Positions 1-64,000 of a stretch of 64,000 nt of DNA are shown here, piece by piece. A program made the translations under genes and the position numbers. The stretch comes from a virus, in IMG/VR virus record IMGVR_UViG_3300042914_002629, positions 6,945 to 70,944 of that record, one strand, 5' to 3'. Position 1 is the first letter of the stretch. The number at the start of each line of letters is the position of its first letter. Under the pieces are notes generated by a model. The model was not told where the DNA came from and did no database searches. It saw only the letters and a program-made list of their open reading frames with translations.

Positions 1-214
1 AGCACAGCAGGATGCGGCAGCCGGCCGTGTGCAGGATACGCACCAGGGCGACCACCGGCCACACCGGCTCATCCTCCATCATCGCCGCGGCGAACGCCTT
101 CCAGTCCGGTTTCCAGTCCGGGAACAGCTCGGGCGTGCCAGAGGCGTGAACGATGTGGTGCCGCCGGTGCTCGACATCCGCCAAGGTGCCGTCGATGTCC
201 ACGATGATATCCAT
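1..214 (-). CDS. HAD-family phosphatase, similar to the phosphatase domain of phage polynucleotide kinase/phosphatase (runs off the window edge)
   Basis: Manual translation from ATG at 214 gives MDIIVDIDGTLADVEHRRHHI...DWKAF; DxDGT is HAD motif I. Not in the ORF track. Confidence 0.7.
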   Translation of the reverse strand, partial: MDIIVDIDGTLADVEHRRHHIVHASGTPELFPDWKPDWKAFAAAMMEDEPVWPVVALVRILHTAGCRILLC

Positions 215-216
215 TC

Positions 217-480
217 TCACTTACCCCTGATCTGCTGGATGTCGAAGTTCATGGGACGCGCCGCGACCATCGGGGGTGTGTAGCGCATCCAATAGACGCG
301 CCGGCCGCCGAGGCTCATGGCTACGCCATCTTCCTGCAACCGGTACTCTTCCCCGTATGCCCAAAACCACAGCCCGCCGTCGTGCCAACGGATGGCGACA
401 ATGCGATCATCGCCGGAAAAGCTGTATTTGACGTAAACCCGCCGGAACAGCAGGCACATCAGGGCGCGCCACAGGTCCAT
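217..480 (-). CDS. hypothetical protein
   Basis: MDLWRALMCLLF...; start overlaps the upstream stop in a tightly packed minus-strand operon. Confidence 0.55.
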   Translation of the reverse strand: MDLWRALMCLLFRRVYVKYSFSGDDRIVAIRWHDGGLWFWAYGEEYRLQEDGVAMSLGGRRVYWMRYTPPMVAARPMNFDIQQIRGK

Positions 481-1049
481 TACTTCGCCTCCGGGAAAAC
501 GATGTTGAGGTAGTCGGCAGCCAGCCGGCGCAGCGCCGGAACCGGATCGGTGACATTCCAGATCGGCGCCGGCCCGAAGTCGCTTGCGACCGTGTCGAGG
601 TGCCGCGCCAGCAGGTCGCCCCAACTGGTCAGGTAGGCGGCCTTGGAGCCGCTGGCCGTGACCATGACCGCCGCGACCTGCACGGCGGCGTTCCCCGTGG
701 TCAGGTACACGCCGCTGGTGGCCACAGACAGGAAGGCGATGCAGCCCAGCGTGAGCTGTTCCCCGATCGGGTCGCCCTCCAGCGGCTTGAGCGGCTTGAG
801 GCAGAAGAAATCGAAGGCGTGGCGGCATTCCCGCTCAAGGTCGACATCTGCGGCCCGAGCCCACGCATCGGCCGTGGTGACCTGCTCAGCGACAGGGACG
901 CTCTTGCTGGAGACATTGAGCCTGTCGGCCAGGCCGCGGTTGAACACCGCGGTCACCACCTGTTTGGCCCAAATCGAGCCGCCCAGCGCCTTGGCAACTT
1001 CGTTGATGGTCTGGCGCGCCAGTTCGGCGGCGCCCTTCGCGCGTTCCAT
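480..1049 (-). CDS. hypothetical protein
   Basis: ATG at 1049 preceded by the ACGAAAGGGCAAA start motif. Confidence 0.7.
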   Translation of the reverse strand: MERAKGAAELARQTINEVAKALGGSIWAKQVVTAVFNRGLADRLNVSSKSVPVAEQVTTADAWARAADVDLERECRHAFDFFCLKPLKPLEGDPIGEQLTLGCIAFLSVATSGVYLTTGNAAVQVAAVMVTASGSKAAYLTSWGDLLARHLDTVASDFGPAPIWNVTDPVPALRRLAADYLNIVFPEAK

Positions 1050-1069
1050 GGATTTGCCCTTTCGTCGGT

Positions 1070-1342
1070 TCAGCGAGGAACGATCTGCCCTTCGCCCATG
1101 ATCGGGGATTTGTTCTTCACAATCTCCCCGTCGCAGATGTTGATGATGTCGGCGGCGGCCTTCACGAACCCGGCCTTGCCCCGCCACCTCTTGGCGGTTT
1201 CCACCACCTCGGGCGGGTGCCCGCCGGTCGGCTCATAGGACAGCAGACCGGCGGACTCGATGTCGCAGATGTCCGCGATGTCGTAGAGGACCGCCTTAAG
1301 CCCGTGCTCCCGGATCAGAGAGACCAACACGTCGCGCATCAT
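1070..1342 (-). CDS. hypothetical protein
   Basis: ORF in a packed minus-strand operon. Confidence 0.55.
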   Translation of the reverse strand: MMRDVLVSLIREHGLKAVLYDIADICDIESAGLLSYEPTGGHPPEVVETAKRWRGKAGFVKAAADIINICDGEIVKNKSPIMGEGQIVPR

Positions 1343-1499
1343 CCCGCTCCAGCAGCTTGTACCCGGTGCAGATCATGCCGGCCCCGAAGACCGGCGCCCA
1401 TAGACCATCCGCGTCCGCAAAGAGGCGGTAGGTCTGATCATCATTGCGGAGATGGCCGAAGCGATTCCCCGCCTGGATGACCGTGAGAGTCCGCCCCAT
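1296..1499 (-). CDS. hypothetical protein
   Basis: ORF coupled to the upstream stop codon. Confidence 0.45.
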   Translation of the reverse strand: MGRTLTVIQAGNRFGHLRNDDQTYRLFADADGLWAPVFGAGMICTGYKLLERDDARRVGLSDPGARA

Positions 1500-2029
1500 C
1501 AGGCCGCGAGAGCGTCGCGGTAGCGGCGCAGCATCTTGGCGTAGGTGTTCGTGCCCTTCACCGGATAGGCGGCCAGGGTCGCGATGTCGCCGGCCTGCGC
1601 CAGCTCATACATCCGATCGCAGTGCTTCTGATACCCGGCATTCTTGCCGCTGGTGATTTCCAGCCGGGCCTTGGCCTGCCCCAGCGTGGTGGCCATGTCG
1701 ACCCGCTTGCGCTTAGCAGTCACCGACTGCGCCTTGGCGAGGTGGGCTTCCGTGGCGGCCACGGTGCCGTTCGCCATCGCCGCGGTCATAGCCGCCAGCA
1801 GGTCGCCGCCGGCCACCAGATTGCAAGCGTCCGGCGCATCGGCCATGATTGCGGGTGCCGACGCTGCGACTTCCTGCGCCGGTTCGGTGACCATGGGGCT
1901 GAAGTGATAGAGGCCGTCGACGTTGGAGATGATGAAGTCCACGCCATCCTTGCCCGTGGGGCAGCCGAACGCCTTGCGGGCGGCGCGGATGGAATTGGAG
2001 CGATCTGTGTACGGCTTGCTGGTGGTCAT
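1499..2029 (-). CDS. early hypothetical protein with a C-terminal 'AGD..GTNTY.K.L' helical domain
   Basis: First gene after the promoter at 2078-2106; ACGAAAGGGCAA motif before ATG; motif shared with the giant head-module protein. Confidence 0.75.
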   Translation of the reverse strand: MTTSKPYTDRSNSIRAARKAFGCPTGKDGVDFIISNVDGLYHFSPMVTEPAQEVAASAPAIMADAPDACNLVAGGDLLAAMTAAMANGTVAATEAHLAKAQSVTAKRKRVDMATTLGQAKARLEITSGKNAGYQKHCDRMYELAQAGDIATLAAYPVKGTNTYAKMLRRYRDALAA

Positions 2030-2066
2030 GACCTTGCCCTTTCGTTGTGCCCGTTCGGGGCGTTTC

Positions 2067-2106
2067 ATCTTCACAATGTTATAGTGAAGCGACGCGGGAA
2101 CGTCAA
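2067..2106 (-). promoter_or_regulatory. sigma70-like leftward promoter TTGACG-N17-TATAAC overlapped by an inverted CTTCAC...GTGAAG site
   Basis: -35 at 2101-2106 and -10 at 2078-2083 with a 17-nt spacer; ATCTTCACAAT at 2067-2077. Confidence 0.7.
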
Positions 2107-2630
2107 TGGCAAAAACGTCGGCAGAAATGCTGAACATCGATCGCAGGATTTGGGACTACCGCCTCGCCGGCCTCGGCACGGCGCAGATAGCCTCTGCCCT
2201 GGATATGACCCCTGCCCAGCTCGCAAAGCGCATGGAGCGGGTCAAGCGGCAGATCGAGCCCGAGATCAGGGACGCGGCCAAGTCGCATGTGGCCCTTCAG
2301 TACGCCCGGCTGGAGCGCATGATCCGCGCCATGTGGCCACAGGCCATCGGCAATCCGGGACGCGGCAAGCCTGGCGACCGCGACCACATCCCGAAGGTGC
2401 CGCCCGACCAAGGCGCGATCAGGGAGATCGCCGCTCTCATGCGCGACCAGTCCGCGCTGCTGACCAAGTCCATCGGCTCGCTGCCGGCCGCCGCCGGAAC
2501 CTCGGACGCCGCCGACCAGGCCGCAGCCAATGAAGACGAAAACGCAGAAGCCGCAAGATCCACGCTCGCTGATCGAATTGATCGGTTGCTTGCCACCCGA
2601 GCTGCGCAGGGAAGCTCTAGCGGATCTTAG
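2106..2630 (+). CDS. terS: putative terminase small subunit
   Basis: N-terminal HTH-like segment; immediately upstream of TerL. Confidence 0.65.
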   Translation: MAKTSAEMLNIDRRIWDYRLAGLGTAQIASALDMTPAQLAKRMERVKRQIEPEIRDAAKSHVALQYARLERMIRAMWPQAIGNPGRGKPGDRDHIPKVPPDQGAIREIAALMRDQSALLTKSIGSLPAAAGTSDAADQAAANEDENAEAARSTLADRIDRLLATRAAQGSSSGS

Positions 2631-3993
2631 CCTCAACCAAGCGGAGGCCATCCTCTACGACTGGCGGGTGTGGGCGCGTGATGACCAAATCGCCCCGCCT
2701 GGCGACTGGGATCAATGGCTCCTGCTGGGCGGACGCGGCGCGGGCAAGACCCGAACAGGCTCGGAATGGATCAGGGAGCAGGTCCGCAACGGCATCGGCA
2801 AGATCGCGCTGGTGGCCCCGACCGCGGCCGATACCCGAGATGTCATGGTCGAAGGGGACTCCGGCATTCTGTCGGTCTGCTGGAAGCACGACAAAGACCG
2901 CTGGGGCCGCCCCACCGGGCGACCGCTCTATGAGCCTTCCAAGCGCAAGCTGACCTGGGAGAACGGCGCCTATGCGCTGCTGTTCTCGGCCGAGGAACCC
3001 GAGCGCCTTCGCGGCCCGCAGTTCGGCGCCGCGTGGACCGATGAGCTGGCGGCCTGGAAATACCTGATCGACACCTGGGACATGCTGTCGTTCGGCCTCC
3101 GGCTCGGCGACAACCCGCAATGCGTCATTACCACCACGCCGAAGCCGATCAAGCTGCTGAAAGACATCATGGCGGACGCGGGCACGCGCATCTCCAGCGC
3201 GTCGACCTTCGCCAACGCGGCCAACCTGGCGGGCAAATTCCTCAAGCGGGTTCGTGCAAAGTACGAAGGGACGCGACTGGGCGATCAGGAGCTATACGCC
3301 AAGATCCTGGATGACATCGCTGGCGCCCTGTGGAACCGCTCCAATATCGACAAGCACCGGCTGCGGATCAAGTTCGATGAGGCGGGCAACCCCTATCGGG
3401 TCTGGCCCGACCTTGCGCGCATCGTGGTGGCCGTCGACCCCGCGACCACGGCCACCGAGAACAGCGATGAGACCGGCATCATCGTGGCGGGCCGGGGCGT
3501 GGACAAGCGCGGCTACGTGCTGGACGATTGCTCGGGCATCATGTCGCCGGCCGAGTGGGGCGAGGCGGCTGTCCTGGCCTATTGGAACCACATGGCGGAC
3601 GCGGTGGTGTACGAGAGCAACCAGGGCGGCGACATGGTCAGGCACGTGATTAAGTCCAGCGCCGAAAAGCTGCATCGCGAGGGGAAGATCCGCTCGCCAG
3701 AGATCAACATTCGCGGCGTTCACAGCTTCCGCGGGAAAGTGCTTCGGGCCGAGCCCGTCTCGGCGCTATATGAGCAGGGGCGGATATCGCATGTCGGCGG
3801 CTTCGCTGTCCTGGAAGAGCAAATGTGCGCCTTCACCCAGGATTTCGACCGCAAGGCGATGGGCTATTCGCCCGACCGTGTGGACGCGCTGGTGCATGGG
3901 TTCACAGACCTGCTTGCGGACCTGATGGAAATCCCCCTTGTCGATCCGTTCTCGATCGAGGGGCTATCGAAATGGAGGCCGGGAATTGGCTGA
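2530..3993 (+). CDS. terL: terminase large subunit
   Basis: Walker A GGRGAGKT, LRGPQFGAAWTDE Walker B region, VVAVDP nuclease motif, SPDRVDA; true start uncertain. Confidence 0.95.
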   Translation: MKTKTQKPQDPRSLIELIGCLPPELRREALADLSLNQAEAILYDWRVWARDDQIAPPGDWDQWLLLGGRGAGKTRTGSEWIREQVRNGIGKIALVAPTAADTRDVMVEGDSGILSVCWKHDKDRWGRPTGRPLYEPSKRKLTWENGAYALLFSAEEPERLRGPQFGAAWTDELAAWKYLIDTWDMLSFGLRLGDNPQCVITTTPKPIKLLKDIMADAGTRISSASTFANAANLAGKFLKRVRAKYEGTRLGDQELYAKILDDIAGALWNRSNIDKHRLRIKFDEAGNPYRVWPDLARIVVAVDPATTATENSDETGIIVAGRGVDKRGYVLDDCSGIMSPAEWGEAAVLAYWNHMADAVVYESNQGGDMVRHVIKSSAEKLHREGKIRSPEINIRGVHSFRGKVLRAEPVSALYEQGRISHVGGFAVLEEQMCAFTQDFDRKAMGYSPDRVDALVHGFTDLLADLMEIPLVDPFSIEGLSKWRPGIG

Positions 3994-5506
3994 TACCGAA
4001 CCGACCAAGGGTCCGGCGATCCCCAGCGCGATGCAGGAGATCGGCGATAGCGCGCTGCGTCGCACCGGCGGCTATGTGCGGGAAGATTTCCTGCCCGAGC
4101 TGCTGGGGTTGCAGGCGGCGCGGACCTACCGGGAGATGTCCTACAATGACCCGGTGATCGGTGCCATCCAGTTCGCGATGAAGATGCTCATCAGCCGGGC
4201 CGAGTGGGATGTGCAGCCGGCCGACGACACCCCCGCCGCGCAGGAAGAGGGGGAGTTTGTCGAGGGCATGATGGGCGACATGGTGATGTCGTGGGGCTCC
4301 ATGATCATGGAAGCCCTCACCATGCTGACCTACGGCTACGCCCCGATGGAGGTGGTGTGGAAGCGGCGCGGCGGGCAGAACCCCGACAAGATGAAGTCGA
4401 GCAAGTTCGATGACGGGATGATCGTTCCCGCCAAGATCGCCCTGCGCGCGCAGTATTCCATCACGCAATGGGAATTCGATGAAGTCGGGAATCCGACTTG
4501 GTTTTGGCAGATGACCGAAACCCGCGGGATGCTCAAGGTGCCGCTGGCGAAATGCTTGCTGTTCCGGACCACCGAAGAGCTGAACAACCCGTTGGGCTAC
4601 TCGATCCTGCGCAACGCCTATCGGCCGTGGCTGTTCAAAAACCGGATCGAAGAGATCGAAGGCATCGGGATAGAGCGCGACCTGGCGGGCCTGCCGGTGA
4701 TGAAGATCCCGGCCTCATACATGGCCGACGACGCCGACCAGCGGATGCGCAACATCTATGAGATGTGCAAAAACCTTGTGCGCGGCATCCGGCGCGACAA
4801 GGAAGAGGGCGTGATCCTGCCCTCGGACATGCAGCGGGATGGCGAAGGCAAGCTGACCGGAAACCCCGGCTTCGCGCTGGAGCTGCTGTCCACCGGCGGC
4901 AGCCGGCAGTTCGACACCACCAAGATCATTGACCGCTACGACCACCGGATTGCCACCTCGACGCTGGCGGATTTCATCTTCCTGGGCCAGCAGGCGGTGG
5001 GCAGCTTCGCGCTGTCGAGCGACAAGACCGCCCTGTTTTCGCAGGCGATCGGCGGCTTTCTCGACATGATCGAGAACGTGTTGAACAGCCTCGTGGAGAC
5101 CATCTGGCGCCTGAACGGCAAGGATGTGGATCTGATGCCGACGCTGAAGCATGGCGACGTGGAGACCCCGAACCTGACAGAGCTGGGTACGTACATCTCG
5201 GCGCTGGTCGGCGCGGGCGCGCAGCTCTTCCCCGACGTGGACCTTGAGAACCGGCTGCGCAGCTTCGGCGGCCTGCCCGAGGCGCCGGAGGATCGCGAGG
5301 TGGTGGACGATCCGACCACGGCAGCCATCCTCGGACGCGGCGGCACGCCGCAACAGCAGATGGCCCGGCAGCAGGCGGCGAAGGCGGCCACCGATGAGGC
5401 CAAGCAAGCCGAGAAGGACGCGGCGGTGCCCGCACCTGGCGGCAAGCGGCCCGGCGCCGGAACCAAGCCCCCGCCGCAGCGTAGCAACCCGAAGGCAACG
5501 CGCTAA
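3986..5506 (+). CDS. portal protein (DUF935/Mu gp29-like)
   Basis: Follows TerL; NPLGYSILRNAYRPW and GIERDLAGLP motifs; TTG start after GGAGG. Confidence 0.88.
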   Translation: MADTEPTKGPAIPSAMQEIGDSALRRTGGYVREDFLPELLGLQAARTYREMSYNDPVIGAIQFAMKMLISRAEWDVQPADDTPAAQEEGEFVEGMMGDMVMSWGSMIMEALTMLTYGYAPMEVVWKRRGGQNPDKMKSSKFDDGMIVPAKIALRAQYSITQWEFDEVGNPTWFWQMTETRGMLKVPLAKCLLFRTTEELNNPLGYSILRNAYRPWLFKNRIEEIEGIGIERDLAGLPVMKIPASYMADDADQRMRNIYEMCKNLVRGIRRDKEEGVILPSDMQRDGEGKLTGNPGFALELLSTGGSRQFDTTKIIDRYDHRIATSTLADFIFLGQQAVGSFALSSDKTALFSQAIGGFLDMIENVLNSLVETIWRLNGKDVDLMPTLKHGDVETPNLTELGTYISALVGAGAQLFPDVDLENRLRSFGGLPEAPEDREVVDDPTTAAILGRGGTPQQQMARQQAAKAATDEAKQAEKDAAVPAPGGKRPGAGTKPPPQRSNPKATR

Positions 5507-6591
5507 TGGCCGTGGACCCGATCCACGCGGCGGCCGAGCGGCTTGAGCCGAAGATCCGGGACGCGTTCCTGGCGGCCATGGCCCTGATCACCGATCAGGA
5601 CAACATCGACGCCGTGGTGGCGGCGATCATGCGCGGCGATATCGAGGGTGCCCTGTCGGCGCTGGGCCTCGGGCCGAGCGATACCCTGCCAGAGCTGGCC
5701 AGGGCACTCAGGGCGGGCGTCGAGGCCGGCGGGCTGGCATTGCCCCTCACCATGCCCGCGAGCCGCGCTGAAGCCCTGCTGGTGCGGTTTGACATGCTCA
5801 ACCCGCGCACGGTCCAGTTCATGCGCGACTATGAGCTGTCGCTGATCCGGCAGATCAATGAGAAGACCCGCGAGGGCGTCCGAACCTCATTGCTCAACGG
5901 CCTCAACGCAGGCGAGAACCCGCGCACCATCGCGGTGGAGACCAAAAAGGTGCTCGGGCTCACCTCGAAACAGGTGGGCGCAGTTGATAACTTCCGGTTC
6001 GAGCTGGAGCACTTCCACGAAAAGCGAGGCGCCAAGGCGTGGGGCTTGGGCAACTCCATCAACCGGGCGCCCGGCGGCGCGCAAGTCTCGATCCTCGATC
6101 GCAACGGCTTCAACACCGATGGCATTAACGCCCGGCGCCTGCGCGATTTCCGGTTCGACCCGACGCTGAAAAAGGCGATGGAGACCGGCAAGCCGATCCC
6201 GCCCGAGAAGATCGACCAGATGGTCCAGCGGTATCGGGAGAAGATGCTCAAATACCGGGCTGAGACCATCGCCCGCACCGAAGCCCTGCGCGCGGCCAAC
6301 GCGGGCGCGCTGGAGACCTGGAACCAAGCCATTGAGGCGGGCAAGACCACCACGGATCTTGTGCGCAAGCGGTGGATCGTGGCGCACGATGAGCGGACCT
6401 GTCCCGTGTGCCGCCCGATCCCGAAGGCGAACGCGGGCGTCGAGGGCTACGGGATCAGGATAGACCAGCCCTTTCAGACATCGGTGGGTTCGTTCATGAC
6501 AGCCCCCGTCCACCCGGATTGCCGATGCAGCGTAATTTTCCGGGTGCTGGAGACCTGGATGGTGGGCGTGAAAAAGGAGAAGTTCGGATGA
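5506..6591 (+). CDS. MuF / SPP1 gp7-like head morphogenesis protein
   Basis: RAETIARTE, KRW...DERTCPVC and PVHPDCRCS motifs; follows portal. Confidence 0.9.
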   Translation: MAVDPIHAAAERLEPKIRDAFLAAMALITDQDNIDAVVAAIMRGDIEGALSALGLGPSDTLPELARALRAGVEAGGLALPLTMPASRAEALLVRFDMLNPRTVQFMRDYELSLIRQINEKTREGVRTSLLNGLNAGENPRTIAVETKKVLGLTSKQVGAVDNFRFELEHFHEKRGAKAWGLGNSINRAPGGAQVSILDRNGFNTDGINARRLRDFRFDPTLKKAMETGKPIPPEKIDQMVQRYREKMLKYRAETIARTEALRAANAGALETWNQAIEAGKTTTDLVRKRWIVAHDERTCPVCRPIPKANAGVEGYGIRIDQPFQTSVGSFMTAPVHPDCRCSVIFRVLETWMVGVKKEKFG

Positions 6592-6983
6592 GCGTCGATG
6601 GTGTTGCGATCCGCGCTTACAGCGCAGAGATTCCCCTGTACCGGCAGATGTACGCCGACGAGATTTACCTAGCCGGCAAGCGCCTGTTCCCGAACGGCGG
6701 CGGCACCCCGGCGTCGGCGATCGTGAGCCTCACCCTGCCGGCCGGCACCCCCGACAACACCATCACGGCCGTGGCCAACCTGTCCGCCACCACATGCGTG
6801 CTGTCGACCGCCAACACCTACACCGACGCCGCGGTCAAAACCGCCGTGGACAACGCCATCGCTGCGCTTCAGACCAAGATCGACGCGGCCTTCAACACGG
6901 TGGAGCAGAACATCCTGAACGCCGCGAAGAAGATCAATGATGATCTGGCGGCCGAGCGGGCTTATGGGGTGATTGCACCGTAA
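6588..6983 (+). CDS. putative head fiber/decoration protein
   Basis: Ala/Thr-rich with a coiled-coil C-terminus (KINDDLAAERAYGVI); RBS AAGGAG; ATGA overlap. Confidence 0.55.
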   Translation: MSVDGVAIRAYSAEIPLYRQMYADEIYLAGKRLFPNGGGTPASAIVSLTLPAGTPDNTITAVANLSATTCVLSTANTYTDAAVKTAVDNAIAALQTKIDAAFNTVEQNILNAAKKINDDLAAERAYGVIAP

Positions 6984-7172
6984 CGGCCTCTCGGGCCTCA
7001 CAGGCCAGCAGGAAGGCGGCAGCTATGCGATCGAGCGCGGCTGCCGCCGTTTTCATGACCGCCGCACCGATCAGACCGGAGCGGCCCGCGATCATGCGGA
7101 ACCTGCTCGCTGTCGCGTGCAGTTCGTCATAGATTGCGGTTTCCTGCCCATCCATCGACGGACTGTAAGCCG

Positions 7173-10100
7173 ATGCCGGACGATAGCGCCACCATCGAGA
7201 AGCTGACAGGCACCTTCGCCGCTTACAGCCTCGCCCCGCGCAGCGCCAACGTGCTGGCAGCATGGGCGGCCGAGATGGGCGTGCCCAACCCGGTCGCGGC
7301 GAAAGACCTGCATCTCACCACCGTGTACAGCCGGACGCCGGTGCCCGCGTATAGCCCAAATGGGTTGCCTGGGATGCTCCTGCTGGCCGATGGGTTCGGG
7401 CTGGAGCACTTCGGGACCGCGCTGGTGCTCACCGTGACGGCCGAGTGGCTGATGGAGAACGCCGAGCACGCCAAGAGCCTGGGGGCGACCAGCGATTTCC
7501 CATCCTACCGGCCGCACATCACCCTGAGCTACGACGCGCCGGATTTCATGCCGGAGACCCCGCCTCCGTTCGCCCTGCGCCTCGGCGATGAGCGGGTGGA
7601 AGACCTGCGCAAGATGCTCCGGGCCATGACCAGCGTAGCCGTGATGATCAGCAAGGGGTGGAACCCCGGCCAGGCGCGCGTGCCCGCTGGCGGGCCTCAT
7701 GGCGGCCAGTTCGCGGGCAAGGGCGGCACCGGCATGGTCGGCGACATCCAGGCGCCGCACCTCGGGATGCAGGATGGCATGAACGTCGCCACCGGCGACC
7801 CCTACCCCATGACCGCGGTGCGGCCGACCGATGTCGATTTCAACGACAACCCCCACGACCTGGCCGTGTACGTGAAGGGCTACGACCCTGGCAGCCTGGA
7901 TGGCGCCAGGTTCGACCGCTGGACTCCGCCTGGCGACTGGTCGCGCGTCGAGGGGCAAGACCCCAAGCTGGTCGAGGGCAACCTGATCACCGCGCGCGGC
8001 AAGTCGATCGGCTCGGGCGTGATCATCACTGAGCCGGACGGCCGGATCTGGATGGTGGAGCCGACCAACCATTTCGGCGGCTACGAGAACACCTTCCCCA
8101 AGGGCACGGCCGAGGCTGGGCTTTCGTTGCAGGCCAACGCGATCAAGGAAACCTACGAGGAGTCCGGGCTCAAGGTCCGCATCACGGGCGTGCTCGGGGA
8201 CTATGAGCGCACCACCAGCGTGGCCCGCTTCTACCTGGCCGAGCGCACCGGCGGGACGCCGACCGGCGCCGGCCCGGAATCCCAGGCCGTGAAGCTGGCG
8301 CCGCTGCATGAGGCGCGCCGGCTGGCGAACAAGCCCGTGGATCAGAAGATCCTGGATGACTACGAGGCGCACATTGCGGCGCGTCCGGCGCCGGTGGCGA
8401 AGGCGATGGCCCTGCCGCTGCTGCGCGTGATCGCGCAGGCCATGGCGCGCGTGGTCGAGAAGGTGAAGGGGCCGGATGGATATAACCGCTGGCCGGCGGG
8501 CTCCAGCAAGGGCGGCGAATTCGCTCCGAAGGGCGTACACGGCGGCGGCGCGGGCGTTGGGGGCGGAGGTGCCGCGGCTGCGGCCAAGGCCACCCAGGCG
8601 CCTCCGGGCGCATTCCAGCACCAGCTCATGACCGGGAAGAACCCCGACAACACCGCCCTCATCTCGGCGAACAAGGCCATCGCCCATTACGGCAGCCTGG
8701 CGAACAAGGCCGACGTGGCGGGCCTGGCGGCGGCCATGCCACCCGATCCGTCGAAGCAGGCCAGCGGCGGCAACGGCTACACCAAGGCGAAGTTCGCCCA
8801 GTGGCAGGCGGCGATGACCCACGCCATCGCCCAGTCGAACAAGCCGGTCACGGCCGCCACAGGCACCGACCAGACTCCCATGAAGCTGTCGGCCATGACG
8901 CAGGTCGGCGCGAAGCCTGGCGGGTCGGCCAAGGGGGCGATCTACAAGGACGCGGATGGCCAGAAGTGGCTGGTCAAGTCCTACCCGTCGAGCGACCAGG
9001 CCAAGAATGAGGTGCTTGCGGCGAACCTCTACAAGCGCGCTGGGATCGACGCGCCTGAGATGAAGCTGGTCGACCTGGATGGCCAGTTCCACGGCGGGAT
9101 CGGCGTGGCCTCGAAATTCGAGGATGGGACGCTGTCGAAGTTCGACCCGAGCAACCCCGTTGCGGTGGCCAAGGCGCAGGAGGGCTTCGCCGTCGATGCG
9201 TGGCTGTCCAACTGGGATGTGGTCGGCCTGTCGAATGACAACCTGCTGTCGCGTCCGGATGGTAGCCTTGTCCGCATCGATCCGGGCGGGGCGCTGCTGT
9301 ACCGGGCACAGGGCAGCCTCAAGGGCGACGCCTTCGGCGAGACCGTGGGGGAATGGGATAGCCTGCGCGGCATCGGCCCCAACGCCAACGCGCAGGCGGC
9401 GCAGGCGTTCGGCAAGATGACCCCGGAGGCCATGGCCAAGAGTGCCGATCGCGTCCTGTTCATCCCCAACGCCGACATCCGCGCGATCGTGGCCAAGTAC
9501 GGTCCCGGCGATGAGGCGGCCAAGACGGCGCTGGCGGACAAGCTGATCGCCCGCAAGAGCGACCTAGTGAACAAGGCGCTGACCGTGGCGCCCGCGTCGT
9601 TCCTGGCCCCGCCGCCTCCGGTGGCCGCCGCGCCTTCGCCGAAGACCGAGGGCAAGCCTGCCGTGCCCACCTTCACGGGGGAAGCGGCCACCTTCTACGA
9701 CAAGCAAGTGGCCAAGATCGCGGCGATGGGCGAGGGCTCGGATTTCATCCCCAAGATGTATGTGCCGTCGAGCGCGGGAGCGCACGGCAGTGATAATTAC
9801 AAGGCGTATCAGCAGTTCTACCACGACAGCTTCGTGGCGGCGGCCAGCAGCGGGAAGCCGATCGAGCCGCCCTCGATCTTCTACAAGGGCTCCGGCAGCG
9901 TCACCGGCGCCGAGAAGGCCAAGATCGACGCGCAGATCGACAAAGACCCCAAGGGCGTGGACAAGGTCATCACGGCCGACAACTACGCCTATGTCGCCGC
10001 CAAGATGGTTGAGCAGGGTCACGGGGATGTGAATATCGGGTACATCTCGGCGACCAAGGCGCTGAACGATCTTCCCGCGTCGCATTTGTTTGAGCAGACC

Positions 10101-19132: not shown

Positions 19133-19533
19133 GGGTCAAGGATCAGCTTAGGGTTTTTGCCGAAAATCACTTTGCCTATCGCCTGCCTGATAAATCGGGG
19201 ATCATAAAGTATTTCCATATCAGGCAGGCCGAGAAGCAAACCGGCAAAAAGCTGATGCCACCCGAGCCTTGGGTCCACCCCGCCGGAACCTACATTTGGG
19301 ACTGGTGGCAGGATATGCGACCCAAGGCCGGGAATGGATTTGGCCCCGCTGAAATAACCCCCGAACGAATTGTAGCGTGGACCCAACTTTACGGGCTGCG
19401 TCTATCCGGCTTTGAGGTAGATTGCCTCATGACGCTGGATAGGGTGTACCTGCGCTACATCAGCGACAGGGACGCGACCACCCCGCCCCCGGCGCCGCCG
19501 CCGGTCAATGTCACGGAAACCACACCGGCCTGA
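19120..19533 (+). CDS. tail assembly chaperone frameshift extension (gpGT-like) via -1 slip at AAATTTT
   Basis: Slippery heptamer at 19120-19126 just before the stop; the -1 frame is open to 19533 (YLRVKDQLRVFAENHF...WDWW...GFGPAEIT). Confidence 0.75.
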   Translation, partial: KFYLRVKDQLRVFAENHFAYRLPDKSGIIKYFHIRQAEKQTGKKLMPPEPWVHPAGTYIWDWWQDMRPKAGNGFGPAEITPERIVAWTQLYGLRLSGFEVDCLMTLDRVYLRYISDRDATTPPPAPPPVNVTETTPA

Positions 19534-19548
19534 GAGATTTGATCGCCC

Positions 19549-22500
19549 ATGGCCGACATCGCCCGCCTTGGATTCCAGATCGACACTTCCCCCATCACGG
19601 GGGCGACGGCCGCTATCCAGGGCATGGGCTCTGCCGCGGCCAAGGCCGGCGCCGACGTAGCGCAGGCACAGGCCAAGATCGCGGTGGCCGGCAAGCAAGT
19701 CGAGGCGGCCGAGCTGGGCGTGGCGGCGGCGACCAGCAAGGCGGCTGCCGAGGCGTCCAAAGCGGCGGTGGCGGCCACCGGAGAGCAGACCGCACAGGCG
19801 AAGCTGGCCCAGCAGCTCAAGCAAGTCGAGGCGGCAGAGGCGCGCCTGGCGGCCGAGACGGCGCGGGCGACCGCGGCGCAGGCGCAGGCACAGGCGCAGA
19901 TCGCCCGCACCAATGCCGCCCTCACCTCCCTGGCACAGTCGCAGAAGCGCGCCACCGAAGAGCTGGTCAATCTCAACCAGCAATTCGCCGCCCTGCGCGG
20001 CCCTGTCGACCAGCTCCGAACCGCGTTCGGCGTGCTCATGGCGGCCCTCGGCGTGAACAAGCTGATGGACACGGCCATGCAGCTCCAGCGCGTCGAGATG
20101 ACCTTGCGGTTCGTGACCGGCACCACCGAGGGCGCGCAGAAGGCGTTCGAGGATTTCTCGAAGCGCGCCGACATGATGGGCGTCGGCATTCTGGAGGCCG
20201 CCCCGGCGTTCGCGCAGTTCGCGGCTGCGGCCAAGGTCACGGGCTTGAGCCTGGCGCAGGCGTCCGACGTGTTCACGGGCGTTTCCTCGGCCATGCTGGT
20301 GATGGGCCGGTCGACCAACGACGTGCAGGGCGCCCTGTATGCGCTCCAGCAAATCCTGTCGAAAAACAAGGTCATGGCCGAGGAAGTCCGGCTCCAGTTC
20401 GGCGAGCGGCTTCCGGGCGGCCTGGCGCTGGCGGCGAAGGCGCTCGGCATGACTTCGGCCCAGTTCAACCAGGCCATGGAGTCCGGCACGCTGGACGCCA
20501 AGGAATTTGTCACCAAGGTGGGCGGCTACCTCAAGGATCAGTTCGCCCCCGACCTGGCCAATTCGACCGACAACGCCACCCGCAAGCTGTCCGAGCTGGA
20601 GAATGCGTGGCTCCATGTGCAGGAGTCGGTGATCAAGGGCGGCTTCGGCGACGCCATGATCAGCACCCTCACGCAGCTCACGGCTGCGCTTCAGAGCGGC
20701 CCGCTGGTGGCGGGCGCCACGGCGCTGGGCGCCGCCTTCGGTCTGCTGGCCCACAACCTCGACATCCTGTCGATCGCCGCGGGCGGCTTCATCGCGCTGA
20801 AGCTGTTCAACGTGTTCTCTGGATTGCAGCTTGTCCAGAATATGGCGACGGCCTTCCGCTTCGTGGGCGTTCAGGCGACCGCCGCGGCCTTCGCGGTGCG
20901 CGGCCTCGGGGCGGCCATGGCCTTCCTGAACAGCACGGCCGGCATCGCCACCCTGATCACGGCCGGCGTCGCGGCGTTCGTTATGCTGAACCGCGAGGTC
21001 GACTACGCCACCGACAACACGGGCCTCTATGCCAAGTCGCTGGAGCAGGCCAACACCCTGCTGGGATACATCCCGCACAACGCCCGGAGCGCGCAGCAGA
21101 GCATTTCTGACCTGACCGACGAAACGATCCGCGGTGCCCGAGCGACCGCGCAGGCGGCCCTGGATGAGGCGAACCGCAAGCTGCCGGGCGCCCGGCAGAA
21201 CATCGCCGATCTGGTGCAGCCCTTCGCGGTCGCCGCACGCAACAACATCAACCAGGCGCGGTCGCGCGGCCTGCCCCCGCGTCCCGAGTGGGCGGATAAC
21301 GCTGAATTCCTGGACAAGATCGTCAAGGATAAGGGGCCGCAGAGCATCGAAGAGATGCAAAAGCTGTTCGGCGTTATCCAGAACATGCGGGAAGAGTGGG
21401 TCAAACTCGGCAACGACCCCGGCATGTTCTCCACCCTCAACACCGGGCTGGTGGAAGCGAACAAGGGCTTTGAGCTGCAACAGAACACGGTCACCAACAA
21501 CACCGAGATCGTGTCCAAGTACGACTCCATGATCCGCCGGACGGCCGAGGGCATGGATGGGCTGTGGCGCGCGCAAAACCGCATGGAAGCCGGCCGGATG
21601 GGCGGCCCCGGCGCCATGGGCGATATCCAGTCCGGCATCAACGCGGTCACGGCCAAGGATTTCGCCAACGCCAACGGCGCCGCCAATGCGCTGAAGACCG
21701 GCGGCGTCGAGGGGCTGAAGGATTTCAATGCGGCGCTGAAGGAAACCAACGACGGCACGAAGGAAGCCGATCGGATCTTCAAGGCGTATCAGGCCACCAT
21801 CGGCATCACCGGAACCCAGGTCGCCACGGTCAGTGAGGCGCTGAACAGCAGCAACACCCGGCTCCGGCTGGCCGCGCAGGCGTCGCAGGTCGCCGCCCAG
21901 CAGCTCGCCAAGCTGAACGCCGAGACCGACAAAAACGAGAAGCTGGAGCAGGCGGCGGTTCGCATCCGCGACCAGGCCACGGGCGGCCTGTCGACGCTGA
22001 ACAAGCGGCTGCTGGAAGCCCAGCAGCTCTTGGCGTCGGGGCACATCACCCTGGCCGAATTCCGGGGCGAGCTGGACGACATCAACTCAGATGGCCTCGA
22101 CAAGTACCGGGCCGCCCTCCAAAACCACCAGAAGGACGTAGCCAACTCGATCAAGCTTCAGCTCATCGCCAATGCCACGCTGGCCGATGGCCTCACCAAC
22201 ATGGGCGCCGCCTTCGCTGGGATGCTCGGCACGGTGGAGACCGCCATGCAGGCGCTTCTGGCGCGCGGAGTGAAGGCCGGCGGCATCCTGGCCGCTGTCT
22301 CCATGGCGGCACAGGGCGCGATCGACTGGGCGCAATCCTTCCTGCCCGCGGCCTCGACCACCACGACCACGTCGTCGGTGGATCAGGTGCTCAAGGACAT
22401 GAAGGATATACAGGACAAGATCAATAGGGCGAAAGAGACGCCACAGGAGAAGGTTGAGCGGACCTATGCGAAGCAAAAGGGCGGGCTGCAAGAACAGATC

Positions 22501-24051
22501 GACGGCCAAAATCGCCTCGCCGCTGCGTATGCCAAGGGTTCCGATGCTGTTCGCCAGATTGAACAGGAGAATGCTCGGCTCGCCGCTATTCAGGAGCTAC
22601 AGGGCAAGAAATACACGCCCGACCAGATCAAGAGCCTCACGGACCTAATCAACACGCTCTACAAGGCGAAGGACGCCTCGGAAGCCCTCCGCACCGCCAT
22701 GAACGTGCGCGAGGGGATCGGCCGCGATGCCGAGGATGCCCAACTGTCCATCCGCATGGTCGGCGCGTCCGAACAGCAGGTAGCGGTTGAAACCCGCCTG
22801 CTGGACATCCGGCGCCAGCTTGAGGCGGCCGGCGCGTCCAAGGAAGATGCACTGGCCAAGGCCGAGAGTTTCCGCCCCTCGATCGAGGGCCTGGAAGAGA
22901 CCCGGCGCCACGCCAAGATGCTCCAGGAGTCCTTTGATGGTGTGGGAGCGTCCTTCACCACATTCCTCACCGATCTGACTGGCGGCACGAAGACCGCGAC
23001 CGAAAGCCTTCAAGGTCTGCTGGACAGCTTGCTCCAGCTCGCAAACCAGCAAATCCTGGCGCCCGCCCTCAAGACCGGCTTCTCGTACCTTGGCAAGATG
23101 GGGATGGACGCGCTCGGGATCAGCCTGCCCGGCAGCGACGCGGCCGACACCGGCGGCTTGCTCGACAAGACCACAGTCACCGCCACCACGGCCGTGATCA
23201 ATGTCCAGACCCTCGCGGCGCCGAGCGGCCTCGGCGGACTGCTGGGCGGCGGCATCCCAGATCGGCCGGACCTGGCGGCAAACCAGAACGCCCCCAAGGC
23301 GGGCATCGCGGGCGGCTCGGGCTTCCCGACACTGGGCGGCGGCGTGGGCAGCGACACGCTGGAGACCACCGGCGCGAAGCTGGCGGGCCAGGCGGCGACC
23401 TTCACCGATGGGTTCAGCAAGACCCTGAACGCCATCGGCATGGGGATGCAGCAGTCCGGCAGCGGCTTCCTGTCAGTGTTCGGCCAGGCGCTTCAAGGCA
23501 TCGTCCAGGGCCTCGGCGGCGGCAACGGCGGCGGCATCCTCGGGTCCATCGGCACGTTCGTGGTCGGCATGTTCGGCGGCGGCTCCACGCCGCCCGGCAT
23601 CGGCGCTCCGGGCACCGGCGGCAGCATGGCGGCGGCCTACCACACCGGCGGCATCGTGGGCACCTCCGGCGGCGCGCCGCGGCGCATGGCGATGTCCTGG
23701 GATGGCGCGCCGAAGCTGCACGGCGGCGGCATCATCGGACTTGCGCAGGATGAGGTGCGGGCCGTGCTGAAGCGCAAGGAAGAGGTGATCACCCCCGAAG
23801 ACGCGCGGCACACCCTGAACGGCGGCCGGTGGGCCTCCAACAGCAACACCCGCCCGGTGACCAACGTCGATGTACACAACTACTCCGGCCAAGAGACCAC
23901 GCAGACCCAAACCCCGAATTCGACCGGCGGCGTGGATGTGACCGTGATGATCGGCAAGGCTGTGGCCTCGGAAGCCGGCCGGCGCGGCTCGCCCGTGAAC
24001 AAGTCGCTGTCGCAGAACTACAACGCCTCCACCACACTTAGGACGCGCTGA
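19549..24051 (+). CDS. tail tape measure protein
   Basis: 1500 aa, Ala-rich helical; ALQQILSKNKVMAEEVRLQFGERLPG tape-measure domain; C-terminal YHTGG/LHGGG motifs. Confidence 0.93.
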   Translation: MADIARLGFQIDTSPITGATAAIQGMGSAAAKAGADVAQAQAKIAVAGKQVEAAELGVAAATSKAAAEASKAAVAATGEQTAQAKLAQQLKQVEAAEARLAAETARATAAQAQAQAQIARTNAALTSLAQSQKRATEELVNLNQQFAALRGPVDQLRTAFGVLMAALGVNKLMDTAMQLQRVEMTLRFVTGTTEGAQKAFEDFSKRADMMGVGILEAAPAFAQFAAAAKVTGLSLAQASDVFTGVSSAMLVMGRSTNDVQGALYALQQILSKNKVMAEEVRLQFGERLPGGLALAAKALGMTSAQFNQAMESGTLDAKEFVTKVGGYLKDQFAPDLANSTDNATRKLSELENAWLHVQESVIKGGFGDAMISTLTQLTAALQSGPLVAGATALGAAFGLLAHNLDILSIAAGGFIALKLFNVFSGLQLVQNMATAFRFVGVQATAAAFAVRGLGAAMAFLNSTAGIATLITAGVAAFVMLNREVDYATDNTGLYAKSLEQANTLLGYIPHNARSAQQSISDLTDETIRGARATAQAALDEANRKLPGARQNIADLVQPFAVAARNNINQARSRGLPPRPEWADNAEFLDKIVKDKGPQSIEEMQKLFGVIQNMREEWVKLGNDPGMFSTLNTGLVEANKGFELQQNTVTNNTEIVSKYDSMIRRTAEGMDGLWRAQNRMEAGRMGGPGAMGDIQSGINAVTAKDFANANGAANALKTGGVEGLKDFNAALKETNDGTKEADRIFKAYQATIGITGTQVATVSEALNSSNTRLRLAAQASQVAAQQLAKLNAETDKNEKLEQAAVRIRDQATGGLSTLNKRLLEAQQLLASGHITLAEFRGELDDINSDGLDKYRAALQNHQKDVANSIKLQLIANATLADGLTNMGAAFAGMLGTVETAMQALLARGVKAGGILAAVSMAAQGAIDWAQSFLPAASTTTTTSSVDQVLKDMKDIQDKINRAKETPQEKVERTYAKQKGGLQEQIDGQNRLAAAYAKGSDAVRQIEQENARLAAIQELQGKKYTPDQIKSLTDLINTLYKAKDASEALRTAMNVREGIGRDAEDAQLSIRMVGASEQQVAVETRLLDIRRQLEAAGASKEDALAKAESFRPSIEGLEETRRHAKMLQESFDGVGASFTTFLTDLTGGTKTATESLQGLLDSLLQLANQQILAPALKTGFSYLGKMGMDALGISLPGSDAADTGGLLDKTTVTATTAVINVQTLAAPSGLGGLLGGGIPDRPDLAANQNAPKAGIAGGSGFPTLGGGVGSDTLETTGAKLAGQAATFTDGFSKTLNAIGMGMQQSGSGFLSVFGQALQGIVQGLGGGNGGGILGSIGTFVVGMFGGGSTPPGIGAPGTGGSMAAAYHTGGIVGTSGGAPRRMAMSWDGAPKLHGGGIIGLAQDEVRAVLKRKEEVITPEDARHTLNGGRWASNSNTRPVTNVDVHNYSGQETTQTQTPNSTGGVDVTVMIGKAVASEAGRRGSPVNKSLSQNYNASTTLRTR

Positions 24052-24052
24052 C

Positions 24053-24478
24053 ATGCCCATCATGACCTGGGACGCTCGGCTTCCCCAACAGGTGATGGTG
24101 CCTGGATACGAAGAGTCCCCCGCCACCAACGTGGTCCGGTCGCAGCCCGGTCGCGGCCCGGCGATATCGCGCCCGCGCACCAGCTCCAACAGCTCGCCGC
24201 TGAAGTGTTCCGTCATCCTGCATCATTGGCAGACCCAGGTGCTCATGGATTTCCACCGGGTGACCCTGGCGAAGGGCCTGTGGCCGTTCCGGTTCCCGCA
24301 GCCGCGCCTGCACAACCAACCGCTCTTGGACGACAACCTCGATCCGATCCTTGCGGAGTCCGGCGACCAAATCCTGATCGGCGCCATGATCATCGTCATG
24401 ATGCCGACCGTGCCAAAGCTGGTGCCCATGACCCCGGTCACGTGGACTGCGGCCCTAGACCTTGAGGTAATGCCGTGA
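24053..24478 (+). CDS. distal tail protein (lambda gpM-like)
   Basis: Follows tape measure; TLAKGLWPFRFP motif. Confidence 0.7.
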   Translation: MPIMTWDARLPQQVMVPGYEESPATNVVRSQPGRGPAISRPRTSSNSSPLKCSVILHHWQTQVLMDFHRVTLAKGLWPFRFPQPRLHNQPLLDDNLDPILAESGDQILIGAMIIVMMPTVPKLVPMTPVTWTAALDLEVMP

Positions 24479-25002
24479 GCCGCGTCCTTTCGATCACGCT
24501 GCGCCAGGCCATCTTCGCCCAAACGACCGATCGCGTCGCGGCGGTGCTGATCACGTTCTTTCACCCGGATCTGGTGGAGCCGATCCGCATCTCGACCGAC
24601 CCGACGCAGCGCATCTCGGAAACGGAGCTGATCTACGGCACCATCAGCCGCGGCGACCAGTTCGTTTTCATCCCCGTGAATGCGATCTATCCCGATGATC
24701 AGGACGAGAGCGCGCCGCGGGCCAAGCTGTCGATGGACAATATCTCGCTGGCGGGCTTGCAAGAGGGCGTGTTCCGCGTTAGCGACCTGTTGCAGCTCGC
24801 CCCGACCCCGGCGGCGGTGCTCATTGAGGTGGTCCTGTCGAGCACGCCAGACCTTGTTGAGGTGGCCTGGGATGAGCTGATGATGACCCGAGCGACCTTC
24901 AATTTCGAGACCGTGGAGATCGAGATGTCGATGGACAATTTCGCCACGGAGCCGTTCCCCTCGGGCATGTTCACGCCCGGCAGCTTCCCGACCCTGTTCT
25001 GA
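24475..25002 (+). CDS. minor tail tip protein (DUF1833-like)
   Basis: ITFFHPDLVEPIR, PRAKLSMDNI and EPFP...FTPGSFPTLF motifs. Confidence 0.8.
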   Translation: MSRVLSITLRQAIFAQTTDRVAAVLITFFHPDLVEPIRISTDPTQRISETELIYGTISRGDQFVFIPVNAIYPDDQDESAPRAKLSMDNISLAGLQEGVFRVSDLLQLAPTPAAVLIEVVLSSTPDLVEVAWDELMMTRATFNFETVEIEMSMDNFATEPFPSGMFTPGSFPTLF

Positions 25003-25418
25003 TGGAACACTGGTCGACTCCCTTCCTCGGGCTGCCGTGGCTCGCTAAGGGCCGCAGCCGCGCAGGCGTGGACTGCTGGGGCTTGTGCTACCTGGCGAAC
25101 CTGGAAGGTCGCGGCGTCCGGCTGCCGACCTACGCCGAGACCTACGCCAGGCCGGAGGATTCCGAGCACCTGGCGGCGGTGATCGACGCCGAGCTGTCGG
25201 ATCTGGTGCATCCGATCGAGCCCGAAGCCGTCCAGACCTGGGATTTCATCTTGCTTCGCGAGGGCCATTGGCCGACGCATATCGGGCTGGTCACATCGCC
25301 GGGTAAATTCTTGCATATCGAGACCGACGACACCTCGCGGGTGCAGCGATATCTGGACAACGAATTCAAGCGGCGCGTCGTGGGCTTCTACCGCCTGACC
25401 GGAGGCGCCTGTGCTTGA
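25002..25418 (+). CDS. NlpC/P60 tail tip protein
   Basis: GLPWLAKGRSRAGVDCWGL, HIGL, FLH motifs. Confidence 0.88.
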   Translation: MEHWSTPFLGLPWLAKGRSRAGVDCWGLCYLANLEGRGVRLPTYAETYARPEDSEHLAAVIDAELSDLVHPIEPEAVQTWDFILLREGHWPTHIGLVTSPGKFLHIETDDTSRVQRYLDNEFKRRVVGFYRLTGGACA

Positions 25419-28400
25419 CCTGTACCAGAGCGACATGCTGGAAGCCGCGCTGCCGGACAGCATCCGCGTGGTGGCGCGCCGCAATCCCCTGATGATCGAG
25501 CGGGTGGAAATCCGCTGCCCTGTCGGCATGACCTTGGCCGAGATGGTGGCCACCTGTTTCGACGGGAAGATGGACCCGATCCTTCGGAGCCACGGCACCG
25601 CGAAGATCGGCGACCACGAAATCCCGTCGAACCTGTGGCATGTGGTCAAGCCCAAGCTGGGCGCCGATGTCAATTTCATGCTGGTGCCGCAGGGCGGCAT
25701 CGGCCGGACGCTCCTGGGGATCGCGCTGGTGGTGGCGGTGGCGTTCGCTGCCCCGTACCTGGCCGGCGCGCTGTTGCCCCTCACAGCCGCCGCTGCCGCC
25801 GCCGGGTCCGCTGCTGCCGCGGGCACCATGGCGGCCACCACGGCGCTGATCACGGCGGGGATCAGCTTCGCCGGAAACATGCTGCTGAATGCCCTGATCC
25901 CCATCAGGCAGCCTGCGCTGGCCTCCCGGCAGCAGTCGCAGACCTACTCCATCGGTGGCTCCCGGAATACCGCAAGCCCGTGGGGCGCCATCCCTGCGCT
26001 GCTGGGGCGCCATCGCGTGGCCCCGCTCTACGCGGCCAGGGCCTACACCGAAGCGTCCGGCAATGACCAGTGGCTCCGGCTGCTGTTCGTGTTCGGCTAT
26101 GGCCCCATCCGCATCGAAGACATCCTGATCGGCCAAACGTCGATCGCGGATTTCGATGATGTCCAGATGGAGATCAGGGAAGGGCTCCCCGGCGACGCGC
26201 CGATCACGCTCTACCCCGGCCAGGTGTTGGAACAGCAGCTCAACCTGGCGCTGCACGAAGGCTCGGCCCCGGTGGTCACGCGCAGCGACCCCGACGCCGA
26301 TGAGCTGTCCATTGACTGGACCTATCCCGGCGGGCTGGTCAAGATGTCGAGCAAGGGCAAGCCGAAAGAGACCAGCACCGTGATCACGGTGGAATACCGG
26401 CTGGTCGGCAACCTGACCTGGGTTAGCCTCGGCACGTTCGACATCAGCGAGTCCAAGCAAGAGCCCTTCCGCATCGGCAAGGTCTGGAGCGTCCCGCGCG
26501 GGCAATATGATGTCCGTCTCCAGAATATCGATGACCAGAGCGACACCCCCAACCCGATCTGGTCATCCCTGCGCACCATCCGCCATGAGGTGCCCTTCAC
26601 CTTCTCCAAGCCGCTGGCGCTGCTGGCGATGCGGATCAAGGCACAAGGCCAGCTCAACGGCGTGGTGGACACGCTGTCGGCCATCGCCACCTCCCGTTGC
26701 AAGGCGTGGAACGGCTCGGCGTGGATCGACAACGTCGAGACCAGCGCGCCGGCCGACCTGTACCGCTACGTTCTCCAGCACCCGGCCAACGCGCTGCCGC
26801 GATCGGACGCGCAGATCGACCTGCCCACCCTACAGGCGTGGAAGACCGACAACGTCGCCAAGGGCCTGGAATTCAACATGAACCGCGACGCCGCGGCTTC
26901 GGTGCTGGATACTCTGGCCGATGTCGCCGCCGCCGGGCGCGCGAGCCCGACCCGCCCCAACGGCAAATGGTCGGTGATTATCGACAAGCCGCAGGACGAG
27001 ATCGCGGACCTGTTCACGGAGCGCAACTCCTGGGATTTCCAGGTGGAGCGCAACTACCGCACCATCCCCGACGCCTGGCGCATCCGCTTCGTGGACCGCC
27101 AATACAACTGGAAGCAAGACGAACGGATCGTGTACCGCGAAGGGGTGACCCCCGAGGCGGCGACCGATTTCGAGGGGATCGAGCTGCGCGGCGTGACCGA
27201 CGCGGGCAAGCTGTGGACCGAAGGGCAGCGGCGGTTCCGCGAGCTGATCGTGCGGGCCGACACCTATTCGTTCTCGACCACCTGGGAAAGCCTGCGCGTC
27301 ACGCGCGGCGACCGGATCAAGGTCCAGTCGGATGTGACCCGCTGGGGCATCGCCGCCGGGCGCGTGAAGGATATCACCGGGACCATCATCGAGCTGGATG
27401 ATGAAGTCGAGATGGAGGCCGGACACACCTATTCGCTGCGGTGGCGCAACGGCATCACCGGCGCGTCTGTTGTGCTGGATGTAGTCAACCAGCCCGGCAA
27501 GCGCATGAGCGTCCGCGTGCTGGGCGCCGAGCGGCCGGCGGTGGGCGACATATGGATGTTCGGACTCCAGGCGTTCGAGAGCCACGACCTGATCATCAAA
27601 GCGATCGAGCCGGGCGAAGACCTGACCGCCAAGATCACCGCGGTGGACTACGGCCAGCCCTACATTGATGAGGCCGACGATCTGGTGCCGCCCGAGTGGG
27701 TTCCGCGCCAGCCGCTCCCCGATCGCAACGTGCCCGCGGTCCCGATCATCATCGGGGTCACCTCCGGCAACACATCGCAAGTGGTGGGCGACGACGGCAC
27801 GGTCTACTCGCCCGTTGGTGTGGGCCTGGCCGCCGGGCAGGGCGCCGAGACCCCCACGGCCGGTTTCCAGGTACGGCACCGCTACCAAGGCTCCACGCTG
27901 CCCTGGAAGGTGCAGGACGTGGCCGGCGGCGCCTACACCACCACGCTGGCGGGCTATGTCTTTGAAGACCTGATCGAGGTAAGCGCCCGCGCTCTGAGCC
28001 GCGATGGCGTGCCCTCGGCATGGACCGACCCGCCCGTGGACCACACGGTCGCCGCGCGCAGCGTGGTCCCGCCCAACCCCAACAGCCTCACGGTGGTGCG
28101 GCAGAATTCGGGGATGCGAACCTTCTCGTGGACCCTCGCCGACCCCGAGGGCGACGGGCCGCCGCCGGACCTGGCCGGCTACCGCATCCGGTCGCGCGCC
28201 GGCTCGGGCTGGACCTGGAACGACCTTACGCCCCTGAACGATGGGCTGCTGCTGTCGTCGCCCTACGAGACCGGGGCGCCTGGCGCCGCCGGCCCGTACA
28301 CCTTCGGCATCGCCGCCTACAACCGCTCCGGGCTGGTAAGTGCTGTGCCCTTCGTGGTCGACGTGACCCTAGGGCCTGGCGTCGCGCCGCCGGCTCCGAC

Positions 28401-29856
28401 CTTCTCGACGCCGAGCGGCCCGGTGGGCAGCGCCAACCCGTTTGTGTCCGGCACTGGCACCCCGCTTATCCAGGTCAAGCTGTATGCGGATGGCGTTCTG
28501 AACACCACCTCGCCGGCCACCATCACAGCGGACGCGGCTGGCAACTGGTCGGGCAGCTTGTCGGGCCTGGGCCTGGGCGTGCGCCAGATCACGGCGGTGC
28601 AGGTCGACTCCCTCGGCAATCCTTCCGGCCCGAGCCTGCCCATCTTCCTGAATGTCGGGTGGTTCGATCCCGACACCTCGGTTCATGTCGATTTCGTGGG
28701 CAAGCGGTATCGCATCGGCGGCACCGTGACCAACGTGGTTTCGGCGGCGGACTGGGCGGCGATCTTCACCACCATCACCACCTCGGCCACCATCGTGACG
28801 CAGGCCGATGGCTCGCTGCGCTCGATCGCGGCCAACACCCTACCGGTCTCCGACCTGGGGCTTGAGGTGTGGGAAGCGCGCACCAACCGCTGCACCAACT
28901 ACAACGCGGCTCCGACCACCGGCGCGCCTGGCAACGCCAATGCGACGCTGTCGGGCGACCCGGCGGCCACCCTCACCATGGTGACCGACACCACGAACCT
29001 TAACGCGGGGAAGCTTGCATCGCTGGTGACCGCCGGAATCCTCTCCGGCACGGTCTACCGGCTCAACAACACCACCGGCACGGCCGACGCCTTTGTGACA
29101 TTCGGGGGCACCGTATCCGGAACAGTCGCGCACCGCGGGTTCGTATGGGCGCGTGGTTCGGCGGGGCGGCTGGAGATCGGCGGCGTGTCGGTGGTGACCA
29201 TCGCGGCGGGCGGCACAACCTGGACGCGATACGAAGGGACGCGCACCCCGGCGGTGGGCACGGAACAGATGCGCGTCGCCGCCCCGGCCGGCGCCGACAT
29301 CTATTTCATCCTGAACCAGCTCGAAACCGGCGCGCACGCCTCGGCACCGATCGTGGTGGCGGGCGCCGCCGCGACGCGCAATGCCCCGCTGATCGTGCGG
29401 GCGCCAGGCGCGGACTTCAACGCGACCGAGGGCTATTTCGGGTGCAAGGCGCGGTCGGTCGCCAACTCGGCGAGCAACGGCACCATCATTCAGACCGGCC
29501 AGAGCAACGCCAACAGCGACCTTCACCTGTTGGGCTTCCTGACCACGGCGACCGTGCGCGGCCTCACCCAGGTGGGCGCTGTGACGCAGGCCAACCTGAC
29601 CGCGGCCTATACCGCGCCGACCGACACCCAGTTGGTGCTGGGCTACAAGCTGAATGATTTCGGCATGTCGAAGGATGGCGCCGCGGTCCTGACCGACACC
29701 AGCGGCACGGTCCCGAGCGGCACCCCGGTCACCATCAACATCAGCCGCAACACCGTGGCGGCCCTCAATGGCATCGTCCAATATGTCAAGTGGGGCGTGA
29801 CGAAGCCGGCGAATGCGGATATTCAACGTAAGGCCGGCTGGGTCGCCGCTGCCTAA
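25411..29856 (+). CDS. central tail fiber / host specificity protein (gpJ-like) with C-terminal FN3/Ig and lectin-like domains
   Basis: PWGAIPALLGRHR, FGYGP and GQYDVR tip-protein motifs; C-terminal GLEVWEARTN...QLETG module. Confidence 0.88.
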   Translation: MLDLYQSDMLEAALPDSIRVVARRNPLMIERVEIRCPVGMTLAEMVATCFDGKMDPILRSHGTAKIGDHEIPSNLWHVVKPKLGADVNFMLVPQGGIGRTLLGIALVVAVAFAAPYLAGALLPLTAAAAAAGSAAAAGTMAATTALITAGISFAGNMLLNALIPIRQPALASRQQSQTYSIGGSRNTASPWGAIPALLGRHRVAPLYAARAYTEASGNDQWLRLLFVFGYGPIRIEDILIGQTSIADFDDVQMEIREGLPGDAPITLYPGQVLEQQLNLALHEGSAPVVTRSDPDADELSIDWTYPGGLVKMSSKGKPKETSTVITVEYRLVGNLTWVSLGTFDISESKQEPFRIGKVWSVPRGQYDVRLQNIDDQSDTPNPIWSSLRTIRHEVPFTFSKPLALLAMRIKAQGQLNGVVDTLSAIATSRCKAWNGSAWIDNVETSAPADLYRYVLQHPANALPRSDAQIDLPTLQAWKTDNVAKGLEFNMNRDAAASVLDTLADVAAAGRASPTRPNGKWSVIIDKPQDEIADLFTERNSWDFQVERNYRTIPDAWRIRFVDRQYNWKQDERIVYREGVTPEAATDFEGIELRGVTDAGKLWTEGQRRFRELIVRADTYSFSTTWESLRVTRGDRIKVQSDVTRWGIAAGRVKDITGTIIELDDEVEMEAGHTYSLRWRNGITGASVVLDVVNQPGKRMSVRVLGAERPAVGDIWMFGLQAFESHDLIIKAIEPGEDLTAKITAVDYGQPYIDEADDLVPPEWVPRQPLPDRNVPAVPIIIGVTSGNTSQVVGDDGTVYSPVGVGLAAGQGAETPTAGFQVRHRYQGSTLPWKVQDVAGGAYTTTLAGYVFEDLIEVSARALSRDGVPSAWTDPPVDHTVAARSVVPPNPNSLTVVRQNSGMRTFSWTLADPEGDGPPPDLAGYRIRSRAGSGWTWNDLTPLNDGLLLSSPYETGAPGAAGPYTFGIAAYNRSGLVSAVPFVVDVTLGPGVAPPAPTFSTPSGPVGSANPFVSGTGTPLIQVKLYADGVLNTTSPATITADAAGNWSGSLSGLGLGVRQITAVQVDSLGNPSGPSLPIFLNVGWFDPDTSVHVDFVGKRYRIGGTVTNVVSAADWAAIFTTITTSATIVTQADGSLRSIAANTLPVSDLGLEVWEARTNRCTNYNAAPTTGAPGNANATLSGDPAATLTMVTDTTNLNAGKLASLVTAGILSGTVYRLNNTTGTADAFVTFGGTVSGTVAHRGFVWARGSAGRLEIGGVSVVTIAAGGTTWTRYEGTRTPAVGTEQMRVAAPAGADIYFILNQLETGAHASAPIVVAGAAATRNAPLIVRAPGADFNATEGYFGCKARSVANSASNGTIIQTGQSNANSDLHLLGFLTTATVRGLTQVGAVTQANLTAAYTAPTDTQLVLGYKLNDFGMSKDGAAVLTDTSGTVPSGTPVTINISRNTVAALNGIVQYVKWGVTKPANADIQRKAGWVAAA

Positions 29857-29870
29857 AGGGGAACGGAATT

Positions 29871-32282
29871 ATGGCAGGAATCCTCGAAAGCACCCTCCCC
29901 ACGGCCTCGACCGTGGATTGGTTCCGCGGGCTCAAGGGCAGCATCGGCGAAGACAGCGTCAAGATCGCGGTGGCCGATGCTGCCGACCAGATCGGCGAAG
30001 TGATGACCGTGATCATGCCGGATGGCACCACGGGCTTGCTCGGCGACCTGCTGCAACAGATCCGCACCGAGGGCGCCACGGGCCTCACCGGCGTGGCCAC
30101 CTATGCGGCCCTCATCTCGATCACCCCGGCCCCGGCGGCGGGCACGCTGGTGCAGGTCGGCAACGACCCCGACCCTAACAAGAATGGCACCTATCGCCGG
30201 GACGCGTCCGGCCCGAACGGCTGGGTACTCACGGCCGACAAGTATGCTCAGCTCCAGATCCAGGTGAACGCCATTGACCCGGCGAAATACTGGACGACCT
30301 TCAACCACACCGCGGCCTGGGTCACCATCGGCAGCCCAGCGACGCGCTTCACCATCACGAACGATGACAGCGGGTTCCGGGTGCAGGGCCTTGTGGGGCT
30401 GTCGAGCACCTGGCAGGTCGGCTTCCGGCTGCCCTACGCCATGGCGCCCGGCGACGTGTACGAGATGGAGGCTGTCTACGCCTCCGGAACCCTGAGCACC
30501 ACGGCGGGACCGTGGTTCGGCACCGACCCGGTCACCTCGGGCGACCTGAGCAGCAGCCGACGCACGGTCCCCTGGCGAAACGTGCCCAACTTCATGGGTC
30601 CGGCGGTGGTCAACGCCACCGGCGTCCAGATCGACGTGGCCTACACCACGGCGCCGAACCTGGCCAACGACGCCAACCCGTTTGTAAACGGGGACAGGCT
30701 GCGCATGAAGTGGTATGTCCGCGCCGATGGCAGCGTGGTGACCACCGTGTTCGTGAACGATGTCCCGAGCCGCAGCCCGCACACCATCACTCCGGCCCTG
30801 CCGGCCGGAAACCTGATCATCGGGGTCAACATCAATCCCGACACCGACGTGAAGATCACCAAATTCACCAAGGTGGGCTACACGGGCAACACCGTGTTCG
30901 TGGACAGCGCGACGGCGGTGGCCGGCAATGGCTCCTACGCCTGGCCGGCGAAGACCCTCTACGACGTGCCGAAGTGCATCAGCCTTCTCGGGCTCGGCGG
31001 CAAGACCATTAAGGTCCAGATCGTGAGCACCACGGTGAAGGGCTCCATGATGCTGGAGGACACGGTCTCCTACGATTGGACCGTGATCGGCATCCCCGGC
31101 GGCTGCACCACGGTGGACTGCGGCGAGGTGCGCAACGACTACACCCTTGAGGGCGGGTCGACCCGCGTCTATTCCGCCCCGAGCTACAACCACGGGCGCC
31201 TCGGAAACGTGGCCAATCAGGCGTTTTGGGTCGGCCAGGCCATCAACCCGCAGCCGTGGTTCACGCTGCCCGACACGCCCGCTGCCGCGCTGCCGAACAC
31301 CACCACCGTGGCGGCCCTGGACGCGATCACCACCGGCGGGTATTTCGCCTCGGGCGGGAAGAACTACTACCGCACCCCCAACACCATGGCGGCGAACCCC
31401 TTCACGGCCGGCGTCGTGGTGGCGATGTCGAGCTACGTGATCGAGGTTGTCGGCGCGCCGCGGATCACCCTGTGGAACCTCAAGCTGAAGCACGCTTCGC
31501 AGCACGTGTTCAAGGGCGCGCAGGGCGGTGGCACCATCAACAACTGCGGCGCCGAGTGGTCGGGCCTGGCCGGCGGCGGCAACAACGGCTGGGAAGACGA
31601 GAACGGCTCATACGTTTACAATAACTGCTGGGCCAAATACATCGCCAACGATGGCTTCGCCCGGTCGGTCAAGCCCGGCTTCATCTCCAGCAATGGCGGC
31701 GTCACCAAGACCGTTCTCAACAACTGCGAGTCCTCCCACACTTACATGGGCGATGGCTCTTCTCAGCACGAAGATGCCACCCTGCTGAACCGCAACCGGC
31801 TGGAAGTCAACGGCGGCTATTTCCACGACTGCTACAAGGGCGGCATCATCACCCAGGCCGACGTGTTCATGTTGGGCGTGGTGATCGAGCGGTGCGGTGC
31901 CCAGTGCTTCGGCATCGTGGCCGGGACGCTGCTGGCGACCGCGCGCACCTACACCGCGCGGGCCACCGACTGCACCTTCGACCCGCAGGGCGGCGACCCG
32001 GCGCTGTCCAGCTCGGTCTGCACGTGCGTCGACTCCCTCGGCCTCGGCGGGGCCAAGATCGACCTGGTGTTGGACCGCTGCACCTTCGGCATCCCTGGCC
32101 CAGCCGGCGGCGTCGAGGTGCGCTCGACCGCGCTGGTGGCGGGCTCCGGCCCCACCTCGCCGGTGGTGATCGGCGACACGGTGACCAAGTTGCGCGCTTG
32201 CAAGTCGGTTCGGGCCTCGCCGGTCTACAGTGATGGTGGCACCAGCACCATCACCAAGGTGACCACCTACGACATGGTCTAA
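29871..32282 (+). CDS. tailspike / receptor-binding protein with a probable parallel beta-helix
   Basis: VFVDSATAVAGNGSYAWPAKTL followed by Asn/Cys/Gly-rich repeats (NNC...NDGF, GDG). Confidence 0.7.
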   Translation: MAGILESTLPTASTVDWFRGLKGSIGEDSVKIAVADAADQIGEVMTVIMPDGTTGLLGDLLQQIRTEGATGLTGVATYAALISITPAPAAGTLVQVGNDPDPNKNGTYRRDASGPNGWVLTADKYAQLQIQVNAIDPAKYWTTFNHTAAWVTIGSPATRFTITNDDSGFRVQGLVGLSSTWQVGFRLPYAMAPGDVYEMEAVYASGTLSTTAGPWFGTDPVTSGDLSSSRRTVPWRNVPNFMGPAVVNATGVQIDVAYTTAPNLANDANPFVNGDRLRMKWYVRADGSVVTTVFVNDVPSRSPHTITPALPAGNLIIGVNINPDTDVKITKFTKVGYTGNTVFVDSATAVAGNGSYAWPAKTLYDVPKCISLLGLGGKTIKVQIVSTTVKGSMMLEDTVSYDWTVIGIPGGCTTVDCGEVRNDYTLEGGSTRVYSAPSYNHGRLGNVANQAFWVGQAINPQPWFTLPDTPAAALPNTTTVAALDAITTGGYFASGGKNYYRTPNTMAANPFTAGVVVAMSSYVIEVVGAPRITLWNLKLKHASQHVFKGAQGGGTINNCGAEWSGLAGGGNNGWEDENGSYVYNNCWAKYIANDGFARSVKPGFISSNGGVTKTVLNNCESSHTYMGDGSSQHEDATLLNRNRLEVNGGYFHDCYKGGIITQADVFMLGVVIERCGAQCFGIVAGTLLATARTYTARATDCTFDPQGGDPALSSSVCTCVDSLGLGGAKIDLVLDRCTFGIPGPAGGVEVRSTALVAGSGPTSPVVIGDTVTKLRACKSVRASPVYSDGGTSTITKVTTYDMV

Positions 32283-32332
32283 TGACAGCGGGAACTTATC
32301 GGGCTCGGGGGAGCTAAGGGGGAAGGCGCGGA

Positions 32333-32842
32333 ATGAGCAATGGAGATTGGGATATGCCGAACGGGGGACGCGAGCCCAACGGCTGGCCCGAGCCGGACAG
32401 GCGCAGCGGCATGGATCGCCGCGCGCCGCCCTCGGCCGGGTTCTTCGGGAACATGACCCTGTCCAGCACCTGGCCCATCATCGTGACGGCCGTGGTGCTG
32501 ATCGTGTGGGCGGTGGGCAACGCCAACACGTCGACGCGCACCAGTGTCGACCTGGCCGATTTCCGGAAGGATGTCACCTCCCAGCTCAAGGAGCAGAGCG
32601 GGACTCTGGCCACCATCCAGTCGCAGCTCAACCAGAAATTCCCCGCGATCGAGGCCGAGCAGAAGTCTCAAGGCGATCGGGTCACCCGGCTTGAGAAGGA
32701 AGCCGAGCAGACCGGCGACGACGCCGACAAGCTGGAGCGGCGGGTGTGGACCGCCGAGCAGTGGATCGCGGGAGTCGACGCGGCCAGCCGACCGGCCATG
32801 CCGACCCAACCCACAACGCGCCGCCAGGCGCCTGGGAGGTAG
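32333..32842 (+). CDS. single-TM coiled-coil protein (lysis region; possibly i-spanin-like)
   Basis: TM segment WPIIVTAVVLIVWAVG followed by a coiled coil. Confidence 0.6.
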   Translation: MSNGDWDMPNGGREPNGWPEPDRRSGMDRRAPPSAGFFGNMTLSSTWPIIVTAVVLIVWAVGNANTSTRTSVDLADFRKDVTSQLKEQSGTLATIQSQLNQKFPAIEAEQKSQGDRVTRLEKEAEQTGDDADKLERRVWTAEQWIAGVDAASRPAMPTQPTTRRQAPGR

Positions 32843-32844
32843 CC

Positions 32845-33171
32845 TTGCGCGTCGCCCTGATCGCCCTGCTGGCGCTGGCCGCTTGCAGCGACCCGATGCC
32901 GCCCACGCCAGACGCCTACCTGATGCCGCTGGAGATACCGGCGGGCCTCAAGAGCTGCCCGACCGGCCCGGCCGAGCCGCCCGAGCTGCCGCCGCTGCGA
33001 ACGGTCGACATGCTGTTGTCCAGCAACAAGGCACTGCGCGACGCCTACCGCGGCATGAAGGCGGCCCGCGGCGAGTGCTCGGGCGATGCCCGCGGCGCGG
33101 TGCGGTGGATCGGGGCGAACACCGTGCTTCCAGGCAAATCGCCCCTCTTCCTGAAAGGCAACGCACCATGA
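32845..33171 (+). CDS. Pro-rich lipoprotein (o-spanin-like)
   Basis: TTG start after GGAGG; lipobox LAAC; Pro-rich. Confidence 0.6.
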   Translation: MRVALIALLALAACSDPMPPTPDAYLMPLEIPAGLKSCPTGPAEPPELPPLRTVDMLLSSNKALRDAYRGMKAARGECSGDARGAVRWIGANTVLPGKSPLFLKGNAP

Positions 33172-33374
33172 CCATCAGCGTGAAGATCGAGAACACCATG
33201 GGGCCGACCCCGGCCGGCGCCGATGCCCGCAAGGTCAGGGTGACCTACGTCTACAAGGGCGCCCATGGCCATGCCGATCAGGTGTTGAAGCCGGACCTGG
33301 GGCCGGGTGAAAGCACCACGGTCCATATCCACACCGGGGCGGACATCCGGCTTGAAGAGGTGGACGCAGAATGA
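33168..33374 (+). CDS. small hypothetical protein
   Basis: GAAAGG RBS; ATGA overlaps at both ends. Confidence 0.6.
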   Translation: MTISVKIENTMGPTPAGADARKVRVTYVYKGAHGHADQVLKPDLGPGESTTVHIHTGADIRLEEVDAE

Positions 33375-34186
33375 TCCCCATGGGCTTTCGCGGCAAGGCC
33401 GAGGGCCGTTCCATCGGCATCTATGCCGACATCGCAGACAGCCTCGGCGCCGAGCCGGCGGCGGTTGAGGCCGTCGTGCTGGTGGAAGCCGGCGGGCGCG
33501 GGTTCCTGGCCGACAAGCGGCCCAAGATCCTGTTCGAGCGTCACAAATTCCACAAATTCACGGGCGGCCTCTACTCGGCCGATCACCCCGACATCAGCAA
33601 CAGCAAGGCGGGCGGCTACAAGGGCGGTGCGGCCGAATACGACCGGCTCGACCTGGCCATTGATCTTGACCGGGCCGCGGCCCTGCGCTCGGCGAGCTGG
33701 GGTCTGCCGCAGATCATGGGGTTCAACTCCAGCCCGGCCGGGTTCGACACGGTCGACGGGATGATCGAGGCGTTCTGCGCCAGCGAGGATGAGCAGCTTT
33801 GGGGCTTCTCGCGCTTCGTGAAGTCGATTGGCCTGGACGATGAGATCAGGGACAAGCGATGGACCGAATTTGCGGCCTACAACGGCACGGCCAACATCCC
33901 CGCCTATAGCCGCAAGCTGGTCGCCGCCTTCGCCGAGGTGATGCACCGGGCACACGATGAAGATATCCCGGCCGGACGCGCCGAGATCGCCGAGGCGCAA
34001 GCCATCCTCGTCCTTTTGGGCTACGATCCGCTGTCGGTGGATGGCTGGATGGGTCCGAAGACCGAAGCCGCCGTCCGCAAATTCCAGGGTGCCCACGGCC
34101 TCAAGGTGGATGGCGTGATCGGCACCAACACCCGCGCCGCCCTCTTCGGCGACGTGCCCAAGCCGGCGACACCGCCGGGCAACTAG
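33371..34186 (+). CDS. endolysin: N-acetylmuramidase (DUF3380-like) with a C-terminal peptidoglycan-binding domain
   Basis: VEAGGRGF, ILFERHKF, SASWGLPQIMGFN; DGWMGPKTEAAVRKFQ...DGVIG. Confidence 0.93.
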   Translation: MIPMGFRGKAEGRSIGIYADIADSLGAEPAAVEAVVLVEAGGRGFLADKRPKILFERHKFHKFTGGLYSADHPDISNSKAGGYKGGAAEYDRLDLAIDLDRAAALRSASWGLPQIMGFNSSPAGFDTVDGMIEAFCASEDEQLWGFSRFVKSIGLDDEIRDKRWTEFAAYNGTANIPAYSRKLVAAFAEVMHRAHDEDIPAGRAEIAEAQAILVLLGYDPLSVDGWMGPKTEAAVRKFQGAHGLKVDGVIGTNTRAALFGDVPKPATPPGN

Positions 34187-34195
34187 GAGGGGACC

Positions 34196-34843
34196 ATGCT
34201 CCTGAGAAAGACCGACCCCGACAGCCGCTTCGGCGTGCTGCTGTTCGCCTTCGCCACGGCCATGGCTGTGCTTCTGATGATCATCGGGCCTGCCTTCGCA
34301 CAGGAGATCGTGCCCACCGGAACGGTGCTGGTGCAGCAGGCGACGGCCGCGCCCTGGTGGCTGTCCTACGCCGAGCCCATCGTTGCGGCCATCGTGACGG
34401 CCGCGGTGGGCCTCATCGGCACCGCCGCGGCCTTCGCCATCAATTGGCTGCGCACGAACACCAGCATTGCGCTCGACCAGCAGAACGGCGCCGCCCTGCG
34501 CGCCACGGTCGAAAGCGCAGCGCGCAAGATGCTCATGGACCTGATCGCCAACTCCACGGACGGCAAGATCAAGCTGGCCGGCGACAGCCTGGTGGCGGCG
34601 GCCGAGTATGTGAACCACGCCGTTCCCGACGCGGTGGAGCACTTCCAAAAGACCCAGTCTCAGGTGGTCGACATGGTCAAGGGCGCGCTTCCCAAGGCGA
34701 TGGCCGAGACCGGCGTCCACGCCAACCTGGAAGATGCGGCGACCATCGCTGGCGGAACCACCCTGGTGGCGGGCGTGGTGGCCGATCTGGTGCCGATGGC
34801 CCCGCCCGCTGCGCCCGTGGCCCCGCCGGAGCCCTTGGCGTGA
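34196..34843 (+). CDS. putative holin / membrane protein
   Basis: Two N-terminal hydrophobic segments; follows endolysin; strong RBS. Confidence 0.6.
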   Translation: MLLRKTDPDSRFGVLLFAFATAMAVLLMIIGPAFAQEIVPTGTVLVQQATAAPWWLSYAEPIVAAIVTAAVGLIGTAAAFAINWLRTNTSIALDQQNGAALRATVESAARKMLMDLIANSTDGKIKLAGDSLVAAAEYVNHAVPDAVEHFQKTQSQVVDMVKGALPKAMAETGVHANLEDAATIAGGTTLVAGVVADLVPMAPPAAPVAPPEPLA

Positions 34844-35211
34844 TGCGCCGGGGGTTGCTGGCCCGAATGGGGGCAATCGCCCTCCTGGGCCTCCTGTGCG
34901 CGTGCGACAAGCCCGAGGCGCGGGTGTACGCGCTCCAGACCGCCTACACCGCGGCGATGGAGCCGGCGGCCGACTATGTCGAGCTACCCAGATGCGGCAC
35001 AGTCGCGGCGCGTCCGCCGCTGTGCAGCGACCCGGCCACGGTCGATCGCATCCAGGATGCGGTGCGGATCGCTTCGCCGGCCATGCGCGGCGCTCAGGCG
35101 GCCGTGAGGGCCGATCCCGAGGCGCGGGCTGTCTGGCCCTTCCTCGACGCGGCGCAGGCGGCCCTGGCCGCTCTGATCGCCGCCACACCGGAGAAGCCCG
35201 ATGGAACCTAA
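34843..35211 (+). CDS. lipoprotein
   Basis: Signal MRRGLLARMGAIALLGLLCAC ending in a lipobox. Confidence 0.65.
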   Translation: MRRGLLARMGAIALLGLLCACDKPEARVYALQTAYTAAMEPAADYVELPRCGTVAARPPLCSDPATVDRIQDAVRIASPAMRGAQAAVRADPEARAVWPFLDAAQAALAALIAATPEKPDGT

Positions 35212-35398
35212 CTCGGTACGCTACGCCGTGGCGCTGCTGGAGCTGATCGTCAAGGTGGCCGACACCGGCACCGAAGTGTTCGGGATGGCGACCAAGGCGC
35301 TGGAGCTGTTGCAGCGCCAGGGCGCGCCGACCGCGGCCGAATGGGAAGCCCTGAACGCCAAGACCAAGGCGCTGGAAGACCGCATCCTGAACGGCTGA
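35201..35398 (+). CDS. small hypothetical protein (last late gene)
   Basis: GGAG RBS; PTAAEWEALN motif. Confidence 0.65.
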   Translation: MEPNSVRYAVALLELIVKVADTGTEVFGMATKALELLQRQGAPTAAEWEALNAKTKALEDRILNG

Positions 35399-35410
35399 TC
35401 GTCGGACAGC

Positions 35411-35446
35411 AAAAGGGCCGGGCCTCTGATGAGCGCCCGGCCCTTT
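35411..35446. terminator. bidirectional rho-independent terminator
   Basis: AAAAGGGCCGGG...CCCGGCCCTTT stem with T-tracts on both strands. Confidence 0.75.
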
Positions 35447-35658
35447 CCGTTTGGAGGCACCCTAGGGGCCTCTCGATCGCGACCGTGGCGTCCGGCAGTT
35501 GGAAGCCACGGCGGCGATGTCGCCGCGTCCGGCGCTATGCCGTATTCAAGCCCGCACGCTGATCGGGCTTTACTACCGGCGGCGGGGCGGACGAACCGGC
35601 CCCCGCAACCCCCACCCCTAGCTGGGCAGGGCACTCCTGCGCCAAGCTGCGCAGGATC

Positions 35659-35738
35659 TGGAGGATAGGGGGCGGTTTGGCAATCCGCTTCTCGGCCGCT
35701 AGACCGTGTCCTGATGCCGCTTAGACGACACCCTATCC
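35659..35738 (-). ncRNA. degenerate tRNA-like element with an encoded CCA
   Basis: GGATAGGG/CCCTATCC-TCCA acceptor stem, GTC..GAC D-arm, non-canonical anticodon and T loops. Confidence 0.55.
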
Positions 35739-36329
35739 ACTCGGACACCCCATCGGGGTGAAACTCATGGCCCCCGCCTGCCTCGGGCGGTATTCGCTTA
35801 GAGCCGGCGGATCGCCGACCCCGGCACGGACTCGAACCGTGGTTGCGCTTGCTCTCGGCCAGCGACCGGTAACGCTCCGGCTTCCTCGTAGAGTGGGGCC
35901 GACAAGGGATCGGCCAGACTTCAATGCAATGTAGTCCGGGCCAGCATTCGGCCCCACTCGAACCCCGTCCCCAATCTCGAAAGAGGGCTTGCACCTCCAC
36001 CGGCGATGCGGCCCTGCCGTTTGCAACCGGCCTGGCCTACACACACCGCCTCTCCACGTCGCTGGTGCAGGGCCGTGGATGCCCATCGTTCCGCCAGCTC
36101 GGCGCCTCGGACTTCTCGGGGTCAGTCGCGAAGCATCCCACAGCCTCCCGCGCCTTCGTCCAGGGGGGACTAGACTTGGCGCTGGTGTGTCCCGAGGGGA
36201 TCAACTGCTAAATAATATTGTGAACCGACCCGGTCACACAAGGTGACGATTTCGTTTGTTTTGCTGCCGCAAACGGAACATATTCCCCGGCGATGGGTTC
36301 GCCTTGCTGGCGTCCATCGTGACCTAACT

Positions 36330-36353
36330 GAGGGGCCTCGCGGCCCCTCTTTT
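36330..36353. terminator. terminator-like hairpin
   Basis: GAGGGGCC-TCGC-GGCCCCTC followed by TTTT. Confidence 0.55.
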
Positions 36354-36354
36354 G

Positions 36355-36852
36355 TCACCTCCCCTTGAACAAGAAATCGTCGGCATCATCGCCCATCCAG
36401 TCGAACGGATCGGCGCTGTGATCGTGCGGCTTGGCCTTCCGGCGCCGACGCGGCGTGGCCAGGCTGCGGTTGCGGTTCCCCGCGTGGCGATTGCCGCTGT
36501 AGGCTTCCCAGCCCTTGCCTCCCTCGCGGACCTGCTCGCTGTGCATCACGCCCCACACCCGGAGGTAGGCGTCATGCAGCGGCTTGTCCTTCACGGAGTC
36601 CTTGAAGTTGCCATAGTCGATTTCGAGGATGCGATCCGCGATCACCTGGGCCACGATCCGACGCGGCAGCAGAGTCCGGAAGCGGTAGTCCCTGCCGCCA
36701 CCCTCTTCCACCGCTATGTGGTCGCCGAAGACCTTCTCCAGGTGGCCCTTGAGCCTGGCCCGCACGCACACCTTGTCTTCGCGATCGGCGACGCTGCCTG
36801 GCGTGGGCGCCACAACGGAAATGAAGGCGTCGTTGAAGAAAATCCACGCCAT
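36355..36852 (-). CDS. conserved phage hypothetical protein
   Basis: MAWIFFNDAFISVV..VRAR..DYRFR..IDYGNFK pattern; CGAAAGGGCAAA before ATG. Confidence 0.75.
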   Translation of the reverse strand: MAWIFFNDAFISVVAPTPGSVADREDKVCVRARLKGHLEKVFGDHIAVEEGGGRDYRFRTLLPRRIVAQVIADRILEIDYGNFKDSVKDKPLHDAYLRVWGVMHSEQVREGGKGWEAYSGNRHAGNRNRSLATPRRRRKAKPHDHSADPFDWMGDDADDFLFKGR

Positions 36853-36908
36853 AGCTTTGCCCTTTCGATTTGGAGATAGATGGGGCGGCCGGAGCCGCCC
36901 CGAGTAGA

Positions 36909-38093
36909 TCAGACCTTGGCCAGCATCTTGGCCAGGACCGCTTCGGCCTTCGTGCGGTCATCCTGGTGCGGGATCTTGCGAGCCCAGGCCGTGCCCGCGT
37001 TGAAGAGCTGCCAGAGGTTGCTGGGCGCGTCCAGCGCCTTGCCCTGGCCGTTCGGGTCGGTGCCCACGATGGCCTCGGCGGTCTTGACCGGGAACTTCAG
37101 CCGCTCATGGAGCAGCTTCACCTGATCGGCCTTGCGCTCGGCATTGTCGCCCGTGAACTTCACACCCTTGGCGGCCAGCACCTTGGCCACCACCGGAGCC
37201 GCGGCCGAGTTGGTGAAGGATGCCAGGGCCGGCGGCGCCAGCTCGGCGAACTTCTCAGGGGCGAAATTGCTGTGGCGGATGGTCAGCTCCGACACGTCTT
37301 CCACGCCCCACAGGTTGCGGTTCTGGCACACGCCACGGAGCATCATGGTCTTGAGCGAGAACTTGGCCGACCCGGTCTCGCTGTTGCGGAGCATGAAGCC
37401 CCGGAACATCAGGTCGGGCGACCCGTCGTCCAGCAAGCCAACCTCGATCGGGTTGCGATCATCGCAGAGGAAGATGCACACGTCGCGGTCGGAGGCGTAG
37501 AGGGTGGTGCCTTCCTTCGTGACCGGCGTCTCGGGATCGTAGTTCACGGTGCCATTGGCGTTCAGGCTGCCCCAATCGATCGTGCCCGGCACCTTCCAGC
37601 GGTCATCATGGCCGATCATGGCGATCACCTGATCCACCACCTCATGATCGAGGATGCGGCCGTAGCTCGGGCTGGTCAGAGCGCGCAGATAGCTCGACCC
37701 ATCGGCCCGATGGTAGGCCATCAGCTTCTCCGGCGCCGCGTGCATCAGGCCGTGCTGGAGGTTGATGGCAGCCAGCGCCGCCGGGATGCGGCGAAGGTAG
37801 CCGGCCGGCGCTTCGGCCTTCTGGGCGAGCTGGTCGAATGACCAGTGGGTCATGGAGAGCTGGGAGTCGATCCCCTCGATCTGGAGGGCGATCCGCTGGG
37901 CATCCTGGGGGTTGGCCAGCACACGCACATCGCGGCTTTCCACCACGGTGGCGAGGGACTGATCGGCCCACAGCTTCACCTGATCGCGCAGGTCGGTCAG
38001 GTTCAGGAACCGCTGGTCATCCGGGCGGCTCATCCACTGTGCGGAGAGCGACCCATCCAGATGGCCCTTGGAGGTGGCTGCGGTGGCGTACAT
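36909..38093 (-). CDS. DUF932-family protein
   Basis: WMSRPDDQRF, LYASDRDV, FRGF..RNSETG, LRGVCQNRNLWG motifs. Confidence 0.85.
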   Translation of the reverse strand: MYATAATSKGHLDGSLSAQWMSRPDDQRFLNLTDLRDQVKLWADQSLATVVESRDVRVLANPQDAQRIALQIEGIDSQLSMTHWSFDQLAQKAEAPAGYLRRIPAALAAINLQHGLMHAAPEKLMAYHRADGSSYLRALTSPSYGRILDHEVVDQVIAMIGHDDRWKVPGTIDWGSLNANGTVNYDPETPVTKEGTTLYASDRDVCIFLCDDRNPIEVGLLDDGSPDLMFRGFMLRNSETGSAKFSLKTMMLRGVCQNRNLWGVEDVSELTIRHSNFAPEKFAELAPPALASFTNSAAAPVVAKVLAAKGVKFTGDNAERKADQVKLLHERLKFPVKTAEAIVGTDPNGQGKALDAPSNLWQLFNAGTAWARKIPHQDDRTKAEAVLAKMLAKV

Positions 38094-38136
38094 GTCGTGA
38101 CCCTTTCGGTTTTGGCTGCCGGGACAGGTTCGTCCC

Positions 38137-38179
38137 TCTTCACAATTGTGAAGATAGGCGCCTCGACAGCCTGGGTCAA
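38137..38179 (-). promoter_or_regulatory. sigma70-like promoter TTGACC-N17-TATCTT with a perfect 18-bp palindrome TCTTCACAATTGTGAAGA
   Basis: -35 at 38174-38179, -10 at 38151-38156, palindrome at 38137-38154, A-rich tract upstream. Confidence 0.78.
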
Positions 38180-38191
38180 CATTTATTTTTC

Positions 38192-38413
38192 TTAAACAGA
38201 CTCCTTCGCGCGCTCCTGCTGCCGATCATCTTCGTGGCGCCACCCGCGCATCCAATCGTTGCGGGCGCGCGTGCCCTCGGCGTGCGTGCAGGCGTCGCGG
38301 CCGAGCCCGGCGCGCCTGGCGAACTTCCCCGTGTCGTGATCATCCTTGCGGATGTCGTGGTAGAGGGACTCGTATGTCCGGAAATCTTCGCTCACGACAG
38401 CACCGCGGACCAC
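38192..38413 (-). CDS. Rmf/CrpP-like small protein
   Basis: GKFARRAGLGRDAC...RNDWMRGW pattern. Confidence 0.55.
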   Translation of the reverse strand: MVRGAVVSEDFRTYESLYHDIRKDDHDTGKFARRAGLGRDACTHAEGTRARNDWMRGWRHEDDRQQERAKESV

Positions 38414-38525
38414 ACGATGATGACCGCCAGAAGCATCCCCATGATGAGGGCGCCGACGATGATGTCGGCCCAGTCTTCGGCGCGGTAGTCGCGGACAGCT
38501 TCGATCAGCTCAACCATGATCTTTA

Positions 38526-38822
38526 TCATCCTTCAACGGGGATCATCACTCGCACGTCCATGTAGTCCGGCGGGGATAGGGTGATGGTGTAGGCGGTCAG
38601 GTCCGCGTGCTCGATCGCCAGCCGGAAGTTTTCGGTCAGGGTGCCGAAGCAAATGCGCCTGTCGCCCTCGGACAGCAGGTAGATGCCCGGCACCAGCTCT
38701 TCGCTGGCCCGGAGCTGGGCGCCCTCCATGATGGCCTCCAGCAGCGTGAGGCCAGGCAGCGGCGCGGGCTTGGGCAACGGCAGCTCATCCATGCTGGCGT
38801 CGGCCTTGGCTGTCTTAGCCAT
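38526..38822 (-). CDS. hypothetical protein
   Basis: GGAG RBS; overlaps the upstream stop. Confidence 0.55.
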   Translation of the reverse strand: MAKTAKADASMDELPLPKPAPLPGLTLLEAIMEGAQLRASEELVPGIYLLSEGDRRICFGTLTENFRLAIEHADLTAYTITLSPPDYMDVRVMIPVEG

Positions 38823-39357
38823 GCGGCGTTCTCCACAACTCGGGTGTGTCGCTGCCTCTGGCATAGAGGGGGTGGCGGGGGTAGGGCTTGGACGACAGCC
38901 GATAGATGGGCTTGTCGACCAGCAGCACATGGCCCTCCGCGATCTTGGCGGCCTCGGCGTGCATACCCTTGAGCGCGCCATAGGCGGCCAGGACCATTCC
39001 GGCGCCGGAGGCGTAGCTTTCGATCCATCGGCCATTCATCGGACCCACAGCCTCTTCCAGGCTCTTCGGGAGGGCCTTCGGGTCGGTTGATCGGTAAGAC
39101 ATGACGTTGGACACGATGAGGCCGCTGTGCCCCCACGCCTTGGCGAACCCGATCATGCGACGCACGGTCGGATCGTTTTGGAAGGCATCTGCGGTACTCG
39201 GGTTCATCGCCAGCACCATCAGAGGCTTGCCCTCATGGGCTGGGCTTGCGTAGGTCGACCAGTCAATGGTCAGCAGGTAGCGGTGGATCTTGTCGAGAGA
39301 AAAGACCGCGAGCCGGAAATCCTCATCCCGGTGCCCGCGGCCGTTATCTTCGATCAG
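38815..39357 (-). CDS. DUF1643-family protein (start uncertain)
   Basis: RYLL, MNPSTAD...DPTVRR, NV.SYRSTDP and PRHPLY motifs. Confidence 0.85.
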   Translation of the reverse strand: MIEDNGRGHRDEDFRLAVFSLDKIHRYLLTIDWSTYASPAHEGKPLMVLAMNPSTADAFQNDPTVRRMIGFAKAWGHSGLIVSNVMSYRSTDPKALPKSLEEAVGPMNGRWIESYASGAGMVLAAYGALKGMHAEAAKIAEGHVLLVDKPIYRLSSKPYPRHPLYARGSDTPELWRTPHG

Positions 39358-39500
39358 GCACCCACCGACCGTTTGCCGGCTGCCCAGCAGATCGCCACCC
39401 CGTAGCCCAGGATCGCCGCCCATGCCGTGCCCCCGATGATGATGGTCCACATGATATCGCCCTCTCGCGTTCAGTCTCTATGTCTTCACAATACGCAAGT

Positions 39501-39947
39501 CTAGGCGACGCCGCAAGCGGTCTTTTTCCGGGCGCCGCGGGCCTTCGCCAGATCGGCCTGGCAGCAGCGGCAGACGCGGTGGCCGCTGGGCTTCACGTAG
39601 AGGTTCGGCCCGGCGTAGGCGTGACCGCGCGGGCAGTGCGTTAGGGTCGCGTTGTAGAGCGTCCGGTTGGCGTTCTGCTGCTCCAGCGTCGCCCAGCGGC
39701 AATTGTCCGGCTGGTAGCCGATGTGTCCTTTCTCGCGATCGAGCGTCATACCCGGCGGGCGTTCGCCCATGTCTTCCAGGAAGGCTTCAAAGCTGTGCCA
39801 GCGGTCGCACACCGTGACCCCCTTGCCGCCGTAGCGCGGCCAGTTGGCGGCCTTGGGGTTCTCGCACCGTTGGATCATCGCCCGCCATGTCTCGTAGGTC
39901 GGGCTGCTGGTGCGGCCCGCCGTGTGCCCATGGACTGATTTTCCCAC
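39501..39947 (-). CDS. HNH-type homing endonuclease-like protein with a C-terminal zinc finger
   Basis: W.AM.QRC, YGGKGVTVCDRW.SFEAFLEDMGERP, TLDR, GYQPDNCRWAT; THCPRGH...CRCC. Confidence 0.85.
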   Translation of the reverse strand: MGKSVHGHTAGRTSSPTYETWRAMIQRCENPKAANWPRYGGKGVTVCDRWHSFEAFLEDMGERPPGMTLDREKGHIGYQPDNCRWATLEQQNANRTLYNATLTHCPRGHAYAGPNLYVKPSGHRVCRCCQADLAKARGARKKTACGVA

Positions 39948-39948
39948 C

Positions 39949-40236
39949 TCAATCCTCCCCGTATTCCATCACTGCGGTCCATCCCTTCTCGGTCAGCTCT
40001 TCTCCGACGTGCTTCCAATCCTCATACCGCTTGAGGTTGTCATCTTCGGTGGCCTCGCGCCATGCCCAGTAGGCGAGGCGCTGGCCGGTCTTGAGGTGGT
40101 GCATCACGAAGATGGAGAGCCCGGCTTTCTTGCAGTCATAGGCTGCGGACTGCTCTGCCGTGGTCTCGGGACGCACCGGCGCGTCCTCGGCCAGGCGCTT
40201 CAGCCACGCCACCATGGCCGGCGTGGGCGCGGCCAT
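39949..40236 (-). CDS. hypothetical protein
   Basis: Coupled ORF within the operon. Confidence 0.6.
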   Translation of the reverse strand: MAAPTPAMVAWLKRLAEDAPVRPETTAEQSAAYDCKKAGLSIFVMHHLKTGQRLAYWAWREATEDDNLKRYEDWKHVGEELTEKGWTAVMEYGED

Positions 40237-40532
40237 CAGAAGGGGATCGCTTCGGCGTTCTCGACCAGCTTGGCGAACTTGTCGGCGGCCAGGGTGGCCT
40301 GTAGATGCTTCACCACAGCCTCATCCCGCATGGCCCGCTTCTCCAGCGCGTCGTAATCCAGGCGCGTCTGGTGCAGCGTGGCCTCCGACTTCTCCAGCCG
40401 ATCCTTGAACAGCCGCATCTCGCGATCGGCGTCCTCCAGCGCGGCCTGGCGCTTGGCCATTGCGATCACCGTATCCGTGTGATGGCTCAACAGCCTGTCG
40501 AAAGCGTCGTCGCCATCCAGATATCCGCTCAT
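40236..40532 (-). CDS. coiled-coil hypothetical protein ending in -IPF
   Basis: Coiled-coil heptads; C-terminus ENAEAIPF. Confidence 0.6.
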   Translation of the reverse strand: MSGYLDGDDAFDRLLSHHTDTVIAMAKRQAALEDADREMRLFKDRLEKSEATLHQTRLDYDALEKRAMRDEAVVKHLQATLAADKFAKLVENAEAIPF

Positions 40533-40537
40533 GTCTC

Positions 40538-41773
40538 TCACTCCCAACCCGGCGCTATGCCGAAGTCATCTTGGTTCACCCGCATTGGCATCAGCACCGC
40601 GCGGACGCCGTTCGAGCCGCTGAAGAGCATCGGGTCACCATCCTGCCCGATGGTCGCGCTGATCGTGGCGCTGCCTGTGAGCATGGCCGCGATCGAGCGC
40701 AGGTAGTTGAAGTTGCAGCCGCGGGGCTTGCGCCCGAGTGGGCTGCGCGTCGCCGGAACCGCCGGGATCTGGGTCCGGATCATGGTGCGTTCGGCGCACC
40801 GCTCGTTGCGGAACGGGACGTGCAGCCGGATGAAGGTCGGATCGAATTCGATCAGGCACTCCCCGCGGTAGCGCACCGACCGCTTGACCCGGTTAAGCGC
40901 AGTCACAAACTGCGCATGATCGAATTGATAGGTCCGGCTGGCATCGAATTTCGGTATCACCCGCTGCCAAGCCGGGAAGGTGCCGTCGATCGCCCGCAGG
41001 GTGAAGATGGAGTCCGAGCTGCCCGTGCGAACGGTCACCCGGTTGTCGTCTGCCGACAGCGACACCTCGCCGCCGACCAGCCGCAGGAAGGCGCACAGCC
41101 GCGGGATGGTGGCGCGTGGGATGATCGTGGCGGGCCAGCCGGCGCTGCTGCTGATGGTGCGCAGCGGCGCCGTGACCATGCGGTGGCCATCGGTGGCCGT
41201 GATGTCCATGAAGGGCGCCGATGGGCCTGCGCCAGCCTCGGCAGCCACGCCGTTGAGGTAGTAGCGGGTCTGCTCCGTAGACGACGCCTTGACCACCAGC
41301 TCCAGCACATCGGCGAGGGCGCCGGCCTCAACCGCCAGCACCTTGCTTTGTCCGCGCGGCACCTCGGACGGGCCGGAGAACGGCAGCAGCACCTTGCCAT
41401 TCGCGTCCTTGGCCGGCTCACGGTGCTGCGACAGATCGGCCCACACATCGCCCGCCTCGGCGGCGGTGCGGCCTGCCTTGGCGTCCGGCACGAAGGTGAT
41501 GCGGCCCTTGCCTCGGGAGAGGTGCAGCAGATCATCGCTGTCGAGCCCGACCGGCTCGCCTAGGCGGAACGGCTGCTGAAAAACAGCAGGAACCATGACG
41601 CGCGCCGACCATTCCATGTCGACCGCATCCAGACTGATGTGGTGAAGGCTGGCGGTTTCGATGTCGACCGACCGGCCGAAGGTGACCAGACCGAAGATGG
41701 GAATTCCGCTGCTTGGACGCGCCCGCAGAACCGCCAGCGCGCCGCATAGGTCTTTCTTGTCGATCGAGAACAT
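40538..41773 (-). CDS. dnaN: DNA polymerase III beta sliding clamp homologue
   Basis: TRYYLNGV, ATDGHRM, IIPR, IDGTFPAWQRVIP, NFNYL, VLMPMR motifs. Confidence 0.85.
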   Translation of the reverse strand: MFSIDKKDLCGALAVLRARPSSGIPIFGLVTFGRSVDIETASLHHISLDAVDMEWSARVMVPAVFQQPFRLGEPVGLDSDDLLHLSRGKGRITFVPDAKAGRTAAEAGDVWADLSQHREPAKDANGKVLLPFSGPSEVPRGQSKVLAVEAGALADVLELVVKASSTEQTRYYLNGVAAEAGAGPSAPFMDITATDGHRMVTAPLRTISSSAGWPATIIPRATIPRLCAFLRLVGGEVSLSADDNRVTVRTGSSDSIFTLRAIDGTFPAWQRVIPKFDASRTYQFDHAQFVTALNRVKRSVRYRGECLIEFDPTFIRLHVPFRNERCAERTMIRTQIPAVPATRSPLGRKPRGCNFNYLRSIAAMLTGSATISATIGQDGDPMLFSGSNGVRAVLMPMRVNQDDFGIAPGWE

Positions 41774-41794
41774 GGATTGCCCTTTCGTCTCGGA

Positions 41795-42007
41795 TCAGCG
41801 GCGGATTTTCACCGCGGCCAGCTCATAGCCCAAGGCGGCGAACACCTTGGTTACGCTGTCCACGCGCGTCTTGCGCTGCCCCTGCTCCATGTAGCAGATA
41901 GCAGCCTCCGACATCCCGGCGCGCTCGGCGAGAGCCTTCATCGTGAGCCCAGCGGCGAGCCGCTTTTCCTTCACGAACGCCGGGATGTCAGAGAGCCGAT
42001 CCGCCAT
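41795..42007 (-). CDS. XRE-family HTH regulator
   Basis: RLAAGLTMKALAERAGMSEAAICYMEQG. Confidence 0.85.
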   Translation of the reverse strand: MADRLSDIPAFVKEKRLAAGLTMKALAERAGMSEAAICYMEQGQRKTRVDSVTKVFAALGYELAAVKIRR

Positions 42008-43959
42008 CAGCCGGCCTTCGGCGGCAGCGTCACGCCATTGGCCTGGAACCGCTTCTCCATGGTCTTGTACCAGGGCGCCATTTCATCGCGCACGCGACCG
42101 ATGATGGCCTCGTTGGCGGCGGCGAACGCCTTGTAGTCCGCCGGCCCGGCCTTGGGATCATTCCGCAGATCATCCAGCCCCTTGGATATCGCGGCGAACA
42201 GTTGCTTGGGGTCGGCCGCTGCGTCGATGTCGACCGGCTTGCCGAACTTCGATCCGGTCGCCGCCGGCTTCACCGTGGTGGGGGTGGCGTTGGCCTGCGC
42301 CTTCAGTAGGGCCTTGAGCTGGGCTTCCACGACCGTGCCGAAGCCGAGATCGTCCAGCACCTCCTTGTTCGCCTCGTAGAATTCAGTCACCGCCACCGTG
42401 GTGGTCAAGGTCAGGAGGTGGCTGTGGACCCAAGCCACGGCTGCCTCTTCCTCTTCATCCCCGAAGCTGCGGATTCCTTCCTCGACCGCGAAATCCAGAG
42501 CGGGACGCTCCTGCTCTTCCTCGGACTGGCCATCGCCGACATCAACCGCACCGGCGCGCGGATCATCGTCGCCCGGATGGCCAGCGGCGGCCATCGCCTC
42601 GCGCTCGGCCGCCTCGCGGGCCAGGCGCTCATCTTCCTCGGCCTTCGCCGCGGTGGCCTTGGCCTTGTCGGCGGCCTTCTCGACCTTCGCCGCCGCGCTG
42701 GCGAGGTTCTGAAGGTGCTCCCGCAGTCCCTTGTGATCGGTCTCCAGCACCGCCAGGCTCTGGACGTTGGCATTCCAGAAGTCCGCGGCCTTGGTATAGC
42801 CGGTGCCCTTCAGCGCGGCCGTGTAGCCCTTCCACGCCTCTTCGATCTGCTGGGCGTGCTGCGGCATCCAGAAGTCGGTCACGACGCCATCCGGCGATGT
42901 GAGGGTGACCTTGAATTCGGCGGCCGGCGGGTTGACCTGGCCGGCGGTGGGCTCGACATCGTCGCTGGTCGGCTCGCCGCCCTCATCCACCATCTGCGCG
43001 CCGCCGACCGTACCCGAGGGTTCGGTCACCGGCTCAGCCTCGGGCTCTGCGGCGGGTGCGGTCACCGGCGCCTTGGGGTCACCGGCCTTGCCGCGGCCCC
43101 TGCGCGCCGCCGGAGCCTTGCCAGCGGGCGTGGTGGTTCCGAGGGCACTGCCGGCCTCGGCGGCTGCCGGAGAGTCCTCCTGCGCGCCCTGGCGCATGTC
43201 GGCGCCGCTGGCGAAGGTCGACGCGCTCGGGCGATGGATGATCCTGTCGACCGGGTCGGGATCGGGGATCACCTCGTAGGCCACGTCCTGGATTTCCTCG
43301 GCGAGCGGCAGGCCGAAGAGCACATGCGGGCAGTAGAGGTTGATCAGCCACGACGCGGCACGCCATTCCAGCATCCGCTTGGGGATGGTGAAATACTTCT
43401 CATTCTGGGTCCAACCATCGTCGGACGCGGTCTGCATGTCCACGGTCTGCTCAACGTAGGACTCGCCCTTGACGTTGCGCAGGCTGGCATAGGCCGTGAC
43501 CGACCAGTTCCGGACCTTGCGGGGCGTCTCTTTGTAGGTCGGCTTGCGCTCCTGAGAATCCCAGCCGGTCTTGATCTTCTGGATGGCCGTGATTTCTCCC
43601 AGGTCCACGGCCTTGAACCGGATCACGCCGTCGAAGATCCCAGAGCTGTTGGCGCGCGAGATGGCGTATTTGGCGTACCAGCCGGCGCGTCCGTTGGCCA
43701 CGTAGAGGGATTGGAACAGCATCAGCGGATCTTGCCGCGTGGCGCGGGCGATGCCGAGCACCACGAAGCAATCGGCGATATGCTCTTCGCCCTGGAACGC
43801 CTTCGGCACCAGTTGGGACGCGGACATCAGCTTCGCCGCCCGCTGGAGCTGCCCGAACAGGGCTTCGTTCTCCCACACCTCGAAAGCGTTGAACGCCATG
43901 GACTCCATCGGGACCATGACGGGCTTGGCGAGGGAGAGATCGGTGGATTGTTCAGCCAT
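42007..43959 (-). CDS. RecT-like single-strand annealing protein with a long acidic C-terminal extension
   Basis: SQLVPKAFQG, QSLYVANGR, W...PKRML.WRA...YCPHVLFGL..AEE motifs. Confidence 0.75.
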   Translation of the reverse strand: MAEQSTDLSLAKPVMVPMESMAFNAFEVWENEALFGQLQRAAKLMSASQLVPKAFQGEEHIADCFVVLGIARATRQDPLMLFQSLYVANGRAGWYAKYAISRANSSGIFDGVIRFKAVDLGEITAIQKIKTGWDSQERKPTYKETPRKVRNWSVTAYASLRNVKGESYVEQTVDMQTASDDGWTQNEKYFTIPKRMLEWRAASWLINLYCPHVLFGLPLAEEIQDVAYEVIPDPDPVDRIIHRPSASTFASGADMRQGAQEDSPAAAEAGSALGTTTPAGKAPAARRGRGKAGDPKAPVTAPAAEPEAEPVTEPSGTVGGAQMVDEGGEPTSDDVEPTAGQVNPPAAEFKVTLTSPDGVVTDFWMPQHAQQIEEAWKGYTAALKGTGYTKAADFWNANVQSLAVLETDHKGLREHLQNLASAAAKVEKAADKAKATAAKAEEDERLAREAAEREAMAAAGHPGDDDPRAGAVDVGDGQSEEEQERPALDFAVEEGIRSFGDEEEEAAVAWVHSHLLTLTTTVAVTEFYEANKEVLDDLGFGTVVEAQLKALLKAQANATPTTVKPAATGSKFGKPVDIDAAADPKQLFAAISKGLDDLRNDPKAGPADYKAFAAANEAIIGRVRDEMAPWYKTMEKRFQANGVTLPPKAG

Positions 43960-44025
43960 GTGGATTCCTTGGTGAGCCTAGGGTGGATGCGGGTTTCAGG
44001 GGTATTTTACCCGCCGTGAACCGAA

Positions 44026-44733
44026 TTACGAAACGACGAGTGACCGTTCCCCGAACACCAGCCGGGCGCCTGGCACCGCGTTCTCGCGGGCGTGGGCGAC
44101 GGACCTGTTCACCTCATCGGGATCATCGCCCGCCGCCTCGATCGCGGCCTGCGTCACTTCCTCGATCTTGGCCGTGATCGCCGCCTCATCGGGCGCCATC
44201 ATCTCCAGCGGGATCAGGCCCGGATTGGTGATTTCGAGCACCAGCTTGGCGGCCCGTCGCGTGGCGAGGTGGCCATGCTCATTCCGGAGCTGGTCGATCC
44301 CCGCCTTTGTCATGTACTCCAGAAGGGCCTTGTTCGCCGCCGCCTTGGCCGCGGCCAGATCATCCGCGGTGCGTTTGGCTGTGGCGGCGACCTTCGCGGT
44401 CGCGTCCGTGAACACCTTCGTGACCGCCTTGCGCTTGGCGTCGATGTCGTTGGTGACCAGCGTGGCCTGTTTCGAGCACGTGATCAAGGCTTGCGCCTGC
44501 TCTTCGGTGAGCGGGCCTTCCGGCACCTTCACGGACAGCGGCGTCGCCGAGCGCGCCAGCACCAGCGCCAGCTCAGTGATGGCCGCGGCCACCATCTCGG
44601 CCAAGCCCATCTTGTCGCTGTTATCGCCGATGCCGGCCGGCGGCAGCGATGAAATCCCATCGGCGACGGCCGCAACAGCGGCCTGGTCGACCGGCACCGC
44701 CGGGATGACCGCACTCTTTCGCCTGCCCGCCAT
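44026..44733 (-). CDS. Gp157-like coiled-coil protein
   Basis: Coiled coil followed by LEITNPGLIP...PDEAAI...VPGARLV. Confidence 0.55.
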   Translation of the reverse strand: MAGRRKSAVIPAVPVDQAAVAAVADGISSLPPAGIGDNSDKMGLAEMVAAAITELALVLARSATPLSVKVPEGPLTEEQAQALITCSKQATLVTNDIDAKRKAVTKVFTDATAKVAATAKRTADDLAAAKAAANKALLEYMTKAGIDQLRNEHGHLATRRAAKLVLEITNPGLIPLEMMAPDEAAITAKIEEVTQAAIEAAGDDPDEVNRSVAHARENAVPGARLVFGERSLVVS

Positions 44734-45215
44734 TATCGCGCCTCATGAAGCATCGTCTTCACCCTTCTAATGTCTATTCGTTTCAACGGATTAGCCGCCG
44801 GACTCCACGGCTCATACTTTCGAGCCCAAGCCACGGTGGCCATCATGTGCCGCCAGCGCCAGAACGGGATGAAACGCCCGTGCATCCATAGCTTGTCGAG
44901 CGCGATCGGGATGTCCACAACCGCAGCCATGAGCTGCACCGATGGCCCGCCGCCTGGCACCTCGCGGCACCATGTCTCGGGGTCGGAAAGCGGCTCACGC
45001 CGGCCGTCGACATGCTCATACACCCGCGGCCGATCGAAAGGGCATGGCCGCCAGATCACCGCCGGTGCCCATGGCCGGTCTTTGCCGAACCGGTAGGCGA
45101 AGAACGCCGGGTGATAGACATCCATGTAACGGGTTTGGTCTTCGCACTGGCCCGGCGCCTTGGCCGCTCCCGTGCGCCCGGTGGGCCGGATGCCGTTGTG
45201 GCTGTGGTGGATCAT
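44733..45215 (-). CDS. hypothetical protein
   Basis: GAGAGGGCAAA motif upstream; Trp/Pro-rich ORF. Confidence 0.55.
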   Translation of the reverse strand: MIHHSHNGIRPTGRTGAAKAPGQCEDQTRYMDVYHPAFFAYRFGKDRPWAPAVIWRPCPFDRPRVYEHVDGRREPLSDPETWCREVPGGGPSVQLMAAVVDIPIALDKLWMHGRFIPFWRWRHMMATVAWARKYEPWSPAANPLKRIDIRRVKTMLHEAR

Positions 45216-45283
45216 CTTGCATTTGCCCTCTCGCCGGCAGAACATCACCCCATCTTCACAACTGGTCAAGGGCATTATTCACA

Positions 45284-45838
45284 ATGCGACATCCTCGCCG
45301 CGTCCCGCGCCAATGCTCGGCCGAAGGGCCGATGCAAGCCGCCATCGCCTCGTACCTCGACGGCCTGGCCGCGACATTCCCGTGCGACATAGCATGGGCA
45401 CACCCGCCCAACGAGGGCAGCCGCGATATCGTCTATGCCAAAAAGCTGAAGGGCCAGGGGGTGAAGGCGGGCGACCTCGACGTGGCCCTCTACATGGCCG
45501 GCGGCTGCACGGTCTTTGTCGAGCTGAAGACATTCGACGGCAGCATGAAGCCGGAGCAGCTATCCCGGATCGCCACCCTCTCGGGCCTCGGCTTCACCAC
45601 CTACGTGATCGCCGCCATCGCGCCCGCCGCGGCCGTGGACGCCATGTCGGCCGTGGTGGGGACCGAGGTGCTGTCCGCCTCCATGCGCCGCTCCATCGGC
45701 CCCAAGGTGCCGTTCCGGGTGCCGTACATGACCATGACGCCGTTGAGCTGGTATGTCTGGCCGGGCCGGGATGTCGTGGCCACGGGGCACAAAAGCGTCA
45801 CATCGATTATTCGGCACTATGAGAAGCAATCCCGGTGA
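45284..45838 (+). CDS. VRR-NUC domain endonuclease
   Basis: HPPNEG, GVKAGDLD, FVELK...G....EQ motifs. Confidence 0.85.
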   Translation: MRHPRRVPRQCSAEGPMQAAIASYLDGLAATFPCDIAWAHPPNEGSRDIVYAKKLKGQGVKAGDLDVALYMAGGCTVFVELKTFDGSMKPEQLSRIATLSGLGFTTYVIAAIAPAAAVDAMSAVVGTEVLSASMRRSIGPKVPFRVPYMTMTPLSWYVWPGRDVVATGHKSVTSIIRHYEKQSR

Positions 45839-46083
45839 TCAGTTCCGATGACCGCGACCGGGTGATCAAGCTGCTCACGCTGGCCGTCGACCAGTCCGAG
45901 GCGGTGGATGGCAGCGAGGCGCAGGCGGCCCTGGCGGCGGTGCGTCGCATCCTCTCCAGCCGCGGCGCCTCGCTGGCCGATGCTCTGATGGATCAGGAGG
46001 CGCTTGCGCTGCTTCGCGAAGCCCAGGCGCGGCCCGGCGCGGGATCGGCCGTGTTCGACCCGCTGCGCGATTTCGAGGGGTAG
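45835..46083 (+). CDS. hypothetical protein
   Basis: GTGA-coupled; RVIKLL...EAQAA helical motif. Confidence 0.55.
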   Translation: MISSDDRDRVIKLLTLAVDQSEAVDGSEAQAALAAVRRILSSRGASLADALMDQEALALLREAQARPGAGSAVFDPLRDFEG

Positions 46084-46417
46084 GAGCGCGGCCGGCGGGG
46101 AGGACTCCAACGCGCTCCCATTGCGCTCACGCCAGAGGCGAGGCTACGGCATGGAGGTTCACCGTGTCGCGCCGGCCACAGCAGGACTATAGGCCGCACC
46201 GTCCCCTTGCGAAAGGGGGTGGGGTGGTCCAAGAATGGAGAAGCCCCGCCGGGCTGCGAACCCAGGCGGGGCTATGGAGGGCGAGGCGCCGTTGCAAGCG
46301 GCCCGCGCCGCGACAGGCGGAGAAAGGACAGGTACGCCCGTGAGGGATAGTCTAGCGAAACGCCACGGCAATGCAAGGGGCGCCCGGCCATCGGGCGCGG
46401 ACGGGGGTTCATGACCA

Positions 46418-47443
46418 ATGCGTGAATATGGGAAGGTCGCGCCATCCTTCTGGACTGGCCGCACCGGTAAAAGCCTACGCCAAGACAGGGACGCGCAAGT
46501 CATTGCGCTCTACCTGATGACATCTCCACATGCGACGATGTACGGGGTCTATCACTGCCCGATCCTCTACATCGCCCACCACACCGGATGCTCCATAGAA
46601 GGGGCTTCCAAGGGGCTTCAAAGGCTCATTGATGGGGGGTATTGCACATACGATCACGACACCGAGACCGTTTTTGTGCATGAGATGGCCCGTTTCCAGA
46701 TCGGTGAGTCTCTGAAGCGCGGCGACAAGCGCGTTTACGGCACCATCGCCGAGCTAGACCGGATGCCAAAAGGCGTTATCCGTGAAGGGTTTAGGCGCAG
46801 ATACGGCGCCGCCTACCATCTCCCGCCGCCTTCACAATCCGATGAGTTTCAAGCAAGCCCCTTGGAAGCCCCTTCCCAGCCCCTCCGAAGCCAGGAGCAG
46901 GAGAAGGAGAAGGAGAGAGAGAAGGAACAGGAAAAGAAAAGCACTGCTATCGCAGTGCCAAAAGAAAGCGCGGCGCCGCCTCAAGCCGACCCGATGCCAT
47001 CGGCTCAACCGACACCATCAGCACCCCTCCCGGCCATCGCCACGCCGAAGGCTCGGGCCAGGCAACCCACCCGCATCCCGTCCGATTGGTCACCCACAGA
47101 AAAGGATCTGGCCTTTGCCGAGAGCCGCGGCTTCGACGTGGTGAGGGCCATGGAGATCAGCGACCAGTTCCGGGACCACTACCTCGCCTCCAGCGGCAAG
47201 GGCTCGACCAGCCCCGATTGGGAAGCGAAGTGGCGGACGTGGATCGGCAACGAGGTGAAATACGCCGCCGAGCGCGCAGAGCGCGGCCCCAGGAGCAACG
47301 GCGGTGCCAGGCGCAACGGCGTGGCTGGCGACTACGAAGCCCACCAGCGGCTCTACCGGCAGCGCGGTGGCGACCAGCAGCCAGCACCGCACCATGAGCC
47401 CGACGAAATCGACCGCATTCTAGGAATTGGAGAACCCCGTTGA
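46418..47443 (+). CDS. phage replication initiator protein
   Basis: MREYGKVAPSFW, LYLMTSPH..YGVY; acidic linker; C-terminal F.DHY...DWEAKWRTW domain. Confidence 0.8.
   Translation: MREYGKVAPSFWTGRTGKSLRQDRDAQVIALYLMTSPHATMYGVYHCPILYIAHHTGCSIEGASKGLQRLIDGGYCTYDHDTETVFVHEMARFQIGESLKRGDKRVYGTIAELDRMPKGVIREGFRRRYGAAYHLPPPSQSDEFQASPLEAPSQPLRSQEQEKEKEREKEQEKKSTAIAVPKESAAPPQADPMPSAQPTPSAPLPAIATPKARARQPTRIPSDWSPTEKDLAFAESRGFDVVRAMEISDQFRDHYLASSGKGSTSPDWEAKWRTWIGNEVKYAAERAERGPRSNGGARRNGVAGDYEAHQRLYRQRGGDQQPAPHHEPDEIDRILGIGEPR
46599..46940. repeat. iteron-like AAGCCCCTT repeats (putative replication origin)
   Basis: AAGGGGCTT x2 at 46599-46618 and 11-bp-spaced AAGCCCCTT/CAGCCCCTC at 46855-46892, followed by a purine tract. 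Confidence 0.65.
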
Positions 47444-48027
47444 GCGACCACAACGACGGCCCGAAGCGGCTGGGCGGCCTGCCCGAGATCATCCCCACCG
47501 ATGCCCAGGCGATCGGCGCACCACGCCAGGACGCCAGCGAGAACTTCGCCAACTCCGACCCTCGGGACATCAACCGCCGGCTGGAGAGCCGCGTCCGCGC
47601 CCTGTGCGGCGGCCAGTTCCGGACCAACGTCTCATCCAGGTTCAACGGCGAGATGTTCTCGCATTCCGTGGTCGAGGGGCTGGACTGGGATCTGCCCGTG
47701 GAGAGCCGCGGCAAGGTCCGTGAGCTGCTGGCCCGCGTCACGAAGCCGGCGCCCGATCGCATGATCATCGCCGCGCTCTACGACCTGCGCAAGATCACCA
47801 TCAGCCGCGAGCGGGAGTCGACGGAAGAGGGCAAGGCGGCCGAGAGCGAAGTGTGGTTGCGCCTGCTGGCGAAATACCCGGCCGACGTGGCGGTCCACAC
47901 GCTCCGGGAATGGACCCAGCGGGTCAACGGGCGCTTCTGGCCGACCTGGCATGAGCTGGAGCAGATCCTTCGGTCCAAATCCTCGATCCGCACCGTGATT
48001 GCCGCCAAGCTGGACCGCGAGCCGTGA
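47440..48027 (+). CDS. putative helicase loader-like protein
   Basis: Follows the initiator; LAKYPADVA...FWPTWHEL motif. Confidence 0.55.
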   Translation: MSDHNDGPKRLGGLPEIIPTDAQAIGAPRQDASENFANSDPRDINRRLESRVRALCGGQFRTNVSSRFNGEMFSHSVVEGLDWDLPVESRGKVRELLARVTKPAPDRMIIAALYDLRKITISRERESTEEGKAAESEVWLRLLAKYPADVAVHTLREWTQRVNGRFWPTWHELEQILRSKSSIRTVIAAKLDREP

Positions 48028-48521
48028 GCGCCACCGATGGCGCTGTGCGCGCCCTGCTGATCGAGAAGCTGAAAGCCGGCTACCGGGCGCCGGATCACGT
48101 CGCCACCACCGTGGCGGGGATGGCCTACCTCGGCGAGCTGGCCGATACGCTGATCCGGATGCACCCCGAGCCCGACGAATTCGACCATGTTTGGAACGAA
48201 TTCAAGCGGGAGTGGACGCGCCGCTATTGGCCACCCTTCGGCGAGCTGCCCAGCCGGCTCACGAAGCTACGGGCCAAGGCTGCGGAGAACGCCAGGGCCG
48301 CGGACACCGCGCACCGGCAGACCTACGACCAGCGCCGGGCCAAGCCCGAGAAGCCGTACCATGATGGGGAATTTGTCGCTACCTATGGGACGCTGCTGGA
48401 GCAGGCCGATAGCAACGACCCCGAGGAAGCCGCATGGGCCAAGCGGTGGCTCGCCATGGGCGATGCATTGATCAAGCGATACGACGACAACGATCAGCCG
48501 CGAAATATCCAGCAGAAGTGA
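48024..48521 (+). CDS. hypothetical protein
   Basis: GTGA-coupled; also carries a WP motif (RYWPPFGEL). Confidence 0.6.
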   Translation: MSATDGAVRALLIEKLKAGYRAPDHVATTVAGMAYLGELADTLIRMHPEPDEFDHVWNEFKREWTRRYWPPFGELPSRLTKLRAKAAENARAADTAHRQTYDQRRAKPEKPYHDGEFVATYGTLLEQADSNDPEEAAWAKRWLAMGDALIKRYDDNDQPRNIQQK

Positions 48522-48591
48522 CGCCAAGGCCAGATGCCAAACCGGAGGGAATGACTTCGGGGTGAGAATTTCGAGACGATCGAAAGACCCC

Positions 48592-48620
48592 TTGACAGGA
48601 GTCCTTGCCATCTTCACGAT
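48592..48620 (+). promoter_or_regulatory. putative promoter TTGACA-N17-CACGAT overlapping ATCTTCACGAT
   Basis: Consensus -35, 17-nt spacer, repeated operator-like motif. Confidence 0.55.
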
Positions 48621-48680
48621 ACGGCAAGATTTAGGGCGGGTCGCAAGCATCCTGGCGATCCGCATTATCGGGGGCAACCG

Positions 48681-49787
48681 ATGGGCGGCAAAAACACCAA
48701 ACGAGATGATGAAATAGCCCGGATGGGGTTTGAAAACCGGGCTGTGAAGACAGATGATGGCAAGCTGGTGCCACATCAGATATTGACCTGCTGCATCTGC
48801 GGCACGACCAAACACTATCGGTCGGATAAGATGTACGCGGCGGATTACTTGAGGCGGGCGGCGACAAAGGCCGGTTGGTCTTGGCACAAGGGCAAGCCTG
48901 TGTGTGGTGATGTCGCGAAGCACAAGGTTGCCAGCCCGCGCTGGACCGCATCGCTGGACCCGGCCACACGCCATGGCGGCCATGTGACCCTTGCCCAGAC
49001 CCCAGAGCCATGGGGCGTGCCGCCGCTGGCCGACCAGTTCATGCCGGTAGGCTCAACCCCGGCCATGCTGCCTAGCACCCCCACCGAAGCGCAGATCGAG
49101 GCGTTCGTGCGCGCCGACCATCCGCACCCCATCGGCTTCTACCCGAAGCCCGAAGCCGTGCAGGTCGACGTGGCCGGCTCCTGGAAGCCGATCCCCGGCG
49201 GCGGAAAGCGTCCCATCTCCATCGCTGGCCATGGTGGCGCGTGGCGCGGTCACCCGCACAGCCGGCACAATCCCGAATTCCGAGCCAAGGCCATCGCCGC
49301 GATCGAGCGTGGCCTATCCAACGTCGACGCGGCTATCGAGATCGGCTGTTCCGACAATGTCATCCGAGCGGTCAGGCTCGCCGAGGGATACCCCCAGGCC
49401 GACGTGATCCGAGCAAACAAATCGAAAGGGCAAACCGTGACCACCACACCGACGACATCGCCTACACCCACCTTGCCGCAGTCACCGACTCCCGTTTCGG
49501 TTTCGCCGCGCGAGATGGTTTCGATCATCGAGAAGATCGACGCGTTCTACGACATCGGCGGCAAGCGGTGGCGGGCTCCCTGGAATGACCAGAAGATCGG
49601 CGAGGCGCTGTCCCTGCCCGCGGCGAAGGTGGCCTACGTCCGTAAGGATCTTCATGGCGACCTGGCAGCAGATCCCGAGCTGGTCGCTATCCGCGCCGAG
49701 GTGGACAGCCTGCGCGAGATGCTGGGCACGCTGGAGCTGCGCCTACGCGCCGCCGAGAAGGCCAGCAGCGGAGGGAACATCCGATGA
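48681..49787 (+). CDS. hypothetical multi-domain protein (Cys motif, HTH-like segment, C-terminal domain)
   Basis: Long ORF after the promoter; CCICG; RGLSNVDAAIEIGCS HTH-like. Confidence 0.65.
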   Translation: MGGKNTKRDDEIARMGFENRAVKTDDGKLVPHQILTCCICGTTKHYRSDKMYAADYLRRAATKAGWSWHKGKPVCGDVAKHKVASPRWTASLDPATRHGGHVTLAQTPEPWGVPPLADQFMPVGSTPAMLPSTPTEAQIEAFVRADHPHPIGFYPKPEAVQVDVAGSWKPIPGGGKRPISIAGHGGAWRGHPHSRHNPEFRAKAIAAIERGLSNVDAAIEIGCSDNVIRAVRLAEGYPQADVIRANKSKGQTVTTTPTTSPTPTLPQSPTPVSVSPREMVSIIEKIDAFYDIGGKRWRAPWNDQKIGEALSLPAAKVAYVRKDLHGDLAADPELVAIRAEVDSLREMLGTLELRLRAAEKASSGGNIR

Positions 49788-50155
49788 AGCCGCTCTGGCA
49801 GCGGTTCGGCAGCACGCCCGGCGCGGTGGCCGGGTTCTTCACCATGCTGTCGTGGATCGCCGCAGCGTCCGTGGTCTGCTGCCTGATCATGCTGGTCGCC
49901 GAGCCGAGCTGGCATTGGGCCAAGTTGGCGTTCGGCGACGCGATCGACTTCCTCGCGTTCCGGCTGGCCCGCACCGGATGGCTCATGGCGCAGGGCTACA
50001 TGACGCGCTATGTCAACGCCGAGGCCGACGCCGAGAAGGCCAGGCGGGACTGGCGGATTTTCAGCGGGCGCCTCGCCGATGCAGAGCGGAAGCTGGAAGA
50101 CTGGCGCCGCTGGGCGATGGCCAACGGGGCTGAATTTGCGAAGAGGGGGAAGTGA
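49784..50155 (+). CDS. membrane protein
   Basis: Hydrophobic N-terminus; ATGA-coupled. Confidence 0.6.
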   Translation: MKPLWQRFGSTPGAVAGFFTMLSWIAAASVVCCLIMLVAEPSWHWAKLAFGDAIDFLAFRLARTGWLMAQGYMTRYVNAEADAEKARRDWRIFSGRLADAERKLEDWRRWAMANGAEFAKRGK

Positions 50156-50538
50156 CGATGGGATTGTGGGAACAGCTACCGGGGCCGCCAGACCCGCCGA
50201 AGCCGCGGTGGAGCGGTCTGGCGTGGGCTGGCGTGATGCTGGCGACAAGCACCGGCGCCGCCTATTTCGGCCACTGGTGGGAGGCGGCAGCGTGGTTTGT
50301 CGCCGCGTCCAACAGCGTGGACACCTGGCGCGCCATCGGCAAGGGGCGGAAATTCGAGTGGGCCTACCGCCGGATGGAAGCTATCTCCACCGGCCAGGGC
50401 ATCGGCTGGAAGGAAGCCATTGAGGCGCGCACCGCCGCCGAACTGGACCTAGCCACAGCCCGAGCCCGCGTCGCCGAGCTGGAAACCCTGTGCTCCATGT
50501 CGGGCATCCTGGGGAGAGTCGCCAATGACCCGCGCTGA
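50152..50538 (+). CDS. membrane protein
   Basis: Hydrophobic segment; coupled ORF. Confidence 0.55.
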   Translation: MTMGLWEQLPGPPDPPKPRWSGLAWAGVMLATSTGAAYFGHWWEAAAWFVAASNSVDTWRAIGKGRKFEWAYRRMEAISTGQGIGWKEAIEARTAAELDLATARARVAELETLCSMSGILGRVANDPR

Positions 50539-51058
50539 ACAGGCCGAACGCGACGCCAAGATCACCGAGCTGAACAACCTCGGGTGGGATGACAGCCGGA
50601 TAGCCAAGTTCCTGAACCTCGGGCACAGCCCGATCAGCGAACGCCGCAGGGGCCTCGGACTGCCCCGCCGGGACAACCAGTCGCAGAAGGGCAAGCAAGG
50701 CGCCCGCGTCGCCAGGATGCGAGAGAAGGCCAGGGAGAAGCGCCGGCTGGTCAAGAATGCCCGCGCCCTGATGGCGCAGATGGCCATGCTCGACCCCGAG
50801 GCGCTGGCCACCGAAGACCGCGACGCCATGGTCGCCCAGTTCCTCGCCTCGGGCCGCACGATCACCAAGCTGCCGCCCGCCGCCTGCGCCGAGACACAGG
50901 CCGACATTCCGCGGTCCCGCGAGCTGACCGAACACGTCAATCGCATGGCCTCGGAACCCGAGGTAAATTTCCAGACCAAACACGCCTTGGATGCGATCGA
51001 AGCCGAGCGCGCCAAGATCGCTCGCAACTCAGGACAGGGCGCCAGCCGCGCCCGGTGA
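50525..51058 (+). CDS. HTH-containing hypothetical protein
   Basis: GWDDSRIAKFLNLGHSPISERRRGLGL. Confidence 0.65.
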   Translation: MTRAEQAERDAKITELNNLGWDDSRIAKFLNLGHSPISERRRGLGLPRRDNQSQKGKQGARVARMREKAREKRRLVKNARALMAQMAMLDPEALATEDRDAMVAQFLASGRTITKLPPAACAETQADIPRSRELTEHVNRMASEPEVNFQTKHALDAIEAERAKIARNSGQGASRAR

Positions 51059-51157
51059 GGCGCCAGGGGCCTCGCGGCCTCTTCCGGCTACCCGCGTACC
51101 AAAAACCACGGAAGGGCACTCCTGCGCCTTCCTACGAAGATTGAGGGGCTATCCAAA

Positions 51158-51433
51158 ATGTCGCCGATCCCGCATTTCATCCTGGTGCAGACCAAGGTCC
51201 GCACCGCTACCGCCGCCGTGAAGGTGATCACATTCCCCGTGAACACGGCCTGCATCGTGTCGGTGCTGCCGCACCGGGACGACACGCCCGGCTGTATGCT
51301 GGTGGTCACCACCTCGCCATCCACCATCCCGATCGAGAACAGCGTGCATGACGTGATGGGTGCGCTGAACCGGCTGGGGTGCAGCATGACCCCGGTCACC
51401 ACGCGGCCCGGCGGCGAGCGCGTCGATGCCTAA
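51158..51433 (+). CDS. hypothetical protein
   Basis: GAGGGG RBS. Confidence 0.55.
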   Translation: MSPIPHFILVQTKVRTATAAVKVITFPVNTACIVSVLPHRDDTPGCMLVVTTSPSTIPIENSVHDVMGALNRLGCSMTPVTTRPGGERVDA

Positions 51434-51665
51434 CCGCCTGGTGAGGCTGCGGGCCACCGAAAACCGCGGCGGCGAAGAGTGCATGATCACCATCAACGTC
51501 GATGCCGTGGGTGGCGTGATGGACCGCCGCGGCTTCGGCTGTCTGGTGTTGGTGCAGGGCGAGCCGTTCTACTGCGACGAGAAGGCCGACAACGTCGTGT
51601 CGGTGCTGCACGCCGCGGGCTGGGGCGGCCGCGTGAGGCAAGAGAACAAGGGGGTGCCGAAGTGA
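51426..51665 (+). CDS. hypothetical protein
   Basis: Coupled ORF. Confidence 0.55.
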   Translation: MPNRLVRLRATENRGGEECMITINVDAVGGVMDRRGFGCLVLVQGEPFYCDEKADNVVSVLHAAGWGGRVRQENKGVPK

Positions 51666-52159
51666 GGGAAGAGCAGCGTTTCGTGGCCATCTTCATCACC
51701 GACGATGGCAAGGAATTCGCCGACCAGGGCGCGGCCGAGGCACATGAGGCCAGGGTGAAGCGCGACCGGGAGCGTCTGGACAACATCATGTGCTGGTCGG
51801 TCTCATGGCAGCCTGACCTGACCGAGGGACGCGGCAATCAATCCGTGTCGTGGCTGGCGATCGAGCGGCCACATGGTGGCGCCGACTTTGCCACGCTGGG
51901 GCACTGGGCGGCGTTCATCCTGTTCGGCGCGCCGCTGGCCTACGTGCAGGGCTCGGCGCCCGTGACCGCAACCCGCCTTACCACGGTCACGCGGGAAAGC
52001 TACGTCGCCGCCGTGGCCAAGGGCTACCATGCCATCTTCGTGTCTGACAGCGCAGAGGCGCCGATCGGTTTCCCCGACGATGCCTCGGGGCCTAGGGCCA
52101 GCGGCCTTCCCATCGCCCGCCTGATGGATTGGCGCTACCTCATGGCGCAGCGCCGCTGA
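51662..52159 (+). CDS. hypothetical protein
   Basis: GTGA-coupled; FITDDGKEF and PDLTEGRG motifs. Confidence 0.6.
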   Translation: MREEQRFVAIFITDDGKEFADQGAAEAHEARVKRDRERLDNIMCWSVSWQPDLTEGRGNQSVSWLAIERPHGGADFATLGHWAAFILFGAPLAYVQGSAPVTATRLTTVTRESYVAAVAKGYHAIFVSDSAEAPIGFPDDASGPRASGLPIARLMDWRYLMAQRR

Positions 52160-52755
52160 TGCCCCCGCTGATCGGCGAGAGCGGCTACATGCGCCATGAG
52201 CGGGAGTTCTACCAGACTCCCTCCTGGGTCACCCTGGCGCTGTTCAAGCATTGGATTCCGGTCTGCCCGTCGACCGTTTGGGAGCCGGCGGCGGGCGCGG
52301 GAAAGATGGTCGAGGCGCTGATGGACATGGGTTTCCCCGTGTTCGCAACGGACATCGAGCCCCAGACCACGGCGTGCGATTACGTGGACATCGGCCGGCA
52401 CAATTTCCTGACCGAGCCGACGCCGCGGGAGGTGATGGAGCATGGCGTTTCGATCATCACCAATCCACCGTTTAGCCTGGCGGACGAGTTCATCATCCGG
52501 GCGCTGGAGCTGGTCGAGGTGTGGAATGGCTCCGTCGCCTTGCTTTTGCCGAGCGATTGGGACCATGCTCCCGGTCGGGGAAAAGCCAAGGTGAGGGCCC
52601 GTCTAACGGAACATCCGATGCACGCCATGCAGATCAAACTGCGAAAGCGGATCAGGTGGATCGAGGGCACCAAGGTGCATCCCCGGAGCTGGCATTCATG
52701 GCACGTGTGGGACACGCGCCACGTCGGGCCGCAACAGGTATTTTACGCGAGCTGA
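52159..52755 (+). CDS. DNA N6-adenine methyltransferase
   Basis: FYQTP, WEPAAGAG (motif I), IITNPPF (motif IV). Confidence 0.85.
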   Translation: MPPLIGESGYMRHEREFYQTPSWVTLALFKHWIPVCPSTVWEPAAGAGKMVEALMDMGFPVFATDIEPQTTACDYVDIGRHNFLTEPTPREVMEHGVSIITNPPFSLADEFIIRALELVEVWNGSVALLLPSDWDHAPGRGKAKVRARLTEHPMHAMQIKLRKRIRWIEGTKVHPRSWHSWHVWDTRHVGPQQVFYAS

Positions 52756-52773
52756 AAGGGCAATCTATTGACC

Positions 52774-53088
52774 ATGGAAACGGCGAAAATCGTTCTCAAC
52801 CCCATCGCCACGCAATCCACGATGCACGGGCCGGACGGCACCGACATCATGAAGCTGCTGGGCATCACCAACATCACCGCCGAGGCCACCAGCGAGAGCG
52901 GGTTCACCAAGGCCGTGGTGACGCTGGAAATCCTCCAGATCGAGGTGCGCCCGCATGAGGTGCGATGGCTGGCAAAGGTCGACGGTGAGATGGCCGACCT
53001 GGCCTACCTGATCACCACCGATGGCCGGCGCGTGACCCTCGGCGGCGATGGCAGCGTGACCATCGCCAAGATCGCGGAGGAATGCTGA
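52774..53088 (+). CDS. hypothetical protein
   Basis: GAAAGGGCAA motif upstream. Confidence 0.55.
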   Translation: METAKIVLNPIATQSTMHGPDGTDIMKLLGITNITAEATSESGFTKAVVTLEILQIEVRPHEVRWLAKVDGEMADLAYLITTDGRRVTLGGDGSVTIAKIAEEC

Positions 53089-53585
53089 TGGACCCGCTGG
53101 TCTTCACCTACACGAACCACCGGGGCGAGACGGCCGTGCGCCGCGTCTACCCGGTGGGCGTGCGCTTCGGCACCACCGAATGGCACAAGACTCCGCAATG
53201 GCTGCTGAACGCCTTCTGCCTCGACAAGGGCGAGATGCGGGAATTCGCCATGGCCAGCATCGGCGCCAAGGTGCAGGCCAAGCCGGAACAGAATTCGCTG
53301 GAAGAATCCGCAGCGGACGCGGCCAAGTGGGTCGCCGAGGCCGAATACTTCCTTGACCACAACCCCTACACCATCCGGATGTGCGAGGGCGGCGGCCCGG
53401 AGGATCTTCACGGCTCCATGGCGGCCACCATCACGAAGATGGAGGGGTTGCTCAAGACCGTGGCCGTGGCCGCAGAGCGATACGACGGAGCCGATCCGGG
53501 CCAGGCCACCACCGATGGCAGGAACCTGCTGATCGCCGCAGCTCGCAACTGCAAGACGCCCCGCGGGCAGGGGGCGCAGCGATGA
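53082..53585 (+). CDS. WYL-domain protein
   Basis: FTYTNHRGETAVRRVYP...QWLLNAFCLDKGEMREFAMASI. Confidence 0.75.
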   Translation: MLMDPLVFTYTNHRGETAVRRVYPVGVRFGTTEWHKTPQWLLNAFCLDKGEMREFAMASIGAKVQAKPEQNSLEESAADAAKWVAEAEYFLDHNPYTIRMCEGGGPEDLHGSMAATITKMEGLLKTVAVAAERYDGADPGQATTDGRNLLIAAARNCKTPRGQGAQR

Positions 53586-53721
53586 AGGGCACCACCTTGA
53601 GCGCGCTGGCCTTCGTGTCCGCCGCTGGCATGGCCGTGTTCGGCGCGCTCCACGACGCGCCCTTCGGCCTCTACATGGTCGCCATGTGCCTGGCGGCCGG
53701 CGGCTGCATGGCGACGATAGC

Positions 53722-53997
53722 ATGAGGCTCGCTGTGCAGCTCACGAAGCCCCAACGGCTCATCCTCGACACCGCCGCGGCAGCGCCCGGCGGCATCGTGA
53801 TCATGGGCCAACCCGACCGAAAGGGTTGCCGCGTCGCCGGTGAGCACAACGGCCATCCGGTGATCATCGCCTACCAGTCGCCGGAATACTTCCTCCAGCA
53901 ACGCGGCCTGCTGGAGCACAGCGACGCGGCCAAGTACGCCTATCGGATCACCGCCGAGGGCCGTAAGGCGCGCACCTTCCGGAGGAAGCGGCGATGA
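53722..53997 (+). CDS. hypothetical protein (wHTH-like)
   Basis: LTKPQRLIL...YRITAEGR. Confidence 0.5.
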   Translation: MRLAVQLTKPQRLILDTAAAAPGGIVIMGQPDRKGCRVAGEHNGHPVIIAYQSPEYFLQQRGLLEHSDAAKYAYRITAEGRKARTFRRKRR

Positions 53998-54209
53998 TCA
54001 CCATCACAGCCACCGTGGATGCCGATGGGGCCTTGAGCCCCTATGAGACCTGCGTGGACATGGCCGTCGCCGCCCAGCGCCTCGGGCTCGCCATTACCGC
54101 CCCCATCAACGGCGTGCTGGTCACCGCCAGGCCGGGCGTCGAGCCCGATGAGGTGTGGCAACGCTACAAGGTCGACAAGGCCAAGCTGGGCTCTGGAGGC
54201 ACGCCATGA
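53994..54209 (+). CDS. hypothetical protein
   Basis: ATGA-coupled. Confidence 0.5.
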   Translation: MITITATVDADGALSPYETCVDMAVAAQRLGLAITAPINGVLVTARPGVEPDEVWQRYKVDKAKLGSGGTP

Positions 54210-55573
54210 GCGGCGCCAAGGGCGGCTGTCCGCGGTGCGGCTGCAACCGCTTCATGCGCGGCGCCTGCACCGGGTGCGGCTATGCGGGCGCAGACTGGCG
54301 GGACAAGCCGATCGGTGAAGTCAGCCTCCTCGCCCGAAAGGTCACTCGGCAGGCCATCTACTGGCAGGATTGGGTTTGCCTAGGCTGCGGACGCACCATC
54401 TCCCGGCCGATAGGAACCACGCAAGGGAAGTGCGAGGGCTGCGGCCACCCCGAGATGTACTGTCGAGACAGCAGCCAGCCGCGTCCCGACCAGAACATCA
54501 CGTTCGACACCTGGCAGTGCATGGCGTGCGGCACCATGCTTGCGTTCCGCAAGGGCGAGAAGCCCAACCGCTGCTCCTACTGCGACCGTGGCGGCATGTT
54601 GGGGCAGATCCAACTCCCGCTCGACATGTGGCAGTGCAAGGATTGCCGCAACCTGATCTCCAGTCCCGAAGGACTCCAGCCGGGCAAATGCTCGGTCTGC
54701 GGCCGATCGGGCCGTTTCGCCAAAGTTCCGCCACCGAAAGGGCATGACATGGACGTGAAATTCGACACCCGACTCCCGTATGGCTGGTACATAACCAACC
54801 CCGATGCGCGCACCGCGGTCATCATGACAGCCGCCAACGTCGAGGTGGCGCGTGTCAAGTTCACCCTGCCTGTGATCGGCTCGACCGAGGCCAAGGTGGA
54901 CATCGCGATCGGCGAAGCGTCCGCCGTGATCGAAGGCGAGAAGCATGGCAAATCGATACGCCACGCCATCCCCTCGGGCTTCGACGGCACGCTTGCGCCG
55001 ACCAGCCTGCGCCTGTGGAACGCCTCCCACGAAGGGCTGATGGTCGACGTGTTCGAGGATGGCAAGGTGATCCACATCCACGACTCCCCGAACCTGCGAC
55101 GGGCGCCGGCTGCGCCGACCAAGCCGGGCGTGATCCTGACCACCAACTACCCCGGCAGCTACACCGTTCAGGAGAAGCCGGACGGCTCTGTCGTGCTGGT
55201 GAGCAAGCACGGCGAGCATGTGGCGACCGCGCGGCCCTCGGCCGTTCCCGCTGGCGGCTCCGGCACGGTGACCAGCAAGACCGTGAAGGTGGGTGACGTG
55301 AGCAAGCACACCATGGAGATCGCGGTGGACGCGGCGCAGGTCAAGGCGGCGATCGGCGAGGCTATAGCCACGCTGGAGGGGAACAGCCTTGGCGACCTTG
55401 CCCTGATCATCGGCGGGGCGCTCCGGCGCGCCAGCACATTGCAGCGCAACACCAGCGGGCCGCGCGCCTATTTCGAGTGCTTCGAGCTGCTGGAAATCCC
55501 GGTCTATTGGGACGACACCTTCGAGGCGGTCTTCACGCGGTACGCCGAGGCGGTCGGCCGACAGGGGGAGTGA
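54206..55573 (+). CDS. protein with four tandem zinc-ribbon (CxxC...CxxC) units fused to an unknown domain
   Basis: CPRC/CTGC, CLGC/CEGC, CMAC/CSYC, CKDC/CSVC; GGAGG RBS. Confidence 0.7.
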   Translation: MSGAKGGCPRCGCNRFMRGACTGCGYAGADWRDKPIGEVSLLARKVTRQAIYWQDWVCLGCGRTISRPIGTTQGKCEGCGHPEMYCRDSSQPRPDQNITFDTWQCMACGTMLAFRKGEKPNRCSYCDRGGMLGQIQLPLDMWQCKDCRNLISSPEGLQPGKCSVCGRSGRFAKVPPPKGHDMDVKFDTRLPYGWYITNPDARTAVIMTAANVEVARVKFTLPVIGSTEAKVDIAIGEASAVIEGEKHGKSIRHAIPSGFDGTLAPTSLRLWNASHEGLMVDVFEDGKVIHIHDSPNLRRAPAAPTKPGVILTTNYPGSYTVQEKPDGSVVLVSKHGEHVATARPSAVPAGGSGTVTSKTVKVGDVSKHTMEIAVDAAQVKAAIGEAIATLEGNSLGDLALIIGGALRRASTLQRNTSGPRAYFECFELLEIPVYWDDTFEAVFTRYAEAVGRQGE

Positions 55574-55575
55574 GC

Positions 55576-55878
55576 ATGTCGATCTACGTGGAAGCGCGCC
55601 AGGCCATCAAAGAGGCGCTGGCGCGCAAGGGCAGAGACCCGAATGCGGACGCGCTGGATGATGCGGGCGTGGCCGTGGTTCTCACGATGCTGGTGCGCGT
55701 CGCCGAGAACATCGAGACCATGACAAATGTGGCGGTGCGCGCGGCCGGCGAGACCAAGCGCCTCGCCGACGCCATGGAGAGCCTGGCCAAGGCCATCCCA
55801 TCCGAGCTGGGGATGGAGATCGAAGATCCCGACCAGCCGCACCTCTTCGGCGGGCCTTGCGGGCACGATCACGGCTGA
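55576..55878 (+). CDS. hypothetical protein
   Basis: Last gene before the terminator. Confidence 0.6.
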   Translation: MSIYVEARQAIKEALARKGRDPNADALDDAGVAVVLTMLVRVAENIETMTNVAVRAAGETKRLADAMESLAKAIPSELGMEIEDPDQPHLFGGPCGHDHG

Positions 55879-55920
55879 TGTAGGGTTGCGATAGCGCGTC
55901 TCAAAAACGGGCTTTCCGGG

Positions 55921-55955
55921 AAAGGGTGCCTTACCGCGGTGTGGGCACCCTTTTT
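55921..55955 (+). terminator. rho-independent terminator
   Basis: AAAGGGTGCC...GGCACCC-TTTTT. Confidence 0.75.
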
Positions 55956-55964
55956 CGCATCCGG

Positions 55965-56038
55965 GCCTCTTTAGCTCAGTGGTAGAGCAGCCGGCTCCAA
56001 CCCGGCCGATCAGGGTTCGATTCCTTGGGGAGGTGCCA
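55965..56038 (+). tRNA. trnW: tRNA-Trp (CCA)
   Basis: Cloverleaf: TAGCTCAGTGGTAGAGC D-arm, GCCGG-CTCCAAC-CCGGC anticodon arm, GGTTCGATTCC T-arm, discriminator G then CCA. Confidence 0.92.
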
Positions 56039-56284
56039 TCACCGCCGCTTGGGCGTGAGCAGCAGCGCCGGCTGCGACGCGCTACCCTCCTGCACCGCGC
56101 CCATCAGCTCCAGCGCCGGGCCGACCCAGTAGGGCACGCCGTTGCCGCCCTTGCGCTCGGCCCCCCATTTGTTGACCACCTGGGGCGTCGTGCCCCACAT
56201 CGTCGCGAAGTCGACCTGGGACAGCCCGAGGCGCTTGAGTGCAGCTATGAACTGCTGGCGTGTCATGGTCAATATCGCACCCAT
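56039..56284 (-). CDS. HTH transcriptional regulator
   Basis: LKRLGLSQVDFATMWGTTPQVVNKW. Confidence 0.75.
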   Translation of the reverse strand: MGAILTMTRQQFIAALKRLGLSQVDFATMWGTTPQVVNKWGAERKGGNGVPYWVGPALELMGAVQEGSASQPALLLTPKRR

Positions 56285-56808
56285 GGGTTCTTCCCCTCGA
56301 AAGCCTGCCATCGCTCATAGCGGTACAGGGCTGTTTCCGGCCGGCGGCCGTGGTAGCTCCACGTGATCGTTCGCTCCGGCGGCTCGCCCTCGCCGGTGAG
56401 GTGGTGACGCAGGCACGCCATGGCCTCGGCGACCGACCCGCCGTTGATGGGATCGAAGGTGTAGAACGGACGGCGGTTCGGCATGTGGTCACTGAACCGC
56501 ACCGTGAAGCCCGACCACGCCCGCGGGAGCGCCGGTGCCAGGTCGCCCTCTATCGTGCAGCGCGGCAGCAGGACGCGCCCGTAGGCGCTGCTGGGCCAGT
56601 TGGATACCTCCAGCGTGGCGATGGCCCCCGAGATCGCGCGCAGCGAGCCCGGGGCATCGTAGAGGATGCGCCTGGGGGTTCGGTAGGTCGCGGCCAGCCC
56701 GAGCCCGCGTAGGGCCTCTACAAACGCGGCGGCGAGGGCAGGCAGCCCGGCGGCATAGGCAAGCCGATGATCCCACGCGGCCTGCACAGCCTCAGATATC
56801 TCGCCCAT
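56269..56808 (-). CDS. hypothetical protein
   Basis: GAAGGGCAA motif upstream; VRFSDH motif. Confidence 0.6.
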   Translation of the reverse strand: MGEISEAVQAAWDHRLAYAAGLPALAAAFVEALRGLGLAATYRTPRRILYDAPGSLRAISGAIATLEVSNWPSSAYGRVLLPRCTIEGDLAPALPRAWSGFTVRFSDHMPNRRPFYTFDPINGGSVAEAMACLRHHLTGEGEPPERTITWSYHGRRPETALYRYERWQAFEGKNPWVRY

Positions 56809-57043
56809 CGGGATTGCCCTTCCCATTGCGCTTGCGACGCAGCCGGTCTTCCTGCTGCCGCCGGTAGCGCAGCAGGTCGGCCCGGCTCTTCGGCTGATCG
56901 GGGTAGCGGCGCGTCCGCAGGATCATCCGCACCGCCCGGAGCCATGTCATCCCCTTGGCCTTGACGTAGCGTTCGGCCTGCTCCAGCACAGCCTCATCGC
57001 GTCCGCTGTACTTGAACGTGCCCTTGGGGCGGCCGGCGGTCAT
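56792..57043 (-). CDS. basic hypothetical protein
   Basis: AGRPKG AT-hook-like start; GGAG RBS. Confidence 0.55.
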   Translation of the reverse strand: MTAGRPKGTFKYSGRDEAVLEQAERYVKAKGMTWLRAVRMILRTRRYPDQPKSRADLLRYRRQQEDRLRRKRNGKGNPDGRDI

Positions 57044-57429
57044 TCCGAGCACTCCCCGCACCCGCCATCGTCGGGATGGGCACATGGCGCCTTGGGCTTC
57101 GGCTTGTCGCCATTCCAGGAGCGGGTGACCTGCCGGAGATCGCTGGTCGACATGCGCCCGTCGAGGTGGATTGCCGCTGCGGTGCGCTGCCGGAACTGCT
57201 CCTGCTCCAGGATGCGCAACAGCTCGGCCGCGCGCTCCAGCCGCACCGCGGCCAGATCATCCAGCTCGAAATGAGCCTTCCCCATCCCCTCTTTGAGACG
57301 CGCCCTGTGGCGGGCTTCCACGGCTTCCTCGATCAGCTTGGGCGCCAGGCGCTTGGCCTCGTCGCTCGGGCTCATGCGGGAGATGAAGCGCATCTCGGCC
57401 TGGGCCAGAGTTTCCTTGGTCTTGCTCAT
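57040..57429 (-). CDS. hypothetical protein
   Basis: ATGA-coupled. Confidence 0.6.
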   Translation of the reverse strand: MSKTKETLAQAEMRFISRMSPSDEAKRLAPKLIEEAVEARHRARLKEGMGKAHFELDDLAAVRLERAAELLRILEQEQFRQRTAAAIHLDGRMSTSDLRQVTRSWNGDKPKPKAPCAHPDDGGCGECSE

Positions 57430-57656
57430 GCCAAGATCCCCCTGCGGCTGCGCCTGGCCTCATTGACCCGGCGTCGGGTTTCGTTCTCCAGCGTGCGCTG
57501 GTCGGCCTCGGCGCGCAGCCACAGGGCCATGCGGTCTGCCACCTCTCGGCGCTCGCCGGTGCTGTCTTCGGCGATGCCGCCCAGCATGATGGACGCGGAC
57601 AGAATGTCTTCGATCGTGATGCGCGGCGCGCGCTCGACGCGGCGGCGGTTCACCAC
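57426..57656 (-). CDS. hypothetical protein
   Basis: GGAGG RBS; coupled. Confidence 0.55.
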   Translation of the reverse strand: MVNRRRVERAPRITIEDILSASIMLGGIAEDSTGERREVADRMALWLRAEADQRTLENETRRRVNEARRSRRGILA

Positions 57657-57874
57657 ACGGCCCTCCGGCAGACGTAGAACTGGTTGCCATGCTCGCCGAC
57701 CCGCAGGTTCATTTCGGGGTACTGCGCGTCCACGGCGGCCTGGCCCGCGGCCTTCGTCAGATCCCCGCGGGGGTGGACCACCACCATGATGTTGTCGACA
57801 ATGGCGGCGCAGGCCAGGAGCCAGTTGTGCCTGTCCGCGTGGATGTAGCTGTACTTGCTGTCGCCGATGCTCAC
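57650..57874 (-). CDS. hypothetical protein
   Basis: AACCGACGAAAGGGCAAAA before GTG. Confidence 0.6.
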   Translation of the reverse strand: MSIGDSKYSYIHADRHNWLLACAAIVDNIMVVVHPRGDLTKAAGQAAVDAQYPEMNLRVGEHGNQFYVCRRAVW

Positions 57875-57893
57875 GGTTTTGCCCTTTCGTCGG

Positions 57894-58109
57894 TTAGATC
57901 ACGCGCTCGCCCAGATCATGTGATGTGGCGAGGTAGTAGCCGTCGCCCTTCACGGCCAGGCCGCGGGTGACCAGCGTATCGAGGATGCGGATGGTGCGGC
58001 TCGGCGTCTCATAGACCCAGGTGCCGCCGCGTCGCCAGCCGCCGGCCCGGTTCAGGCGATCAAGCACGATGCGCTGAACCGGACCGAGGGGGTTGCATGG
58101 CCGGATCAT
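57894..58109 (-). CDS. hypothetical protein (wHTH-like)
   Basis: RILDTLVTRGLAVK motif. Confidence 0.55.
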   Translation of the reverse strand: MIRPCNPLGPVQRIVLDRLNRAGGWRRGGTWVYETPSRTIRILDTLVTRGLAVKGDGYYLATSHDLGERVI

Positions 58110-58333
58110 GCGGCCATGGCCTCGGGGGTGATGAAGCCGAAGCCCTGGAAATAGGCGTCGGTCTGCGTTGCCAGATCGGCCGGCGCGAAGCTGCGCGGCT
58201 CATCGGGCACATTGAGCTGGCCCTCATCATCAACCCAGGAGCCTTCCGGGACCACGATGTAGCCGATCAGGCCGAGGGGCTGGAGCCGGAAGAAGCTGGG
58301 TCCGTGGCGGGTGTTGTAGATCGCGATGCGCAT
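58106..58333 (-). CDS. hypothetical protein
   Basis: AAGGGAGGG RBS; promoter directly upstream. Confidence 0.6.
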   Translation of the reverse strand: MRIAIYNTRHGPSFFRLQPLGLIGYIVVPEGSWVDDEGQLNVPDEPRSFAPADLATQTDAYFQGFGFITPEAMAA

Positions 58334-58357
58334 GGCGCCCTCCCTTGCTGATGGTGG

Positions 58358-58386
58358 GTTGTATCGTCCCTTCGATCACCGATCAA
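58358..58386 (-). promoter_or_regulatory. putative promoter TTGATC-N17-TACAAC (copy 1 of a 22-bp repeat)
   Basis: gttgtatcgtcccttcgatcac is repeated at 59344-59365. Confidence 0.55.
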
Positions 58387-58407
58387 GCTAAATTGTGATC
58401 GCGTCGA

Positions 58408-58830
58408 TCAGTCGGTTTTCCCGACAGCCAGCCGCGCCCTGCGCAGCTCGGCGATGACCAGCCGGCGATACTGCCGCCCGCTGGGCCGCCACGCCTGGCC
58501 GAGGTACTGGCACAGCCCGGCCCGCACCATCGTCGCGGCCTCGTAGGGCACCGTGAGCCCGTTCGGGTAGGTCTGATACCCGATCCGGAACACGCACCGG
58601 CCGAAGTCGGCCATGAACATGGTGGCGGCGTCGCGCTTGCGGATGGTGCGGCACGCCCGATACCAGACCTGGAAGGCGTAGCGGGCGATCCTGGCGCGCG
58701 CTGTGGGGTCCAGCTCCAGCGTGCCCGTGATGATGTGCGGCCCGCCGCGCAGGCTGTGCAGGGAGACCGCAGCCGTGCCTGCTGGCGCTTCCGGGTAGCC
58801 CTCTATCGTGAGGCTGATGGGGGTAATCAT
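58408..58830 (-). CDS. hypothetical protein
   Basis: AGAAAGGGCAG motif before ATG. Confidence 0.6.
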   Translation of the reverse strand: MITPISLTIEGYPEAPAGTAAVSLHSLRGGPHIITGTLELDPTARARIARYAFQVWYRACRTIRKRDAATMFMADFGRCVFRIGYQTYPNGLTVPYEAATMVRAGLCQYLGQAWRPSGRQYRRLVIAELRRARLAVGKTD

Positions 58831-58893
58831 GTTGCTGCCCTTTCTGGTGGTCCACGGATGCCGGCCCCCGAAGGCGCCGGTCACCGTGGGCCA

Positions 58894-59088
58894 TCAGGCG
58901 ATGCCGATGTTCCTGTCGTCGCGGTCGAGATTGGCGAGGTGGAGAGCGACCGCCGCCGGCCGATCCGGCTTCACCTCGTAGGTGGCGTGGACGCTGGCCA
59001 TGCCGCCGATGCAGTCGAGCACATGATAGGCGACCACCTGACCCTTGCGGGTCTCGGCCTCGACGTAGTAGCGCGGGCGCTTGCTCAT
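58894..59088 (-). CDS. hypothetical protein
   Basis: ATGA-coupled. Confidence 0.5.
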   Translation of the reverse strand: MSKRPRYYVEAETRKGQVVAYHVLDCIGGMASVHATYEVKPDRPAAVALHLANLDRDDRNIGIA

Positions 59089-59306
59089 GACAGCGCCACC
59101 AGCAGCGGGTGGTTGTGCGCGTTGATGCTGGCGCCGATCAGCGGGCCGTGCTGGTGGCGCGCCCACCATGTGCCTGGGGCCAGCACCTCAAGATGCAGCA
59201 GATCATTCGAGGCGGCGACCTGGCTGCGGCCGAGCAGCGGACCATACTGCATCCCGAAGCGGCTCCAGACCGCGCAGAAGGCCGATCCCAACAGAACTTT
59301 CATCAT
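59085..59306 (-). CDS. hypothetical protein
   Basis: ACGAAAGGGCA before ATG. Confidence 0.55.
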   Translation of the reverse strand: MMKVLLGSAFCAVWSRFGMQYGPLLGRSQVAASNDLLHLEVLAPGTWWARHQHGPLIGASINAHNHPLLVALS

Positions 59307-59343
59307 CGTGCCCTTTCGTTCCCCGGTCTCATCCGGTAGCCAA

Positions 59344-59372
59344 GTTGTACCGTCCCTTCGATCACTCCGCAA
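59344..59372 (-). promoter_or_regulatory. putative promoter TTGCGG-N17-TACAAC (copy 2 of a 22-bp repeat)
   Basis: One mismatch to 58358-58379. Confidence 0.55.
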
Positions 59373-59423
59373 TAGGGAAAATGATCGATGAGATCAAAAA
59401 TGTGACGATGATGCAGTTTGGGC

Positions 59424-59458
59424 TTTACACATTGGCGCGACTCCCATATCGTGAAGAT
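59424..59458 (+). promoter_or_regulatory. putative rightward promoter TTTACA-N17-TATCGT overlapping ATCGTGAAGAT
   Basis: 17-nt spacer; repeated motif; divergent from the 59344 promoter. Confidence 0.6.
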
Positions 59459-59478
59459 CCAACGAGAGGGCATCTCCC

Positions 59479-59805
59479 ATGAAGAACATCGGACCCATCG
59501 GCGACCCGCACATGTTGCACATGTCGATCGCCTGCAACGATGGCAGCACCATCGTGGCGCCCGACGACATGATCAACCAACCCATCCCCTGCCCGTGCGG
59601 CTGCGGTGCGGTCACCACGATGGCCGCGGAAATGCGGCTCCATGTGATCGCGCTCCAGAACATCCTGGGGCATGAGCTGGCCCGCGGGAACCCGGTGAGC
59701 CGCAAGGGCATGGCGCGCATCCTGCTGGCCCTGATGGCTGATCGCAACACCGTCATGGCCGTGGTCCACAAGCCGGGCAAGCCCGGCGCTCCCACCCTTA
59801 ACTGA
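59479..59805 (+). CDS. hypothetical protein
   Basis: ACGAGAGGGCA before ATG; CPCGCG motif. Confidence 0.6.
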   Translation: MKNIGPIGDPHMLHMSIACNDGSTIVAPDDMINQPIPCPCGCGAVTTMAAEMRLHVIALQNILGHELARGNPVSRKGMARILLALMADRNTVMAVVHKPGKPGAPTLN

Positions 59806-59814
59806 GGGCATCAA

Positions 59815-60390
59815 ATGACCGACGAAAAGCCGACCAGCGCGGCCGGCGCCATGCGCGCGCTATACCGCAAGCTGATGCAGGCGCGAGTGCAGCAGGGTAT
59901 CAGCCTGTCCGAGATGGCGCGCCGCATCGGCATCACCCGCCAGAGCCTCACGGCCTGGGAGACGGGCAAGGCGTGGCCCACCCTTGAGAACCTGTTCCGC
60001 TGGGCCAAGCTGCTGGGCTTCTGGATCGTGCTGGAGCCGATCGCCGACCACGGCCTTGAGGTGGAGCCGCGATTGACCCACGACAGCGGGTTGATGGATT
60101 TCTTCCGGCAGCAGAAAACGCCCGAAGAGGCGCTGGTGAAGGGCGCCATCCAGGCCGCGGGCGAGGTGATCCTGGACGCGCTGGTGCCGCCGACCCACAC
60201 CTTGGAGATCGCCGACTTTGTTCGCGGCGTCGAGAAGATGAAAGCGGACGCTATGAGGCACCCGCCCGAGATGCTGTCCGCCGGGCCGCCGCTGTCCGAT
60301 CTGGGGCCGCACATCGCCGATCTGAAGCGGCAAGAGGCGGCCCTGGCCGAGGGCGCGCCGAAACCCAAGCGAGCGAGGAAGCCGAAGTGA
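59815..60390 (+). CDS. XRE-family HTH regulator
   Basis: RVQQGISLSEMARRIGITRQSLTAWETGKAWPTLENL. Confidence 0.85.
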   Translation: MTDEKPTSAAGAMRALYRKLMQARVQQGISLSEMARRIGITRQSLTAWETGKAWPTLENLFRWAKLLGFWIVLEPIADHGLEVEPRLTHDSGLMDFFRQQKTPEEALVKGAIQAAGEVILDALVPPTHTLEIADFVRGVEKMKADAMRHPPEMLSAGPPLSDLGPHIADLKRQEAALAEGAPKPKRARKPK

Positions 60391-60492
60391 GCACCGAACA
60401 CCTCGATCCCGAAGACGCCCGCCGCCTCAACCTGCTGCTGGAGCGGTTCCGCGCCACCCTGGCCCACGCCACGACTGCGAAGGGGGGTTGAG

Positions 60493-60690
60493 ATGCCGCG
60501 TTACGAGATAGAGCTTCGCCAGTGGGTGCAGTACTGCACCATGGAATATGTCGACGCGGAGTCCGCGTCCGAGGCCCGAGCTATTGTGGATCGTCACAAC
60601 AGTTTTTGGGAGCGGACGGGTAATTGCAAGCCGGCCACGGTGCATTCCGTGCGAGTTGCCACCACCCCAGCAGGGAGCGCCGACCGATGA
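60493..60690 (+). CDS. hypothetical protein
   Basis: Coupled ORF; VDAESASEAR motif. Confidence 0.55.
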   Translation: MPRYEIELRQWVQYCTMEYVDAESASEARAIVDRHNSFWERTGNCKPATVHSVRVATTPAGSADR

Positions 60691-61202
60691 CGACTGATTA
60701 TGAGCGCGCCATCACCCACACACCCGATCAGGAACGCCGCCTGCACCTCCACTCCCTGCTGGAGCGGTTCCGCGCCATCCTGGCCGACGTGTCGTGCTCG
60801 CCCTACGGCTTCATCGTGGGCGAGACCGGCGGCAGCCTGTTCCTACAGGTCGCCGCCGAGCTGCCCTGCAACGCCACCGGCGTGATGGAGACGCAGAAGG
60901 GCCGGAAGTGGCTGCTGTCGCAGTGGATGACCGAGTCCGAGGTGGTCCAGACGGCCCTCATGGCGGTGCTGGCATTCGAGGAACATGAGACCCGCGAGCG
61001 GTTCACCTGGAAGGGACGCGCCATCTACGACGGCCACTACAGCGCCGATCAGCTCTGGGAGCTGCGCGGCACGAAGGGCTGGAGCGACTACCGGCCGAAG
61101 CCTGCGGCGCCAGCGCCCGCGCCGAAGTGCGGCGCCTGCGGCGTCGAGATCGCGCCGGGCGAGATCATGTGCGAGGGCTGCGCGCCCTTCACGGAAATCT
61201 GA
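60687..61202 (+). CDS. conserved phage hypothetical protein
   Basis: QKGRKWLLS.WMTESEVVQTA...EEHETRERF; C-terminal CxxC pair. Confidence 0.7.
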   Translation: MTTDYERAITHTPDQERRLHLHSLLERFRAILADVSCSPYGFIVGETGGSLFLQVAAELPCNATGVMETQKGRKWLLSQWMTESEVVQTALMAVLAFEEHETRERFTWKGRAIYDGHYSADQLWELRGTKGWSDYRPKPAAPAPAPKCGACGVEIAPGEIMCEGCAPFTEI

Positions 61203-61204
61203 TC

Positions 61205-61828
61205 ATGCGCGTCCTGATCGCCTGCGAATTCAGCGGCACGGTGCGGCGCGCGTTCGCCGCCCGCGGCCACGATGCATGGAGCTGCGACCTGCTGCCCGCC
61301 GAGGATCGGTCCAACCACCACATCACGGGGGACGCTCGGGACCACCTCAACGATGGGTGGGATCTGCTCATGGTCGCGCACCCGCCCTGCACCCGGCTGT
61401 GCAATAGCGGCGTGCGGTGGCTCACGGTCCCGCCACCGGGACGCACCATGGAAGAGATGTGGGCCGAGCTGGAAGAGGGCGCGGCCCTGTTCTCGGCCTT
61501 CTGGAACGCCCCCATCCCGCGCGTGTGCGTCGAGAACCCAATCATGCATCGGCACGCCAAGGCGCGCATCGTGAACTACCAGAAGCCCGCGCAGACCGTT
61601 CAGCAGTGGTGGTTCGGCGAGCCCGTGTTCAAGGGCACCGGCTTGTACCTGCGCGGCCTGCCGCCGCTCCAGCCGACCGCCAAGCTGATGCCACCCGAGC
61701 CCGGCACGCCTGACCACAAGGCATGGTCGGTGATCCATCGGTCGACGGGGTGGAACCCGGAGCGGTGGCGCGAGCGCAGCCGGTTTTTCCCCGGCATCGC
61801 AGAGGCCATGGCGACGCAGTGGGGTTAG
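61205..61828 (+). CDS. DNA cytosine-5 methyltransferase-like protein
   Basis: MRVLIACEFSG, SCDLLP, AHPPCT, VENP motifs. Confidence 0.8.
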   Translation: MRVLIACEFSGTVRRAFAARGHDAWSCDLLPAEDRSNHHITGDARDHLNDGWDLLMVAHPPCTRLCNSGVRWLTVPPPGRTMEEMWAELEEGAALFSAFWNAPIPRVCVENPIMHRHAKARIVNYQKPAQTVQQWWFGEPVFKGTGLYLRGLPPLQPTAKLMPPEPGTPDHKAWSVIHRSTGWNPERWRERSRFFPGIAEAMATQWG

Positions 61829-61863
61829 GCGTAGTATAGCCGCCTCTGAGAAAGGGCAAACCA

Positions 61864-62787
61864 ATGGCGACAGAGTTTTTCGTCGGGCGTGACTTCAAGC
61901 CCGAGAGCAAGGCGCTGATACGAGCCTGTAACCGGGTGATCGAAGAGTATCAGGCGATGGGTTTCGTCCTGACCCTGCGGCAGCTCTACTACCAGATGGT
62001 GGCCAAGGCCATCATCCCGAACACGGTGCAGAGCTACAAGCGCCTCGGCAGCATCGTGAATGATGCCCGCCTGGCCGGCAAGATGGACTGGGACGCGATC
62101 GAGGATCGGACGCGCAACGTGCGGGCGCCCTCGGCCTGGGAGAGCCCGGAAGACATCATGCAGGCCATCGCCGACCAGTACGCCGAGAACCCATGGCTTG
62201 AGCAGGATCACGCGCCCGAGGTGTGGATTGAGAAGGACGCGCTTGTCGGCGTGATAGAGCCCGTCTGCCGCAAGATGCGGGTGCCGTATTTCGCCTGCCG
62301 CGGCTACACCTCACAGTCGGAAGCCTACAGCGCCGGGAAGCGGTTCGCCCGCGTGCGCAAGGGCGGGCGCGTCCCCATCGTGCTACACCTCGGCGACCAC
62401 GACCCGAGCGGCATTGACATGACCCGCGACAACGCCGACCGGATGGCCATGTTCGCCCGGCACGGCGTCCAGGTCCGCCGGCTGGCCCTGAACATGGAGC
62501 AGGTCGAGGAATACAACCCGCCGCCGAACCCGGCAAAGCAAACCGACAGCCGTTTCGAGGCGTACCAGGAAGAGCATGGCGACAGCTCATGGGAGCTGGA
62601 CGCGCTGCCGCCGGACGTGATCGACAGCCTGATCCAGGATGAGCTGGATACGCTGGTCGATGAGATGCGCTGGGAAGCCACCATGGAGCGCGAGAAGGCT
62701 GCGAAGGACGCGCTCCAGCAGATCACCGATCGCTGGGATGAGGTGGTCGAATTCTTGAAGGGAGACGATGATGCCTATGCGCAGTGA
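61864..62787 (+). CDS. TOPRIM-fold protein of the Topo VI-A/Spo11/JetD-like superfamily
   Basis: LTLRQLYY (wHTH Tyr), VWIEKDAL, GDHDPSG (DxD), WELDAL. Confidence 0.8.
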   Translation: MATEFFVGRDFKPESKALIRACNRVIEEYQAMGFVLTLRQLYYQMVAKAIIPNTVQSYKRLGSIVNDARLAGKMDWDAIEDRTRNVRAPSAWESPEDIMQAIADQYAENPWLEQDHAPEVWIEKDALVGVIEPVCRKMRVPYFACRGYTSQSEAYSAGKRFARVRKGGRVPIVLHLGDHDPSGIDMTRDNADRMAMFARHGVQVRRLALNMEQVEEYNPPPNPAKQTDSRFEAYQEEHGDSSWELDALPPDVIDSLIQDELDTLVDEMRWEATMEREKAAKDALQQITDRWDEVVEFLKGDDDAYAQ

Positions 62788-63130
62788 GGCCAACGCGGTC
62801 AAGCTGATCTGCCCGCTGATGAGCCGGGGCGGGAACTTCCACCATTGCCAGGGCAGTGATTGCATGGCCTGGGAGTGGGATGGCGACGGCTACGAGCGGC
62901 GGCACATGCCGCGCACGCCGAAGAACTTCAACGAGCCCGAGGCGATGCACGAGAAGCGCCAGGCCGAAGCCCTGCAAAAGTACCTCGACGCCGGCTGGGA
63001 GGTGTACGAGGGCCAGCGGCCGACCGACCTGGGGCCTGAGCCCTTCACCGGCCTGCGGCGCAAGCTGCCGGCCCGCGTGGGCGATTGCAACGCGCTGGTG
63101 CCCCGCGCCATGCCTGTCTACGAGGGTTGA
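62768..63130 (+). CDS. hypothetical protein
   Basis: CP...CQGSDCMAWEW...GDC motif. Confidence 0.6.
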   Translation: MMPMRSEANAVKLICPLMSRGGNFHHCQGSDCMAWEWDGDGYERRHMPRTPKNFNEPEAMHEKRQAEALQKYLDAGWEVYEGQRPTDLGPEPFTGLRRKLPARVGDCNALVPRAMPVYEG

Positions 63131-63132
63131 GC

Positions 63133-63510
63133 ATGTCGGATAAAGGAAAAGACCCGGCACCGCCGGAGAAGCTGGCAGCCGAGCGGCTGGAGAGGCACGG
63201 CCCCAAGATCGACCTGTTCAAGCTGCCGATCGCCAAGACCGAAGACCCACACGATGCGTGGCTGCCCGTGCAGCTTCCTGACTTCCTGGAGCCGCACGAC
63301 GCGCTGCGCTACCTCCTGAGCAGCCCCAACGTCGCGAGTGTGCATTTTCAGCGACACCCATATCGGGGCGTGATCATGCAGAAGGGGCAGCAGCAAGTCG
63401 AATGCATCGCGTCCCTATTCAATGGGCAGCGGGCGGCGATCTTGGCGCAGACCCCGGAGGAAGCGGCTTACGGCGTGTATCGCTTCCTGCGCGGCCACAA
63501 GTACCTGTAA
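63133..63510 (+). CDS. hypothetical protein
   Basis: GAGG RBS; packed operon. Confidence 0.55.
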   Translation: MSDKGKDPAPPEKLAAERLERHGPKIDLFKLPIAKTEDPHDAWLPVQLPDFLEPHDALRYLLSSPNVASVHFQRHPYRGVIMQKGQQQVECIASLFNGQRAAILAQTPEEAAYGVYRFLRGHKYL

Positions 63511-63574
63511 CCAACCTATTGTGAAGATCAGCGGCCCGGCGTAGGGTGACCGGGTCGCAACGAGAGGGCATGAC

Positions 63575-64000
63575 ATGACCGATGAAATGATGAGGCTCAT
63601 CCGTGAGCTAAACGACAAGCTGGCGCGGGACGCTATGCTACGACAGGGCGACCCGATCGAGACCATCAAAGCGGCGCTGATCGAGATCATGCGGGTGCAT
63701 TGGGAGTCCGTGCTGCCCGGCACCGATATCGAGGCAGCGCAGGCGCTTGAGGGGTTCGATGTTCCCCTTGGGGTGAGATCGGCCGTTGCCTCGGCCCTGG
63801 CCGACCAGAAGGCGCGCCATGACCTGCGCGTGGGTGAGCTGCTGGCGGCAAACAGCGGCGAGGTGGAGTTGCGCCGCAACGCGCAGAAAAATCTGGAGAG
63901 GAGGCGCGCCCTGTACGTGGCCGCGATCGAGGGGCTGGGCAGCCAAATGCTGGACTTGCAACGCGAGTGCATCTCGCTGCGCGGGCCGGCGCCGGCCGAT
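63575..64000 (+). CDS. hypothetical protein (runs off the window edge)
   Basis: ACGAGAGGGCA motif before ATG; frame open to the end. Confidence 0.55.
   Translation, partial: MTDEMMRLIRELNDKLARDAMLRQGDPIETIKAALIEIMRVHWESVLPGTDIEAAQALEGFDVPLGVRSAVASALADQKARHDLRVGELLAANSGEVELRRNAQKNLERRRALYVAAIEGLGSQMLDLQRECISLRGPAPAD

Follow-up and report, generated by a model that had tools for sequence, protein, structure and literature searches.

An uncultured virus genome (70,944 bases [70.9 kb], estimated to be 100% complete) encodes, among its head genes, a 1,534-aa protein with four enzyme domains, which is a rich example of the already described class of polyvalent phage proteins and not a new kind of system. 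We refer to this protein as P0002, and to the 64,000-nucleotide stretch of the genome that was analyzed as the window. The Nudix hydrolase, kinase-like, and ADP-ribosyltransferase (ART) domains of P0002 are shared as a conserved core by a large family found in phages and prophages. Judging from sequence and gene neighborhood, P0002 is probably a polyvalent effector that is synthesized late, alongside the head proteins, enters the capsid, and reaches the next host with the DNA.

Gene setting and domain composition of P0002

The ORF listing contained a single open frame at 7134–11777 on the plus strand. Its first ATG, at 7173, yields a 1,534-aa product (gene 7173–11777, stop codon included), and this start is supported by the closest homologue, P0003, whose alignment to P0002 begins at residue 1. 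Based on PHROGs and Pfam, the gene is preceded by genes for TerL, portal, and MuF and followed by genes for an XkdF/S78-type prohead protease, scaffold, and major capsid protein. The MuF head-morphogenesis gene lies at 5506–6591 (+; PHROG 3517, E 1.6e-64; Pfam Phage_Mu_F, E 1.1e-12), and the protease gene lies at 12270–12689 (+; PF14550, E 2.8e-15, and PHROGs). P0002 is a separate chain, fused neither to MuF nor to portal and with no capsid-targeting signal recognized in it, which weighs against packaging. The original prediction had described one ORF between MuF/head fiber and the prohead protease. The single ORF, MuF, and the protease were recovered, whereas the head fiber label was dropped, as the small ORF at ~6600–6983 had no family match in PHROGs, Pfam, or NCBIfam.

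Four enzyme domains, each with its full catalytic signature, were identified; between them lie helical modules and a linker peptide that occurs twice. All catalytic motifs predicted earlier from the sequence (two HxT motifs, the Nudix box, and the kinase and ART motifs) were found at their positions, and the matches are far stronger than chance would give. The four domain calls held as well, two by exceeding Pfam cut-offs and two through a family profile and AlphaFold models. A Pfam scan of P0002 at E ≤ 1 returned nothing beyond the four enzymes, with no LPD or MPTase domain detected, and NCBIfam gave nothing near cut-off for P0002, the downstream acidic ORF, the minus-strand ORF 1499–2137, or ORF 6408–6983.

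The N-terminal domain (residues 13–147; 7209–7613, +) is an Acb1-type 2H phosphodiesterase. It matched Pfam PF23474 with E 1.8e-25 (89.8 bits, cut-off 27, covering model positions 2–139 of 144) and PDB 7t26 with E 9.1e-13. Both HxT motifs, H47-L-T49 (nt 7311) and H115-I-T117 (nt 7515), are kept in all nine relatives that bear an Acb1 domain. T4-like records annotate stand-alone Acb1 as 57B or "RNA ligase."

The Nudix hydrolase and its conserved N-terminal extension occupy residues 200–396 (7770–8360, +), with homologue coverage beginning at about residue 200. Residues 280–396 matched Pfam NUDIX (PF00293) with E 1.2e-12 and 48.4 bits (cut-off 21.1), and the PDB match was the Ap4A hydrolase 3i7u. 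The Nudix box has the pattern GX5EX7REUXEEXGU and spans G311–L333 here (nt 8103–8171); it retains G311, E326, E329, E330, G332, and L333, all of them invariant. Two positions depart from the canonical box, Leu317 standing for Glu at position 7 and Lys325 for Arg at position 15, which may make the activity or the substrate atypical. All 41 aligned homologues keep Lys325, and the alignment consensus around position 7 is GLSLQ.

A peptide of the form R-W-P-x-G...GGQF stands on either side of the Nudix module. Copy 1, R-V-P-A-G-G-P-H-G-G-Q-F (residues 169–180; 7677–7712, +), has R169 and G178 invariant in the same alignment, and copy 2, R-W-P-A-G-S-S-K-G-G-E-F (residues 439–450; 8487–8522, +), has R439, G443, G447, and G448 invariant. 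No copy was found in the portal, MuF, protease, scaffold, or major capsid protein of the window, and this phage thus lends no support to a role as a shared protease site or portal-binding site.

A protein-kinase-like domain of the CtkA/HipA type was assigned to residues 566–814 (8868–9614, +). This assignment rests on fold and motifs; the 51 PDB matches of the family-profile search comprised ARTs and Nudix enzymes and included no kinase. The two AlphaFold models behind the fold assignments had mean pLDDT values of 85.9 and 85.2, with pLDDT > 90 across the kinase domain. VIA-align placed CtkA (3akl) first with Z 17.6 (219 aa, 3.2 Å), followed by CotH (13.9) and HipT (12.3), with ordinary kinases at ~8–9, and Foldseek likewise matched CtkA (E 1.9e-5). 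Lipid and small-molecule kinases, including LepB, PI3K, and N-acetylhexosamine kinase, are also among the fold neighbors. Pfam HipA_C reached 19.5 bits, below its cut-off of 30.5, over residues 586–637 only. The motifs comprise a Gly-rich loop (K581–G588), K602, E613, D682, N690, and D703-P-G-G. K602, E613, D682, N690, and D703 are invariant in the 41 homologues, and their ATP-binding, catalytic, and metal-binding roles were assigned by motif position rather than by superposition. The catalytic loop reads N-W-D-x6-D-N, in contrast to the D-x-H-x-x-N of HipA-type kinases. The kinase domain accounts for 4,745 representative clusters at 50% identity.

The C-terminal domain (residues 1301–1534; 11073–11774, +) is an R-S-E clade ADP-ribosyltransferase resembling Alt, VIP2, and C3. 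Its active site comprises R1413, S1440-T-S1442, and E1486-M-E1488, and R1413, E1486, and E1488 are invariant among the 41 homologues. The family profile matched Lmo0066 (3.3e-13), Vis (8.6e-11), and Vip2 (4e-10) in PDB, with matches that included CdtA and iota ranging from E 3.3e-13 to 1e-6. Pfam PF03496 (ADPrib_exo_Tox) scored 20.3 bits on P0002 alone, below its cut-off of 23.4. Foldseek of the model indicated a C3/VIP2/CDTa-like fold (C3bot, E 1.5e-9, TM 0.66–0.68; 8za7, TM 0.74). The structural check proposed with the original prediction thus supported both the kinase and the ART calls.

About 45% of the chain, made up of modules X, Y1, and Y2 and a variable region, carries no assigned function. 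Helical module X precedes the kinase (residues 494–555; 8652–8837, +; helices 65–126 of AlphaFold2 model m35a88f485ee9, pLDDT ~81–93) and is conserved in ~70 of 99 relatives, with no family match. Across the variable region (residues 815–1049; 9615–10319, +), which has no Pfam match, no more than a few dozen of the 99 relatives align, and only two or three do so in its middle. Y1 is a mobile module of three AlphaFold2-predicted helices (residues 1052–1140; 10326–10592, +) that recurs N-terminally in relatives from ~90-kb phages; the Y1 profile had one significant match, on the minus-strand ORF 1499–2137 (E 3.5e-5). A structure-atlas (Atlas) search with residues 1040–1145 gave no usable match. 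Y2 (residues 1170–1300; 10680–11072, +; pLDDT > 90) is helical and always accompanies the ART. X, Y1, and Y2 were considered as repeats of one module. We do not claim such a common origin, because self-BLAST was empty and the Y1 profile gave non-significant i-E-values of 130 for X and 20 for Y2.

A conserved core with interchangeable N-termini and an acidic partner

The 99 full-length relatives of P0002 span 843–2,685 aa. Precomputed Pfam annotations assign Nudix to 90 of them, ADPrib_exo_Tox (PF03496) to 44, and Acb1 to nine; WGR, ChaB, Zeta/AAA_33, ART-PolyVal, InPase, and MuF domains also occur. Four relatives (P0083, P0095, P0098, and P0100) are fused to MuF (PF04233). Among 80 viral loci, which were chosen via Nudix and many of which are truncated, 75 contained the kinase, 36 had MuF upstream, and 22 had MuF together with a protease or capsid protein. 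The ART was recovered by tblastn at 23 of the 80, a low-sensitivity search over many truncated loci. In the ~90-kb phages, kinase, Y2, and ART are directly adjacent and Nudix lies two genes downstream, and at several loci (L053, L058, L059, and L062–L067) Nudix and kinase are fused directly. Nudix, kinase, and ART are the conserved core of the family. The N-terminal module is swappable, with Acb1 one of several interchangeable add-ons.

The form with all four enzymes was present in at least five other clusters and five fetched loci. The survey of phage databases suggested with the original prediction thus found the architecture beyond this genome, and the proposed novelty of the four-domain combination was not upheld, the component domains being already in print. 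Our literature search did not find the architecture itself in the texts it covered; the supplementary lists of PMC5512222 and PMC9963460 may show it or a kinase domain in HopAG1.

Directly downstream of the P0002 gene is a small acidic ORF (11792–12277, +; 161 aa, pI 4.05), a conserved 3' neighbor of the giant gene. The fetched loci contained 71 homologues of it, and 65 of these lie directly after the giant gene, starting −32 to +61 nt from the end of an ORF of ≥500 aa; tblastn found the kinase in 61 of those 65 upstream ORFs. The acidic ORF is thus a near-obligate downstream partner. Complex prediction of Y2 plus ART (residues 1165–1534) with the acidic ORF scored 0.00, which is no answer, neither for nor against binding.

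Relatives of the core also occur outside phages. Five Pseudomonas syringae-group genomes encode ORFs of 715–773 aa that match the P0002 kinase at 36–39% and its Nudix domain at 44–48% identity. At L119, a GH5-like gene and then a gene of the SpvC/VRP3 family, to which HopAI1 belongs, lie downstream of the kinase/Nudix ORF. Because this order fits the published hopAG1-hopAH1-hopAI1 operon (PMC11002349), the ORF stands in the hopAG1 position, and from position and size we infer that the P. syringae-group ORFs are HopAG1. Hulin et al. 2023 (PMC9963460) describe HopAG1 as an effector injected by the type III route that begins with an ART and ends with a Nudix domain.

Probable packaging, proposed action, and alternatives

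A capsid-packaged, co-injected payload is a reasonable reading of P0002, given its position in the head module, the published concept of polyvalent proteins, and the annotation of a distant relative. In Yersinia phage fHe-Yen8-01 (GenBank OR620963.1; ~40% identity, different gene order), a giant kinase-ART protein (gp129), a small protein (gp130), and a Nudix protein (gp131) are noted as "phage particle associated." Of these, gp130, which carries the annotation "particle associated protein," is a homologue of the acidic ORF of the window (E 5.9e-8). A literature search on fHe-Yen8-01 found nothing, and the Mecenats66 paper does not mention Nudix, ADP-ribosylation, or proteomics.

If P0002 is packaged, its domains may act upon entry as follows. 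The Acb1 domain would hydrolyze CBASS-type cyclic oligonucleotide alarm signals once they are made. The ExE-type ART would ADP-ribosylate arginines of host proteins using NAD+, like T4 Alt, and the CtkA/HipA-like kinase would phosphorylate host proteins. The Nudix domain may cleave a pyrophosphate of the ADP-ribose or NAD type; free ADPR, signals derived from NAD, and the ADP-ribose mark are candidate substrates. In the producing cell, the small acidic protein probably holds the giant protein harmless or packaging competent.

Nudix, kinase, and ART might instead constitute one pathway on a single target, with Acb1 an unrelated add-on; we consider this possible, although unlikely. Nudix enzymes can trim protein ADP-ribose. 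The ART could, for example, write Arg-ADP-ribose that the Nudix domain trims to a phosphoribose that host hydrolases cannot remove, while the kinase acts on that protein or on a molecule derived from ADPR. Consistent with a single pathway, the trio occurs together in both gene orders and in two delivery routes, the kinase accompanies nearly all of the Nudix-selected viral loci, the three domains are adjacent or nearly so in the ~90-kb phages, Nudix and kinase can be directly fused, and the trio stays while N-terminal modules vary. Kinase and Nudix also share one chain at the hopAG1 position, and an ART is reported for HopAG1 in the text covered (PMC9963460). However, unrelated effectors would also be expected to co-occur in polyvalent proteins, and the ART was found in less than a third of the viral loci, many of them truncated, by low-sensitivity tblastn.

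A broader proposal, which we offer only tentatively and regard as unlikely, is that Nudix, CtkA-like kinase, ExE-ART, and acidic partner form a portable injected cassette. They would act as one NAD/ADP-ribose-centered chain shared by two unrelated delivery machineries, capsids and type III secretion (HopAG1), with Acb1 added in this phage. Arg-ADP-ribose would be written, trimmed by Nudix beyond the reach of host erasers, and the same target or an ADPR-derived signal phosphorylated. An added Acb1 would destroy CBASS signals from the first second, ahead of phage gene expression.

It is improbable that P0002 is made late but left unpackaged and acts in the producing cell, for instance by blocking abortive-infection signaling while heads are assembled or as a toxin checked by the acidic protein. 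Late-operon position by itself is no proof of packaging, the close linkage of a small acidic ORF is reminiscent of toxin-immunity pairs, and by sequence the ART is matched best in PDB by the ART-ARH toxin-immunity pair 8za7. Against these points, the OR620963.1 homologues, the small partner included, are annotated as particle associated, some relatives are fused to MuF, and the gene keeps a fixed slot between MuF and protease. A mainly structural role for P0002, as an internal-head or ejection protein with enzyme domains as relics, is very improbable: nearly half of the chain shows no enzyme signature and is made of helical modules and linkers, but every catalytic residue of the four domains is kept, and the invariance of those of Nudix, kinase, and ART across the 41 homologues at 31–56% identity implies selection on catalysis.

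Should P0002 be packaged and active as preferred here, the phage would arrive armed, and an anti-CBASS nuclease present before transcription would explain how fast abortive-infection systems are overcome by some phages. Acb1 biology would be widened from a soluble early protein to virion cargo. The Nudix-kinase-ART trio is very common, biochemically untouched, and shared with a plant-pathogen effector; working out its chemistry in a phage would therefore inform both fields. The window offers a clean, complete, and well-delimited example with all catalytic residues intact, although not a first sighting.

Comparison with known systems

Virion-packaged "polyvalent" effectors were described by Iyer, Burroughs, Anand, de Souza, and Aravind in 2017; the text covered (PMC5512222) lists ART, kinase, and 2H domains among them, and head-packaged Nudix domains appear in the part covered of a 2022 NAD/ADPr survey (PMC9503650). 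In the same portions of these two papers, packaging and injection are predicted for polyvalent proteins, and 2H domains are proposed to degrade nucleotide immune signals. P0002 is likewise a large multi-enzyme chain encoded among portal, MuF, and head genes, with several unrelated effector domains in one phage polypeptide, and its relatives carry Pfam ART-PolyVal and InPase, domains defined from the 2017 work. The polyvalent kinase of 2017 is, in the text covered (PMC5512222), a truncated Ser/Thr/Tyr-type enzyme mainly of the Verrucomicrobia-Chlamydia group and Bacteroidetes, whereas the kinase here is CtkA/HipA-like and proteobacterial. In the text compared from PMC5512222 and PMC9503650, we found no mention of a fixed Nudix-kinase-ART core, of the acidic partner, or of the RWPxG..GGQF linker. 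CtkA (JHP0940) of Helicobacter pylori is the best structural neighbor of the kinase, but at only 18% identity.

For the terminal domains, the closest precedents are from phage T4. T4 Alt is the literature precedent for head packaging and injection of an ADP-ribosyltransferase, as given in the text covered of PMC5512222. P0002 has in common with Alt and the Alt/VIP2 family the R-S-ExE active site, the VIP2/C3-like fold, and a gene among head genes, a likeness drawn via family profile and fold, and it differs in carrying three further enzymes. T4 Acb1 (gp57B; PDB 7t26/7t27) is, like the P0002 N-terminus, a PF23474 member with both HxT motifs. Known Acb1 is a stand-alone protein of ~150 aa, whereas here the domain is the N-terminal module of a 1,534-aa head-module protein and its activity is predicted. 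The ORFs at the hopAG1 position have the reversed order, ART-kinase-Nudix, and lack Acb1 and Y1. HopAG1 travels by type III secretion into plant cells, whereas P0002 would travel from capsid into bacteria; both combine the same enzymes and are candidates for injected effectors.

Genomic setting and enzyme domains of the giant protein

The source virus record comprises 70,944 bases, of which the window spans bases 6945-70944, and CheckV rates it 100% complete. G+C content is ~66% along the whole length of the window, and a tRNA-Trp (CCA) at 55965-56038 is its sole tRNA gene. In the ORF listing, the giant gene lies on the plus strand in an open frame from 7134 to 11777. Its first ATG, at 7173, yields a protein of 1534 residues (P0002), in agreement with the single ORF of ~1,530 residues originally predicted in the head module. 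The nearest relative of P0002 is P0003 (53% identity, full length), and since the alignment begins at P0003 residue 1, 7173 is the likely start codon. The giant gene is preceded by genes for the large terminase (2530-3993), the portal (3938-5506), and the head-morphogenesis protein MuF (5506-6591). After it come a small acidic partner ORF of 161 aa (11792-12277) and a protease of the XkdF/S78 type (12270-12689); a scaffold-like ORF and a scaffold gene then lead up to the gene for the major capsid protein (14003-15025). The predicted placement relative to MuF and the protease was therefore correct, but the label "head fiber" was not supported, as the ORF preceding the giant gene had no family match in three libraries.

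Residues 13-147 of P0002 matched Acb1 (Pfam PF23474, E 1.8e-25; 89.8 bits versus a cut-off of 27), including the solved Acb1 structure 7t26 (E 9.1e-13). The HxT motifs are H47-L-T49 and H115-I-T117, and both were retained in all nine Acb1-bearing family members. A weak match to this domain (E 0.015) was also seen at the C-terminus (residues 489-607) of PDB 8hds, the cyanophage Pam3 portal; the alignment takes in both H-x-[TS] positions, hinting that a solved virion structure contains a 2H domain physically joined to the portal. The Nudix domain (residues 280-396; Pfam NUDIX, E 1.2e-12) has a conserved N-terminal extension reaching back to ~residue 200, and its Nudix box retains G311, E326, E329, E330, and G332. 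The textbook Nudix box has Glu and Arg where P0002 has Leu317 and Lys325. In the family alignment Lys325 does not vary and the consensus (GLSLQ) also has Leu at position 317, so the variant box looks like a family trait, not decay.

For the kinase domain (residues ~566-814), the single-sequence Pfam match to HipA_C was sub-threshold. Residues 430-830 were modeled with AlphaFold from 41 homologues (mean pLDDT 85.9), and the best structural neighbor of this model was the Helicobacter pylori kinase CtkA (Foldseek E 1.9e-5; VIA-align Z 17.6 over 219 residues, 3.2 A), followed by CotH (Z 13.9), HipT (12.3), Fam20C (11.5), and LepB (10.9); ordinary protein and lipid kinases gave Z values of 8-9. K602, E613, N680, D682, N690, and D703-P-G-G were invariant in the 41 homologues. 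The ADP-ribosyltransferase (ART) domain (residues ~1301-1534) fell slightly below the Pfam cut-off for ADPrib_exo_Tox as a single sequence, and the profile of a 41-sequence alignment matched Lmo0066 (3.3e-13), Vis, Vip2, CdtA, iota toxin, and C3 enzymes. A structure model of residues 1021-1534 (pLDDT 85.2) matched C3bot, Plx2a, Certhrax, CDTa, and Vip2 with E values of 1e-9 to 1e-7 and TM scores of 0.6-0.74 on the target. R1413, E1486, and E1488 did not vary among the homologues, with STS at residues 1440-1442; the ExE motif is typical of arginine-specific ADP-ribosyltransferases. Each enzyme assignment in the original prediction (Acb1-like phosphodiesterase, Nudix, HipA-like kinase with K/E/D/N/D motifs, and R-STS-ExE ART) was thus borne out by fold or profile matches and by the catalytic residues.

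Non-enzyme modules and linker peptide

About 45% of P0002 is non-enzyme chain. A helical module, X (residues 494-555), precedes the kinase, and the residues after the kinase (815-1049) are poorly conserved. Next come Y1 (1052-1140), a module of three helices, and Y2 (1170-1300), a helical region that is always linked to the ART. Comparison with the Y1 profile did not support X, Y1, and Y2 being copies of one module. Y1 is mobile, with two N-terminal copies in the giant proteins of Yersinia phage fHe-Yen8-01 and Aeromonas phage ST4. The C-terminus of a minus-strand ORF of the window (1499-2137, 212 aa) also matched Y1 (profile E 3.5e-5; pairwise BLASTP E 0.035), so this phage has Y1 in two genes; the second of them lies in a divergent region that is probably early.

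A linker peptide, R-[WV]-P-x-G-x(2-5)-G-G-[QE]-[FW], flanks the Nudix module at residues 169-180 and 439-450. These copies, of the form R-[WV]-P-A-G-x3-G-G-[QE]-F, are encoded on either side of Nudix at 7677-7712 and 8487-8522, and a strict pattern search across the six frames of the window matched nothing else; the peptide was not found in other head proteins of the same phage. Of the 100 stored family proteins, in which the query is counted twice (P0001 and P0002), 67 contained the peptide, 41 of them in two copies and 26 in one; the other 33 had none. The peptide is a candidate protease site or docking peptide.

Recurrence of the architecture in phages and bacteria

With protein length confined to 843-2685 residues, a family search gave 99 relatives. 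Precomputed Pfam matches flagged Nudix in 90, ADPrib_exo_Tox in 44 (an undercount, since P0002 itself was unflagged), and Acb1 in nine. Other domains at the variable end were WGR, ChaB, Zeta-toxin/AAA_33, ART-PolyVal, InPase, and MuF. By BLAST coverage, 98 relatives had the kinase block, ~89 the Nudix domain, and ~62 the ART, and most of them were colinear (Nudix - X - kinase - variable - Y - ART). At E <= 0.001, a search with the kinase domain gave 4,745 representative clusters, of which 3,680 had E <= 1e-10 and 1,019 had E <= 1e-30. The best 150 of these 4,745 were mostly proteins of 1,000-7,000 residues, some with up to five matched stretches. Among the very large relatives, P0101 (3416 aa) had five such stretches and P0121 (7004 aa) several kinase copies.

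An IMG/VR scan with two Nudix peptide patterns gave 587 candidates and 187 relatives, from which 80 viral loci were kept. Domains and neighbors were called by tblastn at 1e-4, with the P0002 domains and the window neighbors as queries. Nudix was present in 80/80 by construction, since the search patterns derive from that domain. The kinase was called in 75, the ART in 23 (tblastn having low sensitivity here), and Acb1 in four (L006, L024, L039, and L040, with Acb1 positioned after Nudix in L039). MuF was upstream in 36, and MuF plus protease or capsid protein was present in 22, many loci ending at contig ends. A bacterial scan of one genome per species gave 584 candidates, 167 relatives, and 78 kept loci, with tblastn calls for the kinase in 27, the ART in 10, and Acb1 in one. 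The closest of these 78 were prophages in two Thalassobaculaceae MAGs and one Hyphomicrobiales MAG, and the host of the phage is therefore likely alphaproteobacterial. Locus L086 had the same order as the window: TerL-portal-MuF-Acb1-Nudix-kinase-Y1-Y2-ART-small ORF-protease-capsid. Because Acb1 forms recur among viral and bacterial loci, in one case with identical gene order, the four-domain form is recurrent; the original prediction was largely right on domains and wrong on uniqueness. Among 1,318 matching records of cultured phages, none reached 80% coverage of the whole giant protein. A contig of Burkholderia sp. Ax-1724 carried a 1946-aa frame (L116:4975-10812) with one family kinase and, after it, a tandem array of five Nudix domains (Pfam NUDIX, five stretches, E 6e-57).

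In a group of ~90 kb phages (fHe-Yen8-01, ST4, Dolphis, Jeremy, Touem01, Mecenats66, and ECML-606-1), one giant gene encodes kinase-Y2-ART, a small gene comes next, and Nudix is encoded by a gene of its own after that. All three products are labelled particle-associated in the GenBank record of fHe-Yen8-01, a phage for which our literature search found no publication. Four loci of ~90 kb phages (L068, L069, L073, and L078) had a second kinase domain after, or fused to, the separate Nudix gene, and thus two family kinases per genome.

The small acidic partner (pI 4.05) was 26% identical to fHe-Yen8-01 gp130 (E 5.9e-8, small database), and its homologue in that phage is annotated particle-associated. 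We searched plus-strand ORFs of 80-300 aa in 161 stored loci by phmmer, then by two profile rounds, and found 71 family members. Sixty-five of the 71 adjoin an upstream ORF of 500 aa or more, overlapping it by up to 32 nt or starting up to 61 nt past its end; tblastn placed the kinase in 61 of these upstream ORFs, and the rest include two GenBank loci absent from the tblastn table. This near-obligate pairing was kept in both gene orders, making it the tightest linkage in the system. The partner may be a chaperone, packaging adaptor, or inhibitor.

Related ORFs were also found in five genomes of the Pseudomonas syringae group (L105, L118, L119, L128, and L132). They are 715-773 aa long, except for L105, with an open frame of 560 aa. 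Their middle part was 36-39% identical to the P0002 kinase and their C-terminus 44-48% identical to the Nudix domain. Downstream of the L119 ORF come a GH5-like gene and one of the SpvC/VRP3 family; the effector HopAI1 belongs to the SpvC family. A hopAG1-hopAH1-hopAI1 operon has been described (PMC11002349), and the type III effector HopAG1 carries an ART at its N-terminus and a Nudix domain at its C-terminus (PMC9963460). From position and size, we infer that the five ORFs are HopAG1. The excerpts of the HopAG1 literature that we consulted made no mention of a kinase-like middle domain. As these ORFs share the kinase and Nudix domains and HopAG1 has an ART, the same trio would occur in two kinds of injected protein.

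Proposed function and relation to known systems

The giant protein has intact catalytic signatures, a slot in the head module, a conserved core with swappable ends, and a partner gene. It would most likely be made late, packed into the capsid, and injected, for which T4 Alt and the polyvalent-protein concept are precedents (PMC5512222, PMC9503650). The Acb1 domain would then clear cyclic-oligonucleotide signals, the ART and kinase would modify host proteins, and the Nudix domain would cleave an ADPR- or NAD-type pyrophosphate. Alternatively, Nudix, kinase, and ART may constitute a single pathway on one target, or the giant protein may act, unpackaged, in the producing cell. A mainly structural role is unlikely because the catalytic residues are invariant. 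The original prediction of capsid packaging is thus plausible.

In our literature searches we did not find in print the fixed core of Nudix, CtkA-like kinase, and ART, the small acidic partner of the giant gene, the linker peptide, or Acb1 as a module of a polyvalent-type protein. The class to which the giant protein belongs is already known, namely the polyvalent proteins, multi-domain phage effectors whose authors already proposed that 2H domains destroy nucleotide immune signals (PMC5512222).

Follow-up and report, generated by a model that had tools for sequence, protein, structure and literature searches.

A gene-free gap in a lake-water phage genome and the tRNA-derived modules it may carry on its minus strand

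Results

The gap is non-coding and lies between late and early genes

The stretch of interest is a gene-free gap of ~0.9 kb (positions 35447–36354) in the genome of a lake-water phage, analysed here as a 64-kb window, the whole stretch of DNA in which all positions are counted. The gap is flanked by late/lysis genes on the plus strand and early genes on the minus strand, and its immediate neighbours encode a 165-aa protein without a family and a DUF932 protein. In line with an initial annotation that saw no convincing coding sequence here, the gap is non-coding. Third-position GC periodicity collapses over positions 35400–36300 (spread 0.02–0.18, versus 0.3–0.56 in the flanking genes); runs of low periodicity of at least 330 nt occur just four times in the whole window, and two of the four constitute the gap. 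Ten stop-to-stop gap frames yielded no Pfam family at E≤1 except a 16-bit DUF5679 match at the edge, eight gap frames had no PHROGs match, and a 155-aa gap frame compared by tblastn with 50,697 phage records gave one match only (E 0.2).

It is most improbable that small or atypical protein genes are concealed in the gap, for example the minus-strand frames of 27 codons (36316–36233) or 55 codons (36204–36037). The 55-codon frame does have a third-position GC of 0.82, and the lone periodicity bump in the gap (0.26) lies near position 36060. However, second-position GC in this frame is 0.64 (0.45–0.5 in the genes of the phage), it has neither a family nor a phage match, and its Arg/Pro/Gly-rich composition is as expected for an out-of-frame reading.

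At 65–70%, the GC content of the gap is the same as that of the genes (phage GC 66%), and is lower in the segment 36120–36300 (0.53–0.58). The minus strand is G-rich, with a plus-strand GC skew of −0.09 to −0.19 over positions 35600–36100.

Terminators and a recurrent motif mark the edges of the gap

A two-way intrinsic terminator hairpin proposed at positions 35411–35446 was borne out: it consists of perfect 12-nt arms (35412–35423 and 35435–35446, with 11 nt between), and U-rich tracts lie 3' of it in both directions. The 150-nt window at position 35400 has folding z-scores of −4.5 (plus strand) and −5.8 (minus strand). This hairpin ends the late plus-strand operon, and would also stop a minus-strand transcript of the gap.

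At the other edge, the initial annotation described a promoter-like tract with a motif at ~36210–36245. The motif is indeed there: a minus-strand copy of TTCACAAT at 36217–36224, within the lower-GC segment. It is a recurrent motif of the phage (nine copies in the window versus 0.76 expected), which at 39485 and 45278 precedes apparent minus-strand start codons by ~33 nt, and which forms palindromes at 2070–2088 and 38139–38152. The copy in the gap may be part of a promoter or an operator; analogy to two of the other copies would have it point rightward. The promoter itself was not confirmed, a sigma-70 scan of positions 35000–36900 returning no promoter-like site. Two further terminator-like hairpins, at 36233–36247 and 36330–36349, are each followed by a U-rich tail on the plus strand (two in the terminator scan versus a shuffle average of 1.1) and have no U tract when read on the minus strand. 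These two hairpins suggest plus-strand transcription across the gap.

The gap might act at the DNA level or on the plus strand, buffering convergent transcription or holding an origin or protein-binding region. As a buffer, its stacked plus-strand terminators would stop read-through from the late operon, and a C-rich, untranslated plus-strand RNA would favour Rho. The three plus-strand terminator-like hairpins (35411–35446, 36233–36247 and 36330–36349), the C-rich and G-poor plus strand, and the copy of the regulatory motif are all consistent with such roles. We nevertheless consider them unlikely: terminators require tens of bases, not 900; genome self-comparison reveals no second copy of any part of the gap; no iterons or repeat families were found, the only repeats being two-copy ones of 9–13 nt; and such roles would not account for the minus-strand folding bias, the T-arm or the CCA-ended cloverleaf described below. 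An origin with iterons was rejected on the absence of repeats.

Long stems are enriched, but the overall fold is ordinary

The stems listed in the initial annotation are present. Perfect stems of at least 8 nt with loops of up to 60 nt number four, versus 1.02 ± 1.02 expected (a count reached by 4 of 200 shuffles), and the longest, of 12 bp, was equalled in 2 of 200 shuffles. Stems of 7 bp are not enriched (six observed versus 4.1 expected); one such is the perfect minus-strand stem CCGUGGC/GCCACGG at 35483–35511, with a 15-nt loop.

The description of the gap as ornate was not supported by comparison with shuffled and control sequences. Within 35500–36200, minus-strand z-scores of 150-nt windows range from −1.3 to +1.5. 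The minus strand of the 751-nt core folds with a z-score of −2.39, with 1 of 50 shuffles at least as stable; for its plus strand the value is −0.67, with 10 of 50 shuffles at least as stable. The full 811 nt, terminator hairpin included, reaches −3.4. Eight control windows elsewhere in the phage, folded on both strands with 14 shuffles each and mostly from coding stretches, gave z-scores from +1.8 to −4.05, 7 of the 16 being −2.25 or lower. The overall fold is thus ordinary: both globally and in 150-nt windows, stability is no better than in other, mostly coding, stretches of the same phage.

Membership of the GOLLD or ROOL class, also suggested at first, found no backing in covariance models. 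A cmscan of the window against Rfam placed no family above its gathering score in the gap; when positions 35200–36500 were scanned at E≤10, the 12 weak matches included no GOLLD, ROOL, tmRNA, group I intron or tRNA, nor did OLE, HEARO, raiA or any other large RNA match. A group I intron in a tRNA was rejected for want of a model match, and a retron because the phage has no reverse transcriptase.

A single large (~800-nt) ornate RNA, whether a distant relative of GOLLD and ROOL or the founder of a new class, would account for a long, GC-rich, non-coding and terminator-flanked stretch, for the enrichment of long stems, and for a 307-nt domain (see below) that closes on itself in both minimum-energy and centroid folds. 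Large size, phage origin, many stems and lake habitat are shared with these classes, GOLLD having been found in lake water according to PMC12286853. Unlike them, the gap has no covariance-model match, no excess of overall folding stability over control regions, no homologue family (no second example emerged from 2.9 million viral contigs searched by pattern or from 164 related loci searched by sequence), and no adjacent tRNA gene, the only one in the genome being tRNA-Trp at 55965–56038, 20 kb away. We regard a single ornate RNA as highly unlikely.

Local features stand out on the minus strand

Four local features do stand out, all of them on the minus strand: a T-arm, a 69-nt hairpin, a 76-nt cloverleaf-shaped element and a loop-E-like hairpin. 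Together with the G-rich strand, a weak YrlB match and core folding that exceeds shuffles on this strand only, they agree with the initial annotation's assignment of RNA-like features to the minus strand.

The loop-E-like hairpin (35542–35576) has a 7-bp inner and a 3-bp outer stem around a symmetric 3×3 GUA/GAA internal loop. This is what the loop-E motif claimed at this site amounts to; the canonical AGUA/GAA form with its flanking pairs is not found. The relaxed GUA/GAA form occurs only here on either strand of the 70.9-kb genome (0.03 expected; 3 of 100 shuffles), by a test defined after the hairpin had been seen. At higher coordinates are a minus-strand hairpin with an 8-bp stem and a 6-nt loop, UCCUGCGC/GCGCAGGA (35635–35656), and the cloverleaf-shaped element (35659–35738, minus strand), 76 nt closed by an 8-bp stem, GGAUAGGG/CCCUAUCC, and followed by UCCA. 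Its minimum-energy fold has three hairpins within the closing stem, at a z-score of −1.93, with 8 of 200 shuffles at least as stable. GAUGGGG at 35754–35748 provides an alternative 5' strand, and a class II tRNA layout of 35754–35660 is a by-eye reading only. The element has no canonical D-, anticodon- or T-loops; the loops of 35738–35663 are of 4 nt.

The long hairpin spans 69 nt (35891–35959, minus strand), and comprises 12 perfect base pairs, a 4/8 internal loop, ~10–11 further base pairs and a 12-nt loop. Its z-score is −3.70, with none of 200 shuffles as good. The hairpin also carries the best Rfam match in the gap, to YrlB: 24.2 bits versus a gathering score of 97 (E 0.042 for all families over 1.3 kb; E 5.4e-4 for YrlB alone over the genome). 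None of 50 related viral records gave a YrlB match at E≤0.05. The YrlA model has no match anywhere in the gap.

According to PMC4201824, Y RNAs carry the motif GNCGAAN0-1G on the 5' strand of the stem, and are processed from one precursor, some bearing T-arms (Chen et al. 2014). The sequence GCCGAAUG at 35952–35945, at the stem/loop junction of the long hairpin, satisfies that motif (PMC4201824); since a composition estimate gives ~90 chance occurrences in the window, the match carries little weight. The gap thus resembles YrlA and YrlB (RF02553, RF02565; PMC4201824) in having a long hairpin with GNCGAAN0-1G at the stem junction and a T-arm 50 nt downstream, but differs in that its YrlB score is far below threshold, YrlA does not match, and the phage has no Ro60/TROVE (PF05731: no match in the 70.9-kb record, positive in control genomes). 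TROVE was found in 3 of the 201 Verrucomicrobiota genomes searched; the three Ro60 loci have YrlA-like matches of 31–42 bits and nothing like the long hairpin, the best match to R1, a covariance model of this hairpin, being 19.5 bits.

There are two further minus-strand structures. The hairpin CGGCCCUGC/GCAGGGCCG (36009–36075) is closed by a 9-bp stem, which goes unused in the minimum-energy structure when 76 nt are folded in isolation (z −2.0). The 307-nt multibranch domain (35817–36123) is closed by a GACCCCG/CGGGGUC stem that adjoins the T-arm and is present in both the minimum-energy and the centroid fold of 35810–36125 (z −1.77; 6 of 100 shuffles as good). ARAGORN sees this domain only when thresholds are lowered to 85%, and then reads it as a tRNA containing a 218-nt 'intron'. 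With an acceptor stem stacked beside a T-arm, and with the anticodon arm replaced by a large insertion, it is like the tRNA-like domain of tmRNA; unlike tmRNA, it has no G3-U70 pair, encoded CCA or tag frame. ARAGORN at default settings found no tmRNA, at 80% thresholds it returned a plus-strand artefact only, and there was no Rfam tmRNA match.

A canonical T-arm is part of a 24-nt identity to tRNA-Lys

Two T-loop hairpins had been proposed. One, GAGG-UGCAAGC-CCUC, has merely a 7-nt loop, while the other, CACGG-TTCGAGT-CCGTG, is a canonical T-arm (35841–35825; 5 bp, G53-C61, loop UUCRANN), one of only two in the window. Among 907,816 bases from 160 other phage and metagenome loci, 60 canonical T-arms were counted, 45 inside ARAGORN tRNAs and 15 outside; against this background, ~0.015 would be expected in the gap by chance.

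The T-arm and six adjoining acceptor bases make up a minus-strand block of 24 nt (35819–35842) that is identical to the 3' part of Verrucomicrobiota tRNA-Lys(CUU), with 100% matches in two genomes (G001 and G002). Among 185,579 species genomes, a 23-mer of it has exact matches in 47 stretches, whose record titles name a Verrucomicrobiota lineage in 44 cases. The 165-aa neighbour protein matched in 25 of 401 Verrucomicrobiota genomes, all at ≤40% identity, and therefore gives no host support.

The block is part of a tRNA-shaped minus-strand element with a long extra arm and the canonical T-arm (35816–35900), whose 5' strand overlaps with the 3' arm of the long hairpin. ARAGORN reports this element at 90% of its default thresholds, as one of seven genome hits; one other is the true tRNA-Trp, and five are unverified predictions. 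The fold of 35810–35905 has a z-score of −0.64, and G takes the place of U33. Neither tRNA-like element combines a 7-nt, U33-containing anticodon loop with a GG-containing D loop. No tRNA was found in the gap by ARAGORN at default settings, or in 35200–36500 by the tRNA covariance model at E≤10. With thresholds relaxed, ARAGORN predictions were at noise level (161 genome hits at 80% thresholds), and this held for its tmRNA and intron modes too. The gap shares with phage tRNA genes, tRNA-like small RNAs and tRNA pseudogenes a T-arm with adjacent acceptor strand, a tRNA-sized, NCCA-ended cloverleaf, a G-rich sense strand and a gene-free phage setting, yet its elements differ from them in failing the covariance model and default ARAGORN, in their non-canonical anticodon and D loops, and in that 24 nt only match a real tRNA.

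A rival reading is a non-functional relic: a decayed tRNA gene cluster and/or a former lysogeny junction, with an attP core in the tRNA-Lys 3' end and the integrase lost. The hairpins would then be leftovers, plus chance stems in GC-rich DNA. The identity is sharp-edged and covers exactly the T-arm and acceptor bases, which is where att cores in tRNA genes lie. Two IMG/VR contigs hold a partial tRNA-Lys with the same T-arm, in one of them (L252) <1 kb from an integrase-like frame. Phage lambda keeps attP-int between convergent late and early-left operons, the position that the gap occupies. The phage encodes a repressor-like HTH_3 protein of 191 aa, both tRNA-shaped elements are of tRNA-like length but have broken loops and stems, folding stability is ordinary, and the 5' edge varies in a relative (see below). 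On the other hand, no tyrosine or serine recombinase is found in the 70.9-kb record (no matches to PF00589 or PF00239), and no gap frame has a protein-family trace. The identity block ends short of the final base pair of the tRNA and its CCA, while the two true att-like copies are longer, spanning anticodon loop to CCA. Phage genomes rarely retain 0.9 kb of junk, and the gap keeps the GC level of the genome and has a strand skew, with the 12-bp perfect stem and the T-arm intact. Candidate host loci have a GC content of 49–61% (phage 66%). Likeness to the lambda attP-sib junction extends to the nearby hairpins. A relic is possible, if somewhat doubtful, and nearly as likely as the minus-strand transcript with tRNA-derived modules that we favour.

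The gap has no detectable homologue in the collections searched

Distant-mode blastn of the gap against the 50,697 phage records gave no match. Related loci were gathered through proteins. The 165-aa protein alone had no relatives in viral contigs, and as an alignment (A1) had 157 there and 442 in metagenome contigs (80 of each retained; best identity 56%). The DUF932 protein gave three loci at 32–49%, and the 340-aa protein of 14003–15025, a putative capsid protein, five at 29–37%. Against 84 and then 164 related loci, blastn (word 7) of the gap found nothing below E 0.03 or longer than 43 nt, and nhmmer found nothing. In 5 and then 401 Verrucomicrobiota genomes, gap DNA matched only the tRNA-Lys 23–25-mer and short GC-rich stretches attributable to chance. 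The two-arm pattern of the long hairpin had no match in the 2.9 million viral contigs, and R1, built from the single sequence, recovered only itself from 185 sources (~1.06 Mb). Erythrobacter phage ZS04 and Microcystis phage Mae-JY30 have nothing comparable to the gap in their annotated regions. A neighbour protein at 76% identity (P0002) is encoded on a 2.1-kb contig, and P0001 on four other contigs. In every collection searched, the gap appears to be without a homologue.

Four lake-water sequencing runs contain the gap stretch, and three of the four may be sources of it. Run X4 holds long pieces without differences across the gap, and X6 and X7 single short identical contigs each. The X6 contig, from an RNA library, covers 36027–36235 at a depth of 2.4 and extends 30 nt past the proposed start; strand, ends and level are not readable from the contig. 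Run X5 holds a 97%-identical relative in which five of the six differences listed within 36151–36412 fall in 36182–36210, which hints at weak constraint at the 5' edge of the proposed RNA.

Discussion

The work described above characterizes a non-coding spacer at which late (plus-strand) and early (minus-strand) transcription units would converge. Our tentative reading, held with rather less than even confidence, is that the gap gives rise to a minus-strand non-coding transcript carrying tRNA-derived modules. The non-coding character of the gap, the modules and their minus-strand bias are established; transcription, processing and any function are what we propose. Transcription would most likely run leftward, either from a weak promoter near 36210–36245 or by read-through of the early operon, in which the last hairpin has no U tract, and would end at the 35446–35411 terminator. 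The transcript would be a string of separate local modules rather than one globally ornate fold, of which two or three may derive from or imitate tRNA: (i) the T-arm and acceptor strand that match the 3' end of a bacterial tRNA-Lys(CUU) exactly, (ii) the tRNA-sized, UCCA-ended cloverleaf with its acceptor-like 8-bp stem, and (iii) the very stable long hairpin. Enzymes that handle tRNA (RNase P, RNase Z and the CCA-adding enzyme) could act on these modules and cleave the transcript to give small stable RNAs, which in turn could be tRNA mimics or decoys, or may simply shield the early message at its 3' end.

Arguing for this minus-strand reading are the non-coding character of the gap, its gene-like GC content and G-rich minus strand, the rarity of the T-arm, the 24-nt tRNA-Lys identity, the z-scores of the long hairpin and cloverleaf, the enrichment of long stems, the strand-specific folding of the core, the 3' terminator and the TTCACAAT copy at the 5' end. 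It is weakened by the lack of a promoter in the scan, the rightward direction that analogy gives TTCACAAT, the plus-strand terminators, the ordinary overall stability, the absence of a tRNA model match or a homologue, the non-canonical loops of the cloverleaf, the variation in X5, and the absence from the phage of RtcB, a CCA-adding enzyme, Ro60 and a reverse transcriptase.

A more specific version, which we think improbable, supposes a single non-coding precursor, made by a lytic lake phage and cleaved by the tRNA enzymes of the host to give several tRNA mimics, which would serve as decoys for host tRNA- or Ro60-binding factors, for example tRNA-targeting defence nucleases. The modules would then be a copy of the T-arm and acceptor of host tRNA-Lys, a CCA-ended cloverleaf and a Y-RNA-like hairpin.

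If the gap is instead a relic, it is a cautionary case: in DNA of 66% GC, even a long list of stems picked out visually is not enough to tell an ornate RNA from background. The exact tRNA-Lys match would point to Verrucomicrobiota as possible hosts of a lake phage that is otherwise an orphan. Should the modules of the proposed minus-strand transcript be expressed and processed, this phage locus would produce tRNA mimics although it is not a tRNA gene, and this would bear on how phages handle tRNA-targeting defences and enzymes. Were the decoy version true, the gap would represent a new type of RNA locus for phage counter-defence.

A gene-free stretch where two transcription units converge

The phage record is 70,944 bases long (66% GC), with the window covering bases 6945–70944. 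Upstream of the gene-free stretch at 35447–36354 (hereafter, the gap), the structural genes occupy the plus strand, followed by a muramidase gene (33371–34186; PF11860 at 6.6e-48, plus PG_binding_1) and three small genes, the last of which ends at 35398. The early genes lie on the minus strand and finish at 36355; they encode a 165-aa protein without a family, a DUF932 protein, and then proteins with weak or partial matches to further families (RMF, DUF1643, DNA polymerase III beta clamp, an HTH protein). Given these endpoints, the gap is the convergence point of two transcription units.

The gap is non-coding. Codon-position GC periodicity is 0.3–0.56 in the flanking genes and drops to 0.02–0.18 across 35400–36300, with a single bump of 0.26 near 36060; the window contains four low-periodicity stretches of at least 330 nt, two of which constitute the gap. 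Searching Pfam with ten stop-to-stop gap frames produced nothing at E≤1 beyond a 16-bit match to DUF5679 at the 36173–36385 edge, eight gap frames had no PHROGs family, and the longest internal frame, compared by tblastn with all phage records, drew a single match (E 0.2). On the strength of the periodicity collapse and these searches, the initial annotation was right to see no convincing CDS here. GC content is 65–70% across 35400–36100 and lower (0.53–0.58) only over 36120–36300. In this lower-GC segment, just past the last early gene, lies a 27-codon minus-strand frame (36233–36316) for a basic peptide, with a weak AGG ribosome-binding site upstream.

Three further observations concern the surrounding genes. 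Firstly, the 165-aa protein (36355–36852, minus strand) belongs to neither a Pfam nor a PHROGs family, yet is widespread, with 157 relatives in IMG/VR and at least 442 in metagenome contigs. The ~107 residues at its N-terminus are conserved (invariant: W3, F10, S12, R31, R33, D55-Y56, R59, N82-F83-K84, W100, Q107) and are followed by a variable, basic tail. Secondly, a 73-aa protein (38192–38413, minus strand) resembles ribosome modulation factor (PF04957) below threshold, scoring 25.1 bits (E 1.8e-5) where the cut-off is 27.9. Thirdly, a second largely gene-free stretch, at 45276–47440 between divergent early operons, shows low periodicity at 46021–46561 and contains two copies of the recurrent motif TTCACAAT, as well as a few short frames whose third-position GC is high.

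By sequence comparison, the phage is an orphan. The closest IMG/VR relatives of its 340-aa protein (14003–15025) are 29–37% identical, and those of the 165-aa protein at most 56% among the matches listed; a single closer relative is recorded, P0002 (76%), on a 2.1-kb contig. Homologue searches with the gap, covering 50,697 phage records, 164 related loci and 401 Verrucomicrobiota genomes, did not find a second copy. The stretch is nearly unchanged in four lake-water runs (the runs containing it are labelled lake-water metagenome), and a 97% relative from sequencing data, X5, covers the gap edges only; five of its six listed differences within 36151–36412 are located in 36182–36210. An RNA library yielded a 210-nt contig over 36027–36235, which is informative on neither strand, ends nor level.

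Overall folding and known RNA families

All stems listed in the initial annotation were found in the sequence. With a GC content of 66–70% their presence alone says little, and so shuffle and window controls were run. When both terminators are left out, the 751-nt core scores z -2.39 for the minus strand, a value that 1 of 50 shuffles equals or betters, and z -0.67 for the plus strand, where 10 of 50 do so. Same-sized control windows from elsewhere in the phage (eight windows on both strands, 14 shuffles each, two windows falling in the partly non-coding 45.3–47.4 kb region) ranged from +1.8 to -4.05, with 7 of 16 strand-windows at or below -2.25. As the core lies within this range, its overall fold is not unusual. 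The full 811 nt reached z -3.4, largely because the terminator hairpin is included. Minus-strand 150-nt windows over 35500–36200 gave z -1.3 to +1.5; the strongly negative windows are those of the terminator at 35400 and of the segment 36200–36300. Long perfect stems are modestly enriched: four with arms of at least 8 nt and loops of at most 60 were observed against 1.02 ± 1.02 expected (4 of 200 shuffles reach four), and the longest, of 12 bp, is attained in 2 of 200 shuffles.

At gathering scores, Rfam detects only tRNA-Trp in the whole window. At E≤10, 35200–36500 yields 12 weak matches, all far from thresholds. GOLLD and ROOL, the kind of class to which the gap had been suggested to belong unless it is a new one, are not among them, and neither are the tmRNA, group I intron or tRNA models. 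That the gap is one ornate RNA, whether its class is known or new, is very improbable.

Local modules on the minus strand

Four features of the gap stand out, all on the minus strand. The first, CACGG-UUCGAGU-CCGUG at 35841–35825, was initially described as a T-loop hairpin and is indeed a canonical T-arm. The window has one other of this kind, that of tRNA-Trp, and the chance expectation for the gap is about 0.015. Across 160 other phage and metagenome loci (907,816 bases) there are 60 such motifs, 45 inside ARAGORN tRNAs and 15 outside, several of the latter being, by eye, unrecognised tRNA 3' ends. Beside the T-arm, a 307-nt domain (36123–35817; z -1.77) closes by GACCCCG/CGGGGUC in both minimum-energy and centroid folds; ARAGORN detects it only with thresholds lowered to 85%.

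The second feature is a long hairpin at 35959–35891 (12 bp without a mismatch, then a 4/8 internal loop, about 10–11 further bp and a 12-nt loop), with z -3.70 and none of 200 shuffles equal or better. It provides the best Rfam match, to the bacterial Y RNA YrlB: 24.2 bits against a threshold of 97, with E 0.042 in the 1.3-kb search of all families and 5.4e-4 for YrlB alone against the genome. None of 50 related viral records matched YrlB at E≤0.05. As in bacterial Y RNAs, the hairpin contains the GNCGAAN0-1G motif, which Chen et al. (PMC4201824) tie to Ro60 binding. However, no TROVE gene was found in the phage, the YrlA model has no match within the gap, and a search of 201 Verrucomicrobiota genomes found TROVE in just three; these three Ro60 loci hold YrlA-like matches (31–42 bits) and tRNA arrays, but no hairpin like the phage's (best match to R1, a single-sequence covariance model of the hairpin, 19.5 bits). 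We therefore do not assign it to the Y RNAs. The YrlA-like matches in the three loci, L256 (G001:C19), L257 and L258, are below threshold; their tRNA arrays have GGUGCGA T loops in the alignments shown, with about 20 tRNA matches in L258.

The third feature is a 76-nt cloverleaf in the minimum-energy fold (35738–35663), with an 8-bp closing stem and UCCA directly 3' (z -1.93; 8 of 200 shuffles equal or better). By eye, the whole plan of a class II (long-arm) tRNA can also be traced in 35754–35660, from an acceptor stem of 7 bp through a D stem of 3 bp (loop GAGUGG) to the extra arm CGGUC-UAGC-GGCCG, with two mismatches in the anticodon stem and a degenerate T loop; we give this layout little weight, because the tRNA covariance model has no match there at E≤10. 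Another phage contig contains a tRNA-shaped sequence (L082, 5030–5101; 7-bp acceptor stem, good T-arm, ACCA) ~700 nt downstream of a homologue of the 165-aa protein, absent from ARAGORN output.

The fourth feature is a hairpin at 35576–35542 with a symmetric GUA/GAA internal loop. This had been called a loop-E motif; the loop fits a relaxed form and lacks the AGUA/GAA and flanking pairs of the canonical loop-E/sarcin-ricin motif. The relaxed form occurs once in the genome against 0.03 expected, in a test defined after the hairpin was seen.

A tRNA-Lys(CUU) identity at the T-arm

The T-arm and six acceptor bases form a 23-mer that is found exactly in 47 stretches among 185,579 species genomes searched; Verrucomicrobiota lineages are named in the record titles of 44 of these stretches. 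Full-length tRNA-Lys(CUU) genes contain 46 of the 49 matches; the remaining three are partial downstream copies (L173, L185) and a partial gene (L181). In two Verrucomicrobiota genomes, G001 and G002, the identity is one base longer (24 nt). Upstream of this block the phage sequence does not resemble tRNA-Lys; downstream it diverges at the last acceptor base, and ACCA is absent. Two IMG/VR contigs carry a longer partial tRNA-Lys copy, from anticodon loop to CCA, and both records have an integrase-like frame (E about 2e-6, under the Pfam cut-off). In L252 this frame lies <1 kb from the copy, which is the appearance of a real att site on this tRNA; no tyrosine or serine recombinase was found in the phage record. 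That the gap is the relic of a tRNA cluster or an attP junction is less likely than not, but only a little less likely than the processed transcript put forward below.

Some Verrucomicrobiota genomes have a second, partial tRNA-Lys(CUU) 3' end. In L173 (6032–6160) and L185 (1600–1728) it follows the gene at a distance of ~106 nt, with a short hairpin before it, and the L181 copy (about 7436) begins in the anticodon loop. These partial copies look like att scars of integrated elements.

The shared block gives a weak lead to a Verrucomicrobiota host. It is weak because the loci with the 23-mer are 49–61% GC against 66% for the phage, and because the 165-aa family comes no closer in Verrucomicrobiota than in other metagenomes: matches in 25 of 401 Verrucomicrobiota genomes are at most 40% identical, against up to 56% among the matches listed from metagenomes.

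Strand, transcript ends and a recurrent motif

The G-rich skew, the T-arm, the folding asymmetry and the terminator at 35446–35411 favour the minus strand of the gap. This terminator is as first proposed, a hairpin followed by UUUU in the minus direction. Read on the minus strand, the hairpin 3' of the last early gene (36349–36330) is not followed by a U tract, which makes read-through from the early operon into the gap plausible. In the plus direction, this hairpin (36330–36349) and a second one at 36233–36247 both look terminator-like, and so plus-strand transcription may also cross the gap.

TTCACAAT (ATTGTGAA on the other strand) occurs in nine copies in the window against 0.76 expected, two of them palindromic. 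Besides the gap copy at 36217–36224, copies are located at 1116, 2070–2088, 38139–38152 (palindromic, CTTCACAATTGTGAAG), 39485, 45255–45285, 46831 and 63518, most of them just upstream of apparent gene starts. The motif probably serves a regulator of the phage as its operator or promoter element. The copies at 39485 and 45278 lie ~33 nt upstream of apparent minus-strand starts and read ATTGTGAA gene-wise; by analogy, the gap copy would point rightward. Of the promoter-like tract proposed for the gap, the motif is thus present, but a sigma-70 scan of 35000–36900 gave no promoter; TTGTGT-18-TATTAT at 36241–36212 is a weak candidate by eye.

The initial observation is, then, largely real, while the tests do not support its interpretation as an ornate RNA. 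The most fitting description of the gap is a non-coding spacer that carries a few local RNA modules of good form, of which two or three derive from tRNA. Tentatively, and at somewhat less than an even chance, it may give rise to a functional transcript of the minus strand, with processing at the modules.
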